Shown here piece after piece: positions 1 to 64,000 of a stretch of 64,000 bases of DNA; position 1 is the first letter of the stretch, and every line of letters starts with the position of its first letter. Source of the DNA: Pocillopora damicornis (taxonomy: Eukaryota). Below the pieces are notes generated by a model. That model saw only the letters and a program-made list of their open reading frames with translations. It was not told where the DNA came from and searched no databases. Where the stretch lies: the NCBI RefSeq assembly GCF_003704095.1, contig NW_020844815.1:124001-188000 (forward strand), written 5' to 3'. The position numbers were made by a program, and so were the translations under genes.

Positions 1-162
1 GTGAGATTAACGATGACTTGAAATGGCATACAGAATTGACACGACCGCCATCTTGGGGTGAAATTGACTTTTGATTGCTAGGCGACGGATGAAGCAAACG
101 GTACAAAAACGAGGCTAACGTGACGTCACGCTGTTATTCCGTGTTTTGAGTTTAAGTTTAAG

Positions 163-3100
163 ATGGGGGGCCAGCATTCTCAATTCACGGAAGAAGAACT
201 GAAAGATTATCAGGTAAAAGTTCTATCTCCGAGCGAACTATTTACTCCATCCGTTTTTTAATCTTTTCACTGATATTACTTGGGTTTCTGGTGGGAAAAA
301 AACATAAACATTCTCTCATTTGGATGTGTCTTCATGCTGCAGGAACTGACGTACTTTACTCAAAAGGAAATCTTACAGTAAGTTTCTGCTTAGCTTTACA
401 CGATTTACGAGAAATTAATTCGTCGATATGGTATTTTTTTTTATAAATTCGAGGGTTAGAATGTTTTATGCTGACCTTTTTTATTTGCTATGTTTAAAAT
501 GTCAATTTTACTGGTTAGAGTAGTAGTTATTAACATATTATACATGTTAGGTTGTCTAAGAGAGACATACATGTAAGATTGCATTTTAAATCATATAATC
601 ATTTCATTAATACCTTATTTTACTCCTATAGTTGTCATAAAAGATTTTCGCAACTTGATCCAGACGCTGTGAGACTTAACAAAAATGCAAAACTTCCATC
701 AAGAAAGATCATGACCTTACCAGAGCTAAGGGTATGTAATCTACTGCTGTTATTTTTCCATTTTAAACTAGTCAGAGTAACTTCAAGAGCAGCATAGAGC
801 CAGGGTTTAATGCTTACCTGTGTTTTATAATGTCACTAGTAGGATTTTTACCAGTTGTATCTGATTCTTACTCTTTTCAAGATAAAATTTGAACAATGAT
901 GTCTGGTTATTTTATTATCCAGGTGAATCCCTTTAAAGACAGAATTTGTAAAGTATTTTCCTCATCCAAGGATGGAGAACTGACATTTGAAGATTTCCTG
1001 GATATGATGTCTGTTTTCAGTGAAAATGTGAGTTTACAAGCTTTCCTAAAATGGTGAATATTTTAGGATTAAAGACTGACCTGAGTGTGTCGAAAGAAGA
1101 AATTCTGAATGCATTGACTTTAGACTAAACAAAACCTCTTTTTGGGTTTAAATTTTCAGGTATCAGTATGTCCCTAATAAACTTGGTTTTATAAAGCTTT
1201 GTAGACTGAAATTTGAAAAGTTTGATTTGGATTTAACATAATCAACAAATACACATTGAATCTTATCACCTCTCTCTACAAGGCTGTGTGTGATTAAAAA
1301 AATATGTTTCTTAAATTTCTTGTTTACTTTGGCCGATTTTTAAACTTTCAAGGAGAGAAAACATTATTTTAAAGAGATGGAACACAGAAAAATTGCACAG
1401 ATCCTGAGTCCTGTAATATCAGGCCACCTTTTTTTTGGCTATCTCAAGTATTTTACTTAGAGTGACTGTTGTTGGAGTTCAGAGAACCTTAATCAGTATA
1501 GCAATTAGATTTGTTCTGTTTTCTACTCCAAAACTGTTTTTTATCCCAAAAATCTGTCTCAGACATAGAGGAAAGGTACTCAGGGAGGGGGAGATTGCTG
1601 TTAGTTGTGTTTGTTGTTATACCCCTCCTGTGTGATTCTAACCCGTTCTTTTCCTTTACCTTAGGCTCCTAAGAGTGTAAAAGTGGAGTATGCTTTTAGG
1701 ATTTATGGTAGGTTTGACACTGAGTAATTGCAATTTCTATGAAAAGGTATTATTCTATTTCTTTAATCCTCTTTTCATTTGCTTTTTGTGTCATTTTACA
1801 TAACTAAGAATTCAGAAGATTTTCAAACTTGCATACACTGTAAGTAATGTAGACTCCTGTTCCAATTGATGACAAAAGTAAATGATTTAAAAATTTTGTG
1901 ACATTTGATATCCTCATGTTATTGTTGTTGAAGGGGGGGGGGTGAAATTCTGCTTGTTTAATAGTAAAATCAAGTGTAGGGTATCTTTAATCTGAAGGTC
2001 TTTTTTAGTGACATGAACAAAGCAACATACAAATTCAGCATAATCTCTGTAAAAAGCCACAGGCCACAACTAAGTAGTAGACACATTTCCAGTGAAATTG
2101 TGGATTATTTTTTTTTGCAATGCATGTGGGGGCAGTCTTTTACAAATTCCACAATCTGATTGGTTTTGAGAGCATGCAGTATACTCCCAATTGGCATGCT
2201 CACAGTGGATGGCATTCTATCCATTGCTTGTTGAGTTGCTAGAGACATCCTTAGCTTTGTTGCAAATTTTCATAAATAACTTTGTTTTTCCATCTGGGCA
2301 GCATTTCCAAGCAAAGATTTTGGTCACAACCTTTAGCCAATAAATAAATAACTCAATTCTCTCCTCTCTCTCTCATATTACTTTGGTTTTTTAAATAGAC
2401 TGACATGCTGCCTACAAAACTGTTTGTAATTTTATAATCCTTCTCAAAAAGTAACTCACTAAGTTGAAACCAGTGGTATTTGCAGTTAAAAATTATATTC
2501 ATTTAACCAAGGTAAATTTCATCCATTTTATTATCTGAATTCTCCAAAACAATTTGCTTGTTGTAAAACATTGAACAAAATTTTGAGTTCTACTATAAAT
2601 AAACTTTCAATAATTCTGCAAGTCCCATGAATTGACATTTCTAAGGTACATTTCACAACAGCAACCAAAGTAATTTGATACATAAAAGTTGCATTATATC
2701 CCCATGTGTCTAGCTAGAAAAAGCATTGCACTTGACTTCTGTTTTTCAGTGGAAGAAAGACAAGATTTACATATGCCATTGAAGCAGACAAACAAATAGA
2801 GTCTCATAACTTCAAAACCTACATTTAGATTTGTTTACAATTTGACTTTCCTTGACTTTTAAAACTGGACAGAGGTAATTCTTTGCAGATAAATTGTCAT
2901 GAGAAAAGTGAAAATTTTTTCCATGAGATCAGTGAAGAAGAAAAGTCACTGTGACAGTCATTTAACTTGAGTATGCCTGCCAAACCAGTGCTGTTATTTT
3001 TTCAAAAGTGTATGCAGACTTTCTTTTTTTCTTACCAGCTCTCTAATTATTGAGTGTCAAATCATGAGAGATACTTCAAAGTTTGCTAGGAGGCCTTTTA

Positions 3101-6100
3101 AATCACCCTTATCAGTATGCAGATAAAGGTGTTTTCATGAAGGCTTGCTTTTTAATTTACACTACCTCTCTTTTCTCTACCATCTACTTGTTCATAAACT
3201 GTTCAGTTTATGAGGATCTTACTTTCATTCCTTTGAAGAGCATTTGGTTACATTTTAGAAAAAGTGAAAATGTTATTCACTAGCCTAGGTCGGTCCATAT
3301 TTGGAAAAACTGTGCCCTCTGTCATGAGTACCACCTACAGCCTCGGGCAGTATTCAAGAAATCAGGCACAGTTTAATATGGACCTCCCAGCTGGTGAATA
3401 ACATACATATAACCCTAACCACTGTTAGTCTTAGTTTGACTTGTGTTCTCCAAAGATTTTTATAGTAGCACCCACCCCTTATGAAATATAAGGTTGCAAA
3501 GGTCAAAATTTATTTGAGATGGAGATAGGTATTTTTTCTTAAATGTGGCTTCAGAATGGAGTAGCTGGTAAAACTGCTTGTTGTTGGTGCCTCTGGAGAA
3601 CACACTATGGCTCCCTCTTCTTCAAACAATGCATTTTTTTTTCTTTGATTACACAACATTGAAGACAGGAACAAGATTTGGTGATGTGAAATGTGGTACA
3701 CTCTAAACTCCAATTTTTGATACTCTAAAGTGTCTACCCGAATGATATTCATCAACAAAGGTTTTTGAGATTTGCTGCACCCATGACTAATGAAAGTGTT
3801 TGATTGCATTCACAGATTTCAATGACGATGATTACATCTGTGATAATGATCTAAAAAAAGTTATCCAGCGACTGTGTGGGGAGCAGAGGTTGTCTGATGA
3901 TAATGTGAATGCTTTAATTCAAAAGGTAAATCATCTATTCAGCACAGTGATCACTGATAACATCTTCAAAAGTAGTTTGCATTTCTCAAGGAATCTTTTT
4001 CTTCCTATGTGCATGGTAAAGCTAACAATTAGCTGTCTTATTTTACTGATGCTGGTTCACAGAGCTTGAAGGTACTTGTTTATGCAATTTACTGTTGAAA
4101 TAATGTTGATGAATGGTTGGAAATTACCTGGCAAGGTAAATTCATGGGAGCTGATGATTAGGAGAGTATTCAATCATTAAGTTTATTTATGGTGTTGATT
4201 GGCATGTTCAAACAGGTAGCATTGTAAATTTTACTCAGTACAAAAGGTGTGAAAGTAATGTTTCTCTTTTAAGCAATTGTCTCAAACATCAGTAAAGAGC
4301 AGGATTGATGAAGAAAGTCAAGAAAGAGAGACTTTCCATGAACTACAATGTATCAAATTGTCTCCTATCCAGGATTTAGTGGTCTTGAGCTTGTAAATAA
4401 TCTTGACTACTGATAATTTAAATTTTCCAAGACAGAGCTAACTCTTATAGCAGTTTCAAAGTGGCAGAGACACTATCTAAAGTTTTTTTTTGCTTTAAAC
4501 TTTGCTCCTAGGTTACAGGAAATATGCACTTTGATTCATATCCAAAAACCCCATTCAGGGGAAATTTAACCTTTCAGTGAAATAACTGTAACTGTCTTCA
4601 TTTTGTCCAGCCCTCCCACCCTCTCTCCATGGATAGTACCAGAACATTCAACCAAATGTAGAGTTTTTGTTTATATACTATTGACAACAAAGAAACGTTT
4701 TCCTTAGTTGAGTCCTTTATTTCAACAGCTATTGCTTTGCGCATATTCTTTGAAAATTGTAGGAAAATGAATTTACAACACAGCATCACTCCATTCATCA
4801 TAGCATTAATTTGATAATAATTTGATGTTAATTTGATGAACTCTTGTGTAATATTTATAATCATTCTTTAAAATGGTGAAATGCCAAAAATTTACAAGTC
4901 ACCTTAGAGGGAGAATGAGGGTCCAATGCACTGATTTGTAAACAATTGTAACAACCTTAAAGTCAACCAGCTGGCAAGACTTATTACCCCTTTAAATGTA
5001 GTACAGCAATCCAATTAACCCTTTAACTCTTAGTCATGATTGATAAGCAAATTCTCCCTAAAACATACATACATACATTATCCAGCAAACAGGTCATAAG
5101 AATATTCAAACTTATCAGGTAAAACTTGTTATCTTGATCCAACACCAACCTTTTGTAACTAATTTAAAAGGAAAATCGCTCTGACGAAGGGCTTACACTC
5201 GAAAACGCTCAAAACGTCAGCTTTTTTAGCCTTTACGGTGGCTAATTTACGTTTTCAACCCAGTTGTTAACACTAAATTACCTGCTAATTTAAAAGGAAA
5301 TGTGTAGCAGGTGGAGGGGAGAATTAACTATCAGATCTTGAGATTTAAAGGGTTAAAGAAATTTCACTTCAGTTATCAACTAATATGTCACACAAAGAAA
5401 ATTTTAAAAAAGCAGAAAAGTTAAGACCAGCAGTTCTCTATCTACTCCAGCTGTTTTATTCAAAGCTTGTAGGAATGTCTTGGAAGTCTCAACTGTCTTC
5501 TTTATATTCTCTTCATTTGTCGCCATTTCTCTTTTTCAAGGGAAGGTTGGCATCTGTTTGTGTAACTGGTATACTAGGTAATGGTTCAAATTCCAGTTCT
5601 ACACTTTTGGGCCTCTTTCCCTCAATACTGTTGTGATATCCATACAAAAAATACACAAACATTCCTGAAATGACAGAGAAATACAATTAATGAATATGTT
5701 TTTTGTTCTGTATTTTGTTCTTAATGTTCTCTTTGAGTCAAGTCTGGTTCTTTTAATGTTTATTTGGTTGGTTCAAGGGGTAAGCACTTTTCGGTAAGGG
5801 GCAACCACAAGTGATGAACGTTTTCCCATGCTCTTATTTTGACGCTGTTGATATAAATTAGTAGAGTTTGATTTCCACAGTTGAGAAGGTCATTAGAACT
5901 CTGTTTTCCATTTTCTTGCATCACTGACTTTGTGTCCATTTGGAAGGTATTCACAAGTCTGTCGCATAACTTTTTTGGTGTCATCAGAGGATTAATTAAA
6001 GGAGGGGCAAAAATTTTAACACTTAACTGTTGTGTTGGTGGTTTGAAAAAAAAAATCTAGACACAGTTGTCCTCTTGGAAGCATAGTTATGATATTGAGT

Positions 6101-9100
6101 TTAGTTTTGTAGTTTTTCCACTTTACTGCCTCATTGATTTGTTCTCGAATGCAGCTTATTATCGTTTAGATTTGGATATGATTAGTTTTTCATGTTTCGT
6201 TACCTTTTTGGCGTTCATGCTTTGTTGCCTAATATGGTATATTTTATAGTTATTAATTGTATCATCCATATTTTGTAATTGTTTTGAGGGCCACAGAGTC
6301 ATCAGTGTCTTTGGGCTACTGTTAAGTGTTTTTACCCTCTCTAAATAAAGCCTATTGTTACTATTATTTTTGGATTAAGGTGTGGCGCGCAATAACTTTT
6401 CTGCGGACTGTAAAAATTTTCTTTCATATTATTCTATGTTGTTGGAGTTCACTAGAAATATCTCGGCAATACTGTGAATACTGATTTTGTACATAGACTG
6501 CATGGGATAAATTTGACATAGATTACCGAGATAAGGCGTTTAGACTGCTATTGTTTGTTTGGCATCGTTGAGCATTTTTTTCCATTATTTTATGCTGGAA
6601 TAAAAAGAGAATTATGAACCAAAATGGGACAAACTTATGGTTTCTTTACCAATGTTTCCTCCTCTTTTACAAACATTTTTGCAAAAGAGTGGTTTGAGTA
6701 ATATTTTGATGCGTGGGTAACGGTTGAGTACCTCTGTTCCTAATGGAAAAACCATCAAGCGAAACGTCACGAATAGCTCAACTTAAGTCTAAAGGTTGGC
6801 ATTAATTGGTTTTTCGTCGCTCTATCCCACGTGCGCGACTGAACTAGCGCGCGTCTTTGGCGCGCGCCAAAGACGCGCTTGTTTTCGCGTGCGTGGAAAC
6901 GCGTTTACTTTCGCACGCGCGGATTCCCTCCGCGAGAAGAATGTGCTTGTTACTGCTAGTGAGGAGTGTTTTGGCGCGTAATATGAGTGTTTGTTTGTGC
7001 TTGTGCGAAATTAAATATGCGCGTAGCTGTATGCCCTCATGTGTGAAATCAGCGATACTGCCAAGTTTCGCTGAACTGAAAGAAAATACAATTTGTACAT
7101 ACGAATAAATAAAGCTACTTACCTATGGTTATCCAAATTGTACATTTTATGTAGGTGTGTGTTTGAAACAGTGTCATCAAAAACGTGTTTATAAATATAC
7201 TGAGTGATGGAAGAAGAGGAACACATGGAACCATAAACGAAAAAGTAGCACTGTTCCGGGGCTGAAATAGAAGAACTATAAGACAGGCTATTGTGATGGA
7301 CGAGTAAAGCGCCACGGGGAAGATCGTGAAAGCATCAATATTCTCTGAGTTAGTCATCCAAGTTCTGAGATATACGCAAACGGCAAACATGGATAGAATC
7401 ATGACGAATACCGTGACATTCACTATGGTGTTAGAGCACTCGCTTGGACTAGCGTGACAGGTTGTCGTGACACTGTCACTCTCGGACAGCGGAAGTTTCT
7501 TGTAGTTGACATTCTTTCCTCTCCTTCTCTTCTTCAGTAACGTTCGAAGCCAAGATTGCGTTCGTTCCAATAACTGCTCTTCATAGCATACCCACTGGGG
7601 ATTTTTTTGGTAGCGAGTAAGTATCACTGATATAGACACCATGGTGTAAGTTATAAGGGTCATAATGGCCATCATCTCCACTAACTGTTGCATGTTAAAC
7701 AGAAACGCAAGCAGCGCGCTCAGAACTCCACTGACAGCCACAGCTCGCAATGGAACCTGTCTGTCCTTGTTTATTTTAGTGAAGCAACCAAAAATGAGAC
7801 CGTCATACGCAACAGCGTAAATCAGACGCGGTGTCGCGAAACACGCTGCCAGCAAACTACTCAGCATCGCGCATAAGGCGCCAACGGAAACGATGTACGT
7901 TGATGCAGCAAATCCACGTTTGGCGAAGGCGGCGGCGACGGGTGCAAGGTCCTTTAACTGATAATAAGGAACCATCATGGTCAGAACTACGATGACTCCG
8001 ATGTAAACAAACAGGCTTATTCCCAAAGACAGAAGAATAGCCAGTGGTACAGACACCTTGGGGTTGACAGCTTCCTCGCTCGCACTTGGTATAGTATCGA
8101 AGCCTATGAAGCAATAGAAGCAGCTAGAGGCAGCTTTAAATATACCTGTCCAGCCGTACGGCGCAAACTTCTCCAAAGTGGACCAGTTGTAAGCATTGGC
8201 ATGGTAGGCCCCGGCAAAGATAACGAAAGTTGCTATGAGCAGGTTGGCAAAGACTGTCACGTCCAGTATGGTTTTGGACTCTTTCACCCCCAGGCAGATT
8301 ATCATTGTCGCTAAAAAAACTAACGTAAAGGCTAAAAGATCGGGAAGCTCTGAAAGCGCCGGCGCTTGCCAAAGGCCGAATGAATCCTCGAAGAATTTGT
8401 ACACAGAACCATTGGAGAGAAAATTAATGTACTCGCTACAGGCCGATGCCAGGGACGCGGCGGACAGAACATACTCGGTAATCATACACCAGCCGGTCAC
8501 GAAGGCCCAGATCTCTCCCATGCCAACGTACGTGTAGATGTAGCCAGAACCGGAGCGGCTTACTCTGGACGAAAACTCCGCATAATTCATACCGGCCAGG
8601 AGGGAAGCTACAGCCGCAATTAGGAAGGACACGATGACGGCTGGACCCGCAACCGAGTGCGCAAGCTGACCGATTACAACATATAGCCCTGCGTCTATCA
8701 AGCCACCGATACCGAGAGCTGTCAGATCAAACACGTTCATACAACGCTTAAAGGGTGTGTCACTCTGAGCAAAATCATCAGTTTTCCTTCTGGTCAAGCT
8801 TTCAATGAATTTATAACCATACATCGCGACCGCGTTGTGGATGGAATTCTTGTAAATAAAAATTTCAATGCGATGCGAAGGCGCGCACCCCAAGCGTATA
8901 CAGTCCAGCAATCTTGTTTTTTTCTAGTTGTACGCCGCTCATTTGAATATTGACTTTGGACGCGCTCGACCATAAACAGTCGGCATTCAAGCATGAAATA
9001 ATATTATTTTTTGTCGAGTGCGGAGGCGTTCAGGATTGTTCTGGTAACATGGTAAACGCTCGTTTGGAGTCGCACACATTTTTCTGCCATGTTGCCGTGT

Positions 9101-11794
9101 CTATCTGAAAAATCTTATTAGGCTTTGATGGGTCTGAATTGTTTTGAGGATTGAAAAATTATTTCGCGTCGAGGCAATTGGAATCTTCTAGTTCTAAGAA
9201 TAGTGATGAGACAACGAAAATCTAATTATAAACTGAACCATCCACTTTTACGAGTATTCCAAGTAGAAGTTTTGAATTTTTTTTGTTTTCGCTTTCCCCT
9301 GATTCGGTTTTTACAAGAAACTTGTTTAGTTATTTCTTACGATGTCTTTACGAGTTGAATGTCTTTACGAGTTGAATTCTTAATGCAATATGTGAAGCGT
9401 AAAAAACAGGGTTACTCTATTATTCCAAAAGAATTACACAAGCTTCTTTTTTACTCCTTTGCGGCCATTTAAATCCCTTTTTGTTTTTCATTCATACGCA
9501 AATTAAACCTTTTTCTGAGCTTATCTTAGTAGTTTTTTTTTTTACCATTCATCAAGCGGAAACGATATTAGTGGTTTAAAGTTTGTTTACGCTTGTTTCA
9601 AATCATTGCTTTTTACTGAAGGCGTTTTTGTTCTGAAAGCTGAGGACTTTGGACAGAAGCGCTGAAGCGTTGTTCTTGGCGCCAACGCGCCTTAAATAAT
9701 AAACAACCAAAACATATTTTACCTTTCCGTTAAAACAGCTCTATAAACCAAAAACTGTTGTCTGACGAATAAGTTTTCTTGTGCTCGATAGTTCTGGATC
9801 AAGCCAAAACTTCAACGTAACATGTATTGATATTGAGCAGTCTGATCCTGGAGCGTCTTCCAACCAAGCCACTCTCATTAAATTTTTTTGAAAGTTCCAA
9901 ACCATATAAAGGGTGGAACACACAGAATATTGTTTATGCCTTTATTTTTTACACCTCGTAATACAAGAGATTGCAGATATTAGTTGTGAGGCTACGAAAT
10001 TGCAAAGTTATTCGAATGGAACTTTAGGATTGTGGGCGGCAAAGAATTTGACCGACGCCGTCTTACTTCAGTAATTTTAATTTTTTATGACATCATAGAA
10101 ACAAAACACCATTCATTTAGAGGAATTCAAAGCGTTAATCAATTCTGTAGTCAATATCATTTGTTTACCTCTTGTCGTTCATCAAGCTAACTTTTCGTAA
10201 GGTTTTCTTTCAAAACCTTGCTTGGAATCTTAGAGTTCAACGTTGGGCTTCTTTCATCTATTGTAAAATTATTACAAGTTATTGATTTTACTGGGTAACC
10301 ATACATTACGTAAGAGTTAGTTAGACCCTCTTGGGTTTCTGTTGATATAGTATTTAGGGGGGGTGGGAGAGGGCTTCCCTTAGTCTCTCAAAGCGAGGCT
10401 CAAGCGACATAAAGTCAGCATTTATTGGGATACTTGAGGGACATTCTTACACAGACATTTTCGACAAAGTAGAAAGAGTGCTAGAAGGTTAGCTGATAAG
10501 AGTGACCAGCATCTAATTTCTCCTTATAGTAATACTACAAATGTTTCATTAAGATCATGGAAAAAAAGGAAATGATCGCCAACCTTAGAAACTAACTGTT
10601 AAATGAATTTTCCCTGTCAACACCTCACGAATAGGCCATTTTACAGTTGTGTACTTAGTTGCCAAGCCTTTGATTTGGAGTGAGGCTGAAGGTGACCTTG
10701 TTGTGATAGAGACCAGTATCTAGTTAGCATGATAACAAAGTAATTTTCATTTGAAAAGCAGCAAGGTTTGTATCATAACAAGGTCACCCTTAGCCTCATT
10801 CCTGTTCAAAGGCTTGGCAACCAAGCACACAACTGTAAAATGGACTATTGTATGGAGAATGGTAGGGAGAATATTTATGCTGAAAGGTTTAACTTGCAAT
10901 ATTTGATGAGTTATGTAAAATTTCTTGGCTAATCAGTTAAGAAAATTTGGTATCATATCACCATAACATTCTCTAGCAGTAGGCTGTTGGTAATTTTTTT
11001 GGGCTTGAAAATGAATGATACCTGTACAGAAGGTTGAAAGAATGACTATCTTACACTTTGATTCATTCCAGATATTTGACGAAGCTGATCTGGATGATGA
11101 CAATCAACTTTCTTTTGCTGAATTTGAGCACGTGATATCAAAGGCACCAGACTTTGTTAAGTAAGTTTTTTTCTTTCTGCCTGCCTTTAGACGAAAAACA
11201 CTCAAGGTTCCAAATATTATGCCATCTATTAAGTAACTCTTTTTTAAGGAACTTTGAAGGCTAGACGGAGTGTCATGTGAGGGGGTGTTGAGCCTCCAAT
11301 TTTTTCATCACCCGTGCTCTACAGTCTTCATTGCACATGACTCGTTTAAACTCCGCTAAGGAGGAACTCGAACTGACTGGCCACACCGTTCACTTTGGAG
11401 GCTTATATCCCTCTTTTCACGAGATTTCCTAGTTCAGTTCGTTGATGTCTTTTAGGGATTGACCTATCTATTTAGGTAGTTTCGCCTTATAATTTGGACT
11501 TTATTAAGTGAATGGACGGGTCTGGCCGGCTAGTTCTGATGAATTGTAAGCACCCTAAGTTGCGGTACCAGCTTCCTGTAAGTAAACGTGTTTTTATCTC
11601 TCTTGCGCAAATTCCTGGTGGTACTGAACACTTTTCCTGGTGCCTCCTTTTAGTTGGTCCCACTACTGGAGTTCTGTTCACCAAACACGAGGCCACCGTG
11701 TTTATTTTTGTAGTTTTGACTCTTGGTAGAAGAGGGTCTTTTTTTTTAACTTACACTTTTTTTGTCTTGTAGCTCTTTCAGGATCCGTGTGTAA
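163..11794 (+). CDS. CIB1: Calcium- and integrin-binding protein (CIB1-like EF-hand protein), 8 exons, ~184 aa
   Basis: GT-AG exons 163-213, 343-377, 632-731, 923-1027, 1665-1707, 3816-3925, 11072-11160, 11773-11794 splice in frame: [34 protein letters not shown]...[62 protein letters not shown]...[37 protein letters not shown]-terminal MG and EF-hands are typical of the CIB family. Confidence 0.93.
3270..3404. mobile_element. Short MITE-like inverted-repeat element
   Basis: ATGTTATTCAC...GTGAATAACAT termini with internal inverted segments (ggtccatatt/aatatggacc, aactgtgcc/ggcacagtt). Confidence 0.55.
5015..5356. mobile_element. TTAA-flanked MITE (piggyBac-like ends) containing a nested insertion
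   Basis: Ends TTAA-CCCTTTAACTC...TTTAAAGGG-TTAA. Internal sequence shared with 22299-22510, 31770-31982, 57954-58126. Confidence 0.8.
5175..5284 (+). mobile_element. Penelope-like/hammerhead-bearing short retro-insertion with 16-bp TSD
   Basis: CTAATTTAAAAGGAAA is duplicated at 5159-5174 and 5285-5300. The insert begins gctCTGACGAagggcttacactCGAAA..., same family as 18970-19100 and 24168-24327. Confidence 0.7.
5513..8824 (-). CDS. Cationic amino acid transporter (SLC7A1-4/CAT family), 2 exons, nested antisense in CIB intron 6
   Basis: Exon 1 8824-7123 (ATG of MYGYKF..., motifs [65 protein letters not shown]) ends at a GTAAGT donor. Exon 2 5664-5513 follows ttctctgtcatttcAG and encodes (G)[16 protein letters not shown]...NGDK*, the typical CAT C-terminal YxxYGxxHS motif. 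Confidence 0.92.
10630..10849. mobile_element. Foldback MITE with ~75-bp TIRs, nested in an older MITE (approx. 10488-10892)
   Basis: AATAGGCCATTTTACAGTTGTG..GGTGACCTTGTT / AACAAGGTCACC..CACAACTGTAAAATGGACTATT. The flanks resume the family seen at 40746-40960 and 48992-49188. Confidence 0.75.
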
Positions 11795-13374
11795 AGACCA
11801 TCAGTCCAACACAGCTATAATGCATTTCTCGTCCATGGACTGTCGTTAATTTCAATATTTGTAAACTGGTAAACTGGTAAACTGGTAGTTGTGGGGCGTT
11901 GGTTGGTCACAGACAAAGACTATTTCAATGCATTAGGGGAGATTAATAGAGCTTAAATGAGGTGTGAATTTTTTTAAGGCGGGTCCTTAGCTTGAATACA
12001 TGCAAAAGTGTTTTGTAAATGAGAGTAAGTGAGTAATCATCCTGAGGAGCTAAACATCTATTTTTGCCGTTACTCGCACACCCTCATTCGTTTGTATTTG
12101 TACAGTGTATACTACCTTTGTACGACACTTTCTTAATGCTAGTTAACGTGTCGTTCATCTGAGAAACTCATAGTGATTAGAGATTTGGGGTTTACAAGAC
12201 TGCTATGAAAAAAAATTTTGGATAATGATCGCGATCTAGATAGAACATTCTCCGCTTTGATGTACGTGAGTAAATGCTCGACTTTAGGCAGACGGCACTA
12301 CTTTCTGATCTGTGCTATCGGTGTTTGCCGGGTCTCTGGCCATTTCTGTGTATGACTGAATCGGGAAATTCCATGTGTGCTTTTTGATTACGTGAACATG
12401 TTGACTAGAAATGAAGATTTTAAAGAGGGGGGGAGGGGTTCTTTCATACATCGAGAGGCTGCAACATTCGGTATTTCTATATTAGCTTTGTAAAATAAAG
12501 GCACATTTGCACTGACTGAACTTTGTATGCCGGCTTTGAAATTCTGTAATCTCTGAGGAATATCATCATAAACAATTCTCTACGATTGGGTCAGTTGTGT
12601 CTATAACTGTAGCTTTCGCTATGTCGTGAAACTTACTTGTATCACTCAAACTTTTTTGCTCGTGTGAGCATCATAATTTTTATTTTTGTACAATGACGGG
12701 TGAATTAGTTTAGGATACGTAAGCTTGTTGCTTATCCAGAGCGTTTAGATGTTACGTAAGGGACGTGTTTGGTAGTGAGCTTGGGTGCTCTTCTTTGTTT
12801 ATCACAAATAAACTAATTTTGATAAACTGAGCATTTGCAGCCAGAATCATTTTTTTAAACGCAACTAATTTCGTATCAAATAGCCTTTTTCCTATTTGAT
12901 GGTAGTGTGCGACTCGGGCTTAGAACTCCATGATTGTCGTGTGCATCCATCTCGAAGTGGCGTTTTGGGGTCGCAGTGACCGCCTCTACCAGTGGCTTCA
13001 GTTATGTAATGTAGAGGTTTCGGGTAGGGATGTGTTTGTCGTCATTATTAAAAGGTGGCTGATTCAAATCAGTTCTTTGGCTGACTGAATATTTACATCA
13101 AATTCTCCAAGACTATAGGTAGAAGCCTTCATAGAGCTCTGAGTTGGAATAAGATGAAATAAGCATTTGTTAACAAAAACTAACCTACCAGACTGATTGA
13201 GTGCAAACATACCCAAGGCAATCTAATAATATTTAATATCTAGTTAATATTTAATTGAGATCTCATTGGCTTTTATTAATATTTACCACAACTTTTCTGA
13301 ACGGTCGCGATGATTACTTTATATTTTACAGCACAATCCTCTATCAAAAACATCTTTACCCGTTGAAACCTGAG

Positions 13375-13625
13375 CCGGGTTGTTCAAAGCTGGGGTTAAG
13401 AGTACACAGGGTCAGGTGTGAAATCTGATTTCAGATCTGGAAGCTATAAAATAGAATTCACTACAATTTATTTCATCTCAGAATTTGATGACTAGATTAC
13501 CTAAACAGTAAAGAACAAATTATTCCGAAAAGCTAATGAACAAGGCTGGTGATAATAAAAGAAAAACAGGATTGATATTTAAGCCTAGGACAACTGAGCC
13601 GTGGACTTAAAAAGCTTTTACGTAA
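13375..13625 (+). repeat. Dispersed repeat, second copy at ~33213-33455
   Basis: Shared ccgggtt..tcaaag..cagggt...aatctgatt.cagat....aaattat.cc.aaa block. Confidence 0.5.
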
Positions 13626-14166
13626 GTTATACTTCAAGGCNNNNNNNNNNNNNNNNNNNNNNNNNNNNNNNNNNNNNNNNNNNNNNNNNNNNNNNNNNNN
13701 NNNNNNNNNNNNNNNNNNNNNNNNNNNNNNNNNNNNNNNNNNNNNNNNNNNNNNNNNNNNNNNNNNNNNNNNNNNNNNNNNNNNNNNNNNNNNNNNNNNN
13801 NNNNNNNNNNNNNNNNNNNNNNNNNNNNNNNNNNNNNNNNNNNNNNNNNNNNNNNNNNNNNNNNNNNNNNNNNNNNNNNNNNNNNNNNNNNNNNNNNNNN
13901 NNNNNNNNNNNNNNNNNNNNNNNNNNNNNNNNNNNNNNNNNGGTTGAGGCCTCAGAGGGTCATCAGTGAAAGCGAGTACCAAAAGGGGAGGGTCATACCT
14001 CTTTGTAAGCTATTCAGGGTCACACACCTTTTCCAGAATTCTTTAATGCTGATTTTTGTGATGTTGCTTTCCATTTTCCTTACGGATAAAGGTTTTCTTT
14101 TCACCTACTTTGATTTAATTTGGTGTTTTATTATAGGTCAGTCTAGGTTACATTTCTACATGTACA

Positions 14167-14800
14167 TTATGCCATGGCACATAGTTTTCTCGGAGGACTC
14201 GTGTCTTCAGCTTCTTGCTCCTGTTGACTATCCGCTGTCTGATCTCCTGAGTCATTTAGTTCTGAAGAGTTAGTAATAAATCCAGTAATGCGCTCTACCC
14301 TGTCACAGTCACTGTCAGACTCTGAATTTGAGTCACAGGCTGGCTGAATGTTGTTCTAACTGTCTTGCACAACAGAAGTCAAAATCTTACTGCGAATATG
14401 TGCCTTCACCACCCTCACTTTCTCATCTTTCTTTCCTTTAAATGCAACATTGTGATGATTAATATGCAGTTCAAGTTCACCTACTCTAAGGGATGACAAC
14501 TGGTTTCTAGGATAGAGATCTTCCCAGTCAATGTCATTGTATTACTGCTGCTTTCTTTCTGCACGCTTCCCGTCATTATCTGTCCAGCGCTTAACTTTTC
14601 TCATTTCAATGTCAGTTTGATGCTCGATGTAATCTGCGACAAGCCTTTCTGAAACAATGTATTTTTTCAGAAAACTCTTTGACTGCCTTTTCATCCCCTG
14701 CTTTAAGCTTACCCCCTTGAAAAATCTGTTCTATTTGAGCTCGAGGCTCAGGTTTGCGGCCACTCGTAAGTGTTTTCGTACTTGGTAGGTAGTGAAAGTC
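14167..14800 (-). pseudogene. Decayed ORF fragment with SAP-like motif, probably a transposon-derived protein C-terminus
   Basis: One frame reads ...PRAQIEQIFQGGKLKAGDEKAVKEFSEKYIVSERLVADYIEH...QQ*YNDIDWEDLYPRNQLSSLRVGELELHINHHNVAFKGKKDEKVRVVKAHI...DS*NNIQPACDSNSESDSD...MA*, with in-frame stops at 14542-14544 and 14356-14358. No introns seen. Confidence 0.5.
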
Positions 14801-16243
14801 GGGAAGTTTGCTGTAATCGTGATAGGGTCGTGGTGTTGGTGTCGCTGGAGAAGGACTTACAAAGTCTCAAATTTTATACTTCCATATTCAAACTTCAGCT
14901 ATAAAACGTAAATATGCTACACTGATTGTTTACATTTTCTTGTTTCAGCTCGCACACATTCAATATCGAGATATATTTATATTCAAACATTTTGCGTTCA
15001 CAAGCGAAATGTTCTGAGGTTTTTGTACGGCATGGAACGTACCATGTAGTAGTGAGGGTAGGGTCGCACTTTTGTCAGTCACCTAAAGGTGGGGGGGGGA
15101 GGGGGTCAGGAGTTTTTTTTTTTATCAAAACGCGAAGGGAGGGCCAACACTTGTTTTTTGAAAAAGCCTCCTAATCGTGGGCTATCTTCCGACAAGTTAC
15201 TCTTGTTGAAAGATAATCCAGTGATTGATTTCCTCCCTTTTTCAACACCTCAACCCTTAGAGTGACCGACCTCTTACAATTTCACCTCACATAATTACCC
15301 TCGAATCAAACATTAAGGCCATGAGAATAAACGAAACGATCACCAATTTAGGAAGCTTGTCGATCACAGTTTTTCAGGAAAACTTGTCGAATAAGCACAT
15401 CCCATAATCCCTTGGTGCAAAGGGATACACTAAAATACAGAAACCGGAGCGTAAGTTTACATTGTACTTTTTTTTAAAGTTTCTATTCAGCATATTTAAA
15501 AAAATTTCCTAGCCAGTTATTAAGAGGGTTTTCGTTTAGTGAGAACTGCCTTTAAAACGTAAAAGACAAGAAAAACTTTAAAAATTGGCGAACCTTAAAA
15601 AATGTCATGTAGGTATAGATGTCGGTGAATTGTACCTCAATGTGAAGCCGCAAGTGCATTACTTATGGTCATGTTAGTCTTCCAAACATTTGCTCGCGCG
15701 CTCAACCTTACTTTAGTAGATCAGAGATATCTCGACTTGACTTCAATCAACAGCCATTGATGTTTTCTTTGGTTAATAATTATCAGAAATCCGTTTAATA
15801 TTCACAAAGTTATGAAATTTGGCGCCAAATGGTCTTCGCAGGGTGTCAAAGGGTAAAACCTCGGACAATAGTCTTGACGTGCGTCTTGTCAAGTCAAGCA
15901 GCAAAATTAATCTTCAAAGATCTCTCTTGACAATCCTCCAAGTTCAAGAACTGACATGTTGGTATTTGGAAAAAATATCGTCAAATTAAACTTTCTTGTG
16001 TAAACGCCAGTACTAACAGTAACAGATACTGATAAGCACGACACCAACTGGAGAGAAAATGAATTAAAAAATAAATCGAGACATTTAATCAATCACGTGT
16101 AATGTGGTGTATCTTCAACTTTAATCGAATATTTAAGGGTGATCCGCTGGGCTTGCGGGCGCGAATCTTGTCCCAGATGGTTTTAATTACATTTCACGTG
16201 TCACTAGTCGGGGGCACGATTTGAATTGCAAATTGCGTAATTT

Positions 16244-16255
16244 GTTGCTAGCAAC
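16244..16255. promoter_or_regulatory. Palindromic RFX X-box-like motif GTTGCTAGCAAC in a CpG-rich segment
   Basis: Perfect 12-bp palindrome matching the RFX consensus GTTGCY..RGCAAC, within CpG-rich 16090-16380 and upstream of strong splice donors at 16434 and 16552. Confidence 0.5.
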
Positions 16256-16536
16256 GCAGGAGCGTGCTGGTGGCTGAAAACGAAAAATTCATCAACTTTT
16301 TTCCCGATCGTTGCTCGGTATTTCACTGGATTGGGAAGAAGAGAAATTGAGTTTAAGTGCGGTGCGAAATGGAGAAACTGACTTTATTAACGACCAACAT
16401 GGAGATATATCGACATCCTAGACATGTTCCAGGGTAAGTTTTTAAGAGACAGCACGCGTGGTACAAGAGATAATATTAATGGAACTATCTCGATCTAGCA
16501 AAACATTGGGAATGATGTAAAACTGTGGTCGATCTT

Positions 16537-17392
16537 ATGCGAGAGGAAGTCGTAAGTGAGCGAGAGTAATTTTGAAGCATTGTTACACTCCGAGTGTTAA
16601 TTTTCACTAGGATAGTGTTATTCCTGGGGTAATGTTTTACTGGTTCAATATAATTTCAGTTCCAGAAGTTTGCAAATTCATCAAAACAAAATAAGGTAGT
16701 TGAGTGTAAAAATGTGTACATTGATTGTGAAACGAAGGGTTTCGCTGAAGTCTTTGAGTTCTTGATGGGCGAGATTTTCTACTTAATTGTCTGAGATAAA
16801 AGAAATAATTTTGTTTTCAAGGACGGTATTCAATATCCGGTTTGCCACCATGTGGCTGAAAAATTCATTTACCCCGCGCTACATGTAGGAAAACGATCAA
16901 TTNNNNNNNNNNNNNNNNNNNNNNNNNNNNNNNNNNNNNNNNNNNNNNNNNNNNNNNNNNNNNNNNNNNNNNNNNNNNNNNNNNNNNNNNNNNNNNNNNN
17001 NNTCTCATCGGCACGCCTCAAAGGAAGGCAGCTCATAGTCGAAATTTTCCGCTCCACATGAGGGTAATCCAGATCAAAAATGGTTCTAACTCTTTTTCAA
17101 TAGCACCACCAACACGTACTTTCCATCAGAAGTCAATGGAAACAATAATACTGGTGTATACTTTGAAAGTCAGCAAAAGGAAACTTACGTGTTTTTCTTG
17201 TGTAGGCTGCCCAACATCATCGGGAACATTACAAAGACAGAACAGAAACAGTTCCACCTGTGAGACTTTTTATCTTGCCAAATGTGTTTCATGATACCAA
17301 GTCTCGCAGAATACCTGCGTAAGTATATGGATGGGACTTTTATGTCTTGTTTTCATTTCATACCGTCTATTTTTATTTTCAGGCAGTTCTAA
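16537..17392 (+). CDS. Possible small spliced protein of unknown family (interrupted by N gap)
   Basis: Phase-consistent GT-AG chain 16537-16551, 16660-16695, 16822-[gap]-17063, 17206-17318, 17383-17392: MREEV/FQKFANSSKQNK/DGIQYPVCHHVAEKFIYPALHVGKRSI..LIGTPQRKAAHSRNFPLHMR/AAQHHREHYKDRTETVPPVRLFILPNVFHDTKSRRIPA/QF*. No homolog recognised; frame across the gap cannot be verified. Confidence 0.3.
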
Positions 17393-18886
17393 CCCCCTCG
17401 TCACTTTTGTCCTCATTGTCTAAGGGCCTTTGTAACGCGGGATCAATGAGCCTGCCTTCTGAAATTCAGCATATGGGAACAGAAACCAAACACAAAAAAA
17501 TGCTTTTATTGTAGCCAGGACTTGGAAGCGGTGTTTTAGGTTGTAATGCACGTTGCAGTGGTAAGGCCTCTGAGTGCTCCTGTGTTGCTCGTCATCAACT
17601 GATATGATAGGGAAGGGGGGTGGTATAATTTGTCAATACTGATCTGTCAAAATACAACTACTGTAAACTGTTGGGAATCAACTTCCTCGTGGGTGCACGT
17701 GGTGGTCAGTTTTCCATAATGGAGTGCTTTTCGATTGACTGTCGTAAAATTGTCATAAAACCAATCGCGAATGTGTCGTGATTGGTTTTAGTTTTGCTTC
17801 TAATTGGTCGAGAAGATGGCACGAGTTTTCAGGTCCAATTACTGAGCGAAGTAAAACAAAGCCGATGCAGTCCTTGAGTACTTTCGACATTTAAATGGAA
17901 ATTGCTCTTTTATCTTTCGATTCTCGCTCTTTCGTTTCTTAACAGAGCGGGAAGAACTAAAAATGAAGAAAGAGCATTAGCATNNNNNNNNNNNNNNNNN
18001 NNNNNNNNNNNNNNNNNNNNNNNNNNNNNNNNNNNNNNNNNNNNNNNNNNNNNNNNNNNNNNNNNNNNNNNNNNNNNNNNNNNNNNNNNNNNNNNNNNNN
18101 NNNNNNNNNNNNNNNNNNNNNNNNNNNNNNNNNNNNNNNNNNNNNNNNNNNNNNNNNNNNNNNNNNNNNNNNNNNNNNNNNNNNNNNNNNNNNNNNNNNN
18201 NNNNNNNNNNNNNNNNNNNNNNNNNNNNNNNNNNNNNNNNNNNNNNNNNNNNNNNNNNNNNNNNNNNNNNNNNNNNNNNNNNNNNNNNNNNNNNNNNNNN
18301 NNNNNNNNNNNNNNNNNNNNNNNTGGCTTCCTTGTTCATACGAATGTTTGTCGTTTAAAATTTTTGGTATTCAATTTTTATGGTTTGTTGAACTCTGAAT
18401 CATATCAAAATTTTAGATGACTTCATCGGATACTAGATACTGATATTGATCCCACTTACTGCAACACTTGTTCTCTATCTCCCGGCCCACTGTCCGTTCT
18501 CATCTCACCCTCAATGGGTAACCACCATGCAAAACTAGCCAGTGACGATCTTAAACGTTTCTGTGTCAGGTTACTAGTCAGCGGAGACATGCTAAAAAGC
18601 GCGAAAAGCGAAATGTGGAGGGAATAACGCGAGGACAGCTACATAGCTCTTCTCCATTGAGCGAGGGCCTGGAACAGGCTAGTTGCTGGAAAGATCCGTG
18701 AAAGGGCCTGAAAGGGAAAGCACTGAAACTAGTAGGAAGGTCACCAGCATTAGCCCTGCCTTGCGCCTTAATGAGTAAGGAGAACGTAACTCTTTGCCCT
18801 TCGTCATTTATTGAGGTTAAATCATCAACAAACGGTGAAAAATAGACTTTAGACTTTTTGAAGATGGCAGATCTAGCTACAATCAG

Positions 18887-19100
18887 GACAATTTGGTTTT
18901 AACAACTGAATTGATAATTTAAATTGGCCACCGGTAAAGAGTTTCTCAAGCTGATGTTTCGTCTAACGCTCGAAACGTCAGCTTTAGAAACTCTGTATGG
19001 CGGCCAAATTACATTATCAACTCATTTGCCTAAGCCAGATTGTCTTTTCATACCTTCACCGACACCGCACCTCAGTTTCTCAGAAAATTTACCCCCTTTG
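18887..19100 (+). mobile_element. Penelope-like terminal fragment with inverted partial duplication
   Basis: 18887-18960 is a diverged reverse complement of 18970-19044 (centre ..tttcg tctaacgct cgaaacgtcagc..). The body matches the family at 5175-5284 and 24168-24327. Confidence 0.65.
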
Positions 19101-19246
19101 TTGTACTTTAAAGCCAGACTGAAAAAGTAACTTTTTGGAGCCTGGGACTTAGTGCTAAGGCCAGGCTACCAAGTAATTATTCCGAAACAACCTCAACTGC
19201 GTCATGTAAGTCTAAATTTGTTCGCCTTGTAGTGACATTTTTAAAT

Positions 19247-22200
19247 ATGTTTGCTGGTATTTCTGGAAATCAGCCCTCTCCTCAAGGTTTGTATATCTTT
19301 TTCGCAATTACTATTGTAAACTCTGGTTTTTAAGAAGAGGAATTTACCTCAATGGAAGGGTGGAGAGCCGATAGGTCTGAGATTTTTGCTGAATTTATCA
19401 GTTATTTACGCTGATGCAGCTATTTGAAACGTGAATTAAGAATTTAACAGTGTGTTGTATTGATTATTTCTTGGTTGGTTGTTTCTTACAGCCATGAGGC
19501 CAGAGTTGTTTGAGGTATGACTCCATTCGAATTCAGTTTTATTCACAGTAAATTAAAGTTCATCATATTAAGATTCAACTGCTTACAGCATACATGCATT
19601 ATATCTTTTGGAAAAACCAAAGGTAATTTAAAAATAGAAGATGCGTTTGATTCTATTTATGGTACACAATAAATTTAAAAAATATCTTGGTGATAGGATT
19701 TTGTATCGTGTTTCCTTCTTTAGGAAGTGAAGCTGTACAAGAATGCTCGTGAGAGGGAAACGTAAGTATTGCACCTGACAAATTTAATGATGTCATCAAG
19801 TTTAACGCTTTACCCCAGTATGGAGGTGACTTATTCTTGAAGGATGAGCAGGTTACTTGTAAAAGGGGCATTAGCCCAATGGTCAGGTGCAAAAATTTAG
19901 ATTAGAAGATCTGAGTTCAAGTCCTAGCAGGAAACAAATTAATGATTTTTATGGCTTTTTCTGGGCTCTCACAGTGTGTCTCCTCTGGGAGTGAAATTGG
20001 GGAAACCAAATGAAATTGGAGGGGGAGGGAGTACCAGTGTACAATGCATTTACCTCCCATTCAGAGGTAATACTTGGTAATTACCTTACCTGTTCCATGG
20101 AAAGTTAGGAATCAAAGTTTTGTTAAGTTAATTGGCTCACAAAGTCCATGAGTTGTAACCTGACACATTACAGGTAAAGCAGCTATCTATATGCCTGCCA
20201 ACTGTAACATAACACAAACATCAACAGCATTGTTTAATATTAAATCTTCACAAGGCCAGTCTGCAGAGTATGGCAGAACTTGTAAGATCTTGCATGTGCA
20301 ATACAGTGATTATGTGATGTAAAATGAATGTTTAAGAAATACCTTGTGGGTGTACCTGCTGTACGCTGTAGACTGGTTACTTGGTCACCTTTCCCCAACC
20401 TCTACCAGACACCCTCAATTAATTGGCATTGTTTCATGTTCTAAAGATCATGAAATCTCATGATTCTCAACTACTACTGGATGTATCTCTCCTATTAACC
20501 CTGATGGTGTTAGCCCAATGATGTTTGACACAGTTTGTTTAGTTCCTTACATTTGCTCTATCTTTTCAGATATGACAACATGGCAGATCTATTTTCTATC
20601 ATCAACACTTTACAATGTTTGGAGAAAGCTTACATCAGAGATGTAGTGACACCAAGAGAGTGAGTGTTGTTAGTGATTCCTAATAAACTTTCCTTTTGTC
20701 TAACTTAAAGTTCTTAAAATTTAATTCAAACCACTCAGATAAATGCTAATATTTTCATGCTGATGTAAACCTTTTTAATGCCAGCTAAAATTGCTTAGCC
20801 ATGCAGATTTCATAATTTTTTCAGGTTAACAATGTGATTTTTTAAGCCCTGATAATTTTCCTCTTTCTTCATAGTTGATTCAATACATCTTTCTCCCCCT
20901 TTTTTACTAATCTCATCCTGTTTACACGGTGTACTCCACAGAAACATGAAAAAGAGTCAAATTAAATTAGTTAATTTGAGTCAATTAATTTGTGTTTTCA
21001 AATTTTTTGTTAATTCAATCTGTAAATGAAGAAAGCATTGTGCATTTTTTTTCTACAATTGTGTTGATTACTTGTATCAAGATAAACATGTAAGTTTTGT
21101 TAACAGGTAAATTTTATTCAATCACCAAAACTTCATATCTTTCTTTTAAAAAGTGTTCTGCCAATCTTTTAGCATCTTTTAGGACCTTTCAAATTTGAAT
21201 TTTCTCCTTTAGAAACATTGACAAAAGGCAGCCATTTTGAAATTTAGTGCTCCTGCTTATAATCACCTCTTGCTTGGGGATTATGGTGAGATATGATGTA
21301 ATCTGTGACCAATAAGAGCGTGCACATCTCTATAAACACTTGAGCATTTATACTAATTATAATTATTATTGAATACAACTTTTGCTCTCAGCCCACACAA
21401 TTAATGTGAGTTAACTAACTGATTGCTATACTTAACAGCATTCACTGTATAAATTTTTCTTAGATACACTGCTGCATGTTCTAAATTACTGGTTCAATAC
21501 AAGGTGAGGTATACACCTCTTGGTTGTTTATTATAACAATTAATACCACCATCATTGTGACCTTTTTTATTTACACTGCAAAATTGTCTCCTTGCTCTGT
21601 AGATGTAAATTTTGGCTAAAGAATCCTTTCCTATTAGTTTCTTTGTTTCAACATGGTATCTTAAATTTAAACTATGTGGAGATGTTTGTTTTTTGTCCTT
21701 AAAAGAAGTCTCCTGGAGTGGTGCTTGAAATACTTCCACCTAGTACTGATTTATTATAGTGTGAATTAATATTGTTAAGTTAGTTAACAGGAGGTGCTAT
21801 TTTCAGGCTGCCTTCAAGCTTGTGCAGTCAGCTGAATATCCAACAGTAGAGGCTTTCATGAAAAAATTTAGGGTAAGATTTTTATGAACCTGCTCTTTTT
21901 TCTTTTGTTGGGTTTTCTTTTATTTTTTAAACACTAATGTGGCTCATTGACTGAAAGAGAGTGTAAAAGCAATTAATTGCATAATTTTAGTGGAAATCAC
22001 AAAGGATTAGTCATGGACTCTTTACGATTTGGCAGGTGTACTTTTGCAACTCATTGTTAAAAAAATGTTATCATAATAACGTATTGATATCAAGACAGAG
22101 AGTTGTACCTGAAGAAACCAAGTTACTCCAGAACCCTCTGCTCTAATATCAATACTCACTGGTCTAATAATTACTGGGTATAACTTGAAGTACAACTATC

Positions 22201-24815
22201 CATCCAGAAAGTCCCTTTAAAAAAACTGATTTCTAACATAGGACCTCATCTTTCATTAGTTGAATTTACCATTCCTGTGACACATGAAATACACTAGATT
22301 AACCCTTTAACTCCCAAGATCTGATTGTTAATCCTCCCTTCTAGCTGATACACATTCCCTTGTAAATTGGTTATGAGAATTAGGTGTTCGAACAAGGTAA
22401 TATCTTGTACCTGATGAGTTTGAGTATAATCACTGCCTGTTTTCGAGATAATGTATGGGTATTACAGGGAGTTGTTACATGTTAATCACTTCTAGGAGGT
22501 AAGGGATTAAAGGAGAAAAAAGAAAAATGAAGAAAGAAAGATGTCCAAATGCTATGTTTATTTTGAAGAGTTTGGGCGGATGGAGTTAAAAGCATTTAAG
22601 TTTCATCTATTTTATCTACTATTAATGTGATTCATGCGAGTGTGGTATTTGTTTGTTTAGCTGGATTGTCCTGCTGCTCTAGAGAGAATAAAAGAGGGCA
22701 GACCCATCACTATCAAGGATGATAAAGGAAATACCAGTAAAGCCATTGCAGACACAGTTTCAGTGAGTAAAAGATCTATCATGTAATCATGCAAGTGCAT
22801 ATTGTATCACATAGCTATTGAATAAAGTAATGTTCATCACAGAAGTGAACATGGTTTTTAAGTTGTGGCATTTCTTAAATTGGACTGGATACTCGGGTTT
22901 CAAGATGAAATTATATTCATTTTAGAGGATTTGTAATTTTTTGTCTTTGGTTAAGTAAAGAAATCTTTTGAGGGGATGTTGATGACATTGTTTTTGATAT
23001 GGAGTTGAGTTGCACAATTTTTTTTTTTTTTGCCATTTCCAAATTCTTTGTCTCCACTGATGATCCACAACTGATATTTGAAATTAGGAGAATTTCAAGA
23101 GAGCATTTTTGTAATACTATATACATAAGTTCATGAAATTGCAGGTGTAGGAGTTCAAGCATATTGGTTTTAGGCAAGAAATTATCCCCACAGATCCCCT
23201 TTCTCTTGTTCACATGTTCTCTCAGTTATTGTTTCTTTGCTTTAATTTAAGCTCTTTATAACAATCATGGACAAGCTCAGATTACAGATCAGAGCCATGG
23301 ATGAGGTAACATGGTACTAGTGATAGTGGCTTGATTATAGGTATCTTTTCATCAAGCTTTCATGTAGGGTATAGTTTAGGACTTTCCTTAAAGGAAATGG
23401 TTACACTCAGGCGTTCTGCATGGTATGGATGCTTTGCAAGTCAAGTGCAAGTCAAGTGCAAGTCACAAGTGCAAGATGGTTTTTCAAATTCAGAGCAGAA
23501 GTTTTTTTAGTCTCATTTTTTTTACAATGCCCAGAAAGTTTATCAGGGAGCCTCATTCAGGTAGCCCAAAGATATTTGTCTTTGGATTGTGTCAATTTCT
23601 GATTCAGCCAATTCTAACATCTACTGTTAATTAGTTGTTCTCTTTACAACAATTCCTTACTGTGATTATAATGATTATTTACAACACAGATTCATCCAGA
23701 TCTGAGAGACTTAATGGATACTATGAACAGCCTTAGTGCACTCCCTGAGGATTTTGAGGGAAAAGTCAAAGTGAATGGGTGGTAAGTTTTAATAAATGTA
23801 GTTTAGGAATAAGATTAATGATGAGAGCTGGATCATTATCCAGGAAATTAAAATTGTTATCCATCACCTGCCAGTCATTCACTGCAAGTGAAAAATAGCC
23901 TGAGGAGGATGGAGTGGAAATTGCCAGTACGACAATAATTTAAGGGTTGATGTGTGAAACAACTACTAACGTCATAAATTATAAAAGAAGTCTGCTTGAA
24001 CATCCGTCCACTGAATGTTGCTGACTTACAGGTTTTTCTCTCTGAAAATTAATCTTGCTTAGCTTAAAATGAGTTGCACTTTAAACAATGGACAGAGACA
24101 GTGCTTAGATTGTGGGAGAGTTATGGGATGAGGGTACTCTGGAGTAATAGCAAAATTTACCACACTAATAAATAAGGGGGTAACTTTCTAAAGAAACTGT
24201 GGTGCTGTGTCAGTGGGAGAGTATAACAGGGTAGTTAAGTATTATCAACTGAGTTGTTAATGTAAATTGGCCATCGTTAGAGTTTAAAAGTTGACATTTC
24301 AAGCATTAGCCCTTCATCAGAGTGATTGAACTCCCTTTTACCATACTATGCCATAGTATGGTAAAAAAGTGAGCAAATTCTGGGAGTGCATGGTATCCTG
24401 CACTCTACAGATTTAACTGATCATGTAAAGCTCAGGTTTAATGAGACTCTCATTGGTAGTGGCCCAAATTTGTAGAATATGGATGTAAGCCAGATATTAC
24501 TAGTACCAATCCCCTACATTTGGGGCTTTTGTACTTTACCAACATTCTTACTTAAACCAGGGGTAACTCAAAGACAACTAGCAGATTCAAATTCAAGTGA
24601 ATGATATATGGTCATAAAACACACAAACTGTTTACCACTGGGTAAGTTTCTGACTGCTTACTGATTACTGATTTGTTTTGCCTGTAAACTGCAGGTATGA
24701 AACACTGAGCAGTATGAAAGCAAGTGATGAACTTACTGATGAACAAGTGCGACAGATGTTGTTTGATTTAGAACAGGCATATAATGCATTCAACAGATCT
24801 CTGCAGCATACCTAG
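19247..24815 (+). CDS. VPS28: ESCRT-I subunit VPS28, 10 coding exons
   Basis: Exons 19247-19286, 19492-19514, 19724-19761, 20570-20659, 21464-21503, 21807-21872, 22661-22762, 23252-23305, 23690-23781, 24695-24815: [131 protein letters not shown]. Confidence 0.96.
22299..22510. mobile_element. TTAA-flanked MITE
   Basis: TTAACCCTTTAACTCCCAAGATCT... near-identical to 31770-31982. Confidence 0.8.
24168..24327 (-). mobile_element. Penelope-like/hammerhead-bearing repeat copy (CpG-decayed)
   Basis: Minus strand reads cactCTGATGAagggctaatgcttGAAAtgtcaacttttaaactctaacgatggccaatttac...cacagtttctttagaaagttacccccttattt. A partial copy also lies at ~27110-27175. Confidence 0.65.
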
Positions 24816-25785
24816 GTGGAGTGGAGTTAGTTATATTCACAGTGCTAAAAATCTGTTAAGATCTTATGACACATGTTAACATCTTTGCAATCACCGGATA
24901 TATCTTTGTCTTGTTAACAGTCTTATCCCTAAACATGAATGGTAGCCTTCAAGATTTTTTCCGGAAATTCAAATTTAACTGTGATGTACTGCAATCTAGA
25001 TGTGATCTTATACACTTCATTCAGGCCACTATTCAACTGCAAAGAAAATCTCCTTGTAGTTTTGAGGAAATTAAATATGATATGTAAATAAACATGTTTG
25101 CAATCTTTTTTCTGTGTAGTGCATAACATAGAACCTATACCTAAATTTAAACAAGGAAAGAGTAAATAACTTTGTCATTCAAGTGGTACTCAAAACAAAG
25201 TGGAAGTAGCTCAATGTTCAGCATGCTGAACTCCCATGTCAAGAGGTCTGGGGTAGAGCCTTGACTTGGCATCTATGCTTTAATCCTAGACAAGACACTT
25301 CACTCTCTTCCCCCAGGGGTATACATGTAAATGAATATCAGCAATATGACAGAGAAACTCGAGGAAATGCTGAGGGATACTCTGCAATAGTTAAGCATCC
25401 CACCTAGAGGGTGTAGTAGTACTTCCAGCTATATACTTTATGAAAGGAAAACCAAGAAGAGCTGTATTGAACAGATTTATTTTCAACTATTTGATTTCTC
25501 AACTGCTTACAAAATACAGCAATCAACGATTGCAGTATTTTGTAAGCAATTGAAATCTGCAATCATTGATTGCTGATTGTCATAACATTAATGTGTTTAG
25601 AAATTGAGTCACTGGTCTGAACTCTCGGTCATTGGAAAAAAAAATCCACGGATGTCAAGTGGTTAATTAATTGTTATTCAGAAATCCGTTGCTCTAGTCA
25701 CTATTCCTTCAAAGAGGTGTTGTCATTGCTTTCTTAAATGTGAGTAAATATGGAGGACAGTGCAAGCCAAGTGATAGTTTTGATA

Positions 25786-28700
25786 TCAGATCCATCGGCC
25801 ATGCTTGATCTTAACAGGGAGATAAGTCTCTGAAAGAAAATTGAAGGAGATGGAGGAAAGAGCTTGAATCTCTGCCTTGAATCCCAGCGATAACATGGTC
25901 TTAATCTGAAAAAAATAATAATCCAGTATTTGAAGGAGAAAACACAAAGCTAGAAAACGTTTCGCCAACTTTATTCAAAGGCCTTTGAACTCTGATTTGA
26001 ACCATCATTGATATTATATAAACACGTTCAAAATCGCGTTATTTCGCGATTTAAAGCTTGCCAAAATGTTTGAATGTCTGAGGATGGTATTCAGCATTAA
26101 GCGGTGATAAAACAGTCACATGAGGTCGTTTGTTTGTTTGTTGTTTTTTTTGTGTGTGTGAAGAGAGAGAACGTGAAGTTACGAACGATTCTGGGTTACA
26201 ACGATCCGGTCTTATTCACGACGCGGTCGATTTGTTACGCCTGTGAAAGGGCGTTTCGTCACATACCTCTTGTTTCCAGACTTCTTGGGACTGAATGTGG
26301 GGTCGGTCAAGCAGTTCACGTGCTTTGCTTTTGTCTCGTTCGGTCAGCGGTATAAGTTGATCATGCGGAATAGACAACCTGGAATAAGATGGTAAATTTT
26401 ACATTTTGCGGCGACCGAACTCTAACGTGAAGATAACGTTCGAGCTTAACGAACCTGTGCACGCGTTTCCCTTAATTTTGTTCAGTGTGGCTACGTGGAA
26501 TAACTCCACCTTTGCCCTCGACGTTCTCGGCGCGCTCAAAACTAGACCCTTTCGTGAATAGTGACATCACTCCCAGATCTCGCTCGGACATTGCTCGGAA
26601 GGTAAACGCCACGAAACTAAGCTATTTTAGAACAGCAATCTGACCCATAAACAGACATTGTGCCTGGCAGATGCGCCGTACTTCCTACGATAAACGTCGC
26701 TCTGAATTTGTCTGCGTCATGGACCAAGTTTAACTGACATAATGCAAATTATTACCCAGCATAAATCGTTCTTTCAAACAATGATACCTGGTGATGTCAC
26801 TTGGCAACACGCCGAGCCACTTTAAAACAGGAACGGTTAAGCTGTGTGCGTCAAACGAGAGGGCCTGTAAAATTCAGCGGCCACTGATTGGTTAGTGAAA
26901 GAAATTTACTCACAATTAATCAAAAATTGTCAATGGTTTAACTAAACAGGGCGTACCTTTGAACCAAACTTGTACACGCTGAGGATCTCAATACCTGCAA
27001 ATGAAAATGAACTAAACTCTTGAAGGTTTTTTTAGGGAAACAAATCATAATTTCTGCATGGTATCGCACAGGCGAATTACTTCGTAGCATTTGCTGCAGC
27101 CTGACAAAAAAAAGAGGGTAAGTTTCTAAAGAAACTGCGGTGCTACGTCGGTTGGAGAGTATAACAAGATAATTAGATAATTAGGCCTTATAAAACCTAC
27201 TGTGACTACTTTGCCGTAGCTTGTTCGTTGAGGCAATAGTAAGACGAAGTTGACTGTGTTTAACTCGCCATGCTGGATTTACGCTTTGAAGTTGCTCCAT
27301 AAAATTGGCCGAATTCAGAATTTAGATCGAGTATTCTTAGGTTCAACTGTAGACACATGCTCCTTATTCACTCAACAAAGATATACAAAAATCCGGTTAG
27401 GGAAAGTTTTGCTAACGTTACGTCGTCTCACCCTTCATCAATGAGGCGTATGCTGCTCCAGGAGAACACAAGAGAGAGAGGAAAGAGGATTGTCACTCAC
27501 CATGAGGGTCTGCATCCACAAGGGCTAAGATAGGTATCTGGAGAGTGCACCACAATCGACGGACCATCATACGGGTATTCACATCTGGGAAACCTTTTCC
27601 CTAAAATTTCAAATCACATAGCTTGCTTACAAAAAGAATTCAACAGAAGTGAAAATTTGCAAATTAAACAGTATCATTACTTAAACTGTAGGGTGAAAAA
27701 ATATCTCGGAATTTAAGAACAGGGAAAACGACGTAACAGTCTAAGCTCAGAATAAAAGTGTAGTTTTTAAATGTCGAGGAAATCACAGATGATCATAGTC
27801 CAGGGCTTTCAGTTTTAATGGGCTATTGACCGATACGAAAACGCAAAGGTAGTATAATGACCGAATAGAGCAATTGGTAATTTCGTGTTTTTTGGTTTTG
27901 CTTTACTTCGCACTGTGATCGACTCAGAAAACTTACGCCTGTTTCTCAACCAATCAGATGCAAAACTAAAACCAATCGCGACTTGGTCGCCTGCGTTTTC
28001 CCGCGCTTTAGGCAGTTGACTTTTTTTCCTCTGGGTTCTTATTGGCTCCTCTTGATATTTTCCTTTCATCTGATTGGGTATTGTGATTACTTCGGTTCTG
28101 GTTTTAAGACACTCAGTTGAAAAGCACGCGGTCGAAGAAGTTAAACTTGTACTTACAGTGATGATAATACACGGGTGTAACCGCTGTAATACATTGTCGT
28201 CCATCAACCGCTGGAAGGAGGCTTCTTTTTCAACAACTAACACAAATTTGGCATCGGAATGTAAATCTAGTCAGTTGATAGCTAAGGAAAAATACCCAAA
28301 ATGTCACAGAGCTGGTCGGATTTCTGTCTGGCGTATCATCATCAGTTATGTTACGTAGGCAGCTAAAAGTTCAATTTTAAGATAAAACACCTCATGAGGT
28401 GCAATATGTGACAAATTTCTTGTTTTACGGTCTTGGTTGCGGCTCAGTAGGTGAAACTAAAGTGATCAGAAGGAGCAGTACTTTAATGTGGCAATACAAC
28501 TTTAACTATGACCAGACCATACAAACGAGAGCTACCTTTACGTGATAGCCTTCGTGTAGCCGTACCCTCCTCCTCCTCCCCCCCACCCATGGGGGAAGGG
28601 TGTGGCTACAAGTAGGCTATTCCCTGAATACTGTTTTCACAGTACGAAAAGTTCTGCGGGAATATGAACTCGATTTAAGCCAATAGGCGGTACTGTCTGG

Positions 28701-31700
28701 TAGAAAATATTTCATGCTTAGTATTTCGTTAGTAACTGCCCAATGGAACTTAACGTTGAATCAAGAAATTGCAACACTGTTACGTTGTTCAGTTTGCTTT
28801 ACAAGGATACTGTAAATTCCCTGCACGTGAGATGACACCATTGTTCCCTGACAATGAAAGAGAGACAAAGATTTAAACAATGCATTTGAAATTGTTACAC
28901 TGCTGCGCCAAAGAATATAACCTAACATTACGATAATTGTCGTCACGTGCGATAAGATTTCGACTATGGACGCTTGCCTGTGAGCTCAGAAAGTCTCACT
29001 TCTCTTTATTTCATTTCCTCACAATCTGTTCGAACATTTAAAAGCAACACATTTAAAAAGGTATTTACGGTCACTGATTTTTTGGTGGCAACCATAGCAG
29101 TTTGTGGTTTGGTTACTTAGCTCTTTTTAAAATAGTTACGTCCATATTCGAATCATTAGCACATGTGAAGACTATTCTCGAAAGGTTAGATTATTCGTGG
29201 ACACATACTCTGATGAGGGTGCAAAATATACAACACTGTGCATCATCATTAACCACCGTTCCTCCATGCTCTGATCACTTCCGATGACAAAAATAAGAGA
29301 TGATTACACCAAAGACCAAATCAGCCTTTGAGGCCTTTTCCTAGGGAAAATCTCAAAAAGTGTTTCAGATCACTTCCGTTCTCGCGAAAGTTTGGATTAA
29401 ACCAATCCTGCGTCGCACTTTTCAAGCTCATGTTGATATTCCATGTTCCGTCTATTTGTTCTCCACCGGGAACTACAACGACATGCCGTTTACCAGTAAT
29501 ATCATTCCCTATTGATATAATTGGCGGCTTATCAAAGATTCGTGCTGCGGCAAGCAAAGGTTTTTCTTATCAACTACCAATCACTCTTTTAAAGAGTCAC
29601 GTTATTAAAATCCACCTTTGTATCCACTCAGTTCTTGTAGCCACCGTATTTCAGTCCCTAGAAAAGCGCAGCTAGGTGGTCATTGTATAGAACTCCAAAA
29701 TCATGTAACATAAACGCCAAAAAGAAAGAAAGAAAAAAAATCAAACGGAGGCCAAACCGAGTTACTATCGTTGCAATCTACATATGCTCCATCGTGTTCT
29801 CTGTATCTCAGGTCTCCAGCAATACAACCTACGGTAAAAGATAAAGACTATGGATAGCAAAAAAGGGGTTGGTATCTAAACGTTTCATACCCACAGTCGT
29901 TTCTTACCTGGACAATTCGTACAAAACAACCTGTCCATGAATTATAAAGGCAGGAGTAAAACGAACAGGTTGTTTTGGTCATCTCGAATCTTCATCAGGT
30001 GATTTTTTCTTTCAAATTAGGTATTGCTCGGCCTTTCTTTTATTTCATTTTTCAACTGCCCTATCTGACAACTTTGTGGTGAGGCAAGTTCAACATTTAA
30101 AGGAAACTAACTCAACTCATGTTGAAGTACACTGTCCTTTGGATTGCAACCAGTGAGGTTGTTAGAAAACTGAGAAACATTTACAAGAGGCACTCTCTAA
30201 ACAGTATCTTCCATATATCATTAAAACACAAACTTCCTTTGTTGTTACCATCTACTGTTTGAAAACAAGAAACAGGGCTTACCTTTAGATGCAGCCAGCT
30301 GAATAAAAGGAAAAGAAATCTAGTGGTTACAAATAAGTGTGATTACATCCAGTTTACAATTACCAACATTTAGTGTGTATCAGGTGCAAACCATGTTTCA
30401 GTCCTGTAATTCTTACAGGTTGGCAGTCTGTATGGTAAGAGCTGAGCTCAATTGTTTCTAAAATCACTCAGGATTGTCTCCTTACTTTCCCAATTAGCAC
30501 CAAACCTTGCACTTGTTGAGAACTGTTTGATTCTTGCTCTGTTTATCTTTGCCTACGCTATTGTGTAACACCTATTGTTATGTGGTTGGTCAGTACAATC
30601 AACCTGCTGTGTGGTTTAGTTTGGTTCTGACCTATTTCGATTGAGAGCATATATAACTTGGACAGAGACTGACCTAACTTACCAATTATTGACCACAATT
30701 TACAACAAACTGACACTAATGACAACTAAATCTGGAGTGAACACAGAATCATATGGCCACTGATTGCCAACAAGGACACATTTCTCTTACAAAATAGTTA
30801 ACAGTAAATTATAAAACAGCTTCCAGTTGCACATTTGAACTAGCTTACCACATGTAAACAGTGTCTTGGCACCTTCAGCATGCATGCAATGTTGTCAATG
30901 ATTGAATCCACAACACTCTGATTCCCAAAGAATGGAACATCAGTGTAATAGATATCTCTGCAGATAAGTTAAAAGTTGCAATAGAGGATTGATTAATCAG
31001 ATCTCACTTATAACCTTTCAAGAGTAGTTTATGATTGGTGTTGGCTCAAAAATGTCGTATAATTGACTCATAACAGCAAAAACATTATCTTTCCAACTTG
31101 AAATAATTTTATTTTAGAGAGCAACAGCTAGTGGTAGGTTCAAACTAAAAACATAAATAAGAGTTAAGTTAACTAATTCAGATAAGCAAACTACAGACAA
31201 AAAATGAATACAAACAAAGCAAAAAGGAAAAAATACCTACATTGATAATGCCTAATGCGTGTCTTTAGGTAAAATGAACCAAATAAATATGAATGACGCA
31301 AAAAATAATTAGCAAGCACCCAGATCTTACAAGACTGACCGTTTTGTTGCATATGTATCTTGTTGGAGAAGGTTGTAGCAAAATGCCATGACCCTTAGTG
31401 TTGCAGCTAAGTTTGGAAAGAAACACAATTAGGAGATCTCTTTCAACATTCAGTCTTGTTCTACATTTTTATCTATTGACCAAAGGATTAGAGACAACTC
31501 AACAGGATTTGAAAATAACAAAGCCAGTCAGCACTCTTGAAGCTAAGTCCTGCCACTTTTCTTAAATGACCTCTGTTCCTTGCTATCTTTACACACTAAT
31601 TGGACTATGATATTTTATATACCATGTTCAGATACAGAGTAGTCTATTAAAACTGCAGCTTATTTACTTCGGAATTGCATCAAATGTGTATCAGGTTCAG

Positions 31701-33132
31701 AGAAAATCCATAAGACATGAGACATAAAACATACTTTTCCCCCCTGCACATTCTATCTGCAAATACAGTTTAACCCTTTAACTCCCAAGATCTTACTTGT
31801 TAATTCTCCCCTCTACCTGCTACACATTTCCTTGTAAATTAGTTATGAGAACATGGTGCTAGATCAAGATAGCAGCCTCTACCTGATAAGTTTGAATACT
31901 CTCATTACCTGTTTGCTGAATAATGTATGGATATTGTAGGGAGAAGTTTCATGTTAATCACTTCTGGGAGTTAAAGGGTTAAGGCCATTTTCCCACCCCT
32001 GCACCTTTTCTTTATCAGTCCTTTTCCTCTCAACCCTTCCTTCTATAAATCTTCCCTCCTCCTCCTTATTAACATCCTTCTTTCATTTATTTGCTGAACT
32101 ATAACATTTGGATCTTAACAAATCATACTCTTGTGTTACCAAACTTTCCAATTGATGCTATGGAATCAAATCTGTGTTCCGTCAGGCTGATATCATCAAT
32201 CATTTCAATTCCAACTGCGCTGTTAAACCTGTAAAATACTCAAAATGTGTCTTTGCTCATTTTACTCATTTTACTTATTTTACCCTCATGTTATGGAACT
32301 GTTTCCTTGGTTCAAAATAGAGACTAACATATCTAGGTTTGGTTATATTTATTAATACCATTATCATTAGTATTTATATCATTTTTACCATCAGGATTAT
32401 CTTGTAATTATTAGAATAATCATTAATTTTAAAACTACTGCTATTATCATCATCATCACTGTACACAATATAAAGTATCAACTTACCTTGTGTTCTTCCA
32501 TGAATTTCTGCAGTTATATTTCAGAGAAGGAGGTTTATTTTGAGAGATATCTTCAACTATCGTCAGAATAACCTCTTCTAGTTTGGTGATGGCTTCATCT
32601 CTACAGATAGAAAAAAATAACAACAACAAATCACATAATAAGGTAAAAGTAATAAATCACTTGATTTACAGGTAAATCTTATAATTTTGTTTTTAATTAA
32701 ACACTCGGGTTTTCTGGAATAAATATTTGTACCAGGATAACTTTCTGAAAAAATTACCATCAAAACCCCAGCAACGTCCTTGTGGACACTGATGTGCGAT
32801 GCTAAATAAATCACAAGAGAATTTTTACGGAGAATGTTTATTACAGAAAGTAAAGTAGATCTTTGGAAGGGGTCAATCTAAAGTGTCTTGGTACAATTTC
32901 TCCAAAGTCGTTTAAGTTTACATGCTGTCTCTTATCGACTTACAGAACTTTCAACGAAACTTTTTTCTTCCAGACAAAGTCCCTACCTGGATAACGTCTT
33001 AGGTTTTACAATACTTTTTTCGTCAACTTCATCACTTGATTTCTGCATGGCATCTATTCTATCCAAAGATTGCAGCTGTAGTTTGAGTAGGTTGATACAA
33101 CGCCAAAAGTCTGCATTTGAGTTGGCCGCCAT
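25786..33132 (-). CDS. SPO11: Meiotic recombination protein SPO11 (topoisomerase VIA-like), 14 exons, ~401 aa
   Basis: Exons 33132-32987, 32600-32487, 32228-32140, 31406-31340, 30957-30849, 30298-30283, 29828-29758, 28847-28811, 28266-28157, 27600-27501, 26994-26957, 26864-26788, 26378-26267, 25905-25786, all phase-consistent. Catalytic TKRDIYY, Toprim [51 protein letters not shown]...YLPVKI. Confidence 0.96.
27865..28125. repeat. Dispersed repeat family (ccaatcagatgcaaaactaaaa core)
   Basis: Reverse-orientation copy at ~36940-37195 (both translate to [21 protein letters not shown]). Degenerate copies at ~17720-17905 and ~52070-52300. Confidence 0.7.
31770..31982. mobile_element. TTAA-flanked MITE with perfect TIRs
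   Basis: TTAA-CCCTTTAACTCCCA...TGGGAGTTAAAGGG-TTAA. Confidence 0.85.
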
Positions 33133-33144
33133 CTTGGAATGAGC

Positions 33145-33162
33145 ACTACCTCCCAGAATGCA
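33145..33162 (+). promoter_or_regulatory. ZNF143/STAF-like motif (ACTAC..TCCCAGAATGCA) next to the SPO11 start
   Basis: actacctcccagaatgca lies 13 bp upstream of the SPO11 ATG. A YY1-like AAGATGGCGGCC overlaps the ATG on the minus strand. Confidence 0.4.
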
Positions 33163-34299
33163 ATGTAGGCTGGCTGGCTATTTAACTTTCGATCTCAAGG
33201 AAAGAGTCTGGGCCGGGTTTATCAAAGTAGTTGGGTTTAGTAACTCAGGGTTAGTGAGGAATCTGATTGCAGATCGAAAAACTCAAAAGGAAAATTCAGT
33301 CGAATTCTTTTGGTCTAGAATATAGTTATTGGATGCCATTAAAAAGGATACAGAAAATTATCCCAAAACGGCTTTTGAATAAAGGAATAAAGAAACCCAG
33401 GTTAAAATTTAAACTTGGGTTAGCACTGATCGGCCTTCGAATAACTAGGCCCTGGTCTACCGCTAGCTATAAAACGAGCCTAAACCAGCAAACAGCAAGA
33501 AAATCACAGGAAACGATCATGCACTCATTCTGTGTCGCTTGCCAGTTTAGATTTGAGGAGAAAACTGGATTGTTCTATCATAGTGAATTTTAGAGCTACA
33601 AAAAGACATTGTTATTTAGTTGATCATCGTTAAATTCTTACTTCCATACTGCCAAATACTGTGTAGAGAGAAGTTGGGAGAAATTGTTTGTTCAGTAAAG
33701 TTCAAGGAAGCCGGGCACCTGCTACTCAACAAACAGGTGGTAAGCTACGGTGCTACGGTGTATTTCATCAATTGGGTCAATTGAGAACGCAAGACATTAC
33801 ACTGAGAAAGTACTGGAAATATTCTTGGAGAACTCTCAAATGAAATGTAGCACATCTGATATTTTTAGCTTAAGTTGAAGTTGTAATATGTTCTTTTTTT
33901 CATCGCTTATTCGTGATTTTAATAATTTTAAAAGTAGAAGTTGATGGAGAGTCTGCCGCGGTTGCCTGGAACCTAACAGGTTACATATAGTTTTGCCACC
34001 TGAGTAAAGCGCGGTTAAACATTTCGTCAGAGTCTGAAAAGGTTCGTGATCATGGCGCCAAACTCATGGTCACTGCACCAAAATTACTCCCACACAAATG
34101 ATCTGAGAAGAGCCACACCTTAGGGAAAGCAAACGCATACGAGGATAATGATCAAGGTTGAGATTAACGGACATTTTTTCCTGAAAAATCGAGAAATTCT
34201 GATCTAGACAGGAATCTTTGAGCGACCCACGGTCAAGGATTGGTGTTCCGATGCGAGGACTGTGGTCTTTGAGTCGATCTTCGGTTGACAAGTTTATGC

Positions 34300-37200
34300 A
34301 TGGTGAAGGTGCCGTTGTGGTTCAAGACAACTGCAAATAGAACCCGAAGTTTGCGCAGACGTGTATTATTGTTGCTCTTCCTTGTTGGAGCTGGTAAGTG
34401 CTAGTTTGTTATCGATTTGATTTTTTCAGAGATCGGTTTTAAGTGTTTACGGTAGGTATTTCTCCCTGGGGCAAAGATGCTGTCACTTTTAGACAACAGA
34501 ATGTAAATTGTCTATGTACGAACAGTATTTTATAGGTGACTTTCGAGCACTTACTTCGTTTAGTCTCTTTTAAACTTTACCCTATTCTATTTTTCAACAT
34601 AATTCGTTTTAAATTTTCTTTTTTTGTGCACCGTTTACTTTTAATCGTTTATTAATTTTCGTCATTACGCACTTAATTCCCATTTTGATCGCGTGTCCAA
34701 TTGAAAACTCAGATTCGCCATTAAGCCGACAGAGTACCGCGAATACGACTCACCAACTGAGAACCATTTGATACACACACAAAAAGCATAATACAGCTTT
34801 TCCTTCCAACCGGTCACAAAAGAACTTATTAACAGTCGATGGATGAACCTTATAGTACACGCTGATTCCGCAGCACTTAGGCCGAAGCTTGTCAAGCATA
34901 TATGTCGTTGTTGAATTGCTTTACATCTCAGGGCTTGCATTCGCTTTCCATGCAGATGAATCCACCCTGACAGAAACTTTTCGTACTTACATATCATCAA
35001 ATGGCTCCACATAATTTAAAACCTTACATTTTTCCTCACTTCCACGCTAAGTCTCTTTTTTTTCTGGTCTCAAAGGTATCCTTTTCTCAGACGTTCCATT
35101 ATACCATCGATATTTCATTGACAGCTTCGGAAACCGTCAACTATAACGGATCAATGTCAGTATCTGAGGCTAACATTTCAGTTCCGACAACTTTAGCAAA
35201 ACCAGTAACGTATGTGTGCTTTGAATTCTCGACACAGGAATTGTTTATTACGTCTCAAATCAAGATCATGAAAACCAAGACACTCCTCTTAGACAGCGCA
35301 TGACGCGTCACGTGTTTACAGTAGAAGAGATTTTACAGTTCCCGGATAATTACCACACTAAAGGTGTGCTATCACTTCCTTATGGAGACATCGTGGAACC
35401 TTTTGAGGCCTGGTACTCCAATTCGAAAAAGATGAGCAGAATTGATTATTATAATGGTATGGTGTATTTTATTTACAATTTTTTACGACTACGTCATCTA
35501 CTGGACCAACTAAATTTTTCGTACTTTCTGTCTTCTCTATTAAAGTTAAAACCTTTGCCCTTAATTTTATGAACAGTAAAGATCGAGCAGGGGGGGGGGG
35601 TTTAGGTTCGCACTTGCTTATATTTGTCATGCATTGTGCTCATCTATAAGGCAATATGTAAGCCATGTACGCGTGACTACATCAGAAAAATTGTGCAAGT
35701 GTACTTGATGTGGGGCTTTCATTGGAATCTCTCACTGCTGCAAGTGGTTTTCCTTTCGAGCTTTCAGTCTTAACAACACGTTTGATTTTCTGTGTTTCCT
35801 TTCAGGCATGGACAGAACATTTCAGCGCGGAGATCTGGGTAGGCACGGGTTTGCGTGCAAAATAGTTCCGGAATATTCTGAAGTGAAACATAAAACGTTC
35901 ACGGGGTGTATGCACAGGCGAGGGACAAAGAAATTTCCAATAAAAGCTCAAAATATTATACCAGCGCCTTCATATTTTAAGGTAAGGTCATTCGTTAATT
36001 CTATGGATTTACCGGCGTAATAACCTGAGTGGGATGATGCGAGAACACGAAAAAAAGTTTGTGAATCACGAGCCGAAAGCGAGTTGATATACCTACACCT
36101 AAATGCAGTAGCGTTGCAATGAACGAAACATAAAGAGAAGGGGAAAAACTATATTCAAATTAATTAGCATATAGCATAAGCCTACAGTTTTTTTAGATTA
36201 TTGGAATCGCTTGAAATTCCTAAACAACATCTGATACTCTTTAGGAAGTTTGAAATAATGTTTGATGGGCATGTTACCAGAGGGTAGTTTTTGTATGCCG
36301 ATAGATTCGTACCTGGCTTTCTCCTTTTTTTGTTTGCCCTTTTTTTTTTATTTGGTCTACATTACAAAAGGCAATTGGCCAACCTTATCCTAGCTTATAT
36401 CAGTTCCTTTGGTGGTGGGGTCATATGACATTATTTTATCTTTCTTTGCGTAGTAACTGTACACTACTCTTTTTTATCATAACTATCATTATTAAAATTA
36501 TTTTGTTATAGTACTCCGGTACCGCTGAATTAAATGGTGCAGAGTGTGCAAAATGGGAACACTCGTTCACAATTTACGACAAGGTCAACACATATACATT
36601 ATACACAACTAAAACCCGTCCATTAAAACCGCTCCGGTACGAGATGATGGGATATGATACGCTACTAGCCTCATACTATGACCATTATATCCTCGATTAT
36701 CACGAATTTGAAGCTTGGAAATTCAACTATTCAGTGTTTGATATACCAACAGGTATGGTGTCAATTGTGTTGCAGCCAAAATAGCTTATATGAGGTGACT
36801 TTTGTGTCTCTGTGTTTCCCTGATCACTGTTCAGCGGGGAAAGGATATTAACTCTATCGGACTCTAACTCCGAAGATCGGATACTAACGAGTAAATCTCT
36901 CTACAAATTTCATGCGTTTCTTCTTATTTTAAATATTAGGGTTGCTTTTCGATTGAGTATCGTTAACGACCAAAAGCACAGTAATCAGAACGGCCAATCA
37001 GTAGCAAGAAAAATACTTTTCAGGGCCAATGAGAACTCACAATAAAACAACCAAATTTCCTAAAGCGCGGGAAAACGCAGGCGACCAAGTCGTTATTGAT
37101 TTTAGTTTTGCATCTGATTGGTTGAGAAATTGGCGCGATTTTTCTGGACCAATCACAGAGCGAAGCAAGCAAAATCAATCGTTGAAAATTGCTCTGTTTC

Positions 37201-40200
37201 TAAACTTGGTTAAATCGTTCTGTTAGTTTCCAAGATGTTTGCTCTACACCATCCCACCTTCTCCTTTTCACCAGTATGATCACTTGGTCTCACTACGAGT
37301 CCTTATCTTGGACACACTCAGTCCTTTTGTCTCAAAGGTTGAAAGTTTTTACCTGGATGTATGTTAAACCTGTTGCAAGACTTTTTATTGCCGTTTTGGC
37401 TAATTTTGTGTTTGTCTAAACGAAGAAGTGATATTTTCTCAGCGTTATGATTAGCTCATTTCACTCACTGTATCAATATGCGTTCCTTACGAGACAATTA
37501 CTTTGAGAAAGACCAAGTTTTTCATGATTTTAATCACTTACACAGATCTCCAATGCTTCGATTTTTCTCACGAGAAACTGGAGAAGTCGCTTGGTGAGAT
37601 CAATCCTATAGTGGAATTCATGCCTCATAGTACCTCAGGCTCTCCGTATACACTGTCCCATCCGTCAAATTTTGTCACCACTCCCTCTCGCACCAAGACA
37701 GATCCTTTGCAGTATCTGCTGGACTCCTTGAACAAAATGCCGACGGTTAATAGAGAAATGTTCGAGCCCACAACAACCACCTCAAGCCTCCAGCAGTCTC
37801 TCAAGGACGAGGAGCAGACTCGACCATCACCGGCTCCCAAGAGTACAGGCGCGTTCAAAAATGTGGACCAGAAGTCTGGTTATAAAGATATCATGCGACA
37901 CTATGAAGACGTAGTTAATGCTTTATTTAAATCTTTCAAGGCGAGATATAAGAAGAATTATATCTCAAAGCGGGAGCACGAGTCGAGGAAAGACATCTAC
38001 AGACATAATTTGAGGTAGGGGTCGGCATGACAACTAATAACTTCTTTATCTTCATTTACCATCTTGTTCGACTTTATTGATCATTCACTTCCGCAATTGG
38101 CAACATGGCTTGCCGGTTGGACCGTCTCGTCAGTAGATTAAGGTCGTTAATTCTGTGATCTGACAGAGCTGCCTCTGCCGCGGGATAGGACTATTCAGCC
38201 TTTTTTTCTCCTCTATTAACACAGAACGAGTGCAAAATATACAGGAGTGTTGAGTGCCGGGTATTGAAGAGAATATTGAACCGAAATTAGTTGATTATTC
38301 CATCGTCATGAAAACGCGCGGCAACGAGCAAATTCGACAAATTTGCTTGCGTGAGAAGACTCTGTCTTCCGTTTGCATCAGCCAGAACCAGTTCAAGTAG
38401 ACCAGGTAAAGGAAAAGAAAAGTTATGTTCTGAAACTTTCAGGATGTATCTGAAGAGTGTGCCATTGTTATTGGTGCGAACTTCTGTAGAGTCCTTGTAT
38501 TGGTAATAATTGAAACAGACACGGAGACAGTGGGAGTTTATAGTGATACGAACTACAACATCTTTTTGATGCTTTTACGCAGCCACGGTCTGAGCGTTTT
38601 CGATATGTGCGAGAAGTGAGAACAATCTGACAAATTTTCAGACTAGCAACTAATCAATCACCTAATTTCTTCACTGACAAAAAACTTTCAAACCAAAAAA
38701 TAAAATCTTACAATAGGTTGTGTATTTCTTTCGAATTCCTTGATGGCCTTGACACGAACAGCTACATATATTTAACTTAGCCTTCTTGAAGCTCTTTAAC
38801 TACCATGTGGCATGTAAACAGAAAATTCTGATCTCCTGATCTTCATCAACTCGATCAACAGGTTTATCAAGTCCAGAAACCGCCAAAACCTAGGCTATAG
38901 ACTCAAGGCAAATCATATGGCCGACATGACTGAAGAAGAGATAAGACAAAAGAAAGGAATATTGATGGAAAGCGAACCCGATGCACTGAATGGCGGAAAG
39001 AGATTTGAAATACCGGAGGGTACCAATGTCAAAACCCTACCTGATACAGTTGATTGGGCAAAATCGGGTGAGTGGAAAAAACTCTTATAATAAACGAAAA
39101 CAAACATCCTGAGTAGTCGCCAAATGTCACCAAAACTTATGTCGAGAAGCAAAACCTTTCCTTTTAAAAATAAACAAATGAGCAAGTCTGGGGTAACTTT
39201 TGAGTGAACTTAATTCTTTTCAGGAGGTCTAACCGAGACCATGGAGTTTTACGCAATCATGCAGTGGGCCTTAGGTTTTCCCCTTTTAGTGGATCGGTTT
39301 AATTAGAAAAATTGTTCTTTCTACCGTCAGCTTTCGGCCCTCCTGACACTATCCACAAAAAATGTTTAGAGAAAAGGTTCGGCTAAACTGAAGATAGTTT
39401 AGGACGCAGTTTTGCTCAACAACGACCAAACTTTGTTTACATAGTCAGACCGTAGAGCCCGGTCAACGAGCTTTATAGGAAAATATTTTACTGTTTCTTC
39501 AGGTGCGGTAAATCCTGTAAGAAGTCAAGGAATTTGTGGCTCTTGTTATGCATATTCTGTTACTGGTGCCATGGAGGGAGCCTACTATATTAAGGTTTGT
39601 GAACTAAAAGATGACACAGAGCTTTAATGTTAATTGCTGCCGGTGCCGTAGACAGTTAGCACTGTCCCTTGAGAACATGGCGCTCATCAGACTAACAGGA
39701 TTCTACCGTGGTTTGTTTCAGTGTAAGTTTTATGCTGATGTTGAGTACCTTGAAACTACTTTTGTATCAATTTCTGAACGTTTCCATCGGATGAGAAGTT
39801 ATGTCTGGCTTTAATAGAGAGGAAAATTTCAATTCAAACAAGCTTTTGAATTTAGTGGGCTGTATAGTGAAATACAGCTTGCTACACTGATCAGTCATAG
39901 CGCACGTTCTAACTGAGAGATGTAATAAGAAGTTTTAAGAGAAGGAGCGCGTCCTAACCCTGTTTGGCCAAAGTTGTATGTTTTTTAAGTTGAATAAGCG
40001 ATAAATCTTCCAATTCCAACAGTGACTGAAAATCACACACGTACATGTTTGTATTTCAATTCTGACTTCGCAGACTGGTACTCTCCTAAACCTGTCTGAA
40101 CAACAACTTATAGACTGTTCGTGGGGGTTTGGTAACCGAGGCTGTAAGGGAGGATATCCACATCGAGCGATGCAGTGGGTCATCAAACACGGTGGACTGG

Positions 40201-41246
40201 CTACTGAAGAGAGCTATGGAAAATATTTGGCTCAGGTAAAGACAAGAAACTTCAGAAACAGTTTTAAGTGTATAATGATTTCCCACCCTCACTGTTAACA
40301 TTCAAACTGTCCTGACGTCGTTTTACTGAAATAAGGATTACGCCTGTTGCTCTCATCCACCAAATGAAAGTACTTTTTCTAAAGCAGAAGATGAGCGGAG
40401 AGGTTCCACCCAGAACCACCCCTCCCTCTCCGGCTTGTAACAATTTAGCCTCACGAATTCGCGTATTCATTCAAGGGTAAATAATTACTCTTTTTTCGCC
40501 ATAACAGGAGGGTTTCTGCCACTTTAAAAATACGACAACAGGGGCTAAGCTGGATTTTTACATGAACATCACCAAAGGGAATAAGCACGAGCTGAAGCAG
40601 GCCATTGCCATTTATGGTCCTGTCAGTATCCTTATCAACACTCAGCCAAAGACTTTTAAATTCTATGGATCAGGAATTTATTATGACCCAGACTGCAGTG
40701 AGTAACTTATTCGTAATTTGATTTGTAGGCTGCGTGGAGGTTCTCCAACCCTTTAATTTCTAAGAGTGACTAGCATCTAATTTCTCCTTACAATATGACC
40801 CCTGAATCAAATTAAACACTAAGGCCACATTAAGGAAATAATCACCACCTAAAGAAGCTCTTGATTGTTTGAGAAAAACTCCCAGACATCACCTAAGGAG
40901 GTGTGTGGAGAACAGTATGGAGAATATGTATACTGATGTTGGGGTACAAAATGTTGAAGGGTTTTGTTTATGAGGTACGATTCAAGCGAGCCGGTTAAAG
41001 GGGCTCACACCAGCTGGGTGCTCTTTCAATTTAATGAGTCTCTTTTTCTCCTCGTTCTCAGCTCATGCATTGGATCACGCGGCCTTAGCTGTCGGATATG
41101 GAGTGGAAAAGGGTGAACCTTATTGGCTGATTAAGAATTCTTGGTCAAAAGCTTGGGGAGATGAGGGATATATCAAGATAGCCATGAAAAACGACAATTG
41201 TGGTGTTCTGCAAAAGGCTGTCGTGGTCAAGATCAGAGAAGATTAA
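34300..41246 (+). CDS. Papain-family (C1A) cathepsin L-like cysteine protease, 26/29-kDa proteinase / counting-factor-associated protein D type
   Basis: Exons approx. 34300-34393, 35125-~35204, ~35321/35338-35456, 35806-35981, 36512-36752, 37546-38014, 38862-39067, 39503-39594, 40074-40235, 40508-40697, 41062-41246. N-domain LSLPYGDIVEPFEAWY..SRIDYYNGMDRT, RYEMMGYDTLLASYYDHY; I29 propeptide (ERFNIN-like EHESRKDIYRHNLRFI..N); catalytic SQGICGSCY, LSEQQLIDCSWGFGNRGCKGG, LDHAALAVGYG, YWLIKNSW. The first two exons and the exon 2/3 junction are less certain. Confidence 0.9.
36940..37195. repeat. Dispersed repeat, inverted relative to 27865-28125
   Basis: Shared aaagcgcgggaaaacgcaggcgaccaagtc..ttttagttttgcatctgattggttgagaaa. 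Confidence 0.7.
40746..40960. mobile_element. Second TTAA/CCC-ended MITE family, degenerate copy
   Basis: agagtgactagcatctaatttctccttacaatat..cctgaatcaaa..gagaacagtatggagaat; similar to 48992-49188 and 15253-15360. Confidence 0.65.
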
Positions 41247-44200
41247 ACTTGAGGAATAGGTGTTCAGCATGAGTCAACATAGCTAGGGAGGGACTGGTCA
41301 TTATTGTCTCCTAGGGGAGGGGAGAGCGGAGGATTTTGGTCATGTCATGATAAAATTTACCTGATTCCCCTGAAGGTTCTATACCGTTATGATACCCCCT
41401 TCCTCATTGGCAGTTAAGTGGCGATTCCTCCCCCCTTTCAAAAAAAAAAAATCTTCCCCCCAGGCGATAAAAATAACTTGTTCTCTAGCAAATGTTAGCA
41501 CTTATACTCAAGACTGATAATTTTTCATATCTCCTTTGAACACAACCGTAATTTTTTGTTTTTTTGTTTTGAAGCACCTTCCGAAGCCGAGGGTCTCAAT
41601 AAGGAGATGGCTTGAACAGCTAACGGTTAAAACTTTGGCCATTTTATGCTTAATGGCTAACCCAAATGACACAAATTGACACATTGTTGAATTGAAAAAT
41701 TTTTACGGTTAATTTTTTTTATGACTAACGATCAAAATTTGTCAAATTTACGCCTGAGCGCTATTTTTGTTTGGCCGTTTAAGGGCTAATGGTTAACCCC
41801 AGTAAGACCCTCGCAGCTGCTGAGTAGGTAATATTTCGGATCGCTTTCGAAGCGTACTCTACATTCGAGGACCAGAAATTTTCCTATAAGCTGTATCGAA
41901 AGCTCGGTATAGCTGTATCGTTAAGTAAATTGAACGTTTTGCATTCGTTGAGCGGTTGCATCGCAGTAGGGCTGTTCGTGGCATAGTCATATTTCATTCG
42001 TAGCTTAGTCGTATAAAATTCGTAGCTTAGTCGTACTACATTCGTACAACAGGGCCGAATCACCTAAGCTAAGTAGTCTTATTTTTCTCGACACGTAGTT
42101 TAACTAGTTTTGTTACGAAGTCTTACGACATTCATTTTAGCTTGAGGTCGCTCTATATTCATAGAAGTCGTCTTACATTTGTATTGTTCAAAATTTCCAA
42201 AATACTCGTATAACTAGCTTGTAAAGCTTCTCTTTTTTTTTTTTTTTTTTTTTTCAAAATCTGCTACATTCGTTAATGTGGACAAGCTGTTCAGTGCTAC
42301 ATTGGGAAATGCACGTTCTGTCTTTTATTTTCGTTTTCACTTTCAGATGTGTTTTTTAAAGTAGATGCCATAAAGTAAGCTTCAATATTATGAACATGAA
42401 CTGTTTATAAAGCATAGCTTTTGTAGTCATTGTTTACTTTTTTTTTTTGTACGCCATGTATATACAGAAACTAACTGACCGCCCGATTGAGGGGCCTGAA
42501 TTAATTGGGAATGTACCGTTAATACACCACTTATATGAAGTTATAAACCTAAAAATAAATATTGAATTAAACTTTGTATGAAATGTTGCACATTGTCACA
42601 TTTTTGGGGTATTTACGCGCTCTGCTCCCGCCGATCCAAATGCCCGAGTGATATTCTTCCTTATGATCACAGAGCGCTCTGCGCCATGGCTTGTCATGGT
42701 CTTGTTTTTTTAATCTTCAAGACACGTTTTTTAGCATCTTTTCTGTTTCTCCTACAAGGAGTGCTTCTCGGTTGAGCTTCTAGAAATTCCTTGTTTGTAT
42801 TTATAAAAAGGAGAAATCCTATCAGTAAAAGTTTTCCCAAGGAATTTTTGTCTTACTACGAAAAAATAATGTCACAGACATGACAGATGTCTCGCCTCGG
42901 AAAATTTTAGCAACATTAATCTTTACTACCTGGATGAACACATAGTTTTACCATAAACAATTATTTAGTGCCAAACATGTCGCCTTTATTCCTGAAGGAA
43001 GCAAAATGCGCTGTTGAACGAGAAGTTTTCTAGAGCCTTTATCTTTATATGAACCGACTGAAGGACAGGAAAGTGAGACACTATCCAAGTCTGCAGAAGA
43101 GTGAGTTTGATGCTACGACCCTTTATCACGAATAAAAAACATTTTCCATGCATAATACTTGTCAATGTTTATTGTTAACTGTGTAGGACGTTGGCGATAG
43201 CGCATAGAATAAAATTGACTACTACTGGTTTTTTAAGAGAATTTCATGTATCAAATCTTTACGAGATAATTTAACTTTCATTAAATTAGCATCCAGATCA
43301 TAGAGAAAGATGTTGTTAACAAACATAATGCAATTATGTTTAAAACTTAGGTTTTCAATGGAGAGGGGACGGGTACATGCGCACTGAAGAACGAGGAGTT
43401 CAACAACTCGTGTACAAGTTACATTTGATCACGAAAACTGCGTTTATACGAGTTACCTGAGGAACATCTGAAGGTCAGGGAACAATGCCTCAGTAATTCT
43501 GTGTTTCTTGTTCACACATGTATAACAAAAGAAAACACGTAGTCCAAAAAAATTTCTCTTGGTAGAGAAGGTTTGCGAGAATTCGCAATTTGATTTTGTC
43601 CATCTTCGTTTGAAATGGGAAAGTTAGTGAAAATTATGCTGTTAAAGAAAACTAATTTAAAAAAACATGAATGTGTTTGTTCTATTGTTGTTAAACGGCC
43701 AGGAACCCATTGAAAAACAATAAAAAATTATCCTCTGTCCTGAATGGCCCCGCCCGCGATTTTATTGAAAAGCAAGAAACATAGAAAAATTATCGTATAG
43801 GGACCATACGCAATAACAAGAGCAGGGCTGGGAAAAGCCACGCGACTCTGCAAGATAAGAACTGACAAAAAGTTAGGAAGAAAGAGGATGAGCGGCGGTC
43901 TTATGATAAAATGCTTATTGCCTGAGATAAATAGTAATACTCCCAGTAACTTCATGCTAAGGACACTGGGGTAAGCTGCGACTGTTTGGGCCACTTGGCT
44001 CGACTTCAGACTCAACTACCATAACCTACCATGGCTTGCCATATTATGTGCCAAATTATTTCCCGTGCCAGTTATTATATAGTATTTACTTTCCTGGGTA
44101 AAACGTTGCATTGTTCAGTCTTGTAACATTATGCTTTATGTTATTATGCTATTATGTCCAAGCGCTCAGTTGCTGCGGATAAAATTGTCTTTAGTCTTAA

Positions 44201-44274
44201 ATGAAGTACCAATCGATAGCTTTGTAACCGTGGTCTTCATGACGTTCTCGTCATATTCGCAAAATAGCATAAAC

Positions 44275-47200
44275 ATGGCAGAGGAAAGGTAACAAGATGG
44301 AAATATCAGACATTTAAACCTGATTATTTCATACTTCAAGTAAATAACTTTACTGTACTCTCTTTTTTTTCCACAGTGGTGGGTCTAGCTGGTGGGGAAC
44401 ATGGAGCTCTGCCACAGAATTATTATCTACTGTTCGAAACAAGGTACGTGCGTGTCGTATTAAATTTGTTTGTGACGTTTTTTGTCGAAATTGGAACAAT
44501 TCATCTGTGTATTCGCCTCTTAAAGGTGAAATTTTAAAGAGTTATCGATCTTCCAGATTTCAGAGCTTTCAACTTCATCAAAATTGAATTAATGAAAACT
44601 TGAATTCCTCTGTGGATGTGTTCACAATGGCTGAATTGAGTTTAACATATTGAAGATGCATATTGGCGATTAAAGAGTAGTAACATTTGAGGTGGTTGCT
44701 GTTGTGGGAAATGGTTTGACCATGAAATGTTTAAGGAAAGCATCTACTTAATGGCCCGACATAGAGACCCAGTGAGAGAAATCCACGTGAAACGAGGAGG
44801 GTAATAATATGTGCAGATTGGCAGATTTGATCTTTAAAAAGCTTGTGGATTTTGCCCCCGCCCCGACTCCTACTAAAACGCAGGGTGGATTCACTGATTT
44901 GAAAAATATTCTGAATCATGCTTGCATAGGAAATAGTAGTCAAAAAGGTCCTTACACGAATGGATTTTGATCCATGTATGTTTTTTTTTTTAAATTGGAA
45001 GCATTAAATATATACAAGGTTTTGCATGTTTTGATAAAATTGTGTGGTTTGGGTATCTGCACCCCCAGTCAGAAGGCCTATTTTTCTGGTTTGGAAGAGT
45101 TGACTATAAATTGTTTCATTGGAATGGGAGTCAGCATAACTGTATAGCATAGACCTTTACATTTCCCTTTGGCCAAGCAGGAAAAGCGAGAGTTTATGCT
45201 AAGGACTTGAGGGTGCCCCTCTGTTCTCTAATCTTTTTTTTTTCCCTATTTGCCTTTGCACGACCCTCTCCACAACCCTTTCCATGACCCCCCTTCCACC
45301 ACCTTTTCATGCCATAGCTAAAGGAAAAGGTAGAGGGCTTAATAAAGAAAATAATAAAGAATAATAATAAAGAAATTAATTAATAATAATAAAGAAAAAC
45401 ATACATAAATGCACACAGTCATGGAATTTGTACCAGCTTTTCAGTAGTATGGATACCAATTTGAATAAAAGTAATGTTGGATCTTCTAATTTAAATCCTC
45501 TTCGGATTTGTAAATGCATAATCACCTTCCCTTCCATCCCCTCCTTCCCCCTACACCCAACCCTTATGAGGATTAATTTTATTTTCACAAAGTCTTTTTT
45601 ACTGGGCTCTCAATTCTAACCTAGAAAGTTGATATGTTCAAACAATGATTTAATCTTGAGGTGATTGCTAATTACTTAAATGAAAGCTATTGATTGAAAA
45701 GCTCTTTGTTTTTTCTTTAACAGTCTGCAGAGGCTATGACAATGGTGAAACAAGATCTCGCTGAGTTTGTCAGCACTGTTCAGCATGACACATCAGCTGT
45801 GGTGGCTGATACAGCTAATGCTGTTAAAGAAAGTCTCAAGGTACTAGCATATTAATTAAAAAACTCTGTCCATTTCATCTAATGTACTGGTCAATGCAAG
45901 AGGTGGGAGGGAGGAATTCTGTTCTCTAGCTGAAAGAGCCTTGTGTCCCCAAACTGAGTATAGTTTTTCAGATCTTGAAACTTAATTAAACAGGGTATAC
46001 AATTTCACTATTTATAGCCTCTGAAACAGTGGCTCTCTTGACGTAGTGGGGTGTGAACCTGGAGGATGTACAATCCACATGTGTGATAGTATTGTTTTGA
46101 AATCTAATTGGATGAGTATTCTAAATGTGGTTAGATCTCACAATTGTTCTATCCAGGAAAACTAAAAGATGTCTCCATTGTGAATGATTGAGTATTAAAT
46201 ACTTTTCTCAAGAAGGGAGCTTTCCTGATGAACTTACTCAGGAGTGAGTTATTCAAAATAGTAGGCAAACACACACATAAATAACTCAGAATGGTTCTTT
46301 TATGTCTTCTTTTCATACTTAATGACCAGGTAGATGAAGAGGAAGAACAAGATGGCACTTCAGCTCGTTTAAAACAAGGTATAAATTTTAAAAAATAACT
46401 ATGTCACTGCACTTTTAAAGCATTACAGGAATTTTTCTGTGTTTACATCCTTTCAACCAAACACACCCATAACCAAGGAGAACATCTCAGTTATTTTGTA
46501 GCATTTGTTAGAGTAACATTGATCACTGGTTAGTATGATTGCCAAAACACTGATTTCAATTCACTCACCCTTCAGGTGTGTCCAAATTTCTTGGATCCCT
46601 GTCTACCAGCTTGAGAGACAACATCTCTCACGTTGCCACTGCAGCAGCAGCAGTCACATCTGATGGTCCTGAGCCAGTTTTCGATAAAAAGCAGGTAGAG
46701 CAAGTTTACAGTTGATATAATTATCTTCTATGAGCAAAGTCATTATGCTGTACATGTCAAATTTCATTTTTTTAGCTCATTGTTGTCATTTTATTTCAAA
46801 GGCACGCCTTCATGAAATTCAAACAGACCCAGCTACATTTTGCTCAGAACCAAATGGTATGTACCAGAGAAAAAAGATATAATTGTTTTTCTTGCAACCT
46901 TCCTTTTCAGTAAAGAAATTTGGTAAGGAGAGTATTTCGTGGCATTTGTTCAACCTCTCTGGAGAAACATATGAGTTATTGACCAAGTATGAAGTCAATA
47001 TAGGTGGATATTGGCTGAGTTCTTTTTTGCCCTTTTTATGGACTGAGACCATGCAGGGGTTCTTTTTTGCCCTTTTTATGGACTGAGACCATGCAGGGGT
47101 CCATAAAAATGCAAAAAGAGATTGGTCAATGAAGGATTTATTATATAGCAAAAGATTTTGCTGTAATAACAATCAAGAATGGCTTGTTTATTTCAAGAGC

Positions 47201-50200
47201 TGGGAATGAAACCCAACTGTGTTTGTAGCACTTGACTGCCTTCTGCTGCTTTTTGCAACTTCATCAACATATTTTCCAAAAGTTACACACTCTGTGAGTC
47301 TGCCCAATGTACTTTTTTGTTGCTTGGGATAAAGTGAGCAATCCCAGGTGGGCAAGATATGCCCATCTTGTTTGCTTGGGTAGCTAATCAGAACACAGGA
47401 TTCACTTCATATTGCCCTCGGGCTCTGCCAGCTACATAAAAGAACACAGACATATGCCAGGTAGTAAGTGAAATAGTTCAACTTTTGTTCTGAATCCTTT
47501 AAATTTCAAAAGAACCTTCTAATTTATTTTTAACATTCTCTTTTAATTACTAACAATGTAGAACTAAAGTTATTGGGGAAAATGTTCATAGTTGAAAAAA
47601 ACATTTTATTCACAATATTAGCAAGCTTAAAAATGGAAAACAGAACACAAAATACCAACAAAAAATCCCAAGAAACTAAAAAGATATGGGTTCCCTGTGC
47701 CAGGATTGGAACTTCAGTTGGGACTGCTTTTGCATGGTTGGATGCTCTTCCTACTAAGCTGAAGAAAATGGACTGCTATCTAGATTAATCAAATTTTTAA
47801 ACATTTTTTTCATTTTACATCTAGTTGTAGGGTTTATGTGCTTGATTTTCTTTCAAACCTTCAGTCATCTGAGACTCCATACCTTCTTTAAAATCTTGAT
47901 TTACATAAATTTGAAGTTAAAAAAATTACATTATTATTTCATCAGGTCATTTAGGGATGTTTGAAGAATGGTGTAAAACATTTGACCCTGATGAACACAA
48001 AGGAGAAATCTCTGAGCTGTTGGTCAATGTCCCAGAGATCAGAGCGCTGTATGCTAAATTGGTATGTGAGATTTTTTTAGATTGAGATCCTGAAAATGTA
48101 AATGATGAATAAACAAATGAATAATTGATAAAATAAATAAACAAATAAATAAATGAGTAATCAAATTAATAATAAATTTAGTGCAGAAATAGATTGGCAA
48201 ACAAATAGATAAAGTGGTTAATGACTTTCTATCTAATGGAACACCCAAGACTGATTTTATGGGTTCATTTATAGAAATGGATGAAATTGGAGTAACTCCT
48301 GTTGTTGGTGGAATGATGTACACAATATTCAGGTTTTGCTAGGGAACAAATTTTGCCAAAAATCAGTAGGGTACCTTGGGATTGGGAGACACTTAGCCAT
48401 GCAAGATAAAAATGTTGTTTTTCACATGCTAAAAGCCAATTAACTTTAAACAAAAAAGTTAAGTTTCTTGCACACAAAACCTTGAAAAAAGCATTGATTT
48501 CCTCACTACAACCTTTATTCCCAAACAATCATCAGGAGAAATTTGTACTATCCTCTCAAAGTTCTTCAATTTCTTATTGAAAATTTTCTTCCTCTCCAGG
48601 TGCCAAGTGCTGTCACCCATGTTCTTTTTTGGCAAAGGTATTTCTACAAAGTACATCAACTTCAGCAGGTATGGTTCTCACTATTTGAAGTAGGAATATG
48701 TTACTTAATAGAAGTGTTATGCAACTCATGTAACATTGCTTTGGTTTTACGAAATAAGACATCCAAACTTGTGCTGGAATGGAAACTGGTTTTGTGCATT
48801 AAAAACTGTCACTGGCTGGTGAATTCTCTGACTAATTGCTTTATAAGGTCTCACCTTGAAACTGGAATGGCAAGCTTTTATGCTTGCTTGTTCTCAAAAT
48901 GGTGAGATAGATTTTGTCTGGGTTTTTCACACGCAAAAGCTCTTGTATTCAATGCTTTTGTGTGCTGTCAACACCAGAAACATGCATTGTCTTACACCCT
49001 TTAACCCCTGAGAGTTACCAACATTTAATTTTTACCTACAATATCAGCCCTGAATCAAACGTGAAGGTCATTAGAATGAAGGAAATGATCAACAAATAGA
49101 GAATCTCTTGATTGTTAAACAAGTTCTCCTTGTCAGCACCTTAGGAAATGTTTAAAGAACACTTTGATGTTCGTGTGTAAAGGGTTAACCCTTTTACCAT
49201 CAATGTCCAGAGATCAATTCACAACTCTGTCTGTTATGGATGTTGTATAATGTTTAGCTCTAAGTATTTTGGTGTTATCTCAAACAATATCCTTTTGTTT
49301 ACATGTTCCTTTCTTCTCAAGACCTTTTTGTTATGAAATGTATCAATGTTATCGGTATAAGGAGAAATTCCATACTGTACCAGTCAAAATAATTTATTTA
49401 TTGTTTATCAGGAAGAAAAGAAGAGAGCTGCACTTGTTGCAAGGGCAAACCAAGCAGATGATGAGGATCTAGGTTGGGGAGATGAAGATGAAGGTATTTT
49501 ATCAATTTATTTTTCCTTGTTTGTATTTTAAGTTTTAGCCACACCTACACCTTTCATTTCTTATAGTGATTGTTTTCATTCTGCGTAACTGAAATCAAAC
49601 ACATCAATTTAGTTTTGAAGCAATTATCAAAGCATTTGTTGTAGTAATTTGGTTCTAGAGACTTTCTTGACTTAGGCCAATTGAGCTCTCACCTTGAAAC
49701 CAGAATACCAAGCTGATATGTTTGTGTTTGTTCTCAAACTGGTGAGATAGAGTATTTCTGGGCTTTTCACACACTGAACTTTTGTTCATTTTGTGTTCAT
49801 GTGTGTAGTAAACACCAGAAACATGATTTCTTACAAATTATATTTTGTATACTGTTTTGCACTTGAGATAAGGTTAGCGAATTTTATTGTTAAGTTTTCT
49901 CTAGATTATTTTTATAGGTTTCTTAAAAATTTCAGTTACCGTAAAAACCCGCAGATAAGCCGCACCCGCAGATGAGTCGCGCCCTGAATTTAGCAGCTAA
50001 AATTTTGGAAAAAAAGTTTTTTGAAAGAAATCAAAAGAAATCCAAAGTCGAGTCTTAAGAAGTTTTCTTCATCCACTGTTCATCGAACATAAACTCACTA
50101 TTAGCATTGCAACGGAAACGCTTCCCCAATTTCTGGCGATAATTTTTTGGAAAAAAAGGTGCGGCTTATCTGCGGGTTTTTACGTTAGCTAACTTGTGTG

Positions 50201-52950
50201 AGGATGGGGGAGTAGGAAGGGTAGGGAAGGGCAGACACTTTATGCCGACCCCACCCACCGTATTCAAGCCCCACTCCACAAAGTGCGCCCTACTATTACT
50301 AACTCCATCTTGGAAAATGTTGTTTCTCGTCTCAGATTACAGTTTTATTTCTTTTTAGATTTGTGGGATTTAGATGAGCCCCCAGTGGAAATTCAACCCA
50401 CAACTAAACTTGAACGCAACAGAGACCCCCTCCCTGATGAAAATCCTTTAAGAAATGCGACACAAGAACCTGCGAAGGCTGAGAAGTCCGGTGAAATCAC
50501 AGCTAATAGTAAAGAGCAAATGAACCTGTCTGGTGCTGTAGTGGAGGAACTAGAGGGAACTGTTACCACGTCCTCGCCTCGAAGTGAGAAACTGAGTGAA
50601 GAGAAAAGTTTAGGGCTGGAGGTTAAACAAAGGCCACAAGAAATTGCTATTCACAAATCAGAGGAAGTACCTCCACAAAAAACTGAACAGACTGAACCAA
50701 CTCAACCAAATAATCAAGATATATCTAACGATCAACACGAACTGGCTTCTTCAGAGCCGTCAGGAGCACAGCCTGAAGGTATAGCAAACGGCAAAACAGC
50801 TGATGATGCGCGTCAAACAACTTTACACAAACGTGATAACAGCAGCGGCTCTGGTGACAGTTCGTGGTCAAAAATTAGTTATGAAGACCTTAAGACTGAT
50901 GGAGATAAAGGAGGTACATGTAATAACCTGTTACTTATGATCATAGGAAAAGGCACTGTTTTGATTCAAGAATTAATTCCATGTCATGTCACCCATTTTT
51001 ACATTACACTGCCTTGGGGATACGGTGCTCGCGTTTAACAAGCATTGAGACTGAAAAAGGTCGAGAGCAACTGCCCATTTTTTTCCTTAACATTGCTTTG
51101 TGCTCATGGAAAAGTGTGGAAATTTTTCTGCATAATATTTTAGAAAGTGTGAAATTAAGATAAAGTCTGGGAAAAATGGAAAGATAGTTTTAAAACTCTT
51201 CGTAGGTAATCTTAAAGTATGATTGTCCGGGTTACTCAGTTCAACAAATATTGCTTCAGTCTTTATAAGATTCATTTGATCAGTTGGAAATTAATTGCTT
51301 ATTATGACGCATTTTGACTTGGGAAGTGTTCTTTAGTTGTGACTGGTCTGTTTTTCTCTAGCGGTAAAGGTACAGCTGTAGACCGTTTAGTTTGGTTCGT
51401 TGATCTTGTCAATATGCTGTTGATATCTTTTGAGAGGGGAGAGGAATCATTTTTAACTTAGTAAACCAGCTTTTCAGAGTCAGACGTTTGAAATATTGTG
51501 GCTGTAGAATTTGACCGGTCTAAGGTATTCTTTTCTCTTCTCAGCTGATACCAAAGAAACTGGAGCCGGGTCTGGGAAGAGCTCCATCTCCTCTGGCAGT
51601 GGGGTACTGGTGCCCAATGTGGATGACAAAGATGTGGATTGGGACGATGGCGATGATGATTTGGATTTTAACGAGGAGATGTCCGAAGAGGAAGTCAAAA
51701 GAATAATGGAAAGTATGGCTAATAAGAAACAAACTGCTGCTGATGATGGTGCTGCGGATCTTGATGTGAGTCAATGGTTTAAAATAGGTCTTATAAAAGT
51801 AAAAAAACAACACCACTATTGATTTTCTCAGGCGTTTCCTCATTTATGTGCAGAGAAAATTTGAAATGTTTACCATTGTAAAGAAAAAGGTTATTCATTA
51901 TGGGAGTAAGTTTTCTTATTTCGGCTCAAGAAGAGACCCACATAAAAGATTACCTCAACTAGGCTTTTACCCAGTTTACATTTTGAACAACTCCAGTTTG
52001 TTGGAAAACGCTTTGGTTTTTATTTCTCATTGGGGAGGAAGACATGTTATGCAAGATAGTTCGATCACAGAACAGTTTTCAGTGGTTTCCAAAGAAATTT
52101 GGTGCTTTGGAATTTGTGTCAGAAAACTCGCGCCACCCTCAACCAATTAGTTTTCAAACTTAACCGATTCGTTATTTCGTCACTCGCGTTTTTGCGCCGG
52201 CTTTCAAGGAAGTTTGCCTGATTTTACTTTTGATGTGTGTGTGTGTGTTTTTTCTGCCTCTAAATTCTGAATGGCCGAGGCTGCTAACGTTTTGGCTAAT
52301 TTTNNNNNNNNNNNNNNNNNNNNNNNNNNNNNNNNNNNNNNNNNNNNNNNNNNNNNNNNNNNNNNNNNNNNNNNNNNNNNNNNNNNNNNNNNNNNNNNNN
52401 NNNCTTCCCTCCTACTTTATTATAAAGCACCCCCCTCGATTAACCGCCCTCCTCCTGATAAGCGCTCCTCCTTTCAGCTGAAATTTTAACTAAGCGCCAG
52501 GCGCTTATTCGAGGAAATACGGCACGTACAGTTTCACTCCCATACCACAGCGACCATCTGCTTGACATGGTTACTTTCCATCATGACGTGCTTCATGGTT
52601 TGTCTGTTTTTTTTTTTCTTTTGGTAAAATAATAAAAAACGTTGACACTGGCTAAACTGAAAATATTGTTCTGGATGTTTCGGCCTCTACTGTTGCCTTC
52701 TTCAGCAAATATGAAAATACAAATGCCTAACGGCGTCCTGCCTGGTATATGTCCACGATGGATAAAACTAAATCTCGAAGGATTTTTCTAAGTGTAACAA
52801 TAGTCTCTAAAAGTTCTTAATGTGATTGTATATGTATATTTTTAATGTTATTGTATATGTTTGGTAGCGTTGTGTTCGTCCCCTCCCTTGTCAGTGCTTC
52901 ATGGTTGATTTATATATTATTTTACGCCTCTACGAAAGGAGGTGGGGTGA
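44275..52950 (+). CDS. BSDC1: BSD domain-containing protein 1
   Basis: Exons 44275-44288, 44377-44443, 45724-45840, 46330-46378, 46576-46694, 46802-46856, 47946-48061, 48600-48668, 49412-49493, 50359-50913, 51545-51765; last exon tentative (52939-52950). Motifs SWWGTW..KSAEAMTMVKQDLAEFVSTVQHDT, ARLHEIQTDPATFCSEPNG, KGEISELLVNVPEIRALYAKLVPSAVTHVLFWQRYFYKVHQLQQEE, acidic C-terminus. Confidence 0.9.
48848..48985 (+). ncRNA. Putative H/ACA box snoRNA, copy 1 (degenerate H box), BSDC1 intron 8
   Basis: Hairpin TCTCACC..GGTGAGA, hinge, hairpin TCTGG..CCAGA, ACA at 48980-48982. Paralogous to 49687-49826. Confidence 0.55.
48992..49188. mobile_element. Second TTAA/CCC-ended MITE family copy
   Basis: accctttaacccctgagag...gtgtaaagggttaa. 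Confidence 0.7.
49687..49826 (+). ncRNA. Putative H/ACA box snoRNA, copy 2, BSDC1 intron 9
   Basis: Two hairpins with internal pockets. H box AGAGTA (49749-49754) is 14 nt after upper stem 1; ACA (49821-49823) is 15 nt after upper stem 2; 140 nt total. Confidence 0.65.
49939..50185. mobile_element. TA-flanked MITE (Tc1/mariner-pogo-like ends)
   Basis: TA-CCGTAAAAACCCGCAGATAAGCCGCACC ... GGTGCGGCTTATCTGCGGGTTTTTACGT-TA (28-bp TIR, one terminal mismatch). A related right end (..cttattcgaggaaatacgg) lies at ~52500-52522. Confidence 0.8.
52601..52893 (-). mobile_element. Retro-insertion with hammerhead-like motif, A-rich tail and 13-bp TSD
   Basis: GTGCTTCATGGTT at 52588-52600 and 52894-52906; T-run at the left end; minus strand 52710-52668 reads tttgCTGAAGAaggcaacagtagaggcCGAAAcatc-cagaa. 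Confidence 0.6.
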
Positions 52951-53649
52951 ATTGAAACCAAATATTGGAGTATAGGGAGGACTCCTCGTTCTTGACGCCA
53001 CTGCACAATTTAAGGCTGTTGTCCACGCACAACATAAGCATCAGAGCAAGAATCATACCGTAGAATGCTGAATGTCAGCCCGTCCGTACACAGGGCTATT
53101 GAAAGACTTGCCGTTCAACTACTTGCATTGCAAATGGCTGATGATCAAGGCAAACCTTCAACGAACAGCCTAAACGGCGCGATCAGCTCAAATGAAACAA
53201 GCGAAGAGAAACTGAAAGCTAGAAATTATGAACGATACTTTCTCTGTAATTAATGAGATTGCGTATGGCAGACCACTTCCTTGATCAGGGAAGTATTTAT
53301 CTTCTTCCTGGTTACTGCAAAACTTTGCTGAACTACTTCCCTATCTAGCTTAGTGACCACGCCTTGTTTACCAATGAAATAAAAATTAGGCTTCTTCACT
53401 ACGGGACAAAAGATATTCACTGCGAAACGCAGAGGCCTCGAGAACCGCGAAGGAGGGTAGCCTTCACAAATTTTGTCCCTTATATGAGACAGAAAAGCAA
53501 TAAAAAAGTAAAGATCATCGAAGACGATAAGAGAGGAGGTCTTGGAATGAATCCAAGAATGGTGCGAAGCCTACTCGTCCCTCCCCTGTCAGTCGTTTAT
53601 TGAGAGGATAACGTCATTAAGAGAAACGTGCTTGCCAACAAAACACAAC

Positions 53650-55578
53650 ATGGCGGACTGCGAATGTCAGAATGACGCTAGTGAAAAAGAATCACAGATT
53701 AAGGAAAAGAAGGCGAAGGGCCCAGAAAAAGATCTTCAAGCGATTTTCATGAAACTCAGAGTAGATAGTGGACCGTAAGTAACTACTGCATACTTCCTGT
53801 TTTCTTCGTAAAATTCACCTTTTGTAAGGGAGTTAAATAGGAACCGATATTGACGGAGAAACTTGGTCTTGTTGACGATAAATCAAATGTTTTTTTCTTT
53901 TCTTTTTTTTTTTGATATGGTACAATATCTTTTCAGAGGAATAAATGGAATTATCTGCATCAATAATTTTTGAAAATATTCTGTCTCAGAAACGTCAGTT
54001 CGATCAGACACGCAATATTCCGACGCGTGAGCATGTGAATCAGCAAGTATTTTCTGAACTAATGAAATGAAAAAACAATATTATTCCCCTTGAACTAAGA
54101 AACCTTAGGCAGAGTTTAAGGACATTATAACTACCCAAAGTATCATCAGGATTTAAGCTCTCGTCTTAAGGCCTCAATTATATGCTTCAATTTTCTGGTA
54201 GTAATTAAAAAAGTGCTGCAAGCAGCGTTTTACAAATGACTTCAGACATTCTCGTTCGCGGGTGCGAAAATCGAAATTGTCTGCATTTCAGTTTTCTTGG
54301 AATGTTTCTTTCGGTTTTCATCAAAATTTTCCCATGTTGTGTTTCTTTCTAGAAGCTTAAAAGAAAAAGTAAATAGTATATCGAACCTTATATTGTGAGA
54401 TTGACCAAAGAGAATCATGAATGTTCAATTTCAATTTAAGCTGTGCTATCGTTTTTCTGTGGTCAGTCTTCATATGTAGGACTTTGTTCTTTGAACCAGA
54501 TAGCATTTAACTGCCCGTTCAGAGCACCTCAACATACTGAAGTATGATCATGATAATCAAGTTTGATATCTTAATTGCATACTTGTTGGGCTCTGTAGTA
54601 AATTTACCAACTATAAACATACTTTTACAAGCAATAGCCTAAATCAACATGGTATGTTTAATGGATTATCAGTGTTTTCCCAATTATTTGCCTTTATTTG
54701 CACCCCAAAATCCCTCATGTCCAGGGAAGATCAGCTATTGAAATGGAAAAGTGGGATTTGCCTACCTTATTTAGAAGACAATATGCACACTTTGTGATTC
54801 ACAAACTGCTGTGGTTCCACTGTAAATTTTCTCTTGTTATTCAGGATGATTCTACTTTCATTATTGTCAACAGTTAATAAATAGAAGTGTAAAGCATTGT
54901 CTTTCAATATCTTTGTATGCTTTTTTGTTATGTGTGTGTTTGTGCATGCATTCTTCTGGCTTTCCTCACATGTAATACAATATAATGCATGGAAAGTTGT
55001 GTGGGTTTTTTCATAAAGGGAGCTGTTATTGTTTCTCACTCTAACTGTTCATTTTCTACCATAGTAAAAGACTTCGTAGGAAGACCCGGCTTGGAGTTCC
55101 TGGTAGTTTGAGAAGCAGAAACATTGACAGCATACAGAATGTGAGAAAGATCCTCAGGGAACCAACATTTGTTTACAAGAATCAGCAAGCTTCCTCTAAT
55201 GTTTACAAGAAACAACGAGCTTGTGGTTTTAGACGAAGAAGGCGTAAAGCTAGCCTTAGCCTAAGAGAGAAAAGGTGTCAAGAAGATCAAAGAGAATCAC
55301 ATAGTGACAGTGAACTTGAATATAACAAATCTCTTTTGGCAAAGAGTTTATGGAATGCAAGTAAGGAAGGAAAAGTTGTACCAAAGTCTTTTCAAACAAG
55401 GGAAATGGTTGCAGTTGACTGCAGCAGACAACACAGAAGATTTCAGAGTGCAAATGTTCAAAGAGCGGCAGGGGTGAACTTCGATGACACAACACCTGAA
55501 GAGTTGGCTGCATATTTTGATCAGTTGCTATATTTTCCGAAACCTATGTCAGCCATGGCTGAAATGATGTACACATAG
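53650..55578 (+). CDS. OSER1: Oxidative stress-responsive serine-rich protein 1 (OSER1/Perit1-like), 2 exons
   Basis: Exon 1 53650-53774 (..KDLQAIFMKLRVDSGP). Exon 2 55065-55578 ends CSRQ...FDDTTPEELAAYFDQLLYFPKPMSAMAEMMYT*, the OSER1 signature C-terminus. Confidence 0.9.
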
Positions 55579-56302
55579 TTATTACATGAAATAGTATAAT
55601 ATTTAAAGTCTTTGCTCCTATGACAGGCAACGTGAATATTCTCATGTGAATAGGGTCTTTTCTCATGATCTTTAAGATTTTGCCCTTTGATTCTTGTAAA
55701 TAAGTCTCCTCAGTAGACTTTTCTGAAGGAGATTTTTCTGTCGACTTTCATCTTTAATTTGTGGAGGTTATTTAATAAAAATTAATTAGTAGCACAATTA
55801 TTTGGTTTAGGCTGTGGTTAAAGGCTGTGGATTATTTCCAAGGGGAATAAATATATATATAACTGATTATTAGCTGAATAAACTCCCCTGATGAGTTTTN
55901 NNNNNNNNNNNNNNNNNNNNNNNNNNNNNNNNNNNNNNNNNNNNNNNNNNNNNNNNNNNNNNNNNNNNNNNNNNNNNNNNNNNNNNNNNNNNNNNNNNNG
56001 GAATATGAAGCACGCTTGTGCAATTGAATTTGATTAGACAAATTTACCAGCTATGTTATAAACGTCATTGTATCATGCATGACTGATGCTGAGGAGAACA
56101 GATAACTTTTTTCTTAGACACCACATTTTTGTGATCTTGTTTTGAAAAACGAAAGTTTTTCTGCCTGACCAAGAAAAAATAACATACTTTCTTGTTAAGG
56201 GGAGGTGGAAGAGGTAAATGGGTTTTAGGTCAAAGCAGTTAACTTTGCTCACCACTATTTCCCTCTCTCATAAACTGGGATGCAAAAGACAAAATGGAAA
56301 AA

Positions 56303-56587
56303 GGAGGCGAGCGTGGCCTAGTGGTTAGGGCGCTGCACTTGTAAGCCGGAGGTCCCGGGTTCAAGTCCTCCTCCCTGCCACTGGATGGATTTGTCTTCGG
56401 TGGCCCCTTCGGTGGCCCAACTCCTGCACGCTTTGTAAATAGCCAACTGGTCTGCCTCCTACCAGTTGGGGTTTTTAACGAGTTTCTGTTCATTTACGAT
56501 ATTTGTTTCCTTATTTACAGTGTCCCCAATTAGCACAGCAGTGCTAAAATACACTTACACTTAAATAAAGTTATTATTATTATTATT
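56303..56587 (+). mobile_element. tRNA-derived SINE
   Basis: A box TGGCCTAGTGG (56314-56324), B box GGTTCAAGTCC (56358-56368), unrelated body, AATAAA and (TAT)n tail. Confidence 0.85.
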
Positions 56588-56897
56588 AAAAAGCAAAATA
56601 TACCAAATTATTCAGGACAAGAAGGAAGTCTACTTCGTGAACATTGCCTAGGTTACAATCTCTGTACGTAAGCCCTAATTTCTCTCGTTCCGAAGCCCGC
56701 ATTATTTATTTATACTGTACAGTTGGCTTCAAAGGTAGAGCTTGTATTTTTATTTAAGTCACATTCAGTTAAATCTGGAAAGTTCATTGGTTATGAGGAC
56801 CACTGTTAAATAAACTTGACATTACAAGTGTTTTACATCAAGTAACTGTTGCGAAAAAGTAGTTAACATATGAAAATATTTTTTGAAAATCAACACT

Positions 56898-59800
56898 ATG
56901 TATCGTAGTCGGCTTAGAATAGTGAATATTTATTGTGTTTTACATTGTTTTAAGCGGCAATCGTCGATTGTACCACGGCGGTGTATATACAGGGGGAAAG
57001 GCGGTGGTATAAGCGTGTTTACGACGCCTCAAAGCGCGGATGTTTTTGTGGCTAGTTTGCACGAGGAAGAACGCCTACTGCTTCGTGAAGCTCTAAGAAT
57101 ACATGATCAAGCTGATGAAGACACAGGTAGTCTGAAATGAGCGTATACTGACCCGAAAAATATGATATATTATTCCATGGATCATTTCTTTGCTTTGCAC
57201 AACGTTGTTCGTGGGTTATGCGTGTGTATCAATATATCCATAATTATTCTCTTTTTTTTGTCTTCCTTTTATTCAATAGGAAAGGAAAACTCAAATCCTC
57301 CCTCAGTTAAACAATTAAGATTAGGTAATGTAACGTCATCTGTAGATAATGTCCAGAACGGTTGGTTTCCATGCTCATATAAACAAAAAATTGTATCAAC
57401 TCGTGCATAAATTATGCGTGCATGAATGAGGTATGGTGTACCAAAAGGGACAAGTACCACTAAAAATGAAGGGGGTAACTGTACCGCTGTGGCTAGTGGG
57501 ACAGAGTTTGCTATGTCATTCTAAGAGAAGATTATGCCAACTCTTTGAATTGTTATTGGTGCCTCACACACACAAGAAATCTCCTGGTCTCCCATGCAGT
57601 TCCCCAAACTTCACAGATTAAGGCTAGTTTATATATTTTACTTTGATGGTTTACAAATGGATTTTGAGGAGTTGTTGTACTTTTGAGATTTTTTTTTTGC
57701 TATGGATGATTGGATGATGGTTGTCCATTTTAGCAACCTTTGTCTCCAGTTTGTAAAAGCAAATTGATATTAAATTGTCAACAACAACAACTTACAACAA
57801 AAAAATTGGGAGGGGACCAGGGGAGGGGGGTACATTGTAAACTGAAGAATACAAAGAAATCCTTCTTGTGTGGATAGAAAGCCATACCAGAAAAAAATGT
57901 TTGTTTTGAAGTTATGCCCGCTATGCGGTGAAGGTTGCCTCTTAGTCTCTGATTTAACCCTTCAACTCCCAGACCTGCTTAACATGAAACTTCTCCCTAC
58001 AATATCCATACATTATCCAGAAAAAATGTAATGAGAATACTCAAACTTATCTGGTAGAAGTTGCTATCTTGATCTGATTGCAAATTCTCGTAACTAAAGA
58101 TCAGATCTTGGGAGTTAAAGGGTTAATTACACATAGTATGAAAAAGTCAATTTTTGTGAAAGTTGTATGGTCTATGTTTTGTTTTTGTATAGTGTGAATT
58201 ATAACATGTTAACATGTATCAGTATTTGCAGGAAAATTTTGAATATTTTGGTCGGCACATAACACTCCTACACTAATTGTAGTTACTGATGATGACTGTT
58301 GATGGGAATTTTCCCCCATTAATGAGTGTCTGTCTTAAGCAAAAACAAGTTTCTTGTTATTCTCTTTACTCATTGGTATAATTTTTTTTCAGTTGCATTT
58401 CATAATGCCATTCCATTTATTGGATTTGGGTTCTTGGATAATGCCATTATGATAATTGCTGTGAGTACAATGCACCAGATATGAGACATAATAAATGCTC
58501 TTATGGTCTGCTTTTTATTTTTGGGGGAATTGCAAGAGGGGTCTCTGATCCCATTTCACCAACAAATTTTAGAAAAATTCATGGGTCACATTTTCCTTTA
58601 TCAGTTCTATGTCACAAATTTAAAAAGGAAAAACTGCTAATCTCACCTTGGCGCTAAACACACATCTCGTATATTAAATCCTTTGCTACCCTCTCAAAAG
58701 AACCAAAGATAATGGAGCTTGCATCAAGAGGAGACTCTGAGGACCTTTGTTAATGTCACTAATGGACTCAACTACAGTGTTTGCATCCATCTAATAGAAG
58801 TTCTTACTGACACAGGGTTGCTTTACAATGATTTTGGGAATGAAAAATCAGGACTTTAAGTTTGTGTCCACTAACATGTAATTGTGTTTGTCTGCTTTTA
58901 ATGGGACATAACACATTTTGGCCCTTATGGATGTGAGATCTTGGGCTGAAGTATGTATAGATTGTTATGTATGGGGAGTTGCAAAAATTTCCTTTCTAAC
59001 AAGAGAGGGAGCTGTTTCTCACAATTACCTAATAATGTTACTATCTTTTATCTATTTTTAAGGGAGAATACATAGATTTAACAATTGGACTGACCCTAGG
59101 GATTTCAACAATGGCAGGTTTGATTTGAACTTGTAATTTTGTTTTATATGTTGCTGAATAAAATAAAGATGTTTAAATGTGTACATGCATATCTCAGCAA
59201 AATTTTGCCAAATAGAAATGAGCAATGTAAGGTCTAGTGAGGAGCCAGTGCTTTTCATGGCAAAAGCAAGTTGTTCTGTTTGAGTTTAAGTATACCCAGT
59301 AGTAGAAGTGCTTAGGCCTCTTTGCTTAAGTGCATGATAGTGTTTCATTCCTTATTTTCTTTTTGACTTTGTTAGTGGTTATCTTGTAACAATTATAACC
59401 CTTTAACTCCCAAGATTTCATTAGTAATTCTCCTTACTGTCTGCCATACAATTTATATGAGCTTATCTTAGAGAATTTGGAATTGGATCAACCAATAATC
59501 CCCAAATTGATATTTTTCTTCATTCTCATCACTCATCTGGTTGATACTGTATTGATATTGTAAGGAGAAATTCTGTCTTGGTCACTCATGGGAGTTAAAG
59601 GGATAATGTGTGGGGTTTTGGTGTACCTGGTAATGAGAAATATCCAAATTTTGATTTTGAATTTCAGCTGCAGCCCTTGGTAATATTGTGTCTGATGTCT
59701 CTGGAATAGGGTAATTGCATTTAATTTGGGAAGAAAAAAATTATTTTCAATTTTGTTTTGATTCAGCGAGTTTGTTCTTTCTTGTTGTATTCAGTTATGA

Positions 59801-60692
59801 CTCTCTATTGTTATACTTGATACAGCTTAGCTCACTATGTTGAGGCAGCAACAAACAGACTTGGCTTTGAGAGCCCTAACCTTAGTTCAAAACAAACAGA
59901 GATGCCAAGGACAAGATTTGTAACAAACTTGGTAAGGGTTGCATAAAATTTATTGGGAAAAAAACGAATGCTGGAAACCTTGTTTTAGGTGTTACCTTTC
60001 CACTATTTTTGTTAGAAAAACAGATCAGGAGACAGACTGACAGACATCAGCTAGTCGACAGTTAAAGAGGGTGTAAGAGAGACAGATAGACAGACAGATG
60101 GACTGACAGAAGGACAGACAGACATACAGAAAGACAAACAGATGTGCTGACAGCCAAAATGATAGTCTGGATAAGATGGACTGACAGAAAGAAAGACTGC
60201 CAGACAGACAGATGGGCTGCAGGTAGCCACAATCATGATGTTCAGAAAGAGCGATAGATGGACCAACAGACAGACACAGACTGACAGACAGACTTAACAG
60301 ACAGGAGAACAGATAGATAGAAAAAAACTTACAGACAGATTGGTAGAGAAGGTTTAATTGCAGACTATAAAATAAAATAAATTAAGAAAGGAAGATAGAA
60401 AGGGAAACCTGTCATTAGTGATAATTAAAAAGTTGAACTGTGTTAGGTGATTTTTTCATTGTGGATTGGAAACTGTTTGCTTTCCAAAGGAAGTAATTAA
60501 TGCAGACTGTGATATAACTGTGAAACATTGGAATATTTCTCTCTCCTCATTCTCTAATTGAGTTCGTTTCTTTCTCAGGGAAGAGCCTTGGGTATTGTTG
60601 TAGGATGTTTTGTAGGGATGTTTCCATTACTCTTTTACAACAGCAAAGAAGACCATGAAGAAAAGTCAACACACAATGAAAGTAAACGATGA
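56898..60692 (+). CDS. TMEM65: Transmembrane protein 65 (mitochondrial inner membrane), 7 exons
   Basis: Exons 56898-57126, 57280-57324, 58393-58460, 59063-59117, 59668-59710, 59826-59931, 60579-60692. Arg-rich presequence-like N-terminus, FVASLHEEERLLL, PPSVKQLRLVAFHNAIPFIGFGFLDNAIMIIAGEYIDLTIGLTLGISTMAAAALGNIVSDVSGIGLAHYVE...GRALGIVVGCFVGMFPLLF. Confidence 0.93.
57954..58126. mobile_element. TTAA-flanked MITE (internally deleted copy)
   Basis: TTAACCCTTCAACTCCCA...GGGAGTTAAAGGGTTAA; same internal sequence as 5015-5356. Confidence 0.75.
59395..59606. mobile_element. MITE with CCCTTTAACTCCCA TIRs (different internal sequence)
   Basis: aaCCCTTTAACTCCCA...TGGGAGTTAAAGGGat. Confidence 0.7.
60030..60340 (+). 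repeat. Degenerate (GACA)n microsatellite in TMEM65 intron 6
   Basis: Repeated gacagacagatg/gactgacaga units. Confidence 0.8.
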
Positions 60693-61624
60693 AGTAGTTA
60701 AAAAAAAGAGTATAATTATAAAAATTGCTTAATGACAAAATTAACCTGGTGTAAAGATGCCTGGTTTGATGTAGTATGAATGCTGTTGGCACTTTTCATG
60801 GGCCTTTTTCATGGTGATCTCTCACACATGTTGTTTGTCTTCTTGCCAAGCACCTGCTACACAGGCAATGACAAATGTATAATTGTCATTAGTTTCAAAT
60901 GGGTTTCCTTTTATCACTGTAGATATACATGGTAGACTCGCCATTGTGAATCCTCAATTCACAATCAGAAATTCTTTTAAAAAATTAGTCATTTACAGCC
61001 TTGCAAATTGTCAGGTTGTAGAAAATATGAGTTTTACTCTCGCACAGAACTCTTCACATTATTTTGGACAGTTTATGAAAATATTGTATTTTTGCAAACA
61101 TTAGTTGCTAATTACCTCCGGCTCATATTTTGGGCCAGTCGCATTTCTTAGGGATACTGAGGTTTTATTGTTGTTTAGAACTTTTTCATCACTCAGAGGT
61201 CTGTGAATTTATCTGTTGAGCAATATAATTTATAGTTTGGTTTCTTGCTCAAAGCTACATAAAGTTAACATATATATTTAAATTATTTTACTGGAAAATG
61301 TGAAAAATTAATTAATAAATTACCATACACTGTGTTGGTTGGTTTTTTTGTTTTTGATCCAAAAAAATGGAAATGTGGTTACATTTGTAGATGGTCATGT
61401 AGATTGCTATTCATTTGGATTTTATGAAAGAACACAGTGATTACAGCAGGCTACTTCTTACCAGATAGTCAGATGTCTCCACAAATGCCACCTTGGACCA
61501 GAAATAACTGGATGTTGTAGGGTCATGTGATAGAGGATGAAGAGTACTTATTTAAAGGCCATGGGTTTGATTCCTCTTTTTCCTAATGGTACATCAAAAT
61601 TAGGCAAATCAATTTGAAAACATG

Positions 61625-61870
61625 AGGCAGTGTTGTGGTTGAGTGTATAGGACACTGGACATGCAATCTGTTGGTCCTGGGTCAAAATCTCTGCCATGCT
61701 ACTCCCTGGATCTGTTCTTAGTTACCTTGAGTTTGAATTTTCTGGCTACACTAACTCTGGAAATAGCTTTGAGTTTAATTATAATATTTTGGTCATTGGT
61801 CTTTCTATTGGCCCTGAAAAGCCCCCTTGGCATAGTAGTCAATTAAATTAATATCCATTTATTTATTTAT
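61625..61870 (+). mobile_element. Degenerate tRNA-derived SINE
   Basis: Decayed head (gaggcagtgttgtggttgagtg..ggtcctgggtcaaaatc) and (ATTT)n tail; resembles the 56303-56587 layout. Confidence 0.5.
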
Positions 61871-63135
61871 TGGCAAGTTATTCTAATAGCTCTGAGTAGA
61901 ATATGTGACTAAGATTAAAAGCAGATTTAAAAAGATAAGTTATAATTTTAGATTTAAAAGAAGAAATACCGGCAGAGAGCATAGTCATAAATTAAAAGGG
62001 AATCGTTCCATAGTTCTGGAGCAGCGACAGGCAGGAATCTTGCTCCGTTTTTTCACGGTATTCTTTCACTGCATGTCCTTACAGGTCTCTGAATTTGACT
62101 TTGAGAAAAAGTGGGCTTCTGATCTCAGTTATCTTCAAAGACGATCCCTTTTGACTGGTGTTAACATGTAGATGGGCCTTTAACTGGTGGGGCTCACGAG
62201 ATTGTGGGCGGAGGGGAAGGCGTAGTTAAAACTGAACAAACAGTTTTTCAGCTTTTTTTCCCTCTAGACGGGCCTGAACGGAGAGCACTTATGGAAGAGG
62301 GGTCGAGGGTTGGGGCGGTCTTATAACCCGAATGTTTATTGTTGATTCACAGTACAGATATCAGATTGACTTGGAATTTTAGCGCTTATTTTTCTAGAGA
62401 GGGTGGTTGAGTTACATCGAAAAGGTTAAGCTAAACAAAAACCAGAGGTTGAGCGGGTGGGAGTTCACGAGATCTTAAATAGGCGTGTTCCGGCTGGACT
62501 AATGAGGCGTGCGAATAAACACTTGTTATTGGACTTGACTGTAGGAGAAGATTTCACAATACTGCAGGTACCAGAAGATGTTTCTTAAACGGGACATGGC
62601 GAAGTTTTCGTGAAAAGTGTCTACAGTGTCAAATAAAACTAATAACACTTCAAGCAGGTACAATACACGACACTGTTGTGTTTTTGACAAATGAGTTTCT
62701 TGCTTTTTGGAAAGTAGTTAATATTTTATTTCAGGAAGTCTTTGGCACTAGTTGCTTCTTCGCGATCGACGATGTTCGTTTTTTACGTTGGTTGAATTTA
62801 GGAGAAAATGGTCGTTGATTTTTATGAAATGAAGAGATAGAATGAGAGATGAATGACTGTTGCCAACAGTTGGCAGAAAGGAAGGAGTACTACAAGCGTC
62901 GTCGAGTGAAGTGAACCTCTGTGCTTTCGTGAGGCAAAACTAAGAACGGTGTTAGTTCTCAGTTGTTGCTGAGAGATTTCAAAGGAGTATTGTTGTCTTG
63001 AAAAGTGAATACTTATGACAGAAGGTGGACCGGTTGAATTGAATCGAGCGGAGAATGATTAGGTGCTAAATTGGCAGACAGGTGTATATACAAAAGCAAA
63101 ACATTTTCAGATGTTGCGTTCGTGAACACGAAACG

Positions 63136-64000
63136 ATGAAAAACAAGAAAGAAAACAATATCACAGCAATGGGAAAACGAATACTCATTGTGGCATCAGT
63201 TTTAATGGTTTTAGCCGGACTTGTAGGAATGCTCTTGGAGGTACACAAGATGTCACAGGACACCGATCTCACTCTCGTCAAGCACGACATCGTCGGGGAC
63301 TATGATGAACTTTATGACGAGTATTTTCCTCGTCACTATCATGCCACAGGACTCCTCACTCTTCCATTCGATGATATCGTGGAGCCTTTTGAGGCGTGGT
63401 TTGCTGGGGACAGGAATATGAGTAGAATTGACTATTATTATGGTACGTATTTGCAAATGATTGAAAAATGTTCAATGAACCGTTGAATTGTAAAACCCAA
63501 CAATTACAACCTAAAAATTAAGTTTTTTTTTCTTTCTTAAGTTTATATTTTGGTTATACATTTGCTTGTTTTGCGGGTAATCTGCAGTATTGATGCTCTC
63601 TATTAGTATTAGTATTTTATTAAGATTTATTCCACTATCAACAACCCTTTATAATTTATACTCTAGTATCAGTATGCATATTCCCCATACCACCATACGT
63701 TCCTGAGGGGATGACAAGGAGAATTTGCTTAACAAATGAATGGGGGAAAAGAAAACAGATTTGGTGAAACGATGAATTAGTTACAAAGAGTTAGAAAAAA
63801 AGGAACAGAAGACTTTATGTTGTCTCAATAGAATCCTGGATATATCCGACCTCGTATTATCGCAAACCAATGTTGGCGCAGTTCCGTGAGCATAAGGAAC
63901 TCATATCTAAATCTAGTATTCCATGTTTATTTCTCAATTTTTTTACTACCTTAGGTATGGACAAAACAATTCAACGCGGAGACCTCGGTAAGCATGGCAT
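63136..64000 (+). CDS. Second 26/29-kDa/CfaD-type cysteine protease paralog, 5' part only (runs off window)
   Basis: Exon to 63442 (RILIVASVLMVLAGLVGMLL..FPRHYHATGLLTLPFDDIVEPFEAWF..MSRIDYYYG) and exon 63955-64000 (GMDKTIQRGDLGKHG), homologous to 35338-35456 and 35806-35850 with the same intron position. The start codon may lie in an upstream exon. Confidence 0.85.

Follow-up and report, generated by a model that had tools for sequence, protein, structure and literature searches.

A probable Neptune-type Penelope-like terminal-repeat stump with a damaged minimal hammerhead motif inside a MITE of Pocillopora damicornis

The insert and its host MITE

The stretch of DNA analysed here, referred to as the window, comprises 64,000 nucleotides of the Pocillopora damicornis genome. 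On its minus strand, positions 5513-7999 carry an amino-acid permease gene (Pfam AA_permease), whose likely last exon has its stop codon at 5513-5515, with an AATAAA at 5455-5460. Since the gene ends there, the MITE and the insert described below lie just downstream of it and in antisense orientation. An exon on the plus strand (3794-3930) is convergent with the permease gene and resembles, we presume, an EF-hand calcium/integrin-binding protein. The MITE spans positions 5015-5356. It is bounded by TTAA (5015-5018 and 5353-5356) and by short terminal inverted repeats beginning with CCC, measures about 208 bp without the insert and is, by these ends, taken by us to be of the piggyBac type. At least five copies of this TTAA family are present in the window, and an uninterrupted form is found elsewhere within the 64 kb.

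The 110-bp insert (5175-5284, plus strand; 5174-5287 when junction microhomology is included in the homology) lies between two identical 16-nt copies of a direct repeat, 5159-5174 and 5285-5300 on the same strand, as the sequence-only reading had reported. A 12-mer repeat at a spacing of 50-200 nt turned up in 9 of 200 shuffles of positions 4001-6500. Element and target share 1 nt at the left junction and 3 nt at the right, where the first 3 nt of the right repeat also fit the continuation of the element; thus, the true target-site duplication is 12-16 bp. When the insert and one repeat are removed, the alignment of the MITE passes ungapped through the junction in two uninterrupted copies on the minus strand: the one at 31769-31982, our empty-site reference (81% identity over 218 columns), and a further one at 22299-22510 (74% identity). 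The earlier claim that excision restores the MITE is therefore confirmed. The insert is without terminal inverted repeats. A DNA transposon or MITE origin was rejected, as the insert shows neither such repeats nor a short fixed duplication. These observations, together with the variable long duplications, agree with the earlier view of a retrotransposed insert. L072, L083, L109 and other stumps apparently lie within the same TTAA MITE family, their flanks being alike by eye.

A probable terminal repeat of a Penelope-like element

The source assembly was searched with the insert, which gave 1734 first-look candidates, 40 of which were scored. In the genome, 430 exact matches were obtained with a 30-mer of the insert and none with its control. 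Positions in the family are given relative to C3 of the hammerhead motif (window position 5181 = 0), with the cut predicted after +27. In the long copies L007, L012, L016 and L118 the stop codon of an ORF is located 97 nt upstream of C3, and the family continues beyond what had been noticed before, by about 55 nt on the 3' side (the tail) and by kilobases on the 5' side (the ORF). The ORF of the long copies matches RVT_1 (Pfam E 1e-6). A full-length relative, P0001, harbors both RVT_1 and GIY-YIG and shows 72% identity over 183 aa to the C-terminus of L012; on the 184-aa piece of L012, GIY-YIG was not detected by Pfam, and its identification there is based on the match to P0001. The order of RT, C-terminal GIY-YIG and terminal repeat (pLTR) is found in broken copies here and in the intact relative P0001, and an RT + GIY-YIG partner sharing the ends of the insert, for which a search had been proposed, thus exists.

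In the translations of L012 and L007 a CCHH motif with two Cys between GIY and YIG is recognizable by eye, which is part of the definition of EN+ Penelope-like elements (PLEs) in the sections available of Craig et al. (2021, PMC8557442). The same source lists a CX2-5CxxC linker zinc finger and DKG as marks of the Neptune and Nematis clades; L012 possesses an RT-EN linker zinc finger of the form CX4CxxC and L144 a DKG motif. The optional tail, the inverted 5'-truncated copy and the variable target duplication are all present as in EN+ PLEs. The putative Neptune label is based on a published element of this clade whose hammerhead is identical (see below).

Identity between the short copies and the last ~100-160 nt of the long ORF-bearing copies is 97-100%, and the best reading of this match is that the short copies are landings of the autonomous element with extreme 5' truncation. 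As judged from the sequence, the window insert is the 3' end (pLTR) of an RT + GIY-YIG PLE and apparently no separate mini-element; the earlier proposal of a distinct non-autonomous element is not supported, because of this identity. Our main reading, to which we assign a probability of roughly 0.87, is that the insert represents the terminal repeat of a Neptune-type PLE, cut at the front edge of the hammerhead and likely generated by target-primed reverse transcription of uncleaved RNA. Against the preferred explanation, no intact full-length copy was found in this assembly, and every long copy examined in it is broken. A master with a direct pLTR (pLTR-tail-ORF) was not found among the 25 + 7 loci holding the 5' part of the ORF in this gap-rich assembly. 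The kind of element and its hammerhead motif are already known from the literature, and the window copy adds a damaged stump with no sign of function.

The hammerhead motif

The insert carries a minimal type I hammerhead motif at 5178-5221 on the plus strand, with stem I at 5178-5180/5219-5221, the core at 5181-5187, a bulged A at 5188, the 5' strand of stem II at 5189-5192 and the predicted scissile bond between 5218 and 5219. The consensus given in the sequence-only reading agrees with the family sequence when checked against the copies: it has the CUGANGA/GAAA/UH core, the bulge after A9, the G10.1-C11.1 pair, a palindromic stem III and stems I and II, and 46 of 67 arms are identical over -3 to +30. 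In the window copy, the small internal duplication mentioned earlier proved to be a 10-bp tandem duplication at 5195-5214 on the plus strand (units 5195-5204 and 5205-5214). Its first unit has a G>A change in stem II and has lost the adjacent ACGT, and its second unit has G>A at the conserved G12 position, so that no single register combines G12 with the adjacent stem III palindrome. Since the duplication splits the core in this way, the copy is predicted to be inactive as enzyme strand, as had been suspected; its ribozyme is probably broken, and formation of the catalytic core is not expected. L002 (1501-1608), L176, L049 and L046 also have short duplications or deletions in the same stretch, which arose independently, and this stretch may be a slippage hot spot for the reverse transcriptase.

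In Acropora digitifera, a Neptune element with two hammerheads about 3 kb apart was described (BACK01051917; Cervera & De la Peña 2014, PMC4209133). In its supplementary table and Fig. S3, the stem I, core, bulge, stem II, loop and ACGT palindrome of this hammerhead are identical to our family consensus. The earlier assignment to the minimal type I hammerheads of the Penelope kind is right. The flanks differ by several bases, pointing to a sister family, the consulted text of the article provides no statistics of copy ends, and the window copy is damaged. According to the consulted parts of that article, minimal motifs are mostly single, probably representing truncated PLEs, with some close pairs on opposite strands, and they cleave weakly in vitro and only as dimers (PMC4209133).

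A generic hammerhead core pattern has 1525 matches in the genome versus 10 for the control; the core is retained in other families, whose stems I and II differ. A constant core with stems that differ between families is as expected of a conserved fold. Within this young family, the variation is too low to show covariation. In the predicted monomer ensemble, a slipped hairpin in which the core is paired to the cleavage site (-12.3 kcal/mol versus -7.0 for the hammerhead fold) takes up 65% and the hammerhead 0.01%. A hairpin that buries core and cut site in the model would agree with weak or protein-assisted cleavage. In cofolding, the double-hammerhead was not the lowest-energy dimer. The suggested Infernal search gave no hammerhead match in Rfam, neither in the window at E<=1, where only a chance microRNA match on the palindrome at 18885-19046 was obtained, nor on an intact family copy at E<=10; these results carry no weight against the motif because minimal motifs escape those models.

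Copy census and integration

Our census covers the first 100 of the 430 pattern matches in contig order, which fell into 86 loci and, after 8 duplicates had been dropped, 78 sites with 121 arms. The arms begin at -15 to +6 in 86 cases, with peaks at -7, -6 and +1; none begins at -16 to -70, 12 at -71 or further upstream, 6 at +7 to +26, 5 at +27/+28 and 12 at +30 or later. The 5' ends pile up at -10 to +6 relative to C3, and the predicted clustering at the hammerhead was indeed observed, mainly at its upstream edge, with only the five arms mentioned at the cut site. The description as 'ribozyme-headed' is appropriate by position only, as most copies keep the whole uncut ribozyme. The ORF is reached in 9 of 78 sites, and 69 stop short of it. 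The window copy, which runs from -6/-7 to about +93-96, belongs to the single short arms and is typical of them. RNA runs containing the sequence carry coral or marine metagenome labels. In RNA contigs from four runs, depth rises 10-14-fold at the hammerhead edge; this step was rejected as a sign of a transcript start, as contigs cannot show starts and copy number suffices to explain it. Of the six arms whose end is at -7, five have an extra G at the 5' junction, a possible sign of a cap, but a T is found in 10 of the 15 whose end is at -8, and most of these junctions are inverted.

Among the genome-wide matches lacking C at +27, 5 of 15 are truncations that start exactly at the scissile bond, compared with 1 of 7 and 0 of 6 at the neighbouring positions, a count confounded by the AGCT palindrome at this site. 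These truncations are a weak hint, from sequence, of occasional cleavage in vivo. All five copies starting at the bond have a T just before it, possibly an untemplated A added at run-off. The loci concerned here are L175, L177, L178, L180, L183 and L184, the last with 11 extra bases exactly at the bond. Both the truncations and the five arms at +27/+28 would suit a non-LTR retrozyme, of which hammerhead-cut monomers are circularised and reinserted. Retrozymes occur in corals (PMC7229834), and they share with the insert the type I hammerhead, the lack of coding capacity and a link to PLE pLTRs (PMC7229834; bioRxiv 10.64898/2026.07.22.740005). As described in the accessible parts of these sources, they consist of tandem units of 150-450 bp with canonical hammerheads, whereas the insert is a dispersed stump with a minimal motif. 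The copies here are dispersed singles or inverted pairs, the 86 arms at the upstream edge keep the uncut ribozyme, and among all fetched loci only two same-strand motif pairs, 367 and 1643 nt apart, were present. With neither head-to-tail tandem units nor a canonical hammerhead, a retrozyme identity is largely refuted and we regard it as highly improbable; the earlier comparison with retrozymes is not upheld.

The 3' ends of the 121 arms fall into two classes, 59 at +86 to +101 (tail-less) and 58 at +143 to +153 (tailed), with 4 elsewhere. The reference stops at +153, and nine copies inspected past this point diverge. The tail of about 55 nt is longer than the 30-40 nt described (Craig et al. 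2021, PMC8557442), a point against the preferred explanation. Besides 35 single arms (19 short, 16 tailed), there are 43 head-to-head pairs; 39 combine one short and one tailed arm, in the remaining four one arm is further truncated, and pairs of two like arms do not occur. Duplications of 12-16 bp surround 37 of the 39 short and tailed pairs, 33 of them at 13-15 bp with microhomology included, in line with the predicted target-site duplications of variable length; mismatched flank pairs gave none above 10 bp in 2000 trials. Against our preferred explanation, a duplication of at least 12 bp is found around only 8 of the 35 single arms. Where both arms are near-full (28 pairs), they have 17 variants in common versus 4.0 expected (0 of 5000 shuffles), while 42 variants are not common to both, which also counts against the preferred explanation. 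The sharing fits an origin of both arms from one sequence variant, and gene conversion in the palindrome could also produce it.

Head-to-head inverted copies, a tail at one end and a duplication around the unit are likewise features of EN+ PLEs, of which solo pLTRs are also known and where, in the text available, the inversion is put down to self-priming and the tail to endonuclease resolution (Arkhipova et al. 2013, PMC3846280; Craig et al. 2021, PMC8557442). Fold-back of a single cDNA was rejected here, as it would nest the short arm in the tailed one. Of the 39 pairs, 16 have a short arm that extends at least 3 nt further 5' than the tailed arm, and the tailed arm of L052, L068 and L077 stops at +95, +121 and +88, at or downstream of the start region of the short arm. 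Such non-nested arms cannot be explained by fold-back of one cDNA, and we infer that two primings on one RNA fit the pairs best, and better than the self-priming of EN+ PLEs (PMC3846280, PMC8557442). Presumably, the endonuclease cuts both target strands about 13-14 nt apart, and reverse transcription would have two alternative internal starts, near +93 and near +150, as the two 3' classes suggest. A head-to-head pair would arise when one RNA is primed from both nicks, each using a different start, and a single arm like the window copy when only one nick primes. Least certain is the final step: the template RNA, derived from the upstream pLTR of a tandem master, may have its 5' end at -7 to -10, so that copying would end there by run-off. 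The 10-bp duplication of the window copy may have been gained later or during copying. As a whole, it is tempting to speculate on twin priming on one uncleaved RNA, with a stagger of 13-14 nt, two fixed RT starts and run-off of both cDNAs 7-10 nt ahead of the hammerhead in the manner of a strong-stop product, while tailed solo copies may be SINE-like and a minority record cleavage in vivo; we propose this combination only tentatively.

The position of the 5' edge may also be set by structure, with the RT falling off past the hammerhead hairpin or the cDNA folding back there. The dominance of the slipped hairpin in the predicted monomer and the smear of 5' ends over -4 to -10 speak for this, but DNA parameters do not favour that hairpin in cDNA, and fold-back alone fails for the non-nested pairs. 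We consider such an edge possible, if doubtful; it touches only the last step of the twin-priming scheme and is compatible with the rest. Alternatively, solo pLTRs might form a self-propagating SINE-like family with an internal promoter near -7, mobilised in trans by the Neptune protein. The excess of short copies over ORF-reaching ones and their hard 5' edge would be in agreement with this, tailed solos contain both putative RT start sites, and in Adineta pLTR sequences are reported to be enough for trans-mobilisation (PMC3846280, as far as its available text goes). However, no bases peculiar to the short copies were seen, given their near identity to the ends of long copies, both -8 alleles are found in short and long copies, and run-off from a tandem master yields the same lengths. 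Thus, we regard a SINE-like family as improbable.

For twin priming on one uncleaved RNA, the closest known case is Poseidon_Ac (PAc) of the green anole, which cuts and extends both strands of its target, has an optional tail bounded by two internal RT starts and uses mainly uncleaved RNA as template, hammerhead cleavage being dispensable (Frangieh et al. 2024, PMC11167929, from the portions available). PAc belongs to another clade; the tail is about 55 nt here, and, unlike in PAc, the start of the ORF seems not to overlap the hammerhead. The portions available on PAc do not mention a coupling of both starts in a single insertion. Among the open-access papers listed by the searches, no Penelope paper used the term 'twin priming', save two that name Penelope once. 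The family can serve as a fossil record, in which hundreds of near-identical young copies show a cut stagger of 13-15 bp and two RT start sites. Together with the strict rule of one tailed and one untailed arm, these features allow direct tests, in the in vitro system already at hand, of how Penelope elements complete second-strand integration.

A second hammerhead family (L230-L259, G000) with 75 matches has a 5-bp stem I and head-to-head pairs, and its 3' ends lie, by eye, at two positions as in the first family, about +101 and about +135. Against the preferred explanation, it lacks a comparably sharp 5' edge, and 11 of 30 copies run on for at least 69 nt. One of its copies, L237, includes an endonuclease piece without the linker zinc finger, which we assume to be Poseidon-like. 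In the window, two older relatives of the insert belong to the first family: a head-to-head pair at 18885-19105 (right end approximate) with a tail-less left arm and a decayed tail on the right arm, and a single tailed, CpG-decayed copy at 24175-24326 on the minus strand (lower end approximate). A further minimal hammerhead-like motif of another family is located at 52672-52709 on the minus strand (core 52705), with a 4-bp stem I, a GGC/GCC stem II and a decayed ACGT, and is probably another Penelope stump.
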